From Spirochaetia bacterium (GTDB taxonomy: Bacteria; Spirochaetota; Spirochaetia; DSM-2461), in the NCBI GenBank assembly GCA_963668315.1, contig OY764216.1:704001-768000 (forward strand): a DNA stretch of 64,000 bases. Direction: 5' to 3'. Every line of letters begins with the position of its first letter. Within the stretch, counting starts at the first letter, position 1. Made by a program: the position numbers and the translations under genes. Shown one piece after another: positions 1 through 64,000 of the stretch. The notes below the pieces were generated by a model that ran no database searches, was not told where the DNA came from, and saw nothing but the letters and a program-made list of their open reading frames with translations.

Positions 1-380
1 CACATGACAGCAACGGCGACGCTGGAACCGACAACGGAAGGAGCATAGTAAAGGGCTCTATAAAAATATGTTCCCCGTCTGTTATTATGCAGCATCATGG
101 CTACAAACAGGGCAAAGATAAGCCGTACGGGAACTGATACAAAGGCAAAGTAAAGGGTGGCTTTAACCGATTTCCAATAACGGACATCATCGGTGAACAT
201 GCGGATGAAATTCGAAACCCCGACAAATTCAGGCTTGGAAAGCATGTCGTATTCGGTAAAGCCGAGATAGAGGGTGGCGACCATGGGAATGAGGTTCAGC
301 CCGAGAAATCCGATGAGCCAGGGTAGAATGAAAAGGTACCCGTCTATGGACTCACGGGTGGAATGTTTTTTTATTTTCAT
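1..380 (-). CDS. Carbohydrate ABC transporter permease (runs off window edge)
   Basis: Manual translation from ATG at 380: MKIKKHSTRESIDGYLFILPWLIGFLG...PEFVGVSNFIRMFTDDVRYWKSVKATLYFA; GGAG SD; follows a sugar-binding protein gene. Confidence 0.9.
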   Translation of the reverse strand, partial: MKIKKHSTRESIDGYLFILPWLIGFLGLNLIPMVATLYLGFTEYDMLSKPEFVGVSNFIRMFTDDVRYWKSVKATLYFAFVSVPVRLIFALFVAMMLHNNRRGTYFYRALYYAPSVVGSSVAVAVM

Positions 381-394
381 GTGAAAACTCCAGA

Positions 395-418
395 AAAGGA
401 GGTCCGGAAAGCCGGACC
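395..418 (-). terminator. Intergenic stem-loop between binding-protein and permease genes
   Basis: GGTCCGG-AAAG-CCGGACC (401-418) followed by a short U tract on the minus strand. Confidence 0.55.
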
Positions 419-442
419 CCCTCAAAGGTATACTTCCTATGC

Positions 443-1744
443 TTATTTGTTTTTAGCCAGGATCTTCTTGGCTTCGGCCGTTAAGGTGGCAACGGCTTCC
501 TTAGGAGTAATCACCCCGTAGCACATGGGATCGAGGAACTGGGGAGTAAAGACATTGTTCATTATGTCCGAGTGTCCCACAGGATCGGGATTGGGAAGAG
601 GACTATTATCCATAGAAACCCGGTCAATGTAATTGAAGGATTCAAGCTGGGCGGGTCCCATCTGGCCCTTGATCCCTTCTCTGATGGCGGAGGAGATGGG
701 CACTCCTCTTTCTGCAGCAAGGATCTTGTTCACATCCAGGTCGTTGGTGAAGTAATTGATGAAGTCGGCGGCCCTTTTGGGATTCTCGCTTTTGGCGCTG
801 ATGGAGAAGAACATGCTGGGCTTGAGATAGTTGGCGGCGGGACCGTCTTTCGTCAGTCTGGGCTTGTGAGTCATATAGAAATGTCTGCCCTCGCCGGCGG
901 CGGATGCCAGAGCGGTCAACTGGTTGCTCCAGAAATACTCCATGGCGGCTTCTTTCTGAACCATACCTTTCGTCTCGATGCTGATGCCGTATTTGGCCAG
1001 TTCTTCGTCTCTGCTGGGAATGACACCGTCTTTCTGCATGTTGACGATCATTTCGCAGTAATCCACAAAGAGGCTCTGGTCGGTGTAACCCACATCCGTA
1101 CCCGCATCATTATAGGCATATTCCCCATTGGAGAGGTAGATGGTTTTCCAGTTCTGATCGCCCAGAAGGCCGTCGCCCATACCGTAAATACCCAGTTTCG
1201 CGTGAAGCTCCCGGGCAATGGATTCAAATTCATCCCAGGTCCAGTTCTGGGGAGGAAGGGGAATTCCCGCCTTTTCAAAGGCGTCCACATCAAGGACGAA
1301 ACATTCCGAATTCATTCCCAGGTTGACGGCATAAAGATCACCGTCAATTCTTCCGCCGGCAATGGCGCTCTCCACCACATTGGAGAAATCGATCGTATTA
1401 TCGGCTACGTAGGGCTCCAGGTCGAGCATGAGCCCCTTATCCACCCATTCGGCCAGGCGGGCGTAGTCCTGCTGCATGACGTCGGGGAGCATACCTCCGG
1501 CAGCCATGGTGGTTGTCTTTGTCCAGTAATCGGTCCAACCGGCGAACTCATAGGTTGCTTCCACGTTGGGATTCTTTTCCATATACAGCTCGATAGCCTT
1601 TATGGTTCTGTCGTGGCGGTTCTGGGAACCCCACCAGATAACGGATAATTCTTCACTTCCCGATGCACCCTTGTCATCAGCGCCATTGGCGGCCAGGGGA
1701 AACAGGACAGTCAGAGCGATAAGCAGTAATACCGCTTTTTTCAT
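443..1744 (-). CDS. Carbohydrate ABC transporter substrate-binding protein
   Basis: Signal peptide, WWGSQNRH, PDVMQQD, WTWDEF motifs of family-1 sugar SBPs; GGAGG SD. Confidence 0.9.
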   Translation of the reverse strand: MKKAVLLLIALTVLFPLAANGADDKGASGSEELSVIWWGSQNRHDRTIKAIELYMEKNPNVEATYEFAGWTDYWTKTTTMAAGGMLPDVMQQDYARLAEWVDKGLMLDLEPYVADNTIDFSNVVESAIAGGRIDGDLYAVNLGMNSECFVLDVDAFEKAGIPLPPQNWTWDEFESIARELHAKLGIYGMGDGLLGDQNWKTIYLSNGEYAYNDAGTDVGYTDQSLFVDYCEMIVNMQKDGVIPSRDEELAKYGISIETKGMVQKEAAMEYFWSNQLTALASAAGEGRHFYMTHKPRLTKDGPAANYLKPSMFFSISAKSENPKRAADFINYFTNDLDVNKILAAERGVPISSAIREGIKGQMGPAQLESFNYIDRVSMDNSPLPNPDPVGHSDIMNNVFTPQFLDPMCYGVITPKEAVATLTAEAKKILAKNK

Positions 1745-1797
1745 AAAATAAACCTCCCTAAATGGTTCAATATATATTCATTATTCGACCGTTTTGG

Positions 1798-2487
1798 TTA
1801 ATTGAAAATTGAAAAAAGCGATGTTTCCTTTAAAATATCCGACTTTTTGTTCTCTTTTTTTATGCATCTCCCCGATAGTTCCCTCTGATCCAGCTGCCAG
1901 GAAGGGTGAAACAGATCTATGACTGATTTTTCCGCCCCTATCCACTCGCGCGCTTTTTCCCCTGTCATAAGCAAGGGCATCCGCTTTTTCTCGTTATGCA
2001 CTTCCGCCAGAAAGTCACGGGCTTCCAGAGTAATAAGGCTGAATGTCCTTTCGGGAAAATCCCCCTGAAGAAGGGCGGATGTCTCGGCGTAGAGTCCTCC
2101 CAGAAAAAAGAATCCGCCGTCCGCCTTTTCGATAAGCCAGGTCTCCCTGCCCGCTTCTCCCAGATGGGGCTCGAAAAAACCCCGGACCGGCAGTATGCAG
2201 CGCTTTTCGGGCCAGCTGTTTCGGAAGGAGGGTTTCTGATGAACCGTTTCACTGCGGGCATTCACGGTGGCGGACCGGAGCTTTCCGGCCTGTTCCTTTT
2301 CCCTGACCCACGGGGGAATAAGCCCCCAGCCGGCGGAAAAGGCCTCTTCCCTGCCGGAAGCAAGAATCGGAAGGGAAGGAAAGGAGAAGGCGGAAAGCTC
2401 CCCTTCGGGCCAGCTGCGGTCCGACAGATTCCGGAATGAAGGGAGCTGCCCTATCACCGTTTTATCAAAGACGACCCGGAAGCACAT
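1798..2487 (-). CDS. SOS response-associated peptidase (SRAP/YedK family)
   Basis: Start moved to ATG 2487 (MCFR..., catalytic Cys2); WGLIP, NARSET, GFFE, HNEKKRMP motifs; TGATG overlap with upstream stop. Confidence 0.85.
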   Translation of the reverse strand: MCFRVVFDKTVIGQLPSFRNLSDRSWPEGELSAFSFPSLPILASGREEAFSAGWGLIPPWVREKEQAGKLRSATVNARSETVHQKPSFRNSWPEKRCILPVRGFFEPHLGEAGRETWLIEKADGGFFFLGGLYAETSALLQGDFPERTFSLITLEARDFLAEVHNEKKRMPLLMTGEKAREWIGAEKSVIDLFHPSWQLDQRELSGRCIKKENKKSDILKETSLFSIFN

Positions 2488-3212
2488 CAGTCCCTTCCCA
2501 GATATTCCCGGGGACTCATCCCGAGGACCTTTTTGAACTGGGTGGAAAAGTACTGCCCGTCCGGGGGAAAGCCGCACTGTTCTCCCACTTCGTAAATTTT
2601 TTCGCTGCCCCCTTCATCAAAGAGGATCCGGGCCTTATCCACCCTGAGCCGGCTGAGATAACAGGCAAAGGAAAGTCCGGTATATTTCTTGAACAGCCTT
2701 CCCAGATGTTCGCTGTTCTTATAAATCAGATTGTCCGCAATCCACCCCAGAGTAAGATCTCTCCGGCTGTAGTTATACTCAATGTATTCCAGAACCTTAT
2801 CAACCACGGCATTTCCCGTGGAAACCTCCCTGTGGGTCTCCCGGATCTCATTTCCCAGGCTGATGATTTTCTCTTCCAGCTCACCCTCGTCAAGAGGTTT
2901 GAGGAGATAGTGCTTCACCCCGAATTCCATGGCTTTCCGGGCGAAGGTGAAATCGTCATAGCCGGAAAGAATGATGTATTTCGGAGTCCATCCGTAACCT
3001 TGGGTCTCACGGATCATTTCAAGGCCGCTCATCCCGGGCATCCGAATATCCGTTATAACAAGGGCCGGCTTAGTTTCTCTTATCATATTCAGCCCTTCCC
3101 GCCCGTCCGCTGCGGTACCTACGAGCCGGCACCCCAGTCTGGTCCAGTTCATGGCCGCCGCAATACCTTCGCGAATCAGCCTTTCATCATCAATGACAAC
3201 CACCCCGATCAT
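2487..3212 (-). CDS. Response regulator, receiver + AraC HTH (YesN-like)
   Basis: IDDE, TDIRMPGMSG, YLLKP; C-terminal AraC (YFSTQFKKVLGMSPREY). Confidence 0.92.
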   Translation of the reverse strand: MIGVVVIDDERLIREGIAAAMNWTRLGCRLVGTAADGREGLNMIRETKPALVITDIRMPGMSGLEMIRETQGYGWTPKYIILSGYDDFTFARKAMEFGVKHYLLKPLDEGELEEKIISLGNEIRETHREVSTGNAVVDKVLEYIEYNYSRRDLTLGWIADNLIYKNSEHLGRLFKKYTGLSFACYLSRLRVDKARILFDEGGSEKIYEVGEQCGFPPDGQYFSTQFKKVLGMSPREYLGRD

Positions 3213-4960
3213 AGGTTTGTCTTCTCCCTGAGAAGAGGAAATTCCAGGATACTGCAGGACCCCTTCACGGATTTGTTTCTGATAATCAATTTACCTCTTC
3301 CTTTATAATATAACTGAATTCTCTCGTAAATATTACTCAATCCCACGCCCAGCAGATTTTCGGAGATAAGTTCTTCCATTCCCTTTTCCCGGTATATCTC
3401 CATCAATTGTTCGGGAAAGCCCCGCCCCCCGTCGCAAACGCTGATCTCCAGCATGTCTCCCTGCTTGATTTTAATAATCAATTCGATAGATAGTTTTCCC
3501 TCGCCCTCTTCTATTCCATATTTAATGGCATTCTCTACCAGCGGCTGGAGAATAAAGGGGAGCATCATGACCGGTTCCGCCCCGGGATCGACTTCACAAT
3601 GCCAGTAAAGCCTTTCCTGAAAGCGGATTTTCTGAATGGCGAGATAGTCATCCAACAGGCTCAGTTCCTCCCTGACGGTAATCCTTTCCCTCCTCTCGCT
3701 CAGAGAGTGGCGAAGCAGCCGGCCCAGGGCCACCACCATTCGGGCGATATCCTGGTCTCCGGACCTCCTGGCCATCCAGTTGATGGAATCCAGGGTATTA
3801 TACAGAAAATGGGGATTGATCTGAGATCTGAGCATCTGCAGCTGCGTCGTCTGGAGAGACATCTGTTTTACATAATCCTGGTACACCTGCTCCTGTATTT
3901 TTTTCAAGGCCAGTTCCACGTCCCGGTATAAAGCAGCCGTTTCTTCCGTCAGGTACCGTTCCGAGGGAGGATTGAGGGAAATATTGAAGACGTTCTGCTC
4001 GATAGCCCTCAGATCCCGGCTCAGCAATTCAAGGGGTTTGGTGAAATGGCGAACATAAATTCTGCCCGTGAAGAACATGATGAAGGCGAGGACGGCATGG
4101 CCCAAAATCATGGCGGTCCACAGAGTGACATCAAGGCGTCTCATATCATTCAGAGAGGTGTAACCGATGAAGGACCAGCCTTCCTTTTTACCTGAAACAA
4201 CCGTGACAAAGTAATATCCGCTATCGTCCTTATAGAAAGAGAAACCCTCATCAAGATTATCAAGGGAGTGGAAAATCCTGTGGGAAAAGTCATCCTCGAG
4301 AAGCAGTTCCCCGTCCTTTACCAGCAGGAAATTCATTTCCGAGGAGAGGGGTATCTGCCTCTGGTATTTCTTTATGAGAAGCTTAACGTCGATGTATGTC
4401 AGCATCGTTCCCAGAGTGAAAAAATCCAGGGAAGAGATATCCCGTATATTCCTGACATTAACCAGATTATTCTGGCTGCCCACGAAATAGAAATCCTTCC
4501 CGTCTTCATAACCGGGATGCTCCTTGAGGGCGGGATTATACTCGCTCTTCATTGATCCCACGCTCCGCCCGATCTGAATCTGATCTCCCTCCAGCAGATC
4601 AAGCTCTATCTGGGAAATGTAGAAATCCCCGTATGCCTGGTTGAAGAGGATATCCTTAATCATATCCCTTACCTGAATCCGCTCATACCTGTCGGAATAG
4701 GAACTCTCATTTTTTATGGCATTTTGAAGCCTTTCATCGGCGGCTAGATAAAGGGTCATTTCGGAGATTTTATCCAGTTCGTATTCCAGATAGGTTACGG
4801 CAATTTCCAGGGTATTCCGGAATGTCCTGTAGAACTGAACATCAAAAGAGTGCTTCAGAGTTTTGAAAATAGCCATGGAGAAAAGAAGGCTGATGCAGAT
4901 TATGAGGATAAGCATCTGGGAGATTCGGGCAAACAGGGTTCTTTTCCATAAACCGGCCAT
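3209..4960 (-). CDS. Sensor histidine kinase (YesM-like)
   Basis: Two TM segments, SQINPHFLYNTL, LQPLVENAIKYG, GVGLSNI. Confidence 0.92.
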   Translation of the reverse strand: MAGLWKRTLFARISQMLILIICISLLFSMAIFKTLKHSFDVQFYRTFRNTLEIAVTYLEYELDKISEMTLYLAADERLQNAIKNESSYSDRYERIQVRDMIKDILFNQAYGDFYISQIELDLLEGDQIQIGRSVGSMKSEYNPALKEHPGYEDGKDFYFVGSQNNLVNVRNIRDISSLDFFTLGTMLTYIDVKLLIKKYQRQIPLSSEMNFLLVKDGELLLEDDFSHRIFHSLDNLDEGFSFYKDDSGYYFVTVVSGKKEGWSFIGYTSLNDMRRLDVTLWTAMILGHAVLAFIMFFTGRIYVRHFTKPLELLSRDLRAIEQNVFNISLNPPSERYLTEETAALYRDVELALKKIQEQVYQDYVKQMSLQTTQLQMLRSQINPHFLYNTLDSINWMARRSGDQDIARMVVALGRLLRHSLSERRERITVREELSLLDDYLAIQKIRFQERLYWHCEVDPGAEPVMMLPFILQPLVENAIKYGIEEGEGKLSIELIIKIKQGDMLEISVCDGGRGFPEQLMEIYREKGMEELISENLLGVGLSNIYERIQLYYKGRGKLIIRNKSVKGSCSILEFPLLREKTNL

Positions 4961-5078
4961 GGCACAAATATACCAGACAAAAGAAATAAGGGAAATGCCC
5001 GCGGCCCCCCTGCCGCTCCTCTTTTCAAAGTAAGGAATTTATGGTTCACTGTTTTTCTTAAATTTTCTGGAGGAAACA

Positions 5079-5528
5079 TTGGAAAAAACCTTACTGATGC
5101 TCAAACCCGGCGTATTACAGAGAAGACTGGTCGGGGATATTATTGGAAATATTGAAAAAAAGGGCCTGAAGCTGACCGCCATGAAGATGCTGCAGTTGGA
5201 CAGGGAAATGGTCCGGGCCCATTATGCGGAACACGTGGAGAAGTCCTGGTTTGCCGACGTGGAAGCTTTCACACTCAAAGGTCCTGTCATCCTTATGATC
5301 GCCGAGGGAAAGAACGCCGTCATGATTATGAGAAAACAGGCGGGCGCCACTTATGTGGAAGAGATGGAACCGGGTACCATCAGAGGCGATTTTGCCCTGG
5401 GGACAACAAAGCCGGACAACTGTATTCACGCTTCCGACTCTCCGGAAAGCGCCGCCCGTGAAATTGAGCTTTTTTTCAAGAAAGAAGAGATCTGTTCATG
5501 GGAAGATCCTCTCGCCGGCTGGATGTAG
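5079..5528 (+). CDS. ndk: Nucleoside diphosphate kinase
   Basis: EKTLLMLKP, PGTIRGDFA, NCIHASDS; TTG start after GGAGG. Confidence 0.95.
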   Translation: MEKTLLMLKPGVLQRRLVGDIIGNIEKKGLKLTAMKMLQLDREMVRAHYAEHVEKSWFADVEAFTLKGPVILMIAEGKNAVMIMRKQAGATYVEEMEPGTIRGDFALGTTKPDNCIHASDSPESAAREIELFFKKEEICSWEDPLAGWM

Positions 5529-5572
5529 AAAGAGCCATATCATCGGGACTCTTTACGGTATTATATATTCTT

Positions 5573-5616
5573 TCCCCCCTTCCCCGCGGCATAAACCCGG
5601 GAGGGGGATTTTTTTT
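5573..5616 (+). terminator. Rho-independent terminator after ndk
   Basis: C-rich/G-rich imperfect stem followed by T8. Confidence 0.6.
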
Positions 5617-5621
5617 GCCCT

Positions 5622-6248
5622 CTATTCCTGTTCGCTCTGAATTCTGAGGAAGTAATCATACGCACCGGCCAGCCAGGGATGAACAACGGCCAGTTTCCCT
5701 TTGTTATCCATCATATATTTGATCATGGCAAAGGCTCCCTTCTCCAGAGAGAGCTCCATACTCTCCTCAAGAAGAGTCAGATAGGGAGGATCCCCCGGCT
5801 GATCCCATGAGATCTTATCCGCCAGAAAGATTATCATATCCAGCCTCGTCGGATTCTGCCACAGGGTCGTATGGCAGGTAATCGCATCAAGTATCTCCTT
5901 ATCATCCACCCCCAGATAAAGGGAAGCGAACTTCCTGGATAAACGCTGATGAATGATCATGGGAAACTCTTTCTCTTCTTCAAAGAGACCGATACCCAGC
6001 GATTCGGCGGCTTCCACCCTCTTATCATTGGGGATTATGACGCTGATATCATGAAGCACCCCGGCGGTTTCGGCCTTTTCCGGATCTTCACCGAACCGCT
6101 CAGCCAGCTCAATGGCTTTCTTGGTCACCTGCGATGAGTGTTTGGCGGTCTGACGCATATTATGGGTTAGAAAGAGATTTATACAGTTCTCATATACGGA
6201 AAGATTATGATCTATAAAAGAGGGAATCTCCGTCAGAATTCTTAACAT
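5622..6248 (-). CDS. yqeK: HD-domain Ap4A hydrolase, YqeK family
   Basis: HS..V, AGVLHDIS, IIHQ, AITCHTT, IFLADKI. Confidence 0.8.
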   Translation of the reverse strand: MLRILTEIPSFIDHNLSVYENCINLFLTHNMRQTAKHSSQVTKKAIELAERFGEDPEKAETAGVLHDISVIIPNDKRVEAAESLGIGLFEEEKEFPMIIHQRLSRKFASLYLGVDDKEILDAITCHTTLWQNPTRLDMIIFLADKISWDQPGDPPYLTLLEESMELSLEKGAFAMIKYMMDNKGKLAVVHPWLAGAYDYFLRIQSEQE

Positions 6249-6364
6249 GCTACTATTTTATCACATAGAAGTGCTTCGGATGCAAAAAAACACAGGAAAA
6301 TCCCGATTTTTCTTGAAACATGAACAGTCTGTCCCTAAAGTTAACTATTATAGGAGTTTATTTT

Positions 6365-8446
6365 ATGGCCTTACAACCAATTATTGAGGTGGATGGGGAG
6401 AAATGCGTCAATTGTCATCAATGTATCGCTGTCTGCCCCGTCAAGTACTGCCAGGACGGCAGCGGGGATTCGGTAATGATACTGCATGAGACATGCATAG
6501 GCTGCGGAAACTGTATTTCGGCCTGTACACACCAGGCCAGAAGGCGAATAGACGACTGGCAACAATTCGCCGAGAGCTGCCGCAAAGGGGAGAAAATTGT
6601 GGCCATAGTAGCCCCCTCCGCCGCCGCCAGTTTTGAGGGCAGCCTTGAAAACCTTAACGGCTATCTTAAATCCATGGGTGTCCGCGCGGTGTTCGATGTC
6701 AGTTTCGGGGCGGAACTGACGGTAACCTCCTATCTCGATTATCTGAAAAAGAACAACCCTCCCCTCCTGATCGCCCAGCCCTGCCCTGCCATCGTCAATT
6801 ATATCGAACTCCTTCTGCCGGAACTGATCCCCTACCTGGCCCCTGCCGACAGCCCCATGCTCCATACGATGAAAATGATCCGAGAGTTTTATCCCCGGTA
6901 CGAAGATCATAAAATAGCGGCCATCTCTCCCTGCCTTGCCAAAAAAAGAGAGTTCGAATCCACCGGGATAGGCGATTATAATGTCAGTTTTTCCAGCCTG
7001 GAAGAGAGTATTGGAAAAAGCGGACGCCCCCTCTCTTCCTATCCGGCTGTCCCCTATGATTCCCCGGAGCCGGAGCGGGCTGTACTTTTCTCTTCTCCGG
7101 GCGGGTTAATGGCTACCATAGAGAGGGAAATGCCCGAGGCTCTTCCTTCCATCAGAAAAATCGAAGGGACCCATACGATTTACGACTATCTCAAATCCCT
7201 GCCCCTGGCGCTGAAGAATAATAAAAACCCCCTCGTCGTGGACTGCCTCAATTGTGAAAAGGGGTGCAACGGCGGAACGGGGACAAATCACCGCTCCACC
7301 CCTGTGGACATACTGGAGTCGGCCGTTTCGGAAAGGGCGGCTGCCGCCCGGAAAAAATACTCCTCCGGAACAAGCAACCAGACAGCATCGCGGAGGCTGG
7401 GAAAGGTAACGGACAAATACTGGAAGGACGGCCTCTATGAGCGGCGGTACAAAGACAGATCCGCCTACTCGTCCTGGAAGATTCCCGATGAAAAGGAGAC
7501 ATGGGCCATTTTCAACAGAATGCTCAAATTCTCCGAAGAGGATATCTACAACTGTTCCTCCTGCGGATACGGCAGCTGTGAAGGCATGGCCAAGGCGATT
7601 CATAACGGATTGAACAAACCGGAAAACTGTCACTACTACGAAGTGGCCCTGGTTAAGAAAGCCCATAGCAGACTGGATACGATCTCTTCCAGGCTTCACA
7701 GCCAGATCAATAACTGCGCCGATATTATGAAGCATGTGGAACAGCGGGTTGTGCAGATGAAGGAGAGTACCATAGAACAGGGATCGGCCATTGAGGAGTC
7801 CTCCGCATCGGTAGAAGAGATGCTGGCCTCCATCAAGAATATCGCCAAGCTCGTCAAACAGAGGCAGGAGATGATAATCAGCCTGCAGGAGGGGACACAG
7901 AACGGCGCCTCGGCCCTTGAAAGAACCGTCTCATCGGTGGGCAAAGTGAACGAAAGCGTCGACCGCATTCTGGAGGTAAACAGAACGATTGATAATGTCG
8001 CCGCCAACACAAACCTTCTTGCCATGAATGCCGCCATAGAAGCGGCCCACGCGGGGGAAAAGGGGAAAGGCTTTGCCGTGGTGGCCCAGGAGATTCGCAA
8101 GCTGGCGGAGGAAACGGCCGATAACGCCCGCATCATATCCTATGACCTGAATAAAGTGGCCCAGGACGTCCGGGATACGAAAGACCTCTCTCTGGTATCC
8201 CATCAGGATATGAATCAGGTCGTATCCCGGCTGACGGGAGTGGCGGACGGCTTCCAGGAACTGTCCACGGCCATGGATGAGATGAGCCAGGGCACCGACT
8301 TGATTCAGGAAGCTCTGGGAATTATGTTGCATACCAGCAAACATGTGGATACAATCGGTAACGGCGTAGCCGAATTAATTGAAAAAATGTCTCTGGCGTA
8401 TGAAGAACTTCACAGTATCTCCGTGGAAGCCCGGGGAATTCTCTGA
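6365..8446 (+). CDS. Sensory [FeFe]-hydrogenase-like domain fused to methyl-accepting chemotaxis domain
   Basis: Two CxxCxxCxxxC ferredoxin motifs; H-cluster-like [33 protein letters not shown]eS domain; MCP motif [34 protein letters not shown]; start after AGGAG. Confidence 0.88.
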
Positions 8447-8467
8447 AAAGGAATAAGGTTTTAGAAT

Positions 8468-9271
8468 ATGAAGCACAATAGTCACTCCATCGTATATCTC
8501 TCCCACGGGGGAGGTCCCATGCCTCTTTTAAACGAGCCGTCCCATCTCAAGATGATCGATTTTATGAAAGCCCTCCCCTCCCGCATTGAAGAGCCGGAGG
8601 AAATTCTCGTCATCAGCGCCCATTGGGAGGAAAACGTACCCACCGTAATATCCGGGAAGACCCCTCCCCTTCTTTACGATTATTACGGATTTCCCGAAGA
8701 GACCTATAATCTCAGTTACGGGATTACCGGTCACCCTTCCCTGGCCCGGGATATTACGGATATCCTTGATAAGGCGGATATCAAATCAGCCTCCACCTCC
8801 CAACGGGGCTTTGACCACGGCGTATTTATTCCCCTGATGATGATGTTTCCCCAGGGAGGAGTTCCCGTGACGCAGCTCTCCCTGGTCAACAGCCTTGATC
8901 CCCGGGAGCATCTTGAACTGGGAAAGGCCCTCAGACCCCTTCTGGATAGAAACATTCTCATCATCGGATCGGGTTTTTCCTTCCACAACATGGGAGCCTT
9001 CCGCTGGGATACCACACGTGAGGCTGATTCCTCCAACGATGCATTCCAGGACTGGCTGGTGGATACTTGTGTAGACTCCTATTCGCCTGAAGAAAGCGAA
9101 AAGAGACTGAACGACTGGTCCAAGTCAGGCCCCCATGCCCGGTACTGTCATCCCAGGGAAGAGCATCTTCTGCCCCTGCATATCTGTTCCGCCCTGGCCG
9201 GAGCCAAAGCGGAATTATGCTTTGATGATTATATCCTGGGGAAAAGGGCCACGGCTTTCCTCTGGCAATAA
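8468..9271 (+). CDS. Class III extradiol ring-cleavage dioxygenase (DODA/YgiD-like)
   Basis: YLSHGGGP, ISAHWE, YDYYGFP, RGFDHG, GSGFSFHN, HPREEHLLPL. Confidence 0.9.
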   Translation: MKHNSHSIVYLSHGGGPMPLLNEPSHLKMIDFMKALPSRIEEPEEILVISAHWEENVPTVISGKTPPLLYDYYGFPEETYNLSYGITGHPSLARDITDILDKADIKSASTSQRGFDHGVFIPLMMMFPQGGVPVTQLSLVNSLDPREHLELGKALRPLLDRNILIIGSGFSFHNMGAFRWDTTREADSSNDAFQDWLVDTCVDSYSPEESEKRLNDWSKSGPHARYCHPREEHLLPLHICSALAGAKAELCFDDYILGKRATAFLWQ

Positions 9272-9275
9272 ATCC

Positions 9276-11576
9276 CTAAGACCGGGAATTGATCTTTCTC
9301 AAAAGCTCTGCCACCTGTTCCTCGTACATTTTTTTCCCTGCGAACAGGTGGATGGAGCGTAGGGGCAGTTCCTTGAAGAGTGTCAGGGCAAACTGCTTTT
9401 TCATGCCCCCCTTCGCCTCCATCTCATCAAAGACTTCATCCAAGAGAACCTTACCTTTCTTATTATCGTACACTTCCTGAACGGAAGAGTTTCTGGTGTA
9501 GATCAGGGGTTTTCTGTTTTCCGATTTAAGCGTTACCGTCTCTGCAAGATGAAGCGATTTTGACGAGCTTCCCGCCAGAATCTCATATTCCCCGTCGGCG
9601 ACATACCAGTCGGCGATTTCCGGGTCATAATAGGCAAAGGCTCTTTTATCCAGAGAGAAAACCGCTTCCCCCCTTTCTCCGGAAGAGAGAGTGATTTTCT
9701 CAAAACCCTTGAGTTCCTTGTCCGGTCTCTGTACGGGCGCATTCTTTGGCCGGACATATAGCTGTACCGTCTCTTTTCCCGCCCTTTTCCCGCTGTTTCT
9801 AATCTTCACCCTTACCTGCAGGGTATCCTTATCGGAAAGGACCTTTTTATCGGTCTCCATGCTTTCGTAGGTAAAGTCCGTATAACTCAATCCGAAACCA
9901 AAGGGAAAAAGCGTCTCCCTCGCTGCCGCATCATAATAACGGTATCCCACATAAAGCCCTTCTCTGTAATCAACCATATTGCCGTCCCCGGGAAAGAAAA
10001 GATAGGAGGGATTGTCCTCAACTCTCAGGGGATAGGTCTCCGCCAGTTTTCCCGAGGGATTGACTTCTCCGAACAGAACATCGGCGATAGCCCCGCCGAA
10101 AGCCTGCCCGCCAAGGTATCCTTCCACTACGGCTTTCACGCTGCTTAGCCAGGGCATCTCTATGGGCGACCCGTTACTCAGCACAACAATCGTATTGGGC
10201 TGAACAGAAGCGACGGCTTTTATCAGTTCTTCATGGCCCGCGGGAATGGATATATGTTTTCTGTCATATCCTTCCGATTCATAGGGCTCGGGAAGTCCTG
10301 TAAAGATGACAGCGGCAGCGGCTTTTTTCGCCGTCTCGCAGGCGGCTTCAATCAGGGCGGTATCCGGTTCATCGCTGACGGAATTAAACCTTCTGTGGGA
10401 ATATCTGTCCACAATCCTGTCTACCGGGTAACCCTCCTGATACTCGACTTTCATGCTCCTTCCGCCGGCTATTTTTTTGATTTCATCCAGAGGCAGATCG
10501 ATTGTCGTCGGATTCACGTGGGAGCTTCCTCCTCCCTGATAACGTGGATATGTGGCAAAGCCACCGATCACTGCGAGGGAGTCGTTTTTTTCCAGAGGAA
10601 GGATCTCTCCTTCGTTTTTCAGGAGGACCATGCACTGAGCCGCTGTCTTCCGGGCGAAGGCATGATGTTCTTTCTCATCAAAGGGAACTCCCTCTTTTCT
10701 GTTATCTACGGCCTTTTTAATTATCCCCAGAAACCGCAGAACAACTTTATCCAGAACCTTCTCGTCCAGTTCACCCGATTGTACGGCCTTAACGATAAGC
10801 TTATCCCGGTCGCCTTCACAGGCGGGCATTTCCAGTTCAAGCCCGGCTTTCACTCCCTCCACTCTGTCATTTACCGCACCCCAGTCGGAAACGACAAATC
10901 CTTCGAAGCCCCATTCATCCCGGAGAATTTTCGTTAACAGCCTGCGGTTTTCCGAACAGAAAGCCCCGTTGATCTTATTGTAAGCGCACATGACCGTCCA
11001 GGGCTGCGCCTTTTTTATGACCCCCTCAAAGCTGGCCAGATAAATTTCCCGCAGGGTTCTTTCATCGATAAGGGTATCGGTTATAAGTCTTCTGAACTCC
11101 TGATTATTAGCCGCGAAATGTTTAAGCGATGTTCCTATCCCTTCCCCTTGAACTCCCCGCACATGGGAGGCGGCCATTTCGGAGGACAGATAGGGATCTT
11201 CGGAAAAATATTCAAAATTCCTGCCGCACAGGGGAGATCTTTTTATGTTCGTTCCCGGACCCAGAATAATGTCAATATTCTGGGCCTGGCATTCCTTTCC
11301 CAGATGGGAGCCTACCTGCTGAACAAGGTCCCGGTCCCAGGAACAGGCCAGGGCCGAAGCGGCGGGGTAACAAGTGGCCGGGACGCTGCCCGAGAGAGCG
11401 ATATGATCGGGATCCTGCTCCTGTTTTCTCAATCCATGGGGGCCGTCGGCCATCATAATCGACGGAATCCCGAGACGTTCAACAGGTTTGGTCTCCCAAT
11501 GGTTTAGACCGGAACAAAGACTGGCTTTCTCTTCAAGAGTCAGTTTTTTGACAATTTCCTCCAGGTTATTCTCCAT
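9276..11576 (-). CDS. GH3 beta-glucosidase
   Basis: DGPHGLRK, GRNFEYFSEDP, KHFAANNQE, SDWGA, Fn3-like ELKGFEK. Confidence 0.95.
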   Translation of the reverse strand: MENNLEEIVKKLTLEEKASLCSGLNHWETKPVERLGIPSIMMADGPHGLRKQEQDPDHIALSGSVPATCYPAASALACSWDRDLVQQVGSHLGKECQAQNIDIILGPGTNIKRSPLCGRNFEYFSEDPYLSSEMAASHVRGVQGEGIGTSLKHFAANNQEFRRLITDTLIDERTLREIYLASFEGVIKKAQPWTVMCAYNKINGAFCSENRRLLTKILRDEWGFEGFVVSDWGAVNDRVEGVKAGLELEMPACEGDRDKLIVKAVQSGELDEKVLDKVVLRFLGIIKKAVDNRKEGVPFDEKEHHAFARKTAAQCMVLLKNEGEILPLEKNDSLAVIGGFATYPRYQGGGSSHVNPTTIDLPLDEIKKIAGGRSMKVEYQEGYPVDRIVDRYSHRRFNSVSDEPDTALIEAACETAKKAAAAVIFTGLPEPYESEGYDRKHISIPAGHEELIKAVASVQPNTIVVLSNGSPIEMPWLSSVKAVVEGYLGGQAFGGAIADVLFGEVNPSGKLAETYPLRVEDNPSYLFFPGDGNMVDYREGLYVGYRYYDAAARETLFPFGFGLSYTDFTYESMETDKKVLSDKDTLQVRVKIRNSGKRAGKETVQLYVRPKNAPVQRPDKELKGFEKITLSSGERGEAVFSLDKRAFAYYDPEIADWYVADGEYEILAGSSSKSLHLAETVTLKSENRKPLIYTRNSSVQEVYDNKKGKVLLDEVFDEMEAKGGMKKQFALTLFKELPLRSIHLFAGKKMYEEQVAELLRKINSRS

Positions 11577-11591
11577 AATAAAACTCCTTCC

Positions 11592-12797
11592 TTAATCTTC
11601 CAATTTTGATGTTATCAGGGTAAAAAGAAAAATCGACGAAAATACAATTACGCTGCAGGCGGTGAAGACATGCAGGAAACTTGTTCTCTCAAGCAGCAAG
11701 CCGAATCCCATGGACCCCGAGGCAAACCCCGTGTCCAGGGCCAGAAAATACACCGCCCCCGCCAATCCCTTCCTGTGGGACGGCAATGCCTTGATCTGCA
11801 TGAAATTCAAAAGAGGCTGCACCATAGCGAAGGCCGAGCCATACAGCACAGCTGAGGCAAGAACGGGAAAAATGGAGTGGGAATAGGCCAGGATCATAAA
11901 GGCCGAACATTGGAAAACAACAGCCGTTGCATAAAGCCTGAATGGTTTCAGCCTGTCCAGAAAATTCGACCCGAAGACCCTTACGCTTACGATGGACAGG
12001 GCGTAGAAAGAGAAGAAAAGTGAAATATTCGTCAGATTTCTCTCAATTCCCAGGACAGGCACATAGGTAAGAATCAGCCCCAGGGAAAAGCCCAGAAAAA
12101 CGATGAGTATGACCGGTGCGAACATGCCTGCCCTGAGCGGTTTTGCTTCTTCCGTCCCCCTATCTCCGGACTCCCGGATTACCACGGCTCCCTTCAGCAC
12201 GATATACATTCCCATGAAGACGATGATGCTCCCCATAATGATATTACCGAGGAAAAGATGGGTATAGGTTCCGAACTGAAGAATCCCCATCCCCAATGCC
12301 GGTCCGACAGCCGAGGCCAGCGTCCCGAACACGGCATAATAGCCTATTCCCGCTTTCAGTCTGGACTCATGGGTGATATCCACGATAAGGGTGATAATAG
12401 CCGTAGAGACAAGACTGAAGGCAACTCCGTTAACGGCTCTCAGCAGATATACCTGTTCAAGCGAATTGGCGGTCAGGAACAGCAATAAACTCAGGAAAAG
12501 TAAAAAACTGCCCATGATCAGAACTTTCATCCGGCCTATACGATCAAGAAGGATACCGGCGACCGGCCTTGTCGCCAGGGCGGAAAAGGAGAAAAACCCC
12601 ATGGAAACGCCTACGGAAGCCTTGCTTCCTCCCAGTCCCAATATATATTCGGGTAATGTGGCCACCTGTATGAAATTCGTACAGCCGATAAGGAAATTGA
12701 GGATGAGGAACCTGGTATAGTCCGCCGTCCACAGCCGGTTGAGGGGGATTCCCGATTCATCCTTTTCCGGAAGGCAGATGTTACGGCTTCCCGCCAT
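11592..12797 (-). CDS. MFS transporter
   Basis: About 12 hydrophobic segments, GILLDRIGR motif A. Confidence 0.9.
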   Translation of the reverse strand: MAGSRNICLPEKDESGIPLNRLWTADYTRFLILNFLIGCTNFIQVATLPEYILGLGGSKASVGVSMGFFSFSALATRPVAGILLDRIGRMKVLIMGSFLLFLSLLLFLTANSLEQVYLLRAVNGVAFSLVSTAIITLIVDITHESRLKAGIGYYAVFGTLASAVGPALGMGILQFGTYTHLFLGNIIMGSIIVFMGMYIVLKGAVVIRESGDRGTEEAKPLRAGMFAPVILIVFLGFSLGLILTYVPVLGIERNLTNISLFFSFYALSIVSVRVFGSNFLDRLKPFRLYATAVVFQCSAFMILAYSHSIFPVLASAVLYGSAFAMVQPLLNFMQIKALPSHRKGLAGAVYFLALDTGFASGSMGFGLLLERTSFLHVFTACSVIVFSSIFLFTLITSKLED

Positions 12798-12856
12798 TAT
12801 TACACCTGTTGTATATCATATGTACCATAATAATCCGATCCTTTAAGCCATTTTAC

Positions 12857-13501
12857 CTATTTCTTAATACCATCCAGAAGAACTCGATGATATTTCTCCG
12901 TGATAATCCCCAGATTCTCCAGGGGGATATCAACCAGGATTTTTCCTCTTAGTATCATCCGCTGCTGAAAACTCCGTATCCCGTTGCCCAGGATTTCCTG
13001 AATAAGCTCCACATCCATATCGGTCCGGATCGTACCGTCCGCCTGGCCCTCTTGAATATATCGCCTGAGAAGCTTATCCAATACGGGCACCATGGCTTTT
13101 TCCATGACGGTTCGGAAACCTTCCGGGATACGTGATCCCGAATAATAGGCGTCAAATTCCGCCAGAAAGCGGTAGGAATCGTCATATTGGCTGTTCATCC
13201 ACCGCTCTTTCAGAAGATAACCGACACGGGATATTCCATCGGGAAGCTGATCTGCCTGAGGCCGGATATAGCTGTCATCCCCTATCTGCTCCAATCTTTT
13301 TACGACGATGGTCAGGGATAATTCAAGCTTGTCTCTGAAGTAGCGATAGAGAGATGTGCGGCTTAATCCGGTCCCCTTGGCAATACTGCTCATCGTGGTT
13401 TCGAATAAGCCTTTTTCAATAAATCTCTTTTCAGCATACTCCAGGATTTTATCTCGAGTCTCATCAATCTGGTAGATCATTCTTTCCGTTTTATATTCCA
13501 T
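12857..13501 (-). CDS. TetR/AcrR family regulator
   Basis: TTMSSIAKGTGLSRTSLYRYF HTH. Confidence 0.9.
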   Translation of the reverse strand: MEYKTERMIYQIDETRDKILEYAEKRFIEKGLFETTMSSIAKGTGLSRTSLYRYFRDKLELSLTIVVKRLEQIGDDSYIRPQADQLPDGISRVGYLLKERWMNSQYDDSYRFLAEFDAYYSGSRIPEGFRTVMEKAMVPVLDKLLRRYIQEGQADGTIRTDMDVELIQEILGNGIRSFQQRMILRGKILVDIPLENLGIITEKYHRVLLDGIKK

Positions 13502-13557
13502 GCCGGCTATTCTATTGACTCAATTGAATAAAGACAACAGTCTCCTTTATCATTTTT

Positions 13558-15837
13558 TTAACTCTCGTTTAACTTCTTGATAATCCCATTCAAATGATCA
13601 AAAGTGACTGATCCATCTCCGAAGCAGGCAAAATTTCTCAGGGGCATATAGCGGAACATCGCATCCCTCATTTCACTGGTAACTGCTTCCTCTGAAGCCC
13701 CGCCTTCATCATTTCCTCCCAGAAATGTTTTTTCCATCTGCCTTATGAGATCTTCCACTATCACGAATTTCTCCGGGTCATCCATAAGATCGCCGGCCAG
13801 GGTATTCATATCATATATCACGGGAATTTTTACCGTGCTTTCCACCGTGACGGCGGCTTCCGAACGTATATCCCGTGATGATGAACCTATCTGCAGTTTA
13901 TAGAGACCCGACTCCACATACCAGTCGTCAATCGCCTCATTGAAGTAGGCAAAGGATCTTTTATCCAGGGTAAAGCTGACGGTTTTCCCTTCACCCGGTT
14001 TTAGACAGATTTTCTCAAAGCCCTTCAGTTCTCTTACCGGTCTAATGGCTCCCCCTTCGGGCGGTGCCACGTACAGCTGAACCGCTTCCTTCCCGTAGCG
14101 GTTTCCCGTATTGGTTATTTCCAGGCTAACGGTTACGGTATCGCTGTCCTTAATCAGATCACGGCTTACCTTCGCGGGGCCGTAAGTAAAATCGGTATAA
14201 CTCAGACCGTGACCGAAGGGGAACAGAACGTCCATTTTCTTCTTGTCATAGTAGCGGTATCCGACGAATACACCTTCCCGGTATTCCACCCTGTCCTTCT
14301 CTCCCAGGTAGTAGAGAAAAGAGGGATTGTCTTCCATTTTAAGGGGAAATGTCTCTCCCAGTTTTCCGCTGGGGTTCACATCACCGAACAGGATATCCAC
14401 AACTGCCTCACCCACGGCCTGACCGCTCAGGTAGGCTTCAAGCACAGCGCTAACCTGGCTTAGCCAAGGCATCTCTACGGGGGATCCGTTATGAAGGACG
14501 ACAACGGTATTCTTCTGGACCCGGGCAACCGCTTCGATCAGGGAGTTATGACTTTCCGGCATGCCCATATGTGTCCTGTCATACCCCTCGCTTTCATAGC
14601 TGTCGGGCAATCCGGCAAAGATCACGGCGCAGTCAGCCTTTGCCGCCAGTGCCGCGGCTTCGTCAATCATCTTCTGATCCACACTGTCTTCCGTCAGGGA
14701 ATATCCGGGGGCGTAATCAATCTGAACGTTTCCGCCCAGCAGGGACCCGGCGGCCTCCAGGGCAGAACTCTGCTTGAAGGCATTGATGTGGGAACTTCCC
14801 CCTCCCTGGAACCGTGGCTGTTCGGCAAAAGCCCCCAGGAAGGTAATTTTCCCTTTTTTGGCGAGGGGCAGAATTCCCCCGTTTTTCAGAAGAACCATCG
14901 ATTCCCCCGCGACCTGCCGGGCTTTCCGATGCTGCTTCTCCCTGTCAAATACCGCTTGGGGGGGTTTCTTCTCGACATACATGAATACGATTCGGAGAAT
15001 TCTTTCCACGGCCTTGTCCAGAACAGCTTCGTCCAGGGTCCCGGCTTTTACGGCTTCGACAATTTTACCGTCGTTCAACCCGTGGGAAGAGGGCATCTCC
15101 AGATCAAGCCCGGCCTTGACTCCTTCAACCCGCTCGTTTACGGCCCCCCAGTCGGAAACGACAAAACCTTCAAATCCCCATTCATTCCTGAGTATTTCCG
15201 TGAGGAATCTATGGTTCTCGGCGGCGTAGGTTCCATTTATCCGATTGTAGGAGCACATAACCGTCCAGGGTTGGGCTTCCTTGACGGCCTTCTCAAAGGT
15301 GGGAAGATAAATCTCACGCAAGGTACGGTCATCAATCCGGGAATCGGAGGACATGCGCCGGTGCTCCTGGCTGTTGGCCAGATAGTGCTTGATGCTGGTT
15401 CCGACTCCCTGACTCTGAATACCCTTAATCTGGGAAGTAGCCATTTCGGCAGACAGATAAGGATCCTCTGAAAAATACTCAAAGTTCCTGCCGCACAGGG
15501 GAGATCTCTTGATATTGACAGCCGGTCCCAGGAGAACGCCCAGATTCTCTGCCTGACAGGCTTCTCCCAGGTACTCTCCCATTTCCCGGATAAGTTCTTT
15601 ATCAAAGGAGGAGCAGACGGTAACTCCCGTGGGGAAGCAGACGGCTTTTATACTTTCATTTATTCCTACATGGTCGGCCTGGTCGTCCTGTTTTCTCAAT
15701 CCGTGCGGTCCGTCGCTCACCATCATCTGGGGTACGCCCAATCTCTCGACTCCTTTCGTCTTCCAGAAATCGGCGCCCGAACACAGACCGGCCTTCTCTT
15801 CCAAGGTCATCTGCGAGATGATTTTCTTAATGTCCAT
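13558..15837 (-). CDS. GH3 beta-glucosidase
   Basis: DGPHGLRK, GRNFEYFSEDP, SDWGA; paralog of 9276-11576. Confidence 0.95.
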   Translation of the reverse strand: MDIKKIISQMTLEEKAGLCSGADFWKTKGVERLGVPQMMVSDGPHGLRKQDDQADHVGINESIKAVCFPTGVTVCSSFDKELIREMGEYLGEACQAENLGVLLGPAVNIKRSPLCGRNFEYFSEDPYLSAEMATSQIKGIQSQGVGTSIKHYLANSQEHRRMSSDSRIDDRTLREIYLPTFEKAVKEAQPWTVMCSYNRINGTYAAENHRFLTEILRNEWGFEGFVVSDWGAVNERVEGVKAGLDLEMPSSHGLNDGKIVEAVKAGTLDEAVLDKAVERILRIVFMYVEKKPPQAVFDREKQHRKARQVAGESMVLLKNGGILPLAKKGKITFLGAFAEQPRFQGGGSSHINAFKQSSALEAAGSLLGGNVQIDYAPGYSLTEDSVDQKMIDEAAALAAKADCAVIFAGLPDSYESEGYDRTHMGMPESHNSLIEAVARVQKNTVVVLHNGSPVEMPWLSQVSAVLEAYLSGQAVGEAVVDILFGDVNPSGKLGETFPLKMEDNPSFLYYLGEKDRVEYREGVFVGYRYYDKKKMDVLFPFGHGLSYTDFTYGPAKVSRDLIKDSDTVTVSLEITNTGNRYGKEAVQLYVAPPEGGAIRPVRELKGFEKICLKPGEGKTVSFTLDKRSFAYFNEAIDDWYVESGLYKLQIGSSSRDIRSEAAVTVESTVKIPVIYDMNTLAGDLMDDPEKFVIVEDLIRQMEKTFLGGNDEGGASEEAVTSEMRDAMFRYMPLRNFACFGDGSVTFDHLNGIIKKLNES

Positions 15838-15878
15838 AAATCTCCATCCTTTTATTTTATACTATTACTTCCGCCCTC

Positions 15879-16685
15879 TCAGACGGTTGAAAGATCCCAT
15901 TCCTCATGAATTTTCGGAACGTCGCTGATAAGCCTTTTTGTGTATTCAGCCGTAGGCTTGAGAATAACTTTCTCCGCCGGACCGAATTCCACGATATTGC
16001 CCTTTTCCATGATATAAACCGTATCGGAGATATAATAGGCAAGGCCGATATCATGGGTAATGAATATTATCGTCATGCCTATCTCGTTTCTCAGGTTCTG
16101 CAGCATATCCAGGATAGTCGCCCGGGAACAGGCATCGATCATGGAAGTTGGCTCATCGGCCAGCAGGATTTTCGGCTTCAAAAGGAAAATCCGGGCAATC
16201 ATGAGCCTCTGCATCTGACCACCGGACAACTCAAAGGGATACTTGTTGGTCAGTTCTTCAAATTTCAGATTGACGAAACTGCATGCTTCCGTCATCATTT
16301 CCACTTTTTTCTCGTAGGGGAGGCTTTTTCCACCCCTCATCTTTATACAGTCCAGAAGAACCGCATCAATCTTATGAAACACATTATAGGAGGAAAAGGG
16401 ATCCTGAAAGATCGCCTGGATATCCTTCCAGTACTCTCTCTTCTTTTTTCTCCCCTTGATATCCCGGGGCTTGCCCAGAAAGGAGATCTCTCCTTCCGTC
16501 TCATTCAAAAGCCCCAGAAGCATTTTGGCCAGAGTCGTTTTACCGCTTCCCGATTCACCGACGATGGAGACAAATTCTCCTACGTGGAAATCGAAATCCA
16601 CATGGTTGACAGCAATGGTTTTTTTATCGCCCAGTCCGAAAACCTTAGTCACGTTTTTTCCGCTTAAGCAAAGTTCCTCTTTCAT
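15879..16685 (-). CDS. Opp/Dpp-type ABC ATP-binding protein (OppF-like)
   Basis: [22 protein letters not shown]. Confidence 0.92.
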
Positions 16686-17686
16686 TTTCCGTAGATCTCC
16701 CTCAAATGTTCCACGCTGAACCGGCAGCGCTGGCTCCTGCCTTCTCCGAACTCCGTCATCTCCATATTGAACACCTTACACTCCGGGGTCGCGTATTTGC
16801 ACCGGGCGGCGAAACGGCATCCGGACGGGGGTTTCTTGAGATTCGGGGGGGTCCCGGGAATGGCGAGGAGTTCATGCTCTCTGGTCCCCGTTTCCGGAAC
16901 GATAATGGAGCCCATAAGCCCCTTTGAATAGGGGTGAACAGGATCAAAAACCATCTCCTTGGCCGATCCCTTTTCCACGATCTGCCCGGCGTACATAACC
17001 ATGATGTCGTCGGTGACATTATAAAGAAGAGGGAGTTCATGGGTAATGAAAATCATCGATTTGATGTAGCCCTTTTCCATGAGCTCCCGGAGCATTTTAA
17101 TGACCATTTTCTGACTGGTTACATCCAGAGCGCTGGAAGGTTCGTCGGCAATAAGGACCTTGGGGGACAGAATGGTGGAGATGGCGATAACCGTTCTTTG
17201 TTTCATACCGCCGGAAAGTTCCACCGAATGCTGATTCAGCACCTTCTCGGGCAGTCCGAGGATTTCAAAACGCTTTTTCGCCATTTCGTAGACTTCAGGC
17301 TTGGTCATTTCCGGCTTGTGAACATTCATCACGTCCTCGATGAAACGGATGATTTTCTGAGTCGGGTTCAGGGCGTTCATGGCGGCCTGGGGAATGTAGG
17401 CGACCTCCTTTCCCAGGATATTCTTGCGGATATCGTCCGGATCCATTTGGGATATATTTTTCCCGTCGATGATGATATCGCCGCTCGTATAGTGGAGAGG
17501 GGGGAAATAATACCCCATGAGGCTCAGAGCCAGGGTGGACTTTCCGCACCCCGATTCTCCGGCTATCCCCAGGGATTTGCCCTCCTCGATTTTCAGAGAG
17601 ACCCCGTCTACGGCATACACATCCTCTTTGAAACGGGTGATATACTTTGTTTTGAGGTTGTTGACCTCTAGAATTGTTTTTCCCAT
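16682..17686 (-). CDS. Opp/Dpp-type ABC ATP-binding protein (OppD-like)
   Basis: [31 protein letters not shown]. Confidence 0.92.
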
Positions 17687-17695
17687 GATGTCCTC

Positions 17696-18946
17696 CTAAT
17701 CTCTCAATGTGGGGTTAAACACCTGATCGAGACCGGTATTCATCAGGTTCAGAGAAAATGAAATTAAAGCGATAGTCAGAATAACCGGGAAATAGGCCCA
17801 CCAGGAACCGTTCAGATGGGCCGAATAGAGCATGGACCAGTTCATCATCAGTCCCAGGGTGGGAACTTCCGTTGTCTTGGGTCCCAGTCCCAGCATGGAG
17901 AGCTGCGCTTCCGCCAGAATAGCCGAAGAGATCTGAAGGATCAGGGCCATGACCACGTAGGAGGCGATGTAGGGAAGGATATCCGTCAGGATGATGAGAA
18001 CCAGGTTATGGCCGGACAGCTTACTCAGATTAACATGATCCCGGTTTCTCAATGAGATAACCTGCGAACGGACGGCACGGGTTGTCCATACCCAGCGGGT
18101 CACGCCGATGACGATAGCCACCGTCATGGCTCCCCTCTGATCCTGGCCTATGGAATAGGAGATGAGGATAAGGAGTACAAAGGCGGGAATGACCGTGAAA
18201 ATGTTGGTGATGAACATAATGATATCATCGAGAAGTCCCCCGATAAATCCGGCAAGCAAACCCAGTGTGAGCCCGATCAGGGTCGCGATGATTCCCGCCA
18301 CGATACCGATGAGCATGGATGTTTTTATGGCCGAAACAAGTTCTTTCAGAACATCACGGCCGAAGTTATCCGTCCCCAGGGGAAGGCGTTTGACATTTGC
18401 CACATTTTTCAGATTGACGTAATCGGTATCTTCAATCGTTTTGACTTCGGCGAGTTCGCCAGTCTCACCGTCCCGGTTAGCCAGTACTTTCTCCTTGACG
18501 TCTGTAATGCTCTTCAGACTGTTATCCAATCTCGTGAAATAATTGCGCTTTGCCTTGGTAAACCCTTCCAGTCGAAGAGCCGGATCATAATTCTGGGTCC
18601 AGAGGGACAATAGGGCTTCCGTATCATTGATATCTAGGCCTTCTATGGATACGCCGGCTGTTTCGAACCACATGATCATTTCCACCCGGTCTTCCCTCTT
18701 GAGAACGCTGTCCAGACGGTTTGCCTCGGCATTATCCAGTTTGAATATGTTCTTCTCCGAATCCACGGCATCGTATAAGGAGACATAAGTTCCCGGATGG
18801 GCAAATGTCCCTATCGAAACCAGGGCCAGAGGATCGCCCGGATTAAAGAGGGGATAGAAGACCATGAGGAGCATTATTGCCATGAAAATGGCGAAGCCCG
18901 TGGTAAATTTGCCCGTATGGAAAATTTGCTGTAGTAAATGTTTCAT
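17696..18946 (-). CDS. Opp/Dpp-type ABC permease (OppC-like, large extracytoplasmic loop)
   Basis: [20 protein letters not shown]. Confidence 0.9.
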
Positions 18947-18958
18947 CCGTCTCCCCTC

Positions 18959-19966
18959 CTACTCGTCAAACTGCGCCGCTTTCACGCGGGGGTCGACAAA
19001 GGCATAAATAATATCGATGCCGAAGGTGGTGATAAGCACCATGATGGTGATTATTAGCGTGGTTGCCGACAGCAGGGGGTAATCCGCCATGGTGATGGCG
19101 GAAAGCAGGGTCGTCCCCAGCCCGGGATAACTGAAAATGATCTCGGCCACCAGAGCACCGCCGATCATGGTTCCCAGGGCCAGGGCCAGTCCGGTGATCT
19201 GGGGCAGCATGGCGTTTCTGAAAACGTAACCGACGATCTTCCTGTCCTTGATGCCCAGAAAACGGCTGTACTTCACGTAATCCGCGTTAAGCTCATAGAT
19301 GGACATGGCCCTCATGCCTATGGCCTGACCGCCGGTAGCGAAGATAACAATGGACCAGAAGGGCAGCTGATAATGGGAAATGACCGACTTCACGAAGCTC
19401 CAGCTGAAATTGGGAATCATATCGAACCCGTAGCCGCCGGAAGTAGGAGCCAGATCCAGCTTAATAGCGAATAAAACCAATAATATCACAGCCATTCCGA
19501 AAGCGGGAATGCTGCTGAAAAACAGGGCGATGGGCATTATTACCTTATCAAATCCCTTGCGGATATAGGCAGCCAGGGCACCCAGAATATTTCCAATAAA
19601 CCAACCGATGATTATTGCCGGCAACTGTAAGGCGACCGTCCACCAGACAGCGTCGTTTATAATGTCCGAGACTTCCCTCGGATACTGACTGAACGATAAT
19701 CCGAAATCTCCTTTCAAGGCATTTTTAAAATAGGTGAAAAACTGAACATACATCGGGTCATTGACTCCGAATTCCTCTGCATACTGCTCATAAATCTCTT
19801 TGACGGCTGACGCCTCTGACATTCCCTGAGCACTTTTGGCCACGATTACGGCAACCGGGTCACCGGGCATTAAACGGGGCAGAATAAAATTTAATAAAAC
19901 GGCAACTATAAAGGTTATAGTAAACCATAGTATTTTTTTTCCGAAATACTTACGGTATCCGCTCAC
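18959..19966 (-). CDS. Opp/Dpp-type ABC permease (OppB-like)
   Basis: [29 protein letters not shown] start at 19966 after GGAGGTG. Confidence 0.9.
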
Positions 19967-19996
19967 AAAGCACCTCCTGTCGATTTTTTCCATAAA

Positions 19997-20025
19997 CGCC
20001 CTGCCCCCCTAACCGGGGCAGGGCG
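19997..20025. terminator. Perfect 11-bp stem-loop between binding-protein and permease genes
   Basis: CGCCCTGCCCC-N7-GGGGCAGGGCG. Confidence 0.65.
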
Positions 20026-20041
20026 AATAAACAAGTCCTAA

Positions 20042-21877
20042 TTACTTAACTAACGTGATGTTATACAAATCGGCAACACTGTACCCGTGGATCAGATCTC
20101 CCGGGGGAATGTTTTTCCCATCGCCGGATTCGGCGAAGTTCGTCCAGACGGATTCGTTAACAGCATGGAAGCAGTTGGGTCTGTACATAAGGGTGAAAGA
20201 AGGTACGTCGGTAAGATAGATCTTATTGGCTTCCGTATAAAGAGCCTTCAGCTGGGCGGGATCGGTTGTGCCGGGAATGGCAGCAATAATCTCATCAACT
20301 CTGGAGTTGGAATAGTGTCCCCAGTTACCGGACCAGTTACCCTCTATGCCGTTGTACTCGGAGCTCATAAGCTGGCGGACGCGGTTCCAGGGCATGGTGG
20401 GGGAAGAGCCGTCGGACCACATCATCAGGATCTCATACTGGTCCTGCTTGGCGGCGGTTACGACGGTCTGGTATACGGACCATTCGGGGAATTCGGAAAC
20501 GATCTCGATTCCGATCTTATCGCCGGCGGCTGCCACGATTTCGATAGCGGCCATCCAGTCGCTCCAGCCGTTGGGACAGCAGGCGTTGAAGGAAAGCTTC
20601 TTGCCGTTCAGCTCTCTGATCCCGTCTCCGTCGGTATCCTTGATTCCGGCTTTGTCGAGAAGAGCCTTTGCTCCGGCAACATCGTTTCCGGCCCACTGCA
20701 GGGAAGCAACTTCTTTCTGGTTGTAAAGTGACTGCTCACCGGGAGTCGGGTTCATTGTGGAACGGGGAACCTGATCGAAGGTGGGAGACTGGTTTGTCAT
20801 AGCGTTGGCGATAATGGCATCGTAATCAACGGCCATGGCGATGGCTTTTCTGACGTTTACGTTGTCCAGACCGGGAATATCAAGATTGAAGTAACAGGTG
20901 GGCAGGGAACCGGAAACTCCGTAAGGGGCATTTTCCATATAGGTGGAAATGGGAAGATTGTCCCTGAGCCACAGGTTCTGAATATTGGGAATGAACTGCT
21001 GGCAGACATCAACTTCACCTGCTTTAAAAGCAACCTCACCTGCTGCGTTGTCGGCGTAGATCGTATGGACAGCATACTTGGGAGCGGGCAGTTTGCCCCA
21101 CATGGAGGAATCCTTTCCCCAGTATCCTTCGTTTCTGACGAGGACGACTTTCTGGTCATCGGCAAAGTAGGGTCCGTAAGCTCCGGAGTAGGGAACATCT
21201 TCGGCAGCGTCGGTCTTCATTTTCGTGGCATCGCCGCCATTGCGGCTTTCCAGCTTCTGAAGCCAGGCTTTCTGAGCCACATATTCCTGGGCAAGATAGT
21301 TGTCAATCATAAGGGGATTTTTGGCTTTTCCGTTAGACGTAAGAGCTGCTTTAATCACCAGAGTTCTGGCATCTTTCGCTTCCACAGAAGCGATATAGGG
21401 CTTATTGGAATTTCCGGCGGTATTACCCACTTTCAGCGAGGTAGCCCAGGTATAGGCGACATCGTTTGCCGTTACGGGCGTACCGTCACTCCACTTGGCC
21501 GCGCTTTTAATTTTCACGGTAACTTCCGTCCGGGCGGCGTTCCAGACCGGAGCTCCATCAGCCAGGAAGGGAACAAGGGAACCGTCCATGAAGTTGAACA
21601 TGTACAGAGTTTCAAACATGATGCTTCTGGAACCGTATGCCTGTCTGCTTACAGCCATGCCGTTGTTCATATCATCGGAGATCGGGTTCCAGCCGTTGAT
21701 AGAGCCCCACTGGAGTCCGGCCCAGTACAATGTCTGATTTCTGGGGAGGTTTCCGCTGGAGGCGTCTACCACGACTTCCTGATCCTTCGTGCTTTTTCCT
21801 TCATCGCTGTTTCCATTGGCAAATACCAAGGAAAAAGCCATAAGAAAGAACAAAACGAGAACGACTTTCCTTTTCAT
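20042..21877 (-). CDS. ABC substrate-binding protein, family 5 (probably oligosaccharide-binding)
   Basis: Signal peptide; [33 protein letters not shown]; clustered with GH3 genes. Confidence 0.88.
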
Positions 21878-22009
21878 AAAATACTCCTAAACTTTGATTT
21901 TCACATAACACAAGCAATATAACCCATGTTATATGACACTTGTATTATTCTATCATAGAAGAAAGAGCTGTCAATGAATTTCTAGCTATTTATAAACCGG
22001 GGAAAATTA

Positions 22010-22651
22010 TTAGATCCAGGGCTCCAGGAGGGATTCCAGGGCGTGGCATAAAATTTCCCTGTAATAATCCTTTCCCGTGGGAAGATGGTGATCCCTGCGA
22101 GCCCTGGTCTGCTTCCCGTCCAGTTCGAGCAGAGGGAGGAAGCCGGTGATCTGCGCCTGAATCACCAGGAGGAATTCGTTAATGTCATCCTTCTCCGTGG
22201 AAGGGTATAGCCCCCGTATCAATCTGTTCAGCCTGTCCATTCCCCTTTTATACGTATCATACCAGAGAGAAAGGGCCTTTTCTCCGGCGTTTTTCTCCAG
22301 GATGGACAGGGAGAGCGAAAGGAGTTCGGGGAGGCGGGGGTTGTTCAGCATGATGTCTACCCAGATATGGGAAAATTCCTTGAGCCCGTAACTCCTCTGG
22401 GGAAAGGCCTCTTCGGTCTTCTCCACCCAGGAGAGAAAATCCTCCGATAGGAGCTGCAGGAACAGATCTTCCCGGCAGGCGTAGTACTTGTACAGATTGG
22501 ACCGGGTGAACGACGCATAACGGGCGATATCGGCCAAAGTCATTTCAGAGAAGGGGCAGGTTTCGTTCAGCGCCAGAGCGGCGTCGCAGATCTCTCTTCT
22601 TCTTATCTCTTTCTGATCATCTCCATTGGCTCTTTTCCAGGTGCGGCTCAT
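22010..22651 (-). CDS. TetR family regulator
   Basis: MTLADIARYASFTRSNLYKYY HTH. Confidence 0.88.
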   Translation of the reverse strand: MSRTWKRANGDDQKEIRRREICDAALALNETCPFSEMTLADIARYASFTRSNLYKYYACREDLFLQLLSEDFLSWVEKTEEAFPQRSYGLKEFSHIWVDIMLNNPRLPELLSLSLSILEKNAGEKALSLWYDTYKRGMDRLNRLIRGLYPSTEKDDINEFLLVIQAQITGFLPLLELDGKQTRARRDHHLPTGKDYYREILCHALESLLEPWI

Positions 22652-22746
22652 CCTTGCGTTTATCCTTTGAATACTTTATCAAATACCATTTAATTGTAAT
22701 ATCGGCGGGAAGGATTTTTCAATAGAAGATCGTAAAGAGATATCGG

Positions 22747-23964
22747 CTATGGCCTGACGGTATTATTGGCATAAGTATCACAACTAGCCCAGTTATTGAG
22801 AGAATTCGTATCTTCGCTTGACTGGATGACCACATAAAATACGTATGAACGGCTTCCATCCGTGATTTCATAGCCATTCTGATCTGAGACCGCGATCGTC
22901 CGGGAGCTTCCTGTTGTCAAGGGAATTTCATACCCGCTGTTGATCAGCGTACCATTATCTTTGATATCACCGATGCTGCTGTAATAGGCCGATGAAACAT
23001 AAAGATACCAGTACAACGGAAACAGTCCCGTATCCGCTCCCTCGTTGGTAAAGGTGCTTTCCAGGGACAGGACGTCTCCAAGATACACATTCCCCGCGGG
23101 AGTACAGGTCACCGACGAACAGGAATAATCCACATCCCTGGGATCGGGCGGCGTAAGGGCCACCGCGACAGAAGCGGTATTGTCGGAGAGGGTCGTTTCG
23201 TATTCGTCGTTGGCGTCCACGGTTACGATAAGATAAAAACTGCCGCCGTCAATGGGCCAGGTTCCCGTAAAGGAAACGGTTGACGCCGCTCCGGGGGCGA
23301 GGGCCGATGCGGACCCCGTATCGATCAGAAGATCTCCGTTTCCCAGAGAACTGTTTTCGGAAATATAGGCGTACCATTCGACATTGTAGTTGCCGGACGT
23401 ATCACCATTGTTCTGAAAAGTGAAATCTCCTGAGAGGGAACTCCCCCCCTGGGTGCTTCCCGTATTGGTGACGGATGTCACCGCATAATCCACCGAAGAG
23501 CCGCTTCCCGTAATCGTATAATAGTCCGAACTGACTCTCCTGTCATTGTAGGAGTACACATCGTCTTCAGCACTCAGGTTTAAAATCAAATAGTACTGCC
23601 CGTCCGTTAACGGCCATGCACCTGAAAAATCCACCGTCTGGGAGACCCCTGCCTTAAGAGGCGAAAGGGTGCCGCCGGTTATATAAAGATCGTCGCCGTT
23701 CAGGGTTTTGTCATAGGAGGAGTAACATTCCCAGGTGATATCCACCGAGCCGTCTTCGCTTCCCCTGTTCGTACAGGTAAAGCTGCCGGTTAAGGGAGCT
23801 CCTGCCGCGGGAGTATCGGTACTGGAAATACTGTCGGGATAATAATCCACATCGGGACGGTTCTCCAGACCGTTCAGGATCTGATCAAAGGTAAACGCTT
23901 CGCCGCAGGCGAGGAGAAAGAATGAGAAACCTAAACATATTCCTATACGCATCAAAGCTTTCAT
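22747..23964 (-). CDS. Lipoprotein with three CARDB/Ig-like repeats
   Basis: Lipobox FLLAC; three Ser/Thr-rich repeats each starting VDY and containing FTxxNxG / WxxYxS-type segments. Confidence 0.7.
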   Translation of the reverse strand: MKALMRIGICLGFSFFLLACGEAFTFDQILNGLENRPDVDYYPDSISSTDTPAAGAPLTGSFTCTNRGSEDGSVDITWECYSSYDKTLNGDDLYITGGTLSPLKAGVSQTVDFSGAWPLTDGQYYLILNLSAEDDVYSYNDRRVSSDYYTITGSGSSVDYAVTSVTNTGSTQGGSSLSGDFTFQNNGDTSGNYNVEWYAYISENSSLGNGDLLIDTGSASALAPGAASTVSFTGTWPIDGGSFYLIVTVDANDEYETTLSDNTASVAVALTPPDPRDVDYSCSSVTCTPAGNVYLGDVLSLESTFTNEGADTGLFPLYWYLYVSSAYYSSIGDIKDNGTLINSGYEIPLTTGSSRTIAVSDQNGYEITDGSRSYVFYVVIQSSEDTNSLNNWASCDTYANNTVRP

Positions 23965-23966
23965 AA

Positions 23967-25085
23967 CTAAAAATGATACCCCACCCCGAAGGCGGGACAG
24001 AATCCGGAGAGATTCACCGATTCCTCCAGATACAGCATATAATCAACGGTGAGGACGGCCCCCCAGTGCCTGCTGAAATTAACGCCTGTTCCCATGCCCC
24101 CGGACACAAAGGGAATGATTTTGCCCCTGAGATCTTCTTCACCGTCCTCCATCAGCAGCAGACTCCCCCCGAAAACGCCCTCTCCAAAGAGGCGAAATCG
24201 ATCGGAAAGGTGCGGTTCCCATCCCAGGACGGCGCCCATCGAACAGAGGGAAGACCGGGTTTCCCCATTAATTCCTTTGGCCGTGAAGCCGTCATAGTGC
24301 ACAAGGATACCGCCCTCGAGGTAGGAGCGGGGAAGGGCATAGCGATAAAGTCCTTCCAGGGAGAGGGAACGGGCATAGGAAAAATACTCCGCCGACTCAA
24401 AAGTCGATATCAGTGCGCCCCCTTTCAGGGAAATAAGGAAGTCATTGTCCCTCTCTTCCTCTGGTATCATCACCTGATTCTCCTCGGGCGGCCGGGAGAG
24501 GGGAACGTCCTCCGCCCTGCTCTCCCCCGCTTCGCCGCCGGTCTCCTCTGTCATTCCGGCAGCCACGGCGGGTTCGCCGTACTTTTCATAGACCATATTG
24601 AGCTGCGAAGCGAGGTCCCGGGCCTCATCGGTATTCAGATACTCCCTCAGGATAGGGGGGAGCGTCATTCCTGAAACGAGGAATGCCTCTTCGTCAAAGC
24701 GGGAGAAAACGTTTTTTTCCTCGTCTATAAGTGCCTTATCCCAGGTACTGTATGCCCGGATACAAAGATTTTTTTTATCGTCACTATCGATATAGATTAT
24801 CTCAATGACAAAAAAGGCTCCCATGAAAAGGCCGGAGTCGATAACGTTGATAACGGATGAATCATTCTCAATGAAGATGGAGTTGAACCCCCCGTCGTAC
24901 AAATTTCCTGAGACCTGCTTATTAAGAAGGGAAATGAGATCCGGCCGGGGCTCCTTGACATTCATAAGGGATGTACAGACCAGAACATTCGGCTCCCTGG
25001 ATCTATCTTCCTGGAGAAAAAGGGGCTGCAGAACGAGGATGAAGAGGATAAAGGCAAAGGGAAAGACAGAAGGTCTTTTCGTAAT
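23967..25085 (-). CDS. Putative outer-membrane beta-barrel protein (probable ATT start)
   Basis: Frame open from ATT 25085 after GGAGG, adding a signal-peptide-like N-terminus; first ATG at 24965; C-terminus GVGYHF with alternating beta pattern. Confidence 0.6.
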   Translation of the reverse strand: MTKRPSVFPFAFILFILVLQPLFLQEDRSREPNVLVCTSLMNVKEPRPDLISLLNKQVSGNLYDGGFNSIFIENDSSVINVIDSGLFMGAFFVIEIIYIDSDDKKNLCIRAYSTWDKALIDEEKNVFSRFDEEAFLVSGMTLPPILREYLNTDEARDLASQLNMVYEKYGEPAVAAGMTEETGGEAGESRAEDVPLSRPPEENQVMIPEEERDNDFLISLKGGALISTFESAEYFSYARSLSLEGLYRYALPRSYLEGGILVHYDGFTAKGINGETRSSLCSMGAVLGWEPHLSDRFRLFGEGVFGGSLLLMEDGEEDLRGKIIPFVSGGMGTGVNFSRHWGAVLTVDYMLYLEESVNLSGFCPAFGVGYHF

Positions 25086-26546
25086 TTACTCCTCCGGATC
25101 AAAGATTAATTGATCGCCGATCTCCGGTTTGTACCGCGTATTGAAAAGGGAAAGGATCTTTCCGGCAGGAGGATCGACCGAAGTTATCTCTCCCTGTCCG
25201 ATTTCCAGTCTGTTTCCAGCCCCTTCCTGGCGAATTATCCTGAAGGAAGCTCCCAGGCTTATCTCCGCTCCTTCGGAAAGGGTGATTTCTATCTGATTGA
25301 ACTGAATGGTCCCGATGACTCCGGTCCTCACGGGTATCTGCACTGCGGCCTGTACGGTGTTTTCCCCGGCCGCCTCTTCTTTCTCGGGAATCACGGCCTT
25401 CTCGTCTTCCAGAAGGGAAAAGGCCTTTTCAAGGAGAGGATCGCCTGAGATATAACTCAACAGGTCCTCTCTCGCCGCCAGACGGGATGTGTCGTCAGGA
25501 GAAGATTCAAGGGCCTCGATCAGCGTTTCCAGCCGATTCCTTACATCCGGCTCTTCTACCGGCGCGTCTTCCTCCATCCCGGAAAAATCGGTCTTTCCCA
25601 GCATGAAGCTCCTCATGGAATTCAGGAAATCCAGATCCCGGATCAGAACATCATGGTCAATGGCACGGAAAGGGGTCTCCTCCGGATGGCTCAGCAAAGT
25701 AATAATCTGGTCTATCCGAAAAGCCGCGTCTCCGTACAGCTCTTCCCTCAGCAAGGCCAGGATTCCTTTATACTCTTCCATCAGATAGAGGTTATATATC
25801 TCCTGCCGGTCCTGCTCCTGCTGCTGCTCTTCATTCTCCAGGGAGGAAGTCAGCTGACTGTTCTCCGCCAGAAGATCGTCCCTTTCCTTCAGGCTTACCT
25901 GAAGCTGCTGCTCGCTGTTTGTTCTCTCATCCAGGATGCGGTCAATTTCCAGATTAATTTCCGTGAGGTTCAAACTGTAATTATCCGCCATTTCCGGGGT
26001 AAACTCAGAGATCTGCTCCTCTTCCAGTCGTGACAGTTCTTCTGTGATCCGAGCCTGACTGTACCCCTTTCCCTTCATTTCAGCGGCAGATTTATTCAGG
26101 AAGGTCTCCGTTTCACGCTTCGTCACAATAAGCTGCCTCAGCATGGCCAGTTTCCTGTCGTATTCGGCAATTTGCTCCCGATAGGACAGGATTTCCCTGT
26201 TTTTATCAAGAAGGGCCTGATCGGACTGCTCTTTGAAATACTGGAGGATTCTCCATTCCGAATCATTCGTCATTTCCACGGTCGCCGGATCTATGGTTTC
26301 CCATTGGGAACGGAAGCTCCGGGAATAAAAGAAAAGAATGATGACGGTCAAGAAGATGATTCCCAGAGAGACGAGGAAATAGGCCAGAGCTCCGCTGGGG
26401 ACGTCATCGGAGGTAAAATCCTTTTCCGATGGATTGAAAAAACGGGAGAACTCTCTCTCGACGGAATCAAGGATCTCTTCTCTCTCCTTTGTCGAGATAA
26501 TATTCTCTTCATTTAACATTTCTGATTCGCTGGATAGCACGTCCAT
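25086..26546 (-). CDS. Hypothetical single-TM coiled-coil protein with C-terminal beta domain
   Basis: One TM near the N-terminus, long E/Q/L-rich coiled coil, tail ...IGQGEITSVD...PEIGDQLIF. Confidence 0.7.
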   Translation of the reverse strand: MDVLSSESEMLNEENIISTKEREEILDSVEREFSRFFNPSEKDFTSDDVPSGALAYFLVSLGIIFLTVIILFFYSRSFRSQWETIDPATVEMTNDSEWRILQYFKEQSDQALLDKNREILSYREQIAEYDRKLAMLRQLIVTKRETETFLNKSAAEMKGKGYSQARITEELSRLEEEQISEFTPEMADNYSLNLTEINLEIDRILDERTNSEQQLQVSLKERDDLLAENSQLTSSLENEEQQQEQDRQEIYNLYLMEEYKGILALLREELYGDAAFRIDQIITLLSHPEETPFRAIDHDVLIRDLDFLNSMRSFMLGKTDFSGMEEDAPVEEPDVRNRLETLIEALESSPDDTSRLAAREDLLSYISGDPLLEKAFSLLEDEKAVIPEKEEAAGENTVQAAVQIPVRTGVIGTIQFNQIEITLSEGAEISLGASFRIIRQEGAGNRLEIGQGEITSVDPPAGKILSLFNTRYKPEIGDQLIFDPEE

Positions 26547-26639
26547 ATAATCTTTATCGAAGTATTTCGTTTATTTTTCCAATTAATATTTCAAGAATAC
26601 ATTAATTAAACCATTAAAATGGACAATAATATAGTAACA

Positions 26640-28037
26640 ATGGGTAAAATGAATAAAAGATTCGGCCTAAAGGCAAAAAGTCTTCTCCTGATCATTCCGC
26701 TGCTGCTCTGCTGTTTCAGCATAAGCAGTACGGTTGTCGTAAAAAGATCTCAGAAATATCTCATTAATGAATCAAACCGCTTCATGAGTTATAAGCTCAA
26801 TCTTGTCAGTCAATACGCGACAGGGCAATGGTATCATTTCATAAGCAATAATCTGACGGATAACGACACCATCCGCCGTTTTGTCATTGCCTCCATCGGC
26901 GATTATGCGTCCTCGGCCATAGAAGAGAGCGAAGCGATTTTCGCCCGGGACGGAGGGGGCAATCTCATTTTCAGTACCGGCGAACTCTCTCCCGATCCCG
27001 CCGAGCTTGACGGGGAATCTCTTTTTAACAGCGGATTGTACATCTACCGGATCGGCGAAAACAGTTTCATCGGCAAAACAAAATATCTTACCGGTATGGA
27101 CTGGACGATTTATATAATACAGAGAAAAAACGCCTTTGACGAAGCCATTCAAAAAATGACGCATAATCTTATCCTTTTTTTCTCCGGCACGTTCATCGTC
27201 ATCATTTCCAGTTTCATTCTCATTCTCAATATCATCATCAATCCCATTAACCAGGTCCGCGTGGCAATACAGAAAAACTTATCGACCAGAGATTTCTCCC
27301 ATACCGTTCCGGTCCACTCCTCCGACGAACTGGGAGAGCTCTCCGTCAGCTTCAATAATCTTATCACCAGCCTGGATCTCTCATACAAAAAGATGAAAAG
27401 GAACGCAGAAGAAGAGGCCGTGGCCTATAAATCGCTGCATATCAGAGAGCTTGAAAGCCTGGCACTTCTGGGCAGGGCATCGGATTACAAGGACTCCCAT
27501 ACGGGTAGCCATATCAGAAGGGTCAGCTCCTACTCGCGGGTTATCGCGAAAGCCCTGGATCTCGATGAGGAGTATATCGACCTCCTCTATCATGCCGCGC
27601 CCCTCCATGACATAGGCAAATTGGGTATTCCCGATTCCATTCTGCTCAAAGAGGGACCTCTCGATGAGGAGGAGTGGCGCATAATTAAGGAGCATACCGT
27701 CATCGGCTATAACATTATGCAGAACTGTTCCAGTAAATATCTGAAAGCGGGAGCGGTCATCGCCTACTCCCATCATGAAAAATACGACGGCAGCGGCTAC
27801 CCCCGCGGGCTCCAGGGAAGCGAAATTCCCCAGTTCGGAAGGATCGTCAGCCTTGCCGACGTCTTCGATGCGCTGATTACGAAAAGGCCCTATAAGGAAG
27901 CCTGGAAACCGGAAAGAGCCCTTGAACTTATCAGAAGCGAAAGGGGCCGGCAGTTCGATCCCCGTTTGGTAGATCTGTTCCTTGCTCGTCAAAATGAGAT
28001 TATCGAGATTTTCAGAAATACAGTGGAAGAGGGTTAG
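26640..28037 (+). CDS. Membrane HAMP + HD-GYP phosphodiesterase
   Basis: Two TMs, DELGELSVSFN, LHDIGK, HHEKYDGSGYP, RPYK; start may be 26619, 26640 or 26649. Confidence 0.9.
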   Translation: MGKMNKRFGLKAKSLLLIIPLLLCCFSISSTVVVKRSQKYLINESNRFMSYKLNLVSQYATGQWYHFISNNLTDNDTIRRFVIASIGDYASSAIEESEAIFARDGGGNLIFSTGELSPDPAELDGESLFNSGLYIYRIGENSFIGKTKYLTGMDWTIYIIQRKNAFDEAIQKMTHNLILFFSGTFIVIISSFILILNIIINPINQVRVAIQKNLSTRDFSHTVPVHSSDELGELSVSFNNLITSLDLSYKKMKRNAEEEAVAYKSLHIRELESLALLGRASDYKDSHTGSHIRRVSSYSRVIAKALDLDEEYIDLLYHAAPLHDIGKLGIPDSILLKEGPLDEEEWRIIKEHTVIGYNIMQNCSSKYLKAGAVIAYSHHEKYDGSGYPRGLQGSEIPQFGRIVSLADVFDALITKRPYKEAWKPERALELIRSERGRQFDPRLVDLFLARQNEIIEIFRNTVEEG

Positions 28038-28042
28038 GAAAC

Positions 28043-28471
28043 CTATTCGTCCCCGTTTTCCGGGATTTCGGGATCTGAATCATCCTCCGACTCTCCGGAT
28101 TCCTCTTTGGATTCTCCTTTGCAATCGGTACAGAGGTAGCCTTCGTCGATAAAAATATCCTTGAGGGTCAGCTTCTTCCCGCATTTGGCGCACTTCAGGC
28201 GGTAGGGAAAAAAACGGTCCCTGAAAAAACCAAAGGACGAGCCGAAAAGCAGAACAAAAAGCACAGAAGGAAGATAGGCGGGAAGATTTTTCTGCTTTGT
28301 CAGAACCGCAGAAATCATGACTATAAAGAATAAAAGGGCCAGAAAGAAGAGGGGTATCCTCTTGGTCAGGTCTTTTGTTTTCCTCCCCAGAACCATATAG
28401 GCAAAGAGAAGGGCAATAAAAATATAATAGAAATATTTCAGTATATAGACATTTGCAATTTCAAAACTCAT
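28043..28471 (-). CDS. Hypothetical membrane protein with C-terminal CxxC-CxxC zinc ribbon
   Basis: Three hydrophobic segments, CAKC...CTDC, acidic tail; start MSFEIAN avoids overlap with the divergent gene. Confidence 0.7.
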   Translation of the reverse strand: MSFEIANVYILKYFYYIFIALLFAYMVLGRKTKDLTKRIPLFFLALLFFIVMISAVLTKQKNLPAYLPSVLFVLLFGSSFGFFRDRFFPYRLKCAKCGKKLTLKDIFIDEGYLCTDCKGESKEESGESEDDSDPEIPENGDE

Positions 28472-28526
28472 GGTTGATCTTATCATCCGCCCGTGGTATT
28501 TATCAACAGATAGAAGAGGAGAAGCT

Positions 28527-29585
28527 ATGAAAAACAGGTCGCCGCGTATCATTCTTTTTGGATTTTTTCTTATTTGCACCATGGGACTGCCCCTTTTCTC
28601 GAATGAGACCGATTCGTTGAACTGGCGGTGGGGGCTTCAATCGGCCTATTATTTTCCCCATCAGGACGGACTGAACAGTGATAACGGCTGGGATCCCCTC
28701 TCCTACCGTGTTTCCGAAGCCCCCTCTTCCCTGCCTGCCCCCGATACGGGCCGCGACCTGGGAACCGGCTGGGGAGCCCTGGAACTGCAGGGCTGGATTG
28801 AAGCCTCCAGGCAGATTCCCCTTTTGCGGGGAGACGGCCCCCTGACGGAGGGCAACAATCTGCTTCTCACCGGGACGATGGATCTCTCTCCGGCGACGGC
28901 CGATCTGAACCTGTCGTTCCGGCTGACGCCCCTGGCCTTCTTGAATTTCGAACAGGGAAACCATCTGGGCACCGGCTGGAACGCCGGAATCGCCAACGGG
29001 CTGGGGCTCAATAACGACGGCACGGGGGATCCCTTAACCGATTCTTTTCCCGGCGTCGTCTACCGCGGCTGGATCTCGGGAACGTTCCAGTTTGATCTGG
29101 CGGCGGTTCTTCCCGAGCCGAAGGACTGGAAGCATGTGGTTGTTTCCGCAACGGCCAAATGGCAGTATCAGGTCTTTTCCGCCGCCGGCGAAGACGATCC
29201 CTGGCAGTATCAGGCGGACAGCGGGGAAAACTTCAACGGGTGGCAGTTCCACTCTTCCACCGTACTGGGATATATGATTCCCCGTTCCGCCATTAATCTG
29301 GCCGGAATCATGATGGAAACGGAACGGAGGCTGGGAGAGATCTCGACGTCCAGCACCGTCTCCTCCGAAGGATGGGGGTCGGACTTCACGAAAATCAGGA
29401 TAGGGCCTCTCTTCAACTGGGCCATTGATGACAAGAGCGGTCTTACCGTTCTTATCCAGTGCCACAATGGGGTTCAGTACAGCGACGACACCATCTACTA
29501 CAACGACTTTAGAAACAGAAGCAGTACGGGTGAGACGTACTGGTATTTCGACAGAATCGCCCTGGCCTATACGATGAACCTATAG
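28527..29585 (+). CDS. Exported hypothetical protein, probable outer-membrane beta-barrel
   Basis: AGGAG SD, signal peptide, aromatic-rich amphipathic strands; paralog of 39734-40651. Confidence 0.7.
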   Translation: MKNRSPRIILFGFFLICTMGLPLFSNETDSLNWRWGLQSAYYFPHQDGLNSDNGWDPLSYRVSEAPSSLPAPDTGRDLGTGWGALELQGWIEASRQIPLLRGDGPLTEGNNLLLTGTMDLSPATADLNLSFRLTPLAFLNFEQGNHLGTGWNAGIANGLGLNNDGTGDPLTDSFPGVVYRGWISGTFQFDLAAVLPEPKDWKHVVVSATAKWQYQVFSAAGEDDPWQYQADSGENFNGWQFHSSTVLGYMIPRSAINLAGIMMETERRLGEISTSSTVSSEGWGSDFTKIRIGPLFNWAIDDKSGLTVLIQCHNGVQYSDDTIYYNDFRNRSSTGETYWYFDRIALAYTMNL

Positions 29586-29593
29586 CCCGTTTC

Positions 29594-30943
<1,350 letters not shown>

Positions 30944-33904
30944 CTAATGTGTATCCGGTAAACTAATCCGGGCGATTCCTTTTCTTCCGTTCATGATGAC
31001 CTGGAACGGCTCTTTGAGCCGTACATGGCGGAAATACTCTCCCTTTCCGTACAGCGGGAGGGATTCCAGTTTCTTCCAGTCGCACAGGGAGGAGGTTTCC
31101 CCTTCCCGTATCATCAGATAGCCGATGCCCCCCGCCGTGAGGTTATGGAAGAAATGGGAGCCCTGGGAGGGTTCCACCATCAGTTCGTGCACGGCCGCTT
31201 CCACGATGACCGCCGCCTGGTCAATCTGCGGCCAGTTGACCGGTATCCCGAGAAACCGGTCCGCCGACCCCCAACGGCCCGGAGCCAGTAGAATATACCG
31301 CCTCCCCTCCTCCTTCATTCTCCGGTTCATCCCGCTGATCTCTCTGACCATTTCCTCCGTCCGGATTTTATCGAATAAAGGGGGGGGCAGAAAAATCAGA
31401 TCGGCGAGACCCGGTACCGTTCCATGGCCCAGGCTGTTCTCCGTATAGATGAGGGCCCCCTCCTTAACCGGTTCCGGCAGGATTCCCGTTCCGTTGAAAA
31501 CGGTCATACCCATGGGCCTGACCTGAAGGAGATAGAAAACGGGCAGGGGCAGGGTATCCAGATCGACGGCAAATTCGATCTCCGAAGGGCCTCCCAGCGC
31601 CTTGTCCAGCAGGACCAGAAGGCGTGACAGTATGGCATTAAGGGGAAATATGTCGTATTTCACAATATCGGGGAAATTGATGATCCGAGGCCCTTCGCGG
31701 TAGAGACCTTCCTCAATTTCCCCCTGGGTCAGAACCGAGGCGAGATGATCCATCATGCCGTCCTCCTCTGCTGCAGAAAGGGGATAGGGGATTTCCCGCT
31801 CTTTTCCTGTTCCCCCCTCCTTCGGGGGACTCTCATCACTCATATTCAGCGCGATAAATTCCGTCTGGGTGTACCGGATCAATTCATCCCGGCTCTGACA
31901 GGGAACTTCCGGCCTGAGGGGGCAATAGCGAAAGGCCCTTCCCCCTTCCACGACGCTCCTTCCCAGTCCCACGGCCATAAGTGCCACCGGATCCTCATGG
32001 CTCAGCCCGGGAGGAGGATAGTAGTTAAAAGACTGGGCCACTCCGGAAAAATGGGGATAGAACCGGGTTCCCCGGACCTGGCCGGCCAGTTCCTGAATAA
32101 GGACCCCCATTTTCTCTTCGTCCTGCTGGTATCCGTGCCCGGCGATAAATCGCCTCGTATCCTCCATAAAGGCCGAGGCATACACCTGCTTCACCGCGGA
32201 CAGAAGCTCCCTGAGCCGTATGGAATCATCGGGATGGCTGTTCGGCAGGAGGCAGGTATCGTAAATCCCGGCAAAGGGCTGGGCGTGGGAATCCTCCAGG
32301 AGAGAGGAGGATCTGACGGCGAGGGGTTTTCTGACAATTTCCAGATACTCCATCAAATGGGCTTCCGTCTCCCCATCCAGAATACTCTCCTGGAAAATGC
32401 GCCTTATCTCCCCGTCGGCCTTTCCATGGATCCGCTCAATGATTCTGTTCTCTTCCAGAAACTGATCATATTCATCGGTCGCCAGTATCAGCGTCCGGGG
32501 AATCCGGATATCCGCCCTGTCGATCTCTCCATTCAGTTCGGTACTTGTCAGAAGGGCATTGCAGAAGGCGATTCCCCTCCCCTTTCCCCCGAGCGAACCG
32601 TCCCTGAGGCGCAGAATGGTTTCATTGGAGAGGACCACCGAAGGATCGAATTCCACGATTTTCCCCCTGATCCGGCTGAGCCTGGCCTCCTGAAACGCCC
32701 GGATAAGATAACGCCGGTGATCTTCCGGCTCGGGAAAGTCATCTATCCTGATGGGCCTGAGACTGCGGGCTACCTGAAACTCTCCGTGGGCCACCAGCCA
32801 GGCGGAGAAGTGATTATGCCCGGCGTGGTGAAGAATGGATTCGATGGGCATGCGGGGAATAACCTCCTCCATCTCCGCCAGTGAGGAGGCCCGTCCCACT
32901 TCCACCCCTTCGGGATTGCGGAAAACAAAATCACCGAATCCCAGATTACTCTCAATGAAACGGCGCAGATCGGACATCAGATTCTCACTCTGCTTGAGAA
33001 TAAAATCCACTCCCAGTTCCCGGGCGTACTTCATGGACGTCTCTTCCGAAGACTGGAGAAGCATGGGCACGTCTTCAAACTCGCGTTTCAGCCGGCCTAT
33101 CAGATGAAGCCCCGCGTCGGGATCGGGGGCGCCGTTCTGGTTGAAGCGGATATCGGAGATCACGGAAATCAGATAGGGAGCATAAGCCCTGCTCAGCTCC
33201 ATGGCTTCCTCGTAGGTTTTTACATGGAGGATTTTCGGCCGGGTCCTCATCAGATAGTATTTCTGATTGTCGTTCAGCTCCTCCCTTATCAGCTTCTGAG
33301 TCTGAGTCATAATCTCCTGGTACATCAGGGGGAGAAAGCGGGAGTAATAGTCCACCGAATCTTCCACAAGCAGAATCACCCGGACCAGACCGTTTTCGGT
33401 ATCGTGGGGCGCGTTCCTGCGGTCCTCCACTGTCTTGATCATCGCCACAAAAAGACGGGAATCCCCGTTCCAAAGGAAAACATTCTCCAGGTGCCCGATT
33501 CGCTCCCCGTTCCGCCGGACGAATTCCATATCGCTTTTCACGGTCAGAAGAAGTATGACCGGCTGCTCGGGCAGGAAGGCATGTATCCTCTCCGAAAGTT
33601 CAAAGGGATCGGATTCCCCGATACGAAGGGTGGTTATGACCAGATCGAACGGCTCGGACTGAAGCAGGGCAAGAGCCTCGCTCCCCGAAGTAACGCTGGT
33701 GATCCTGGGTATGGTCGTCAAGTTGAGACGGAAATAGTCCCCCGTGATCTGCTCGGTAAGACGGCCGTCGTGCTCTATGGTATAGGCGTCATAAAAAGTG
33801 GCTACCAGTAGGATTTTTCTGACCCGGAAAGCCATGAGATTGTGGAAGTTATTTTCACCGATTTTAAGCCGGTTATGGAAGAAATTCAGATCATCGAGAT
33901 TCAA
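30944..33904 (-). CDS. Receiver-like + PEP/pyruvate-binding (PPDK N-terminal) domain protein
   Basis: ILLVEDS, GSLGGKGRG, PLAVRSSSLLED, FAGIY, LLQVRP, PGRWGS, SQGSHFFHN; TTG start after GGAGG. Confidence 0.85.
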   Translation of the reverse strand: MNLDDLNFFHNRLKIGENNFHNLMAFRVRKILLVATFYDAYTIEHDGRLTEQITGDYFRLNLTTIPRITSVTSGSEALALLQSEPFDLVITTLRIGESDPFELSERIHAFLPEQPVILLLTVKSDMEFVRRNGERIGHLENVFLWNGDSRLFVAMIKTVEDRRNAPHDTENGLVRVILLVEDSVDYYSRFLPLMYQEIMTQTQKLIREELNDNQKYYLMRTRPKILHVKTYEEAMELSRAYAPYLISVISDIRFNQNGAPDPDAGLHLIGRLKREFEDVPMLLQSSEETSMKYARELGVDFILKQSENLMSDLRRFIESNLGFGDFVFRNPEGVEVGRASSLAEMEEVIPRMPIESILHHAGHNHFSAWLVAHGEFQVARSLRPIRIDDFPEPEDHRRYLIRAFQEARLSRIRGKIVEFDPSVVLSNETILRLRDGSLGGKGRGIAFCNALLTSTELNGEIDRADIRIPRTLILATDEYDQFLEENRIIERIHGKADGEIRRIFQESILDGETEAHLMEYLEIVRKPLAVRSSSLLEDSHAQPFAGIYDTCLLPNSHPDDSIRLRELLSAVKQVYASAFMEDTRRFIAGHGYQQDEEKMGVLIQELAGQVRGTRFYPHFSGVAQSFNYYPPPGLSHEDPVALMAVGLGRSVVEGGRAFRYCPLRPEVPCQSRDELIRYTQTEFIALNMSDESPPKEGGTGKEREIPYPLSAAEEDGMMDHLASVLTQGEIEEGLYREGPRIINFPDIVKYDIFPLNAILSRLLVLLDKALGGPSEIEFAVDLDTLPLPVFYLLQVRPMGMTVFNGTGILPEPVKEGALIYTENSLGHGTVPGLADLIFLPPPLFDKIRTEEMVREISGMNRRMKEEGRRYILLAPGRWGSADRFLGIPVNWPQIDQAAVIVEAAVHELMVEPSQGSHFFHNLTAGGIGYLMIREGETSSLCDWKKLESLPLYGKGEYFRHVRLKEPFQVIMNGRKGIARISLPDTH

Positions 33905-34046
33905 GATTCCTCCGGGAACATAATAATGATGTCCCCTGGTATAATTATAGAACGTTCCGTTGAGATTGCAAATCAGAAAGGGAGCCAGGTTCCTTCCGGG
34001 CCGAAGTGATCATGGGTGTGCTTTTTCATCATCCTTTCCTGACGGC

Positions 34047-34925
34047 TTAGTATTTCATCGATAGAATTAGGCCTGCAGGCATTGCCTGAACAGTGAAATC
34101 AGCCAGATATTCATCATCGGATTGACCGTTTTTAACGATTCTTGTGTGTATCCAGGGGACCAGAATACCGCAAGCGGTACCGGCGACGGCACCGGCAATC
34201 ACATCGGTCGGGAAATGATCGCCGCTCGCGACCCGGCAGACGGCAGTGCTTAACGCGATGAAACAGGAAGAGCCTATGACAGGAATTTTCCAGCTTGAAT
34301 CGGGGAAATATGTACTGAAAACATAGCTCGTGAATGATGCTCCGGCGAAGGCCAGAGTCGTATGGCCCGAGGGAAAGGATTTGTTCCAGTCATGACTTTG
34401 GACCGCTTCCCGGGGATAGTCATCATAATACATGAAGGGCCTGGCTCTCCCGATGCATAACTTGCCTAGTTCCTTGACGCCGTATGCGAGAGCCATCGTT
34501 TCCGCGTACATAGTTCCTATGGTAATCCATTGATCCGATGGGGCGGCAAGCAAAACCGACGGCGATAATACAGAGACCAGCCCCATGTATGTTCCGAGAT
34601 CATCAATTGACGCCGAATTGGAATTCATGAACAGGCGATCAAATCCGTTTACCTGAATTGGATCATAGATGTTTCCATCAAAATCGGGTTGGTTTACCTC
34701 TCTGACCTTGTCAAAATAAAGAACCGTTCCATTTAACACGGCTGCGGCGGCAATAACGGATGAATCAAGTCCCGGATCAAGGCAAAAGGGAGAGCCGAAA
34801 TTTCCATCAGCGCCATGATCAAGGGAGAGCAGAGAAGAGGCGGCCAGCAAGATCAGAATAGCGGCCATACAATTTTTTTTGAACAATGTGTTACTCCTGA
34901 ATTTCATTTCGGGGCAGTTAGCCAC
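34047..34925 (-). CDS. PAP2 family phosphatase
   Basis: K...GRARP, SFPSGH, RVASGDHFPTDV; start uncertain. Confidence 0.88.
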   Translation of the reverse strand: MANCPEMKFRSNTLFKKNCMAAILILLAASSLLSLDHGADGNFGSPFCLDPGLDSSVIAAAAVLNGTVLYFDKVREVNQPDFDGNIYDPIQVNGFDRLFMNSNSASIDDLGTYMGLVSVLSPSVLLAAPSDQWITIGTMYAETMALAYGVKELGKLCIGRARPFMYYDDYPREAVQSHDWNKSFPSGHTTLAFAGASFTSYVFSTYFPDSSWKIPVIGSSCFIALSTAVCRVASGDHFPTDVIAGAVAGTACGILVPWIHTRIVKNGQSDDEYLADFTVQAMPAGLILSMKY

Positions 34926-34978
34926 AAAATGATCGGAGCAACCAGAAATATGTGTTTACATCGGCGATACTTTTCGTA

Positions 34979-35590
34979 TCATTCTTTTTTCAGAAGCAAC
35001 GTTACCTTAAACAAGAGGATGAAGAAGAGAAATGTGGTATCATAGGGCTGGCGGATCATAATCGAAAAGAGCACCAAAAATACCGACAGCAGGGATGAGG
35101 CAAGAATCTTCGCTTTGAGCCAGTTTGGGCTTCGGAGATTTTGCAGAGCCAATTCCACAATGCCAAAGAGCGCGGACAAAATAATCTGAAAATAACAAAT
35201 CAGTAATACATAATAGGGAGCGTTAAAATCGGGCAAGGCGATATGCTCGACCCGATTGCCCAGATCGTTGCCGAAAAAGGGCAAAACAAAGAGTAATACC
35301 GGCATAATGTCTAAAAGTCCGAAAACTAATGATCGGAGATTTCTTGACGTTTCCTGGTTTTGGTTCTCCGCCAAGGTAATAAGCTCATCGCTGGAAAGAA
35401 GATCATCAATCGAAACGGAGAAAACTTTCGCAATGAGTTTTAGCGAATCAATATTGGGATAGCCCCGTCCGGATTCCCATTTTGACACGGTAACCCTGGA
35501 AACAAAAAGTCTTTCTGCCAATTGTTCCTGGGTTAAGCCGCTGTTTGTTCTAAGCTGTTGTAATTTTGCATTAAATTCCATTTTATCCAT
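34979..35590 (-). CDS. XRE-family HTH regulator with C-terminal TM segments
   Basis: LTQEQLAERLFVSRVTVSKWESGRGYP; hydrophobic C-terminus. Confidence 0.88.
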   Translation of the reverse strand: MDKMEFNAKLQQLRTNSGLTQEQLAERLFVSRVTVSKWESGRGYPNIDSLKLIAKVFSVSIDDLLSSDELITLAENQNQETSRNLRSLVFGLLDIMPVLLFVLPFFGNDLGNRVEHIALPDFNAPYYVLLICYFQIILSALFGIVELALQNLRSPNWLKAKILASSLLSVFLVLFSIMIRQPYDTTFLFFILLFKVTLLLKKE

Positions 35591-35754
35591 TTCTTAAGAA
35601 GAATACTATTTCCAGATTATACCGTATATTTTTTTTCTATCAGGCTCAACGTGAAAAAATCTTAACATATCCTTTCTCTCTTTGCTATGAATCTTTTGAT
35701 CCTGATTTCTCGTGTTATGTGGGAAAATTAGCCATGGGAGCCGGCTGGGAGAAT

Positions 35755-35794
35755 AAAAAAACGGGATATCCCCACCATGGGACACCCCGTTTTT
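35755..35794 (-). terminator. Rho-independent terminator after SHOCT gene
   Basis: Minus strand CGGGGTGTCC...GGATATCCCG stem with G-U pairs followed by U7. Confidence 0.7.
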
Positions 35795-35815
35795 AAATAT
35801 CCGGAAAGGTCGCTT

Positions 35816-36058
35816 TTATTTCCTTAACGTTTCCCTTTTCGCACGGTATTCCTCTTCACTGATCTCACCGTTTACAAATCTCTTTTTAAGCAAATCCAGG
35901 GGAGATTCACTCTTTTCGTCGTGACGGTTCCCCTTCCAAATAAAATATATAACAGCGGCAATAAGTAACACGCCCAGAATCATCATAATAACACCTCCGT
36001 AATTAAACCTGCCATATTGAAAAAAACCATCGCATAAATGGCCAAATGACCTATACAT
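35816..36058 (-). CDS. SHOCT domain membrane protein
   Basis: One TM then PLDLLKKRFVNGEISEEEY. Confidence 0.88.
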   Translation of the reverse strand: MYRSFGHLCDGFFQYGRFNYGGVIMMILGVLLIAAVIYFIWKGNRHDEKSESPLDLLKKRFVNGEISEEEYRAKRETLRK

Positions 36059-36156
36059 AAGGGCCTCCTTTTTCTTTCATTCTACCGGATAAATATAAAC
36101 AAAATATGAACCGTATCGGAATTATTTCCTCTGCCTGTTCATTTCAACCTCCCCGA

Positions 36157-38622
36157 TTACTGCGGATCGTAGCCGGCATTCCGTACGGCCGATTTAATCT
36201 CATCAAGGACTTTTTCCGTCTCTCCGTTCAGTTCCACGGTCAGTTCCTTTTTTTTCAGGTCCACCTCAGCCTTTTCCACCTCCGTGACGGCAAGAGCGGC
36301 CTTCTCCACGGCCATCTTACAGTGTCCGCATGACATTCCTTCTACCTTGATCGTTGCTTTCATTTTATTTTCCTCCATGGATTCGATCTGTTTATTTTTC
36401 TTACCGGATAATTTCCGTTTCATATTAAAACGCTTTAAGCTGAGTGAGTTGCTGACAACCGATACGGAGCTGAAAGCCATGGCCGCTCCCGCGATGATGG
36501 GATTCAAAAAACCCAGGGCGGCAAAGGGAATGCCCAAAGAATTATAGAAAAAAGCCCAGAACAGATTCTGTTTGATCTTTTTCATCGTCTCCCGGGAGAG
36601 ATAAATCGCTGTGGCTATTTCCCTCAGATCCCCCCTCATCAGGGTAATATCCGATGATTCCATGGCTATGTCCGAACCCTCCCCCATGGCTATTCCGATA
36701 TCCGCCGTGGCCAGGGCCGGAGAATCATTAACTCCGTCTCCCGTCATAGCGACGACATGTCCCTCATCCTGCAGCTTCCTCACTTCCTCCGCTTTTCCTT
36801 CGGGGAGGACTTCGGCCAGAACATTCTCTATCCCGGCTTCCTCGGCTATGGCCAGAGCGGTTCTTCGGTTATCCCCGGTTATCATATAGATATCCAGTCC
36901 CAGCTCCTTCAGCAGGGAGATCCCTTCCTTCGAATGCTCTTTGATACCGTCGGCAACGGCAAGCAGGGCGATAATATCCGTACGGTTTGCCATGATCACC
37001 ACCGTATGACCTTTGCTTTCCCACTCATTCTTTACGCCGATTATGCTGCCCAGAGAATAACGTTCATCCAGAGACTGGATATAATCCTCCGTTCCGATGA
37101 AGTACTGCTTTCCCTCGATAATACCGGAAATTCCCTTTCCCGGAAGGGAAGAAAAATCCTCAGTCGGCTTCAGCTGAATCTCCTTCTCCCGTGCTTTCGC
37201 GACAATGGCCTTACCCAGGGGATGTTCAGACTTCAGCTCCAGTGAAGCCGCCAGAGCCAGTAATTCATCTTCCCCCAGCGCTGCGTCGGAAGGATTCATT
37301 CCGATTATTTTCCTGACTTCCGGCTTACCCTGCGTGATGGTTCCTGTTTTATCCAGAATCAAGGCTGACAGCTTCCCCGCCTGCTGAAGTACCTCTCCGT
37401 TCTTTATAAGAATTCCCTTCTGGGCTCCCAATCCCGTTCCCACCATGATGGCCGTAGGCGTGGCTAACCCAAGGGCGCATGGACAGGCAATGACAAGAAC
37501 GGAAACGGCAGCGATCAGTCCGTGTGCGGGCGAACCGAGAGCAAGCCACCATATAAGAAAGGTCAACAGAGCGATAGCCAGAACAACGGGAACGAATACC
37601 GAGGCGACCTTGTCGGCCAGCTGCTGGATGGGCGCTTTGGAACCCTGAGCTTCTTCCACGATGGCGATTATCCGGGAAAGAACCGAGTCTTTCCCTACCC
37701 GTTCGGCTTCCATTCGCAACGACCCGTAGCTATTTATCGTTCCGCTTGTAACGGAGTCTCCCGGTTTTTTCTCGACGGGCATACTTTCGCCGGTGATCAT
37801 GCTTTCATCCACGGCGGAATTTCCTTCCAGAACGGTGCCGTCCACGGGAATTCGATCGCCCGGCCTGATCAGCAGTATATCGCGGGGGACGACGTCGCTG
37901 ATGGGTATCTCCACATCCTTTCCGTCCCTTTCCACCAGCGCCGTTTTCGGCTGAAGACCCATCAGTTTTTTTATCGCTTCCGATGTTTTCCCCTTGGCCC
38001 GGCTTTCAAAATACTTGCCCAGCAATATCAGGGTAATGATCAGAGAAGACGCCTCAAAGTAAAGCCCTGCGGACATGCCTGCTCCGGGAGTATGGAAAAA
38101 ACCATTGTAGATACTGTAGAAATAGGCCGCCGATGTACCCAGGGCGACAAGGACATCCATGCCGGGACTGCCCGCCCTGACAGATTTCCATCCGGCTTTA
38201 TAGAACCGGGCTCCCACAATAAACTGCACAGGTGTGGCAAGGACAAGCTGCAGCAGGGGATTATGAAGAAACATGAGGGCCTCAATTTTGAGAAGCCCGG
38301 CGAACATGGCCAGTAGCAGGGGAGCACTTAGGAGGGAGGAGATAATCAGTCTTATCTCGAGAGATCTGAGCTTTCCCTTCTCGGAATCAGCCTCCTCCCC
38401 GCCTTCAGCCGGCAGAGAAGCGCCGTATCCCGCATCGACGACACTCTGGATAATTTCCTCGATGCTCACTTTCTCCGGATCATAGCTGACTGTGGCCTTG
38501 TCGGTTGCCAGGTTCACGGCAGCCATATCAATCCCGCTCTTTTTTTTGATACCCTTTTCAACATGGGCGACACAGGATGCACATGTCATCCCCTTTATAT
38601 CAAGCTGTATAATTTCCATCAC
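36157..38622 (-). CDS. copA: Cu(I)-translocating P1B-type ATPase with N- and C-terminal HMA domains
   Basis: GMTCASC, TGES, CPC, DKTGT, HP, GDGVND, C-terminal GMSCGHC. Confidence 0.95.
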   Translation of the reverse strand: MMEIIQLDIKGMTCASCVAHVEKGIKKKSGIDMAAVNLATDKATVSYDPEKVSIEEIIQSVVDAGYGASLPAEGGEEADSEKGKLRSLEIRLIISSLLSAPLLLAMFAGLLKIEALMFLHNPLLQLVLATPVQFIVGARFYKAGWKSVRAGSPGMDVLVALGTSAAYFYSIYNGFFHTPGAGMSAGLYFEASSLIITLILLGKYFESRAKGKTSEAIKKLMGLQPKTALVERDGKDVEIPISDVVPRDILLIRPGDRIPVDGTVLEGNSAVDESMITGESMPVEKKPGDSVTSGTINSYGSLRMEAERVGKDSVLSRIIAIVEEAQGSKAPIQQLADKVASVFVPVVLAIALLTFLIWWLALGSPAHGLIAAVSVLVIACPCALGLATPTAIMVGTGLGAQKGILIKNGEVLQQAGKLSALILDKTGTITQGKPEVRKIIGMNPSDAALGEDELLALAASLELKSEHPLGKAIVAKAREKEIQLKPTEDFSSLPGKGISGIIEGKQYFIGTEDYIQSLDERYSLGSIIGVKNEWESKGHTVVIMANRTDIIALLAVADGIKEHSKEGISLLKELGLDIYMITGDNRRTALAIAEEAGIENVLAEVLPEGKAEEVRKLQDEGHVVAMTGDGVNDSPALATADIGIAMGEGSDIAMESSDITLMRGDLREIATAIYLSRETMKKIKQNLFWAFFYNSLGIPFAALGFLNPIIAGAAMAFSSVSVVSNSLSLKRFNMKRKLSGKKNKQIESMEENKMKATIKVEGMSCGHCKMAVEKAALAVTEVEKAEVDLKKKELTVELNGETEKVLDEIKSAVRNAGYDPQ

Positions 38623-38628
38623 AGCCTC

Positions 38629-38907
38629 CTATTTGATCATTTTTCTTATCGTCCTCGATAATTCGTCAATCACTTCCGTTTGACCGGCCTGAATCTGCTC
38701 GACGACACAGCTTCGCATATGAGCTTCCAGCAGCTGAGTCTTAACGCCGGCAATCGCCGATTCCACACTCATGAACTGATGCAGGATATCATCGCAGTAG
38801 ACATCTTCTTCAATCATCCTGGTGATACCGCGTATCTGCCCTTCGATCCGGTTCATCCGCTTCACCATCTCGGTTTTAGCTTCGTATGAATGGTGCGCTT
38901 TTCTCAT
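38629..38907 (-). CDS. csoR: Copper-sensing repressor, CsoR family
   Basis: RIEGQIRGI, YCDDILHQ, HMRSCV; directly upstream of copA. Confidence 0.9.
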   Translation of the reverse strand: MRKAHHSYEAKTEMVKRMNRIEGQIRGITRMIEEDVYCDDILHQFMSVESAIAGVKTQLLEAHMRSCVVEQIQAGQTEVIDELSRTIRKMIK

Positions 38908-38919
38908 CGCCTGCTCCTT

Positions 38920-38974
38920 GTATAGGGTACCCCCCTATACTATCAATTATATATACTACCAAATATATAGTCAA
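38920..38974 (-). promoter_or_regulatory. csoR-copA promoter and CsoR-type operator
   Basis: TTGACT-N17-TATAAT (38974-38946); palindrome GTATAGGG-N5-CCCTATAC with G/C tract (38920-38940). Confidence 0.8.
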
Positions 38975-39024
38975 TATTTTTATGCTTCCTTTCTCAAATC
39001 CCATTCCAACTCCTTGCATACCCC

Positions 39025-39054
39025 TTGACAAAGTATGTAACCGATAAGTAACAT
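39025..39054 (+). promoter_or_regulatory. TetR gene promoter with operator copy 1
   Basis: TTGACA-N18-TAACAT; ATGTAACCGATAAGTAACAT at 39035-39054. Confidence 0.7.
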
Positions 39055-39060
39055 GATTAT

Positions 39061-39642
39061 ATGAAAGATCGGAGCAAAACAGAAGAAGAGATTCTCTCTG
39101 CCGTAGATACAGTCATCTGCCGGGAAGGATTTACCTCCCTCGGAGTAAACGCCGTCGCCAGGGAGGCGGGAGTATCAAAGGTACTGATCTACCGGTATTT
39201 TGATGATTTTGACGGTCTCATAAGGCGCTGGGCAGAGAAGAACAACTATTGGACGGAAAAAAACAGCCAGATAGACGGGGACGCCGATTCGAAGGAACTG
39301 GTTAAATCCATCTTTGCCGAATACGGCCGCAGCTTACGGAAAGACGCCGCCCGAAGGGAAATGCTGCGATGGCTGCTTGCCAGGGATACCGATACGGGCC
39401 GCCGGATTATGGAAAGGACCGAAGAAAGCGGCCTCGAGCTCTCCCGTCTTTTCACCAGCCGTTCCTCCGCCGAGAAAAGTTGTGACACCGAAGCTCTGTT
39501 CGCTCTGTTGACGGCGGGAATATCCTATTTGTCTCTCATGGAAGACCGGGCCGGAGTATTCAACGGGATAGATATCCGATCAGCCGAGGGCTGGGAGCGG
39601 ATTAATAGAATGATCAGCGCTATTATCGATGAATTGCTTTGA
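39061..39642 (+). CDS. TetR/AcrR family regulator
   Basis: LGVNAVAREAGVSKVLIYRYF. Confidence 0.92.
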   Translation: MKDRSKTEEEILSAVDTVICREGFTSLGVNAVAREAGVSKVLIYRYFDDFDGLIRRWAEKNNYWTEKNSQIDGDADSKELVKSIFAEYGRSLRKDAARREMLRWLLARDTDTGRRIMERTEESGLELSRLFTSRSSAEKSCDTEALFALLTAGISYLSLMEDRAGVFNGIDIRSAEGWERINRMISAIIDELL

Positions 39643-39673
39643 CGGATTAAGGGCGGTCTTTTTTAACAACCAA

Positions 39674-39693
39674 ATGTAACCGACAGGTAACAT
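39674..39693 (+). promoter_or_regulatory. Putative TetR operator copy 2
   Basis: ATGTAACCGACAGGTAACAT, 18/20 identical to 39035-39054. Confidence 0.7.
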
Positions 39694-39733
39694 CAATGCC
39701 TCATGAACTTGTTCATATAATAAAGGAGATAAC

Positions 39734-40651
39734 ATGAATAAATATCTTTTCTGCCTGCTGATGCTCCCGGCCTGCTTATGGTCCGGGGAGCTTCAGTTCG
39801 GCGCCGACTCGGCTTTCTACCCTAAAGACAGGGGAAAGAGCCCGGAATTTCAGGTCTGGACCGGCTTCTCCGATTCACAGCCGATACTGAGAGGGGATTC
39901 CGCGTTAAGGGAAAATAACAATTTTGCCGTTCAGGGCAAGTTAAGCTTCTCCCCCGTCTCTCTGGGATCAGATCTGATCTGTCAGCTTACGCCCCTGGCC
40001 TTTCTGAAGCTGGAGCAGGGAATCCACCTGGGCACGGGATGGACTCTCGGGGAAGACATAATCGGCCTGGGACTGAACAAAGACGGATCGTCAGATCAAT
40101 CCATAGAATCCCTTAGCGGCGTTGTCTGCAAGACATGGCTCGGGGTGACGATTCAGTTTGACCTGGCGGCAGTCCTCCCCGACCCGGGCGAATTCAGCCA
40201 TCTGGTTTTTCAGTCCTCCTTCAGTACCTGCTTCCAGTATTACAGCGGAGCGGATAGGGATGAGCCCTGGAGATATCAGGCGGATGAGGGAGAAAATTTC
40301 AATGGATTTCTTGGTAAGAATCGAACTGTACTGGGATACGTCATTCCCCGCTCACCGATTGATTTCGCCGGATTTATTCTGGAGACGGAGGGATACCTCG
40401 GCTCTACGGCCTCCCTTAGCCGAATAGATGACAGCGGCTGGGGTTTAGATTTTGTTGAAGTGCGCCTGGGCCCTCTGGCCAACTGGCAGATCAGCGGCGG
40501 CCATTCACTCTCTTTTCTTGTCCAGTGGAAAAACAGCCGCGCCTATACCGCTGAATCGAAAGAGGAAGATTTTTTCATGAATAGAATATGCACAGGACAG
40601 GGACAGCTTTCTTTTGAGAGAATCGCCCTTTCCTATAAATATGTCTGGTAA
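39734..40651 (+). CDS. Exported hypothetical protein, probable outer-membrane beta-barrel
   Basis: AAGGAG SD, signal peptide, ends ALSYKYVW; paralog of 28527-29585. Confidence 0.7.
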   Translation: MNKYLFCLLMLPACLWSGELQFGADSAFYPKDRGKSPEFQVWTGFSDSQPILRGDSALRENNNFAVQGKLSFSPVSLGSDLICQLTPLAFLKLEQGIHLGTGWTLGEDIIGLGLNKDGSSDQSIESLSGVVCKTWLGVTIQFDLAAVLPDPGEFSHLVFQSSFSTCFQYYSGADRDEPWRYQADEGENFNGFLGKNRTVLGYVIPRSPIDFAGFILETEGYLGSTASLSRIDDSGWGLDFVEVRLGPLANWQISGGHSLSFLVQWKNSRAYTAESKEEDFFMNRICTGQGQLSFERIALSYKYVW

Positions 40652-40661
40652 GGGGAGGACA

Positions 40662-41738
40662 ATGATGAAGAGGAACATGGTCAGATGCTGTCTGATATTA
40701 GCTGCGGGATTACTTTTATCCTGCTGTGTGACAAAAGAGGAGGAGTTAATGGAAACGGATAAATACCCATCCATAGAGCAGGAGATTTTCCGATTGGCCC
40801 AGACCGCGGCCAGCAGCCATAACAGTCAGCCCTGGCGTCTGGAAATCCGGGAAGAGGGAGGATATCGGGTTATAGCCGCGGAGGAACGCTGGCTCAGGGA
40901 AGTTGATCCCGAGAAAAGGGAGTTTCTTCTTTCCCTGGGGGCTTATCTCGAAAACCTGAAGATTGCCGCTGCAGCCTGCGGATACGAAGCTGACATGACG
41001 GTTCTCATGGAGAACAGGGATGACCGAATCGTCGCGGAATTTACTCTGCATCGGCAAGGGGGAAACATTGACGAAGAACAGGTCCGGCTTATGCGCAACG
41101 GTTCCATGAAAAAGGTGAAATACCGCCGGACCCTCCGGAAAGAGCGGGAATGGTCAGCCTTTGTTGAGGGTGAAAAGAACGTCCTCTGGATTGAAAGGGA
41201 CGATGAAAAATTCTCCTATCTAGCGGAGGGTACGGTCCAGGCGAACCGCCTGCAGGCGGAAAACGACAGCAAGCAGAGGGAACTGGCCGATTATATCTGC
41301 TTCAGTGAAGCGGACGAGGTGGCGGGCATCGGGATGACGCCGGCCATGCTGAACCTTCCCGCCCTTATGGTCCGCTCCTGGTACAAAAAGGCCTCTCCCG
41401 ATACGGTCATGTCTTCCTTCTTCCGCAGCGGCGCCGTCGGTAAGTCCCGCAAGCTCATGAGGAATTCGGCCGGAATCCTTCTTATAACAAGTGAGGAGAA
41501 TTCTCCCCGGGCGCTGCTTGCCTGCGGCGGTTTATTCCAGAAATTATATTGGGAAGGCAAAAAGAGAAACATCGAACTTCATACGGTTTCACAGATTCTG
41601 GAAGAATCCCCCCAGAAGGAAGATCTGGCTGCCTCCGGTATGGCGGATAAACCGATTCAGTTCCTGCTTCGTGTCGGGGAGACGGATGCGGTCAGCTCCG
41701 CCTCCCTGAGAGAGGCCTCTGCCCGCATTACAGATTAA
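40662..41738 (+). CDS. Acg-like FMN-binding nitroreductase, possible lipoprotein
   Basis: AASSHNSQPW, DPEKREFLLSLGAYLENL, QFLLRVG; LLLSC lipobox-like; start after GGAGG. Confidence 0.8.
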   Translation: MMKRNMVRCCLILAAGLLLSCCVTKEEELMETDKYPSIEQEIFRLAQTAASSHNSQPWRLEIREEGGYRVIAAEERWLREVDPEKREFLLSLGAYLENLKIAAAACGYEADMTVLMENRDDRIVAEFTLHRQGGNIDEEQVRLMRNGSMKKVKYRRTLRKEREWSAFVEGEKNVLWIERDDEKFSYLAEGTVQANRLQAENDSKQRELADYICFSEADEVAGIGMTPAMLNLPALMVRSWYKKASPDTVMSSFFRSGAVGKSRKLMRNSAGILLITSEENSPRALLACGGLFQKLYWEGKKRNIELHTVSQILEESPQKEDLAASGMADKPIQFLLRVGETDAVSSASLREASARITD

Positions 41739-42213
41739 ACTGCCAGTAGCCCACATCTATCCATTTTTCGAATTTGTAACCCACTCCTTCGAACTGGGCC
41801 ACTTTCTTAAAACCGAAGTGTTCATGCAGCTTCTGACTTTTTTCATTGGGGAGGGCGATACCGCCTATCATGGTCCGGTATCCCCTGCCCTTCAGTTCCT
41901 TTATCAGTTCGCCGTAAAGCTGACGCCCCCAGCCCTTACCCAGATGTTCCCGGGAAAGATATACGGTAGACTCAACGGAAAACCGGTAGGCACAGCGCCC
42001 CTTCCATTTACTGGCATAAGCGTAGCCTACGATTCGGCCCTCTTCTTCCATGACAAACCAGGGAAGGCCTTCTTCGGTCTTCTCTCTAATCCGCTCCGCC
42101 ATATCGGAGGCGCTCAGACTCTCTTCCTCGAACGTTACCGGCGTATTTTCAATATAGTAATTGTAAATACCCGCAATCTGTTCCGCATCATTGTCATTCG
42201 CCATTCTTATCAC
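41728..42213 (-). CDS. GNAT N-acetyltransferase, phosphinothricin/arsinothricin (Pat/ArsN1-like) family
   Basis: IYNYYIENTPVTFEE, AYRFSVESTVY, GKGWG, LPNEKSQKLHE, VGYKFEKWIDVGYWQ. Confidence 0.85.
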   Translation of the reverse strand: MIRMANDNDAEQIAGIYNYYIENTPVTFEEESLSASDMAERIREKTEEGLPWFVMEEEGRIVGYAYASKWKGRCAYRFSVESTVYLSREHLGKGWGRQLYGELIKELKGRGYRTMIGGIALPNEKSQKLHEHFGFKKVAQFEGVGYKFEKWIDVGYWQFNL

Positions 42214-42235
42214 TGAATTATCCTCCCGCGCTGCC

Positions 42236-42529
42236 TCAGCAGCATCCTTTATTATTTCCGCAGGAGCATCCGCATGACGGCTCTCCCCCCTTTAGAAATC
42301 CATTTATCACCGCTTCGGCGCAGCCCACGCCTTTATTCACGGCAAGTGCCGAAACAGGACAGTTCATCACACAGGCGCCGCATTCCATGCACGAATCTTT
42401 CCTGCTGATTCGCGTTTTTCCCTCTTCCATCACAAAAACATCCCGCGGGCATACATCCAGGCACATACCGCAGCCGATACATTTCTCACAGTCCATTGCA
42501 AGGGTGGCCACGTTCTTCAGATAAGTCAT
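42236..42529 (-). CDS. hgcB: Mercury methylation 2[4Fe-4S] ferredoxin HgcB
   Basis: Start MTYLKNVATL after GGAGG; CIGCGMCLDVCP, CMECGAC, GVGCA, Cys-rich tail ending CC. Confidence 0.93.
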   Translation of the reverse strand: MTYLKNVATLAMDCEKCIGCGMCLDVCPRDVFVMEEGKTRISRKDSCMECGACVMNCPVSALAVNKGVGCAEAVINGFLKGGEPSCGCSCGNNKGCC

Positions 42530-43331
42530 AAGGTTCCTCCCGCCCTCAGGCAGATAACCGTCCCCGCCGCCAAAGCAAGAAGGGTAAGGCCGATCTGAAT
42601 GGGTATGGCCCATTTCATCTCTTTGACAACACCCGAATAGGAGGTAAAGGCAGAAGCAGGGGGGTTAGAAAACCTCCGGTAATCGCTCCCAGAAGAAGGG
42701 GGACCAGCAAGGAGAAATTCAGCTGGTTCCAGCCGGAACAGAATCCGTTCATGATGAGAACCAGCAGGGCGAAGGGCAGTAAAATCTTCCAGGACTGAAT
42801 AAGTTCCAGTGGGGTCAGAACCAGTCTGTCCCTCCAGGAAAAGGATTTTGTCCGCATTCGGGCCGTTTTCTTCATGCCCCCTGCCAGAAACTCCGGAATA
42901 TCCCTTGCTTCCACGGGACCGAAGATCACTCTGAAACCCGTTTCTTTTCTCACATCCCGGGCCGAGACTCCCGGAGCTCCCAGCTGGGGCAGAATCAAGA
43001 CCCTGTGATCAAGCCGGGAAGCAAGTCCCGTCATTTCTATGCGCCGGACCAGTTCGGCCGTTCCGAAAGTACCCTTTCCGGCGGCGCACCAGACATTAAT
43101 TCCCCCGGTATCCAGAACCAGAATGTGGCAGTCCAGCCCTACTAGCTCCCGGCGCAGAATATCAACCGTCAGTTTATAGTTTGCCGTGACAAAGACCGGA
43201 GAAACCCTTCCGGGATTGTTCATCCCGTATAATCCGGGTTCTACCCTATAATTTCCCCGGTTTATTCCCAGACGTACCTTAAGGGCTCCCCATATATCGG
43301 AAGTACTCCAGACCCCGTTCAATTCATTCAT
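42526..43331 (-). pseudogene. hgcA: Mercury methylation corrinoid protein HgcA, frameshifted by apparent internal deletion
   Basis: TANYKLT, cap helix NVWCAAGK, LPQLGAPGV, FGPVEA; reading frame stops at 42615 while the HgcA-type C-terminus (FTSYSGVVKEM..IPIQI) lies in another frame at 42648-42526. Confidence 0.85.
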
Positions 43332-43806
43332 GTTCCTCCCCTCTGCAGGCACAGCATCCGTTATTCTCGCCCCCTTCGGTGCGCATGGCTTCCACCAGTG
43401 CATGCAGATCGTAAGAAATGCGTTCCCTGATATCCTTCTCAAGGCCTTCAAAGATTCGTCCGAAGCTGTCCAGACTGGCTCGGTTTATCCTTTCCACGAT
43501 TTTTCTTCCCTCTTCCGTCAGCCCCAGGTTCTGACTCCTCCGGTCATGGGAACGGGATTCCCTCCGAACAAGACCCTTTTTCACAAGGGTATCTACGGTT
43601 CTGGAAAGAGATGCCTTATCCAGGCGCAGTTCATCATTCAGATTTGTGAGGGTCATATCGTCCTTGCCCTCCAGACAGAGAAGGATATGGCCCTGATTAA
43701 CAGTCACGCCGCTGCAGTAGGAGGAATCCTTAATTCGGCTGAGGACGACGCGTTCCATTCGGCGCATGGTATTCCGGAAATCAATTACATGTTCTATCTG
43801 ATTCAT
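43324..43806 (-). CDS. MarR family regulator with Cys-rich C-terminus
   Basis: LDKASLSRTVDTLVKKGLV, DRRS, LTEEGR; YCSGVT and terminal GCCAC; stop overlaps hgcA start. Confidence 0.88.
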   Translation of the reverse strand: MNQIEHVIDFRNTMRRMERVVLSRIKDSSYCSGVTVNQGHILLCLEGKDDMTLTNLNDELRLDKASLSRTVDTLVKKGLVRRESRSHDRRSQNLGLTEEGRKIVERINRASLDSFGRIFEGLEKDIRERISYDLHALVEAMRTEGGENNGCCACRGEEHE

Positions 43807-43812
43807 AATTAA

Positions 43813-43841
43813 ATGTTATTATCAAATATTGATATTGTCAA
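43813..43841 (-). promoter_or_regulatory. marR-hgcAB promoter with palindromic operator
   Basis: TTGACA-N17-TAACAT, 6 nt before ATG; TATCAA-ATA-TTGATA (43820-43834) in the spacer. Confidence 0.75.
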
Positions 43842-43888
43842 CTAATAGGCTGTATTTTACTTTCTCCTTGAGAATTCTTTATCCTATC

Positions 43889-43917
43889 TTGACTTATAAT
43901 CCCTATTTATCTATAGT
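43889..43917 (+). promoter_or_regulatory. rpsD sigma70-type promoter
   Basis: TTGACT-N17-TATAGT. Confidence 0.65.
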
Positions 43918-43969
43918 GTAAAACCGCGTTTCTGAAACGCGCAAATCCAAACCATGAGGTGATTAAGTA

Positions 43970-44587
43970 ATGGCGAGATCCGAAAAAGCAAGAGGAAAAA
44001 TCGTCCGCCGTCTAGGTGTCAATATTTACGGTAACGTAAAATATGATAGATTACTTAAGAAGAAGCCCCAGGGTCCCGGACAGGAAAGAGGGAAAAGATC
44101 CCGCAACAAAGTAAGCAACTACGGCCAGCAGCTGATTGAAAAACAGAAGCTCCGCTATGCTTACGGTTTGAGCGAGAAACAGTTCTTCAATACGTTCCTG
44201 AAGGCCAAAAAGAAATCTGGTCTTACCGGTGACAACATGATGATTCTTCTTGAAAGACGGTTGGATAATGTAGTTTACAGACTGGGTATGGCAACGACCA
44301 GGGCGCAGGCCCGTCAGATGGTCAGCCACGGCCACATCAGACTGAACGGCGAAAGATCCGACATTCCTTCCATTGTTGTTAAGGAAGGGGACGTCATCAA
44401 AGTAAAAGACTGTGACGGAAGCAAGAAGCTCATCAGAGAGAACCTTGCCAAGAGCGGTCAGCCCGTTCCCGTATGGCTTTCGATCGTAGAAGATGACCTG
44501 GTAGGTAAAGTTGAGAGACTCCCCTACAGAACGGATATCTCTACCGTTGCCAACGAACAGGCCATTGTAGAATTCTACTCCAAGTAA
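43970..44587 (+). CDS. rpsD: 30S ribosomal protein S4
   Basis: EKQKLRYAYG, LERRLDNVVYRLG, QARQMVSHGH, IVEFYSK. Confidence 0.97.
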   Translation: MARSEKARGKIVRRLGVNIYGNVKYDRLLKKKPQGPGQERGKRSRNKVSNYGQQLIEKQKLRYAYGLSEKQFFNTFLKAKKKSGLTGDNMMILLERRLDNVVYRLGMATTRAQARQMVSHGHIRLNGERSDIPSIVVKEGDVIKVKDCDGSKKLIRENLAKSGQPVPVWLSIVEDDLVGKVERLPYRTDISTVANEQAIVEFYSK

Positions 44588-44605
44588 TCTACATAGTTTT
44601 TACAG

Positions 44606-44637
44606 AAAAAACCGACTCTTTTGGGGTCGGTTTTTTT
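44606..44637 (+). terminator. Rho-independent terminator after rpsD
   Basis: AAAAAACCGACTC-TTTT-GGGGTCGGTTTTTTT. Confidence 0.85.
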
Positions 44638-44701
44638 GTGTTTTTCCATTCTTTATGCTAAAATTAGCCTAGGGAATCCCCATCAAAGAAGGTTACCGTA
44701 A

Positions 44702-45046
44702 ATGGCAGAAGGCGATACCATCATTACCGAAAGTCCCATTGGGCAAAGATTGAAGCAGTTTTCCCATGTAAAAGAGAATATGCTGATTTTCGGCAATAAA
44801 TCCATTCCCATGATAAGCAAGATCACCCTGGGACGCGGCTCCGGAAACACGATCGTCATTGATAACAGTCTCGCGTCACGGCAGCACGCTATCATTCAGA
44901 AAATCAAGGATTCCTATTTTATCTGCGATCTTAAAAGTACCAACGGTACCTTTCTGAACGGCAAAAAAATCAAACCGGATAAATATGTCAAACTCAAGCA
45001 GGGCGATATTATCACCATCGGCAAGAGCGACCTGGTAATGCGCTGA
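44702..45046 (+). CDS. FHA domain protein
   Basis: LGR, ASRQHA, DLKSTNGTFLNG, GDIITIG. Confidence 0.92.
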   Translation: MAEGDTIITESPIGQRLKQFSHVKENMLIFGNKSIPMISKITLGRGSGNTIVIDNSLASRQHAIIQKIKDSYFICDLKSTNGTFLNGKKIKPDKYVKLKQGDIITIGKSDLVMR

Positions 45047-45762
45047 TGGGTCTCGACAATGTAAGAATCGTTCTCTGCCGCCCCGAAGGGGCCATCAATA
45101 TAGGATCTGTCTGCCGCGCCATGAAAACCATGGGGCTCTCCCGCCTTTCCATTGTCAATCAGGCCCGGAATCTGGAAAAAGAGTGGATCCGCAATATGTC
45201 CGTTCATGCCTATTCCCTTTATGAAAACGCCCGGTTCTACGATAATCTGGAAGAAGCTCTGGAAGGGGTATCCCTTTCCGCCGGCATCACCAGGCGCAGG
45301 GGCAGCCGCAGGAAATACTTCTCCCATCTGCCCGAGGAATTCGCCGAGCGCGCCCTCTCCCTGGAAGGCGATTCGGCCCTGGTATTCGGAAACGAGCAGA
45401 ACGGCCTGACCGATGAGGAACTGGCCTGCTGTCATACGGCCGTCCATATCCCCTCCAACCCCGACTTCCCTTCTCTGAACCTTTCCCATGCCGTACAGAT
45501 CATGACGGCCGCTCTCTGGCGGGAATCGGAAGGGGAAAGGGTGGGACGATACACACCGATTACGAATGACGAAACGGAAAATCTGGTAAAGACCATCCAT
45601 GAAACGCTGGACAATCTGGATTACTTTGTCAAATCCGATCCCGACGATACGGACACCTATTTCCGCGACATTTTCGCCCGAGCCGCCCTCAGTAAAAAGG
45701 AAGCACGGCAGATGGAGAAAATCTTCACCAAAATCCGTTTTCTAAAAAGCCGTCAAAGTTAA
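45046..45762 (+). CDS. SPOUT RNA methyltransferase, TrmJ/LasT family
   Basis: NIGSVCRAMKTMG, VFGNEQNGL, SLNLSHAV. Confidence 0.9.
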   Translation: MGLDNVRIVLCRPEGAINIGSVCRAMKTMGLSRLSIVNQARNLEKEWIRNMSVHAYSLYENARFYDNLEEALEGVSLSAGITRRRGSRRKYFSHLPEEFAERALSLEGDSALVFGNEQNGLTDEELACCHTAVHIPSNPDFPSLNLSHAVQIMTAALWRESEGERVGRYTPITNDETENLVKTIHETLDNLDYFVKSDPDDTDTYFRDIFARAALSKKEARQMEKIFTKIRFLKSRQS

Positions 45763-45808
45763 ATCATTCTTTTGCATTGAACATATTAATATATTAGAAT
45801 GATTATGT

Positions 45809-46972
45809 ATGATTACCGATTTTTCCGGTCTGCGTAAATTTATTGCCCCCGAAATCATTTTCGGCAGAGGGTCAAGAAAACTCGTTGGTTCCTATTGCAA
45901 AAGCTATCACAGCAAAAAGGTACTGCTCGTCACCGATAAGGGAGTGAAGCATCAAAACTGGTTCAAGGATATTCTTGCCAGCCTGGAGGAAGAGCACATC
46001 GACTATGCCCTCTTTCATGACTTCTCTCCCAACCCCCGGGCTTTTGAAGTGATGAGCGGCGTGGAAATATTCCAAAGAGAACAGTGTGATCTGATCGTCG
46101 CCGTGGGCGGAGGAAGCCCTATGGACGGCGCCAAGGGTATCGGCATCGTCGCGACAAATGGGGGCCATATACTCGAATTTCAAGGGGTCAATATGATTAA
46201 GAACCCCCTGCCCCCTATGATTTTCGTTCCCTCAACGGCAGGAACATCGGCCGATGTGTCACAGTTTGCCATTATCAACGACAATGAAAACAGAGTGAAG
46301 GTCTCCATTATCAGCAAGATAGTCATTCCCGATGTGTCCCTTGTCGACTCGGAAACAACCGTATCCATGAATTCCTACTTAACAGCCTGTACAGGAATGG
46401 ATGCCCTCGTCCACGCGATTGAAGCCTATGTATCCATTGCCCATTCCCCCCTGACCGATACCCACGCCCTTGAAGCCATCCGTGTCCTGGCTGCCAATTT
46501 AAGGCATGTCATAGCTACACCGGAAAATCTGGATTTCAGGGATAAGGTCATGTTCGGCAGCCTGGAGGCCGGTCTGGCATTCTCCAACGCTATTCTGGGC
46601 GCCGTGCATGCCATGTCCCACAGCCTGGGCGGCATGCTGGATCTGCCCCACGGCGAGTGCAACAGCCTCCTTCTCGAGCATGTCATCAACTACAATTATC
46701 CCGCCGTTCCGGAACGTTTTGCCGCCATAGCCCGTGCCTGCGGCCTGCCCACGGACGGTCTGACGGAAAGCGAGACCCGAATGTTTCTCTTTTCCTATAT
46801 CCAGGATCTGAAGACCCATCTGGGAATTACAAAAACTCTGAAGGACTGCGGCGTATCCGTATCGGATATACCTCTATTGGCCAAGAAAGCCCACAGGGAT
46901 TCCTGTCTTATCACAAACCCCCGGAAAAGCGAAACGAGAGATCTGGAGACCATCTATGAAGAAGCCTATTGA
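45809..46972 (+). CDS. Iron-containing alcohol dehydrogenase family protein, ErcA-like
   Basis: LRKFIAPEIIFG, GGGSPMD, TAGTSADVSQF, GMDALVHAIE, PHGECN. Confidence 0.85.
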   Translation: MITDFSGLRKFIAPEIIFGRGSRKLVGSYCKSYHSKKVLLVTDKGVKHQNWFKDILASLEEEHIDYALFHDFSPNPRAFEVMSGVEIFQREQCDLIVAVGGGSPMDGAKGIGIVATNGGHILEFQGVNMIKNPLPPMIFVPSTAGTSADVSQFAIINDNENRVKVSIISKIVIPDVSLVDSETTVSMNSYLTACTGMDALVHAIEAYVSIAHSPLTDTHALEAIRVLAANLRHVIATPENLDFRDKVMFGSLEAGLAFSNAILGAVHAMSHSLGGMLDLPHGECNSLLLEHVINYNYPAVPERFAAIARACGLPTDGLTESETRMFLFSYIQDLKTHLGITKTLKDCGVSVSDIPLLAKKAHRDSCLITNPRKSETRDLETIYEEAY

Positions 46973-48155
46973 GATTCAGACCGATATGTCCATCATAGAA
47001 GATCTCGTTGGTCTGAAGGGGAACAGCATTCAAAAAAGCTATTACCCCCAGCTGCTTTCCATCATTGAAGAGCTGGACAGGGAAAAGGAGAAATACCTGT
47101 CCATTTTCAACAACGCCGTCAACGGAATTCTGCGTATCAAACCGGACGGCAGCTTTTTCGATTACAATCCCGCCATGGCTCTCATTCTGGGGATTGCCAA
47201 GGATACGGATAAAAATTTCATAGACGACTTTATATTGGATAAGAGTGAATTCTATAACATTATCGATAACTGCCGAAAGAGTAATACAACCACGAATTTT
47301 GAGCTGAAACTCCGGACAACCGATGACAGGAAAATCATCGTCTTCCTGGCCATGCACCTCATAACGATTGACAATGAGGAAATTTTTGAATTATTCGTAC
47401 AGGATATAACGGAGAAGGTGAAAGCCGAGGAGAGGCTTATCCAGGGGCAGAAAATGGAAGCCGTGGGAAAACTGGCCGGCGGAATAGCCCATGATTTCAA
47501 TAATCTTCTCACATCCATAATGGGAGCGGCCGATATGATCCTGAATGAAGAGATGGATGCGGAAGAGAGGAAGCATTACGGCAATATCATTCTTTCCTCC
47601 TCCGATATGGCAGTCGAGCTGACCTCCAAACTTCTCTCATTCAGCCGTCAGGAATCGGTCAAAAAGGCAGAGATTTCCCTGGTGGAAATTCTCGATCTCG
47701 GCCTGGCTATCCTCGAGAGAACCATAAACAAGCAAATTATTCTGAAAAAGAAAATAGATGTCGAAAAGGACATAATTTACGGCAACAAATCGGAACTTCA
47801 GAATTGCCTTATTAATCTGGCGGTAAACAGCAGCCATGCCATGCCCAATGGAGGCACGTTGACGATATCCCTGGATAACCGCGTCCTTACCGAAAAGGAT
47901 GCCCATGCGCTTGATAAGGACATGCAGGGGGGCGATTTCATTCTCCTGACCATTCAGGACACGGGCAGCGGAATTAAACCCTCCGATCTCCCCCATATTT
48001 TCGAACCCTTCTTCACCACGAAAAAAAAAGGACAGGGAACGGGACTCGGCTTATCGACGGTTTACGGGATCATCAAGGGCCACGGCGGCTATATACAGGT
48101 GGAAAGCGAATGGGGCAAGGGGACATGCTTCACCATCTATCTCCCCCTTGTGTGA
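46956..48155 (+). CDS. Cytoplasmic PAS sensor histidine kinase
   Basis: KSYYPQL N-terminus, PAS-like region, [27 protein letters not shown]. Confidence 0.9.
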
Positions 48156-48175
48156 AGCAGCAATTTCCCGGCTGA

Positions 48176-49318
48176 CTATAAATATTTCTTTAAAAGGAAA
48201 ACTGGAAACAATCCTCCCAGGGCGACCAGACCGTAAACAAAAAACAGCTGCTGGTAGCCGAACTGCTCCACAATATAACCGCCAGCACTGCTCCCGATAA
48301 ATCCGGCAAGACCAATTCCCACGGACATATAAATCGCCATGGCCAGTCCCCGGTTAGCCGGTTTTGTTTTCTCCTGTATAAAGGCGATGATAACGGCATG
48401 CATCATTCCGAAAGTCAGACAGTGCAGAATCTGCCCCGCCAGAACGAGTGAGAAGGAAGGGGCAAAGGCGTTAATCAGCATACGGGCGGCGGCCCCCAGA
48501 AGAGACAGGGTGAACAGTCTATTATAACCGTAACGCCTTATAAGCCGCCCTCCCAGAATAATAATGGGGATCTCCGAGAAAGAAGCCAGGGCACTGACGG
48601 CCCCGATTTTCTCGATATGCCAGGTATCCTTGATAAATAGAAAGAAAAAGGAGTAATAGGAGGACATGGAAAGCCTGTTGAAAAAGACAATGGCGATACC
48701 CAGCCAGAAAACCCCTGTGAGAGATCCGGTTCTTTTCATCCTTTCCTCTTCGGTATATCCCGGAGGGGGAACAAAAAAGAGCGTGCCTATCTGAAAAAGG
48801 ACCAGCAGGACAAACCAGAACAGAATTGATGAAGGAGACGATGCGTCAATAAGATTGAAAACGGACAGCACGAAGGCCACGACAACATAGCCGAGGCTGC
48901 CAACGATTCGGACAATGCCGTAGTTGTCCTCGAATCGGGGCAGCCCGTGAGAAGCCAGAGTGTCGGTCAGGGGTATCCCGTTCTTATAGAAAAATCCGAG
49001 AAAAAAGATTCCCCCTAAGGACAGGGCGAAGGGTAAGGGAAGCATAAGAAGGGAATGGAAGAGGATGGACGCGATCATACACAGAATAATTAGGAATTTG
49101 TAATGACCCGTCCTGTCCCCTATGCGGCCAATTATCATGGGCCCGATGATCCCGGCGACTTCGAAACTCCCCAGCAGAAATCCAATGCGGACAGGAGAAA
49201 ATCCGAGGTCCTTAAGAAAGAGCTGCATGAAGGGAGAGATTATCGCATAGGCTCCGAATAATCCCAGATAGATGAAACCATAGGCAATGACTCTTTTTTT
49301 CTCTTCACCGACTTTCAT
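48176..49318 (-). CDS. MFS transporter
   Basis: About 12 TMs, GRIGDRTG, YGIVRIVGSLG; start at ATG 49318 or TTG 49327. Confidence 0.88.
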   Translation of the reverse strand: MKVGEEKKRVIAYGFIYLGLFGAYAIISPFMQLFLKDLGFSPVRIGFLLGSFEVAGIIGPMIIGRIGDRTGHYKFLIILCMIASILFHSLLMLPLPFALSLGGIFFLGFFYKNGIPLTDTLASHGLPRFEDNYGIVRIVGSLGYVVVAFVLSVFNLIDASSPSSILFWFVLLVLFQIGTLFFVPPPGYTEEERMKRTGSLTGVFWLGIAIVFFNRLSMSSYYSFFFLFIKDTWHIEKIGAVSALASFSEIPIIILGGRLIRRYGYNRLFTLSLLGAAARMLINAFAPSFSLVLAGQILHCLTFGMMHAVIIAFIQEKTKPANRGLAMAIYMSVGIGLAGFIGSSAGGYIVEQFGYQQLFFVYGLVALGGLFPVFLLKKYL

Positions 49319-49426
49319 GTCAGACAATATAACCCAATGACTATCTTACGGGAAGAGAGAAGAATTGAAAAAAGACTTCACTTATGAAAGAAATATCAGT
49401 AAATTTTCTCTCAGGGTTAAAAGGTT

Positions 49427-50125
49427 ATGACAAAAAGCATAAACAGCGAAGATTACTTTTATGACGGGACTCATTACATAAGCAAAGGGGCTTATTATAA
49501 GAACAGTACCTTTCTGATTTATCCGACCTGGGAAGAAGTCAACAGAAAGATTCTCATCCCCGGTGACCGCTGGCATCCGTTCTGTCCCACCGCTCTTCCT
49601 CCCTGGCAGATTCGGACCTTTGACGGAGAGAATATCATCCCTTTCCGAAACATCAATTACACGATAAACGCCCTGGAAAAGTATCATGTCCTTCTGGGAA
49701 AAAAGATTCTTCTGATGAATCTTTTTCAGCATCCTTCTCTTATTCAGGAAAACCTGATGATACCCGTGATGGATATGGGATGTTTTTATGAGCGCCATGA
49801 TTTCGAGGTAGGCGATGCCATCAGAATACATGTGCTGGATTACCAGGAAGGTCTCTATGCGGCTGAGTACGTAAACAGGTCTGAACAGATGGAAATGCAG
49901 CATAAAGAGGACTCCTGGCTAAGCCTGATGGAAGAATCCATGGAAAAGGTCATATCCCTTTTCGGTGATAAACTGATTCTTCCCCGACAGGTGGATTGGG
50001 CCTTCTTCCTGGGAGGCTGGCGCCTTTTGAAGTACCCCGTATTGAATATACGCCACTTTCTCGATTCGACAAATCTATTTACCCTCGCCGAAGATAAGGG
50101 TGTGTACTTTCTCAAAAAAAAGTGA
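49427..50125 (+). CDS. Hypothetical protein
   Basis: 232-aa ORF filling the gap, co-oriented with and 12 nt upstream of ltaE; no motif recognised. Confidence 0.6.
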   Translation: MTKSINSEDYFYDGTHYISKGAYYKNSTFLIYPTWEEVNRKILIPGDRWHPFCPTALPPWQIRTFDGENIIPFRNINYTINALEKYHVLLGKKILLMNLFQHPSLIQENLMIPVMDMGCFYERHDFEVGDAIRIHVLDYQEGLYAAEYVNRSEQMEMQHKEDSWLSLMEESMEKVISLFGDKLILPRQVDWAFFLGGWRLLKYPVLNIRHFLDSTNLFTLAEDKGVYFLKKK

Positions 50126-50137
50126 TATCACTGTGAT

Positions 50138-51199
50138 ATGGACAGAATGATAGACTTGCGGTCAGATACGGTTACCAAACCTTCGCGCGCCATGCGCGAA
50201 GCCATGATGAACGCCCCTGTTGGTGATGACGTTTCCCGGGAAGATCCCACGATCAATGAACTGGAACGGAGATCCGCTCTCCTCACGGGAAAGGAATCCG
50301 CTTTGTTTGTTCCCAGCGGAACATTTGCCAATCAGTTGTCCATCATGACTCATATCGGCCGCGGCAACGAAGTCTATCTTTCCGAAGAGTCCCATGTCAT
50401 ACAGCATGAATGCGGTGCCGCCTCTATTTTGAGCAGCGCATTTTTGAGGACCATCACCCCCATGGGCGATTATCTCACCTGGGATGAAATCGAACCCCGC
50501 ATAAGAAAAACCGACGATATTCATTTCCCTGTTCCCGGGCTTATCGAGATTGAGAACCCCCTCTCCAACGGTTCCCTGGTGCCTCTTGAGGAGATGATCA
50601 GGATAAAGCAGGGAGCCGCCCGCTACGGGCTTCCCGTACACATGGATGGAGCACGGGTATTCAATGCCGCTCTGGCGTTGGGATTATCGGTGAAAGAAAT
50701 AGCCGACCAAACGGATTCTCTTATGTTCTGTCTGTCAAAGGGGCTAACGGCGCCCGTCGGTTCCATCCTCTGCGGTACGGAGGAGTTCATCGAAAAGGCC
50801 AGGAGAAACAGAAAGATCATGGGCGGCGGTATGCGCCAGGCGGGTATCCTGGCGGCGGCCGGTCTCTATGCCCTCGACCATATGATTGAGAGACTTGCCG
50901 ACGATCACGCCAGAGCCAGACAATTGGGGGATGCCTTCAATAGTTTTGAAGAATTTGATGTCCAGGTCTCACGGATCAAGATCAATATGATATTCATAAC
51001 AATCCCCTGTCTGAACAGCGTAGAGAGGGAGCTCGCCTTCCTCTCCCTTCTAAAGGATATGGGTATTCTGACTTATCCTGCGGAGAACGGTGTTTTCCGC
51101 TTTGTGACAAACAACGAAGTAAGCCAGGATGATATAGATTATATTATCGCCAGTCTTCCTGAAATCGTGGATAAACTGAATAATATGATCTGCAGGTAA
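50138..51199 (+). CDS. ltaE: Low-specificity L-threonine aldolase
   Basis: IDLRSDTVT, GDDV, PSGTFAN, HMDGAR, CLSKGL, GGGMRQAG. Confidence 0.93.
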   Translation: MDRMIDLRSDTVTKPSRAMREAMMNAPVGDDVSREDPTINELERRSALLTGKESALFVPSGTFANQLSIMTHIGRGNEVYLSEESHVIQHECGAASILSSAFLRTITPMGDYLTWDEIEPRIRKTDDIHFPVPGLIEIENPLSNGSLVPLEEMIRIKQGAARYGLPVHMDGARVFNAALALGLSVKEIADQTDSLMFCLSKGLTAPVGSILCGTEEFIEKARRNRKIMGGGMRQAGILAAAGLYALDHMIERLADDHARARQLGDAFNSFEEFDVQVSRIKINMIFITIPCLNSVERELAFLSLLKDMGILTYPAENGVFRFVTNNEVSQDDIDYIIASLPEIVDKLNNMICR

Positions 51200-51255
51200 A
51201 ATATTTATTTTACCTGCTAACAATATCAGAACATTTATCCTATAATCTATTAATA

Positions 51256-52320
51256 ATGGCAAAAGTAAAAGTTATTAATCCATCCTTGGAACATACTTTT
51301 AAAAAATCACTCTCCCTGGAGATGTCTGATGATGACAGTATTGTTATTTTCAGCGATTTTCATATGGGAAACGGCAAGAGCAGCGATGATTTTTTAAAAA
51401 ACGGGGACATGGTAGGCACGATTCTCAAAGATTACTATCATGAAAAGAACTGGAATCTTATTCTCAACGGAGATATAGAAGAATTACAGAAATTTTCCCT
51501 GCCAAAAATTCGCGTCAGATGGAGCCATATCTATGATATTTTCAAGGATTTCCAGAAGGATAACAGGTTCTATAAAATCTGCGGAAACCATGATGACAAA
51601 CTTCTTCTGGAATTGAGCCATCAGCAGATATTTCCCTTATACGATGCGGTCACCCTTAGATGGAACAATCAGGATTTTTTTATTTACCATGGCCACCAAT
51701 CATCGGCTTTTTACAATCAGTTCAATAAAATCATTGAATTCGGGCTTCATTATATAGTACGTCCTTTACGGATAAAGAATTATTCCGACAGAAATAACAA
51801 TTGGAAAAAACATCGCCTTGAAAGTCAGTCCTATCAGTTCTCCCTCTCTAAAAAAATTGTGTCCCTCATAGGTCATACGCACAGGCCTCTTTTTGAATCC
51901 CTCTCCCGTAAGGAAGTGGTTAAATATCAGATAGAGTACCTGCTGAGAACTTACAGAAAAGCTGCTCCGCAGGAACATATGCGGTTGAAAAGTAAACTGC
52001 ACAAGCTCAAAGCCGAACTTGATGAATTAACCAAGGACGACCGATTCATTGACCCCTTTCGTTCCATCTATTCAGATGAAATAGTCATACCCTGTCTATT
52101 CAATTCGGGATGCGCCATCGGTAAAAGGGGCATAACCTGCATTGAGCTCTCCAAGGGGAAGATTTCTCTTGTCTACTGGTTCAATCGGAATATCCCGCAG
52201 AAGCGGCCGAATCTGTTGGATAAATCAACCCCCATCAAGGGTACGGACTATAATCGTGTCGTTATTAAAAGAGATGATATTTCCTATATCACCGACTGCA
52301 TCAAATTATTTCTGGATTAG
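51256..52320 (+). CDS. Calcineurin-like metallophosphoesterase
   Basis: SDFH, NGDIE, GNHD, HGH, GHTH. Confidence 0.88.
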   Translation: MAKVKVINPSLEHTFKKSLSLEMSDDDSIVIFSDFHMGNGKSSDDFLKNGDMVGTILKDYYHEKNWNLILNGDIEELQKFSLPKIRVRWSHIYDIFKDFQKDNRFYKICGNHDDKLLLELSHQQIFPLYDAVTLRWNNQDFFIYHGHQSSAFYNQFNKIIEFGLHYIVRPLRIKNYSDRNNNWKKHRLESQSYQFSLSKKIVSLIGHTHRPLFESLSRKEVVKYQIEYLLRTYRKAAPQEHMRLKSKLHKLKAELDELTKDDRFIDPFRSIYSDEIVIPCLFNSGCAIGKRGITCIELSKGKISLVYWFNRNIPQKRPNLLDKSTPIKGTDYNRVVIKRDDISYITDCIKLFLD

Positions 52321-52328
52321 CCACACAT

Positions 52329-53123
52329 CTACTTAACATCAGCTTTTCTGATGATTCTGGCCAATATTCCGGGAAAAAAACGGCTCATGAAGAGGGCAAA
52401 TCTGGTTTTTCCTACCAATCCCATATATATCTCTCTTTTTTCCCTTTCTATTCCCCTGATAATAATACCGGCTGCTTTAGAGGGAGTAATCCCCCTTGCC
52501 TGGTTGGGATCCATTAGATTATGCTTCTGCCCTTCCCCTTCTAAAGCATTAACGGATATTTCGGTTTTCACAAATCCGGGAACGATCAGGGATACTTTTA
52601 TATTATCCTCATAAACTTCGGCTCTGAGAGCATCGGTAAACCCCTGAAGAGCCATTTTTGAAGCGGAATAGCTGCTGCGCAAGGGGGTGGCAAATTTTCC
52701 TGCCACACTGCTGACGAAGAGACAGTAACCACGTTTTCTTTCGATCATATGGGGTATGATGAGAGAGGTCAATGCCGCGGGACCCATGAAATTGGTTTCC
52801 ATAATCTTCTCTATTACGGATATTTTTGTTTCGGAAACAGGCGCTCTTTGGCTGACACCGGCATTATTAATGAGAATATCGACACGTCCCCATTTCTCCA
52901 GAACCTGTTCCAGAGCAAAGGGGAATGACGTTCTATCGGTCATGTCCAGGGGAACAATCATAGACCGTTCTCCGCCGATCTTCTCTGCCATTTTAGCCAG
53001 TTTTTCCCGGTTGCGGGCCGATAAAACAACAATTCCCCCTTTCCGGTGAATTTCATAGGCCAATGCCTCTCCTATACCCGATGAGGCACCGGTAATCCAT
53101 ACAACAGCTTTATCTATCTGCAT
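52329..53123 (-). CDS. SDR family oxidoreductase
   Basis: TGASSGIG, NNAG, YSASK. Confidence 0.92.
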   Translation of the reverse strand: MQIDKAVVWITGASSGIGEALAYEIHRKGGIVVLSARNREKLAKMAEKIGGERSMIVPLDMTDRTSFPFALEQVLEKWGRVDILINNAGVSQRAPVSETKISVIEKIMETNFMGPAALTSLIIPHMIERKRGYCLFVSSVAGKFATPLRSSYSASKMALQGFTDALRAEVYEDNIKVSLIVPGFVKTEISVNALEGEGQKHNLMDPNQARGITPSKAAGIIIRGIEREKREIYMGLVGKTRFALFMSRFFPGILARIIRKADVK

Positions 53124-53831
53124 CTATTTCTCGCTCAAGTAATTAATATTAAGTATTCCGTCAAGGTCCATGGAAAGACTGATAACATCGCCCCGTAATA
53201 GAGTGACGTCATAGATGGTAGAGCCTTCATGGGTCAGTTCATCCCGGACAAGATAGAGTACATCGCCCTCTTCCTTTTTAATAAGGGGCGCGTCATTTTT
53301 CTTTAACCGTGACAGAGAGATTTCCTTCTTTATTAAACGATATTCGAAGTAATTTTTTTTGAGGAACTTAGATCCGTCTTTGATGTTTTCTGATGTATTG
53401 ATATATTTTCTGTTAATCAGAAGCGGTTGGTCATCCAGGGAGTAAACGGCCATAATATAGTAGACCGATTTTTCACTGTCAAAAACATTTTGTATCGCTT
53501 CCGGAAGATCTTTATAAGCTCTCTCGCAAAACACCTTAATATCAAAGGAAAGTTTTTTTGAGTTTTTCAAAAATGACTGTATATCGGCACTGATTTTTGA
53601 GGATCCCTCGGATACAAAAGTTCCGATTCCTTTTTTATATGTTAATATTCCTTCGCCGACCAGGCTCGATAGCGCTTTGTTGGCCGTTGTCCTGCTCACT
53701 TCAAACCGTGTACTGACTTCTCTCTCGGAAAGAAAGCGTTCTCCCCTTTTAAATTCTCCGTCTTCCACTAACTCTTTTAAGATCCGGCATATCTGTAAAT
53801 AAACAGGTTCTTTTATTATCCTATCCATCAT
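53124..53831 (-). CDS. GntR family regulator
   Basis: PVYLQI, SEREV, VSRTT, GIGTFV. Confidence 0.88.
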   Translation of the reverse strand: MMDRIIKEPVYLQICRILKELVEDGEFKRGERFLSEREVSTRFEVSRTTANKALSSLVGEGILTYKKGIGTFVSEGSSKISADIQSFLKNSKKLSFDIKVFCERAYKDLPEAIQNVFDSEKSVYYIMAVYSLDDQPLLINRKYINTSENIKDGSKFLKKNYFEYRLIKKEISLSRLKKNDAPLIKKEEGDVLYLVRDELTHEGSTIYDVTLLRGDVISLSMDLDGILNINYLSEK

Positions 53832-53979
53832 TAACCTCTTATGTAATAATAGAATAGATTCAAATACTAGTCAATTAATAATTATTTTTTGTCCCTCTTT
53901 ATCCAATGTCTATCTTTCTTATTGAAATAGTTAAAAAATATTATTATACTCTCTTTAATTAGCTTTCAAGGAGTTGTTC

Positions 53980-54210
53980 ATGAGTGATCTTAAAGAGAAA
54001 ATTTCTCAGGCAATAGAAGAAGTAAGACCCAGTCTTCAGGCAGATGGCGGCGATATAAGATTCGTGGAATTAACCGATGAAAATGTTGTCAAAGTAGAAT
54101 TACAGGGTGCCTGCAATGGCTGTCCCATGGCACAGATGACTCTCAAACAGGGCGTCGAAAATTACCTTAAAAAGGTTATTCCCGAAGTAGCTTCTGTAGA
54201 ATCCATCTAA
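53980..54210 (+). CDS. NifU/Nfu-like Fe-S scaffold protein
   Basis: VRPSLQADGGD, GACNGCP, TLKQGVE; AAGGAG SD. Confidence 0.92.
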   Translation: MSDLKEKISQAIEEVRPSLQADGGDIRFVELTDENVVKVELQGACNGCPMAQMTLKQGVENYLKKVIPEVASVESI

Positions 54211-54233
54211 TATACTTTTAAAGTATTTATATT

Positions 54234-54260
54234 AAGCTGTCCGCGGGGCAGCTTTTTTTT
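54234..54260 (+). terminator. Rho-independent terminator after nfu gene
   Basis: AAGCTGTCC-GCG-GGGCAGCTT plus T tract. Confidence 0.8.
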
Positions 54261-54269
54261 ATTAACACG

Positions 54270-54278
54270 TTATCCACA
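54270..54278 (+). promoter_or_regulatory. Perfect DnaA box
   Basis: TTATCCACA. Confidence 0.65.
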
Positions 54279-54384
54279 ATATTAATTTTATGTATATAAA
54301 TTGTCACAGAATTTATTCTTTATAATATAAACATTTAGAGAGAGCATTTTTTTGAACAGAATAATTAGAATTTTCAGTCCCAAG

Positions 54385-54393
54385 TTATCCACA
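54385..54393 (+). promoter_or_regulatory. Perfect DnaA box
   Basis: TTATCCACA. Confidence 0.65.
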
Positions 54394-54402
54394 GGAGGCA
54401 TA

Positions 54403-54418
54403 TGTTTCACGTGAAACA
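54403..54418. other. parS: parS centromere-like site
   Basis: TGTTTCACGTGAAACA consensus palindrome near the origin. Confidence 0.9.
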
Positions 54419-54622
54419 TTTTTCACGGCTTTAACCCTATAAAAAACGCAATGAATTGATATATTCATTCTGTATCTGCGAAAGGAAATAAATAAACCAT
54501 TTTTTGTCCCTAATGACAGATAACAAGATAGTGATCAATTCAGTCTCCTTCGGTAATTGCATATTCCTCCTTATCCTCGCAATTATGAACATATTTTTAT
54601 GAAGTTTAATTCCCATTGTCAC

Positions 54623-54664
54623 AAAAAAAGGGGCTGTTGCTAGATCATTTACTGCAACAGCCCC
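54623..54664 (-). terminator. Rho-independent terminator after gyrA
   Basis: GGGGCTGTTGC-N13-GCAACAGCCCC with U7 on the minus strand. Confidence 0.85.
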
Positions 54665-54685
54665 GTATCTTAACTGATTAGTTAA

Positions 54686-57262
54686 TTATTCTTCGGAATC
54701 ATCCTGATATTCATCATCATCTTCAAAATCTTCTGATTCATCAATTGTTTCACGTGAAACATCTTCAGGAAGATCATCACCCAACAATTCTAACTGAGTA
54801 TCATTTTCTTCTTCCTCATCAGGTATATTATCTTCATTTTCTTTTTCCTGACGAGCAATACCAATTAGTTTATCATCGTAACCGGTATTGAGGACTCTGA
54901 CACCAAATGCGGCTCTACCATTGATGGAAATGGAATGAACAGGCATTCTGATAGCCTTGCCCTGTGTTGTGATACAGATAATACTATCTTCTTCCAAAAC
55001 TTCCATAACACCGATCAACTCACCGGTTTTTTTATTAACCCCGTACGCTTTCTGGCCGCCTGTTCCTCTTCCGTGTGCGGAAAACTCATCAAATTCCGTT
55101 CTCTTTCCGTAACCATATTCGGAAATAAGCAGCATTTTGTATTCATCTTCCACATTACACATTCCAATGAGCTCATCACCTTCGGCAAGCTTTATACCCC
55201 GCACGCCTCGGGCGACTCTTCCCATACACCGGACGCTTTCCTCGTTTATTCTCAGTCCCTTACCTCTTTTGGTTATGAGCATAATGTCGCCTTCGCCGGT
55301 GGTAAGTTTAGCAGAAACAAGAGAATCCCCTTCATCCAGCTCAATAGCCCGTATACCGCGCATCTTGGCATTTCTGAAATCATAGGTGCTGACTCTCTTC
55401 ACAATGGCGTTTTTGGTGGCCATAAAGAGAAACTGATCCTCCTTGAAATCTTCGAGAGGAACGGAAGCGGTAATTTCTTCATCCTCTTCAAATTCAAAGA
55501 TGGTTTTCAGATGTTTACCCTTGGAAGCCCGGGATCCTTCGGGAATTTCGTATACCTTAAGCCAATAGGCCTTCGCTTTATTGGTTACGAACATGATGTG
55601 TGTATGGGTATTGGCGATAAACATATGCTCTATGAAATCGTCATCTTTCAGCTTGGAAGTATTGGATCCCTTTCCTCCCCTGCTCTGTTCTTTATACTCT
55701 GAAACGGCAATTCTCTTGATAAATCCCCGGTTGGAAATAAGAACGACCATGTTTTCCTTCTTGATGAAGTCTTCCATATTCATCGTTTCCAACTCTTCGG
55801 GAACTATCTCTGTCCTTCTGGGTGTACCATACTTCTCTTTCAGTTCAATGGTTTCATCCTGGATGACACCTAGTATTTTTTCTTCATGGGCCAAGAGATC
55901 TTCCAGATAGGCAATTTCGGCCAACAATTCATTCAACTCATCAATAATCTTCTGAGTTTCCAGACTTGTCAGTTTCTGAAGCCGCATATCCAGAATAGCC
56001 TGAGCCTGCTTTTCAGAAAAATCGAATCTTTCCATCAAGTTGACTCGGGCCATGTTTACATTTTCAGATTTTTTGATGATATCCACGATCTCATCGATAT
56101 TATCAAGAGCAATTTTCAAGCCCTCGAGAATGTGGGCCCGAGCTTTTGCTTTATCGAGATCGAATATACAACGTCGCCTGATAACATCAAGTCTGTGGGT
56201 AATAAAATGCTGAAGCATAACCTTCAAGTTACATAACTTCGGCTTTCCATTGACCAATGCCAGATTAATAACATTAAAATTAGACTGCAAGGGAGTTAAA
56301 GAGAACAGATGATTCAAAACTACCTTGGTGGGAATATTTCTTTTCAGCTCAATAACGACTCTCATACCCTGTCGGTCAGACTCGTCACGCAGTTCAGAAA
56401 TACCCTCTATTCGCTTATCCTTTACCAGTTCGGCAATTCTTTCTACCAGTTTGGCCTTGTTTACCTGATAGGGTATTTCGGTGATGATGATGGCTTCCCT
56501 GTCGCCTCTTAACTCTTCAAGATGGTATTTTGCCCGGGCGATAATCTTACCGCGTCCGGTTTTTGCAGCCATTCTTATGCCGACTTTACCGTAAATAGAA
56601 GCTCCCGTGGGGTAATCCGGTCCTTTCACATACTCCAGAAGATCCTCGACAGTCATATCGGGATCTTCAATCAGGGCACAGAGGGCATCACATACTTCAG
56701 AAAGGTTGTGGGGAGGCATATTGGTTGCCATACCTACGGCGATACCGTTGGATCCGTTTACCAGAAGTGCGGGAAAAGCCGTAGGAAGCACCAGCGGCTC
56801 CATCATGGAATCATCGTAGTTGGGACCGAAATCAACGGTTTCCTTCTTGATATCCCTGAGCATGGCCTCGGATATACGAGCCATTTTGGCCTCGGTATAC
56901 CTCATGGCTGCCGGAGGATCACCGTCTACGGAACCAAAGTTTCCCTGGCCCTGAACAAGAGGCTCTCTTAATGAGAAATCCTGGGCCATTCTTACCAGGG
57001 CGTCATAAACGGAAGCATCACCATGGGGATGGAATTTACCGAGTACGTCTCCGACTATACGGGCACATTTCTTTTCCTTGCTGTTGTAACGCAATCCCAT
57101 TTCACTCATGGAATAGAGGATCCTTCGATGTACCGGCTTCAATCCGTCTCTGATATCGGGCAGAGCACGGCTGATAATTACGGACATGGCGTAATTCAGG
57201 TAAGATTCTTTAACTTCGTCTTCAATAGCAATGGGAATTACTTTTCCTTGAAAATCGCTCAC
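54686..57262 (-). CDS. gyrA: DNA gyrase subunit A
   Basis: [21 protein letters not shown], GyrA-box QSRGGKG, acidic tail. Confidence 0.97.
54746..54761. other. parS: parS site within gyrA coding tail
   Basis: TGTTTCACGTGAAACA, encoding DVSRET. Confidence 0.85.
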
Positions 57263-57271
57263 AAAATTCTC

Positions 57272-59197
<1,926 letters not shown>

Positions 59198-59316
59198 TTA
59201 TAGTTTGGGGAAAGATAACCTGAATAGTATATAGCCCGAAACCAAAAAAGTAAAGATAGTCATATCCTCCGAAATTATGCTATAGTATGCTCATATACGT
59301 CCAGGAGTAGTTTTTT

Positions 59317-60735
59317 ATGGCCAATGTTGATTTCAAAGTCTTTTGGGATGAATGTATCCGTCAGATACGCGAAAATAAGATCGATGAAGCGGAATTTCAT
59401 CTATGGTTTGAAAAATTGGTTTACCTTTCCTATGAAAACTCCCATCTGGTAGTCGGAACCCCCTCCCGCTTCTATAAGGATCAGGTCGTTTCACGGGGTT
59501 ATAATAAGCTGATTGAAAAAACTCTGGAAGAATTATCCGGCTCCCTGATCACCGTGAGCTTTGAAATATCCGAAAACAAAACCGAAATAGAGGATGAAGA
59601 AGAAAAGGAAGAAAAAATTCCCTCTGAAACGGTTATTCCTCCGGTCAAACAGAATAATAATTCCCCCAAAAGCCGCCCTATCCCTCCGGAAAATATCATA
59701 AGCCATCCCCAGCTTCAAACAAATTTCACCTTTGAAAATTATGTCATTGGAAACAATAACGATTTTGCCGTGGGAGCCGCCAAAGCTATCGCCGATAATC
59801 CGGGAAAAACCAAATACAATCCCTTCCTTATATATGGTGGCGTCGGTCTGGGCAAAACTCACCTCATGCAGGCCATTGGAAATTTAGTCTATCAGGCCAA
59901 TCCGCAGACAAAAATAGTCTGTATTCCCAGCGAGACCTTCGTTAATGAATTCATCCAGTCCATTAGAACCAATACGCAAAACAACTTCAAAAACAAATAT
60001 AGAAAAGTAGATCTCCTGCTCCTCGACGATATTCATGATCTTCAGGATAAAAATGATACCCAGGAAGAGCTTTTCCATACATTCAATGCCCTTTACGATT
60101 ACGATAAACAGCTGGTATTCACCTGTGATAGACCGCCCTCCGAGCTGAAGAAATTTAATGACCGCCTGAAAAGCCGATTCCAGAGGGGGCTTATCGTCGA
60201 TCTCCAGCCGCCCAGCTATGAAACAAGAATCGCTATTATAAAGAAGAAAATAGAACAAACGAATTATAATGATGAAATATCCCTGGAAGTCATCGAATTT
60301 ATTGCGAAAAACATCACATCGAATATTCGTGACCTGGAAGCGGCTCTGAACAGAATAATCGGCTATTCCGATATAGTCAAAAAGGAAATAACCATAGAGT
60401 CGGTGAAAAATCTCCTGCAGCAGTATTTTTCCGTTTCTCCCCAGAGCGCCGTTTCCATCGGCAAAATCCAGAAAATAGTCTCTGAATACTTCAACGTCTC
60501 CATCCTGGATATCAAAGGCAAGAAAAGAACCCAGAAAATCACCTTTCCCCGTCATATAGCCATGTATCTATCCCGTGAGCTCACCGATTTTTCCACGACA
60601 GAGATTGGAATCGAATTCGGCGGAAAGGATCATACGACGGTCATGCATGCCTGTCAGCGCATAGACGAGAGATTGGCGGTGGATTCCACCCTTGAGCCTA
60701 TGATTATGGAACTTAAGAAGAACATCTACTCTTAA
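59317..60735 (+). CDS. dnaA: Chromosomal replication initiator DnaA
   Basis: YNPFLIYGGVGLGKTHL, LLLDDI, QEELFHTFN, GGKDHTTVMHA. Confidence 0.98.
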   Translation: MANVDFKVFWDECIRQIRENKIDEAEFHLWFEKLVYLSYENSHLVVGTPSRFYKDQVVSRGYNKLIEKTLEELSGSLITVSFEISENKTEIEDEEEKEEKIPSETVIPPVKQNNNSPKSRPIPPENIISHPQLQTNFTFENYVIGNNNDFAVGAAKAIADNPGKTKYNPFLIYGGVGLGKTHLMQAIGNLVYQANPQTKIVCIPSETFVNEFIQSIRTNTQNNFKNKYRKVDLLLLDDIHDLQDKNDTQEELFHTFNALYDYDKQLVFTCDRPPSELKKFNDRLKSRFQRGLIVDLQPPSYETRIAIIKKKIEQTNYNDEISLEVIEFIAKNITSNIRDLEAALNRIIGYSDIVKKEITIESVKNLLQQYFSVSPQSAVSIGKIQKIVSEYFNVSILDIKGKKRTQKITFPRHIAMYLSRELTDFSTTEIGIEFGGKDHTTVMHACQRIDERLAVDSTLEPMIMELKKNIYS

Positions 60736-60743
60736 TCCCTTTC

Positions 60744-60895
60744 TTTAATTAAGAATGTAGAATGAAGAATTAGTTTCCTCCCCCACTTATAATTATAACT
60801 GTCTCCAACAAAAAAGCTCATTGCGAAAGACCAAGCCCTTTCTTTATTATACAAAGCCCTAATTCTCCCTTCTTCATTCTCAATTCTTCATTAAA
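60744..60895. repeat. 26-bp imperfect inverted repeat built from heptamer units
   Basis: Arms 60744-60769 and 60870-60895, 23/26 complementary. Confidence 0.7.
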
Positions 60896-60901
60896 AACCC
60901 C

Positions 60902-61106
60902 TGTGGAAAACTCTGTTAAAACGAACTGTATGGATCCGTGGAAAACTGTGTATAACCCGTCTGTCTGTGATTATGTGGATATTAATGCGGATTTTTCCTC
61001 AGACTTATTCTTTCCCTATTTTTCTCTAAGGGCTAATTTTAAGGGGCTTATCAACAAATTCACAGGCCCTACTACTACTTCTACTGTTTTATAAATTAAT
61101 AAATTT
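60902..61106. other. oriC: Replication origin oriC
   Basis: DnaA-box-like TGTGGAAAA 60902, CGTGGAAAA 60937, TGTGTATAA 60947, TGTGGATAT 60974, TTATCAACA 61048; then GGCCC, trios CTACTACTACTTCTACT and AT-rich tract, between dnaA and dnaN. Confidence 0.88.
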
Positions 61107-61187
61107 AGAAAAAGAAGGGTTTTTCTTGAAAGCCATTTGTGCTATCATTTAAATCCATAATTATCCCCCCGCACAAGGAGTATTTTC

Positions 61188-62294
61188 ATGAAATTCAGAT
61201 GCGACAAAAATGTTATTTTAAAAGAAATTTCCATTGCCCAGGACATCGTCTCATCGAGAAATGCCCTTTCGATTCTATCGAATGTTCTTCTTGAAGCGGA
61301 TAACAACAGTTTAACAATCAAAGCCACCGATCTTAAGGTCGGATTTGAAACAGTTATACCCGTTGATCTGGAAGAAGCAGGAAGCACCACCATTTACTGT
61401 GATAAATTCCTGGGAATCATCAAATCACTTCCCAGCGGCACTATCACCTTTGAACAGATTAATAACGAGAAAATGATCATCCGTACCGATGATGAAAATA
61501 TCTCCTTCCAGCTGAATACCATTGATGCCGATAAATTCCCCGAATTACTTGCCGTGGAAGACTCCTCCTATTTTGAGCTTCCCCAGCAGATGTTTATGGA
61601 AATGATCTCCCATACAATTTTTTCCATCTCCGACGATGAAACCCGTTATTTCATGAATGGTGTCTACATGGAAAAAGAGGATTCCCAGCTTGTCATGGTC
61701 GGTACGGACGGACGGAGACTCTCCTATATCGGAAGGAAGTTCGAAGGGAATATTCCCGATTTCCCCGGCATCATTGTTCCCCCGAAAATTCTTCAGCTCA
61801 TCAAGAAGCTGGCTTCCGGTGAAGGGAATATCCAGATCGCCGTTGTCGATAAATCGATTTTCGTCAGATTCGACAGTCAGAAGATCTCTTCTTCCCTCAT
61901 TGACGGGCAGTTCCCCAATTACCGGAAGGTTATACCCGAAAATCAGGATAACCGCGTCGTCATCAGCAAGGAAGATCTATCCAACGCCTTGAGACGTGTT
62001 TCCATTCTGGCGGAGCATAAATCAAAGAAGATTTTCCTTACCGTTGATGCGGATCAGATCATTCTGAAATCAGAAGAGAGCGATGTGGGTACGGCAAGGG
62101 AAAAAGTTCCCTGTACCTACGACGGTCCGGAAACAACCTTTGCCCTGAACTATACCTATTTGATTGAACCTCTCAATGTTATCGATGAAGATAATATTCT
62201 CTTCCTGTTTACCGAGAAAAATCGGGCTGTCACTCTGCAGAGTAATCCGGAAAAGGATTACCTCCATGTGGTAATGCCCATGCAGATGGACTAA
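61188..62294 (+). CDS. dnaN: DNA polymerase III beta clamp
   Basis: ILSNVLL, ATDL, ETRYFMNGV, GTDGRRL, GQFPNY, VVMPM. Confidence 0.97.
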   Translation: MKFRCDKNVILKEISIAQDIVSSRNALSILSNVLLEADNNSLTIKATDLKVGFETVIPVDLEEAGSTTIYCDKFLGIIKSLPSGTITFEQINNEKMIIRTDDENISFQLNTIDADKFPELLAVEDSSYFELPQQMFMEMISHTIFSISDDETRYFMNGVYMEKEDSQLVMVGTDGRRLSYIGRKFEGNIPDFPGIIVPPKILQLIKKLASGEGNIQIAVVDKSIFVRFDSQKISSSLIDGQFPNYRKVIPENQDNRVVISKEDLSNALRRVSILAEHKSKKIFLTVDADQIILKSEESDVGTAREKVPCTYDGPETTFALNYTYLIEPLNVIDEDNILFLFTEKNRAVTLQSNPEKDYLHVVMPMQMD

Positions 62295-62295
62295 A

Positions 62296-63378
62296 TTGGG
62301 ATTTGACAGCGTCCGCTCACTGAATTTTCGAAATCTGGTAGATAGCCGGATTGATTTAACCGGAGCGGACAAAGTTTTTCTTGTCGGTCTGAACGGACAG
62401 GGCAAGACAAATTTTCTGGAGATGATCTATTATCTCTGTTATGCTTCCTCCTTCCGGGGAAAAACAGAAAAGGGCCTGTGCCGTCACGGAGAAGCGGGAT
62501 TTTTCGTGGGCGGTAAATATTCCTTCACGGGGATTCAATACGGATCCCTGGGCATTTCCTTTAAAAACGGTGTGAGAACCGTGAAAATGGATGATAAAAT
62601 CGTCCGGGACAGAAAGGAACTCATCAATAACATTCCCTGCGTTGTATTCTGCCATGACGATTTGACGTTTGTGAACGGATCCCCGGAACGAAAGCGCTGG
62701 TTTTTTGATCAGACCTTAAGTTATCAGTATCCCCTATACGTGGATTCCCTGCGAAAATACAAAAAAGTCCTGCTTCAACGGAATAAAGTCCTCAAGGAGA
62801 AACGGAGAGACCTTCTGGAAGTATATACCGATCAGATGGTTACCATCGGAAAGGAAATCCAGACCCGCCGAAAGGAACTGACAGAGCTTTTCAATACCCA
62901 TTTCAATCGCTATTTCAGACACATTTCCGGACTGGAAGAGGAACTTTCCATTGTATATCAGCCCTCCTGGAGAGGATTGGAGGAAGAGAAGGATATTTTT
63001 GATTTCCTGAAATCCCGTGAAGAGAAGGAGATCTTCAAGGGATCCTCCCTGTATGGCCCTCACCGGGATAATTTCATGTTCATGCAGAAGGGAAAAAATT
63101 TTATAGATTTCGGCTCCACCGGGCAGATGAGGCTTATCTCATTGATTTTGCGCATCGCCCAGGCGGATTTTGTCAGCGCCAGCCAGGAGAAAAAACCTGT
63201 GCTGCTGCTGGATGACGTGCTATTGGAACTGGACAGGGAGAAAAGAGCGCTGTTCCTGGACAGCCTTCCCCCCTATGAACAGGCCTTTTTCACCTTTTTG
63301 CCCGGGGACGACACTTATACAAGAGGGCAAAATAGTTTATTCTTTGACATCGAAAAAGGACAATTAACAAAAAGATGA
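62296..63378 (+). CDS. recF: DNA replication/repair protein RecF
   Basis: NFRN, GLNGQGKTN, GPHRD, STGQ, LLLDDVLLELD. Confidence 0.95.
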   Translation: MGFDSVRSLNFRNLVDSRIDLTGADKVFLVGLNGQGKTNFLEMIYYLCYASSFRGKTEKGLCRHGEAGFFVGGKYSFTGIQYGSLGISFKNGVRTVKMDDKIVRDRKELINNIPCVVFCHDDLTFVNGSPERKRWFFDQTLSYQYPLYVDSLRKYKKVLLQRNKVLKEKRRDLLEVYTDQMVTIGKEIQTRRKELTELFNTHFNRYFRHISGLEEELSIVYQPSWRGLEEEKDIFDFLKSREEKEIFKGSSLYGPHRDNFMFMQKGKNFIDFGSTGQMRLISLILRIAQADFVSASQEKKPVLLLDDVLLELDREKRALFLDSLPPYEQAFFTFLPGDDTYTRGQNSLFFDIEKGQLTKR

Positions 63379-63794
63379 GAGAATCGGCCGATATCATATC
63401 ACAGTTTTTTGACAGGGATGTTGTTCAGGAAGGAGAGGACTGGATCAAGCTGATTTCTTCCTGGGAAAGGATCGTAGGAACGGATCTGGCGGCTCATATC
63501 AAAATAAAGGATCTGAAAGGAACGACCCTCATACTGAACAGCGATCATCCGGGATGGGCCCAGATTTTCTTTATGAAAAAACGGGCTATTATGAATAAAA
63601 TGATAAAACAGTTTCCCCGGGCGACCATCAGAAGCTTCCGCGTTCTATGCGATAATAAAAGCATTAACAGGGAATTGATGGAAAATGCCCGTGTTATCGA
63701 GGAATATAAAAACGAACCGGAAAAGGAAAATTCCGTCAAGCCTGACAATGAATTCTCCGATCTTTTGAAAAACTTAAGGAATTTGGGAGAATAA
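63375..63794 (+). CDS. DUF721/DciA family protein
   Basis: WERIVGTDLAAH, HPGWAQ; directly after recF. Confidence 0.8.
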   Translation: MRESADIISQFFDRDVVQEGEDWIKLISSWERIVGTDLAAHIKIKDLKGTTLILNSDHPGWAQIFFMKKRAIMNKMIKQFPRATIRSFRVLCDNKSINRELMENARVIEEYKNEPEKENSVKPDNEFSDLLKNLRNLGE

Positions 63795-63894
63795 TGGACT
63801 GCTTCGCAGTTGACATAATCTTTCCTTGCAACTAAAATTATTTCGCTTTTATTGTCAAATAATTGAGTGTAATATATTATCAGGAGACTGACAG

Positions 63895-64000
63895 ATGAAA
63901 AGAACATATCAGCCCAGCAAGACTAAAAGAAACAGAAGATGGGGTTTCCGGGCTCGAATGAAAACCAAGAATGGTCGCGCCGTTCTCTCCAGAAGAAGAA
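63895..64000 (+). CDS. rpmH: 50S ribosomal protein L34 (runs off window edge)
   Basis: Manual translation [42 protein letters not shown]; not in the ORF track. Confidence 0.95.

Follow-up and report, generated by a model that had tools for sequence, protein, structure and literature searches.

A truncated hgcA allele in a spirochaete marR-hgcA-hgcB-arsN1b gene run headed by a MarR_ars-like repressor gene

HgcA has been modeled with five transmembrane helices, helices 3 to 5 providing the central stalk and contact sites for HgcB; several further contacts are placed between the corrinoid domain and HgcB (PMC7305189). HgcA mutants with a deleted transmembrane domain (TMD) or an altered Cys93 gave no methylation (Cooper 2020, PMC7305189, citing Smith 2015), and of the truncations cited there, at residues 166 and 187, none keeps two helices. 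The cap-helix motif NVWCAAGK is classed as high stringency (PMC10087281). In Pseudodesulfovibrio mercurii ND132, hgcAB is headed by a gene for a Cys-bearing repressor (arsR2-hgcA-hgcB; Gionfriddo et al., 10.1101/2022.10.17.512643), and the main text of that paper mentions neither MarR nor arsN. A repressor of another fold, MarR_ars, has been described from Achromobacter As-55 (AdMarR_ars), with arsN downstream (10.1101/2021.08.12.456183). For MarR with hgcAB, we found one passing mention in print, a single sentence of a 2023 paper that places MarR upstream of hgcA and describes it as unassociated with an ars operon (PMC10349881); the text around it gives no subfamily, cysteines, or operator. 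In open-access main texts, one review turned up for hgcAB together with arsN, and nothing on hgcA loss or pseudogenes in mercury methylation.

Here, we describe a relative of these systems in a 64,000-nt window (the whole stretch of DNA that was analyzed) of Spirochaetia bacterium contig OY764216.1; positions refer to this window, and the cassette lies on the minus strand (Table 1). All four genes of the marR-hgcA-hgcB-arsN1b run and their motifs are real. An earlier note, made from the sequence alone, had named a MarR protein with YCSG and a terminal CCAC, an HgcB with CMECGAC, and a Pat/ArsN1-like GNAT, and these identifications were confirmed by Pfam, by NF040864 (118.4 bits; cutoff, 99), and by NF040504 (ArsN1 family B; 216.4 bits; cutoff, 210), respectively. 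HgcB has two CxxCxxCxxxCP motifs, the conserved Cys, and a C-terminal Cys pair. The overlapping stops and starts reported through hgcB hold for marR and hgcA, which share 8 nt, but the hgcA frame leaves an 86-nt gap before hgcB, and only an orphan tail overlaps the hgcB start. Compared with the ND132 operon (10.1101/2022.10.17.512643), the window has a repressor of the MarR fold rather than ArsR, a truncated hgcA, and arsN1b after hgcB. No arsR, acr3, arsC, arsP, or arsM gene adjoins the run in the neighborhood inspected. A separate arsR-acr3 pair is present elsewhere in the genome.

Table 1. Features of the cassette (positions in the 64,000-nt window)
Feature	Position	Strand	Description
Tandem operator (inverted repeats TTG-N7-CAA, two boxes of 15 bp)	43812..43842	-	16-bp period; boxes 43842-43828 and 43826-43812, spanning -35 and -10
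Sigma-70-like promoter (predicted)	43813..43841	-	10/12 matches, 17-nt spacer
marR, 160 aa	43324..43806	-	Pfam MarR; YCSG, terminal CCAC; MarR_ars-like subfamily
hgcA, truncated allele, 238 aa	42615..43331	-	Corrinoid domain (NVWCAAGK) plus two hydrophobic helices; short out-of-frame end
hgcA deletion junction	42648..42650	-	~170 nt gone (size estimated from relatives); frameshift
Orphan hgcA 3' end (last helix), other frame	42526..42648	-	Model positions 288-318; its stop overlaps the hgcB start
hgcB, 97 aa, intact	42236..42529	-	CMECGAC, C-terminal CC; own ribosome-binding site
ArsN1 family B GNAT N-acetyltransferase (arsN1b), 161 aa, intact	41728..42213	-	NF040504; 22 nt after hgcB

Because hgcA is truncated, the working methylation operon that had been proposed for this locus is not supported. 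What stands of the intact gene in that proposal is the cap-helix motif with its conserved Cys and the HMM pass (NF040863, 304.9 bits; cutoff, 275), and the protein also shares the corrinoid domain and an adjacent HgcB with described HgcA (PMC7305189). The match, however, covers only model positions 6 to 237 of 325; a profile search finds the orphan 3' end in a different frame. The missing segment corresponds to predicted helices 3 and 4 and the NFTG motif, which is present in 106 of 126 intact HgcA proteins. Two of the five helices of the full C-terminal transmembrane domain remain (two hydrophobic segments, compared with four or five in five intact relatives), the C terminus is frameshifted, and the distance from cap helix to stop is 160 aa, compared with 224 to 268 aa in all 126 homologues. 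The phylum sample contained two more short HgcA matches, one explained by the end of a contig and the other by a gap in the assembly. A sequence search found no solved HgcA structure. As part of the membrane domain is missing, methylation of mercury is likely impossible, and the window HgcA, judging from its sequence, has likely lost this activity. Rescue by a programmed frameshift was ruled out, as the shifted product would still lack ~56 residues, including NFTG. A split gene with its remainder elsewhere was also ruled out, as a search of the complete genome for the missing segment gave no convincing hit (best E value, 0.26). No second hgcA copy was found in the genome by profile search.

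The gene is also damaged in a sister genome (P0004; ~89% identical), by two other deletions and a change of the cap-helix Cys to Phe. The deletion joint is visible in a run of another study (X5); the Cys-to-Phe change rests on one assembly and in X5 is masked by contigs of other organisms (share filter). MarR, HgcB, and ArsN1b of the sister are intact, with 141/160, 91/97, and 154/161 residues identical to those of the window. In both sisters, the corrinoid domain is in frame and only membrane parts are lost, from different helices in each; between them, 151 of the 170 residues of the domain are identical, a divergence that equals that of the least conserved gene. Three further genomes of the genus were compared: G002 (80% complete), where hgcAB is absent and marR overlaps arsN1b; G003 (90% complete), where hgcAB is absent and marR and arsN1b are remnants; and G001, without the whole cassette. 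Leaving G001 aside, marR and arsN1b are intact in three of the four genomes. In sister lineages, hgcA was damaged or lost independently, with marR and arsN1b retained. The trees suggest that the family ancestor carried marR-hgcAB, that arsN1b was then gained in the genus, and that hgcA was afterwards inactivated at least three times: in this genome, in its sister, and in the ancestor of G002 and G003.

By its placement in the tree and its cysteines, the window MarR appears to fall in a MarR_ars-like subfamily, Cys bearing and also found in ars islands. It lies within a 22-row clade (SH-aLRT, 98), the other members of which are linked to hgcA save those of G002 and G003, which pair with each other (SH-aLRT, 98). 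Nine ars-island MarRs join at an SH-aLRT of 83 to give a 35-row clade (a quick tree of moderate support, in which AdMarR_ars is not included), and ars-island MarRs of Deinococcus and Paenibacillus group with the window MarR. All nine plasmid relatives placed in the clade adjoin an ars-type gene (arsR-type, acr3, arsC, arsM, arsN, or ArsP-like permease), and eight carry a vicinal Cys pair. A MarR of this subfamily heads hgcA in 27 of the 77 hgcA-positive Spirochaetota sampled; it and ArsR stand together upstream of hgcA in none of 72 loci.

The cysteines of the window MarR are Cys31, followed by Ser32; Cys44; and Cys151, Cys152, and Cys154, the last three forming the counterpart of the C-terminal Cys157 of MarR_ars. 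The vicinal N-terminal pair of MarR_ars (Cys36 and Cys37) is not kept. The sister, G002, and 41 of the 48 hgc-linked relatives have the pair, which is lost in the window and in G003; the Ser of the window recurs in one ars-island MarR (L138). A like Cys-to-Ser change made AdMarR_ars less responsive to As(III) (Yu et al., 10.1101/2021.08.12.456183). Set against the published description of that protein rather than by direct sequence comparison, the window MarR is alike in its N- and C-terminal cysteines and in the downstream arsN, and it differs in heading hgcAB, in the second vicinal position, and in an operator variant. The earlier proposal that MarR replaces ArsR as a metalloid sensor is thus favored by the slot, which ArsR fills elsewhere and which never holds both, by the ars-island grouping, and by the operator type of the subfamily, and it is weakened by the missing vicinal Cys. 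On these sequence features, the window MarR is likely an arsenic sensor.

The operator palindrome noted earlier (6-3-6, positions 43820 to 43834) exists but is the junction of two tandem boxes, the tandem score of which was reached by 0 of 1,000 shuffles. The operator is kept in G002 and G003 though the flanks diverge. A subfamily operator dyad was found in 28 of 44 upstream regions (0.16 in shuffled sequence) and also before three plasmid MarRs (L136 to L138). On the subfamily matrix, the window boxes reach just 0.2 bits (null 95%, 6.7), so the window operator rests on its geometry and conservation within the genus. The promoter that had been claimed was found as a promoter-like site, one of three such sites where 2.8 are expected by chance; the predicted transcription start coincides with the marR ATG (43806) or lies close to it, which would likely make the transcript leaderless. 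In a genome scan whose matrix drew in part on the boxes of the window, the next-best tandem site reached 23, compared with 34.

The ArsN1 family B cutoff is passed also by the sister (213 bits) and G002 (211.9 bits) proteins. The best solved relative of the window ArsN1b is the arsinothricin N-acetyltransferase PpArsN1 (PDB 5JTF; E value, 8e-40; Nadar et al. 2019, PMC6465285), and four of the seven arsinothricin-binding residues are identical: the equivalents of Phe33, Ala124, Val158, and Arg77 are kept, whereas the window has Lys at Arg75 (as in Streptomyces PAT chain 5T7D), Gly at Ala76, and Val at Ile31. Also in contrast to PpArsN1, it lies outside any classical ars operon; in this family, ArsN1b-type genes often occur apart from ars genes. 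In none of 33 extended spirochaete loci and 80 other hgcA loci is hgcB followed on its own strand by an ArsN1-like gene; the link of arsN1b to hgcAB is genus specific. The acetyltransferase had been taken to support an arsenic role of HgcAB, but it argues little for one, because arsN1b stays, together with marR, when hgcA goes.

We consider it probable that hgcA, broken by an internal deletion and a frameshift, is likely nonmethylating and that the intact MarR_ars-like repressor likely still answers trivalent arsenic or a comparable ion with affinity for thiols. The gene order, the motifs, the hgcA lesion, and the conserved tandem boxes over the promoter were observed; for the remainder, we infer that MarR dimers would occupy both boxes and block the leaderless transcript, that As(III), MAs(III), or Sb(III) bound to Cys31 and the C-terminal cysteines would free MarR, and that ArsN1b would then N-acetylate amino acid analogues of the arsinothricin or phosphinothricin type. 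The HgcA product would retain the corrinoid domain and lack predicted helices 3 to 5.

That the deletion is an assembly error, with cells carrying an intact operon, is highly improbable. The check used contigs, which drop rare variants, and X1 and X2, which come from one sample, may be the source data; nevertheless, three contig sets from two samples of the same study (S1 and S2; X1, X2, and X4 record 14) run unbroken across the junction, and none of the joints listed for them brings the missing part back. It is rather unlikely that hgcAB entered a preexisting marR-arsN1b unit in this lineage and is now decaying, with G002 and G003 showing the empty site instead of a loss. Pairs of marR and arsN are a described MarR_ars arrangement (10.1101/2021.08.12.456183), and no MarR lies upstream of the nearest intact HgcA whose context is known (L018), but the window MarR is nested among hgcA-linked MarRs as sister to the marR-hgcAB copies of the family, and HgcA likewise falls in a clade with those copies (0.898). 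A short purine repeat at both ends suits insertion and deletion equally.

The short HgcA could also be retained for another job, as a corrinoid methyl carrier with a reduced membrane anchor that works with HgcB, perhaps on an arsenical. The in-frame corrinoid domain and intact hgcB of both sisters and the corrinoid domain-HgcB contacts of the published model (PMC7305189) fit this idea, but the sisters lost different helices, one of them lacks the cobalt-binding Cys, and the domain, besides diverging so fast, is absent entirely from G002 and G003, which makes such a role improbable. Finally, MarR might repress the operon in response to Hg(II), Cu, Cd, or thiol oxidation on the same cysteines, a reading compatible with the hgcA lesion. 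The loss of the vicinal pair in the window and G003 points this way, as do the non-ars settings of ArsN1b genes in the family and the low frequency of ars-type genes near spirochaete marR-hgcAB loci (5 of 33 extended loci); the ArsR2 of ND132 responds to SAH as well and perhaps favors other cations (10.1101/2022.10.17.512643). The ars-type neighbors and Cys pairs of the plasmid relatives speak against a nonarsenic signal, which we regard as possible but not likely.

Both broken alleles pass NF040863, and that of the window carries the high-stringency motif; counts of methylators therefore need a transmembrane check. Arsenic genes next to hgcAB can outlast hgcAB, and so synteny alone is no proof of an HgcAB action on arsenic. 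With its defined operator, a MarR_ars-like repressor would offer a direct, ArsR-independent test of the arsenic link in the native role and control of hgcAB. The genus provides snapshots of ongoing hgcA loss. Quite tentatively, MarR_ars-like proteins may be a second, unrelated arsenic sensor family that controls hgcAB in about one-third of hgcA-carrying spirochaetes, and HgcA may have been selected against in this genus as costly under an arsenic-induced promoter, so that hgcA alone was repeatedly disabled and the arsinothricin resistance gene was kept. If this is true, the cost or action of HgcAB under arsenic could be studied in the sister genomes as a natural knockout series.

The earlier note described a MarR-led operon of hgcA, hgcB, and an ArsN-like acetyltransferase gene. 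Every motif that it quoted was found in the marR-hgcA-hgcB-GNAT run, which is divergent from rpsD in a genome assembled as one contig of 5.62 Mb. The hgcA frame, however, encodes 238 amino acids and spans positions 6 to 237 of the 325-position HgcA model, and model positions 288 to 318 are matched in a different frame. The reported overlap between the hgcA stop and the hgcB start arises because the stop of this out-of-frame orphan tail overlaps the hgcB start; the real hgcA stop lies 86 nt earlier.

Features of the hgcA locus and its surroundings in the window
Feature	Position	Strand	Remarks
marR	43806-43324	minus	Pfam MarR
hgcA	43331-42615	minus	NCBIfam HgcA, 304.9 bits (cut-off, 275)
hgcB	42529-42236	minus	NCBIfam HgcB, 118.4 bits (cut-off, 99)
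GNAT (arsN1b)	42213-41728	minus	NCBIfam ArsN1 family B, 216.4 bits (cut-off, 210)
Variant TTG-N7-CAA box pair	43842-43828 and 43826-43812		overlies −35 and −10 of marR
Palindrome of the earlier note	43820-43834
marR-rpsD gap	43807-43969		163 bp, used by both the marR promoter and divergent rpsD
12-nt near-repeat	42818 and 42668		borders the first deletion of P0004
Acg-like FMN oxidoreductase	40614-41738	plus	convergent with arsN1b; 3′ ends overlap by 11 nt
305-aa protein	39734-40651	plus	no match in Pfam or NCBIfam
CsoR/RicR-type repressor, then copper P-type ATPase	36157-38907	minus	~3 kb from the operon; ATPase has CopZ-like domains at both ends

When aligned with intact relatives, the window HgcA lacks ∼56 residues after residue 228; therefore, an estimated ∼170 nt would have been deleted with a frameshift. 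From the cap helix to the stop there are 160 residues, versus 224 to 268 in all 126 homologues (126/126), and a hydropathy scan gave two hydrophobic segments, versus four or five in five intact relatives. The NFTG motif, carried by 106 of the 126 homologues, is absent, and a search of the window's genome for the missing piece gave no convincing match. Contigs from runs X1 and X2 (a single sample, perhaps the window's source) are identical to the window over the whole 3.5 kb, and a contig from X4, a second sample of the same study, spans the junction with one substitution and no gap. Methylation was abolished in HgcA TMD-deletion and Cys93 mutants, and in the HgcA model helix 4 forms the central stalk while helices 4 and 5 touch HgcB (Cooper et al. 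2020, PMC7305189). We infer that the window's two-helix allele would have lost Hg methylation.

The closest HgcA in the protein collection, that of a sister (P0004; 89% identical), is also broken: its first two helices are deleted in frame, its last helix is lost, and its cap-helix Cys is changed to Phe (visible in the P0004 sequence only, not in X5). In run X5, which comes from another study, a colinear relative (∼90%) has 171 letters replacing 252, and its loose end matches the P0004 sequence. A contig equal in length to that of P0004 encodes intact MarR, HgcB, and ArsN1b (141/160, 91/97, and 154/161 identical to the window, with 151/170 for the HgcA domain). Both broken alleles exceed the HgcA cut-off. 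Among the three other genomes of the genus, G002 (80% complete) lacks hgcAB and has, at the equivalent position beside rpsD, a marR gene that overlaps arsN1b; in G003 (90% complete) both of these genes are frameshifted remnants, and the cassette was absent from G001 (96% complete). The marR of G002 has no stop codon of its own ahead of arsN1b; it continues 23 nt into that gene (L106:1360-1382), and the overlapped frame adds two cysteines to its product. A Nitrospirota hgcA (L080:5001-5946) has a frameshift near its C terminus, either a lesion or an assembly error.

The best solved relative of the GNAT is PpArsN1, with 4 of 7 arsinothricin-site residues identical and Lys replacing Arg75. The gene has a ribosome-binding site and starts 22 nt after hgcB, from which no minus-strand terminator separates it; together with the marR-arsN1b overlap in G002, this makes cotranscription with the upstream genes likely. 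Of 38 family genomes, 18 contain ArsN1b matches; 50 of the 87 ORFs neighboring such matches were scanned, and none belonged to an ars family, one being a generic methyltransferase. Co-oriented arsN1 followed hgcB in none of 33 extended spirochete loci (30 with 1,200 nt downstream) and none of 80 other hgcA loci (67 with 1,200 nt downstream). The marR-hgcA-hgcB-arsN1b order is thus restricted to the window's lineage among the loci examined. Any ars-type gene lay near 5 of the 33 extended spirochete marR-hgcAB loci. The window's genome has separate arsR-acr3 and arsR-arsP-arsC loci (G000:C1:72171-73479 and 2023151-2037173) and no ArsM match at an E value of ≤1e−15. The 305-aa protein is kept near rpsD in the genus, and another stretch related to it lies at G000:C1:732922; the Acg-like oxidoreductase had no match beside rpsD in the genus loci compared.

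A profile built from 22 MarRs, mostly hgcA linked, matched 28 of 400 other Spirochaetota genomes (E ≤ 1e−28), in 27 directly upstream of hgcA. As HgcA was present in 77 of the 400, this type of MarR occurs in 27/77 hgcA-positive versus 1/323 hgcA-negative genomes. Of 80 hgcA loci, 72 extend at least 900 nt upstream; among these, 14 have MarR there, 21 have ArsR, and none has both (P = 0.007 by Fisher's test, with kin not independent); the MarR-headed loci come from several phyla. Plasmid relatives unite with the hgc-linked MarRs (SH-aLRT, 83) and in 9 of 10 regions adjoin arsR, acr3, arsC, arsM, arsN1a, arsN2, or an ArsP-like permease gene, resembling MarR_ars, the published Cys-bearing arsenic-responsive subfamily, described as adjoining ars genes. 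A vicinal Cys pair is carried by 41 of the 48 hgc-linked MarRs and by 8 of the 9 ars-linked ones and is intact in the sister. The window MarR has Cys-Ser at this site and therefore lacks that MarR_ars feature; Cys31 and three C-terminal cysteines are kept. It likely functions like MarR_ars. At L236:4638-6104, and likewise L068, ahcY (SAH hydrolase) lies directly 3′ of marR-hgcAB, of interest through the SAM/SAH link to hgcAB.

A TGTA-N3-TACA dyad precedes 28 of 44 hgcA-linked marR genes (0.16 expected; no dyad in 200 shuffles exceeded 8), often in tandem with 16-bp spacing, and also three plasmid marR genes. On the subfamily matrix, the window's boxes have scores close to zero; their tandem geometry was matched by 0 of 1,000 shuffles and is retained in G002 and G003. 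The palindrome proposed as the operator is the junction between two tandem boxes and shows perfect symmetry in each of the three genomes. As the −10 element ends 7 nt from the marR ATG, the transcript is likely leaderless. The recognition-helix Thr is absent from MarRs with the TTGA-type operator variant (L003, L004, L006, L007, and the window) and present in most relatives with a TTGT-type box, so box type and Thr possibly covary. A 12-nt upstream stretch within the marR-rpsD gap is identical across three genus genomes.

hgcA occurs in 4 of 37 other family genomes, 3 of which have marR-hgcAB. In the MarR tree (58 of the 81 rows of a larger set), the window, sister, G002, and G003 group together (support, 100), with G002 paired with G003 (98), nested in a 22-row clade (98) whose remaining members are hgcA linked. 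In the HgcA domain tree, the window shares a clade (0.898) with those family copies. A rival history has hgcAB inserted into a marR-arsN1b unit. The simplest history would be vertical inheritance of marR-hgcAB in the family, gain of arsN1b by the window's genus, and then inactivation of hgcA on at least three occasions.

The control of hgcAB by ArsR and the MarR_ars subfamily are described in separate publications. Among open-access main texts, we located one passing mention of hgcAB together with MarR (PMC10349881), one review listing of hgcAB together with arsN, and no publications on hgcA pseudogenes. The locus is real, and the idea of a MarR regulator holds up. The window locus is likely a nonmethylating relic that retains marR and arsN1b.
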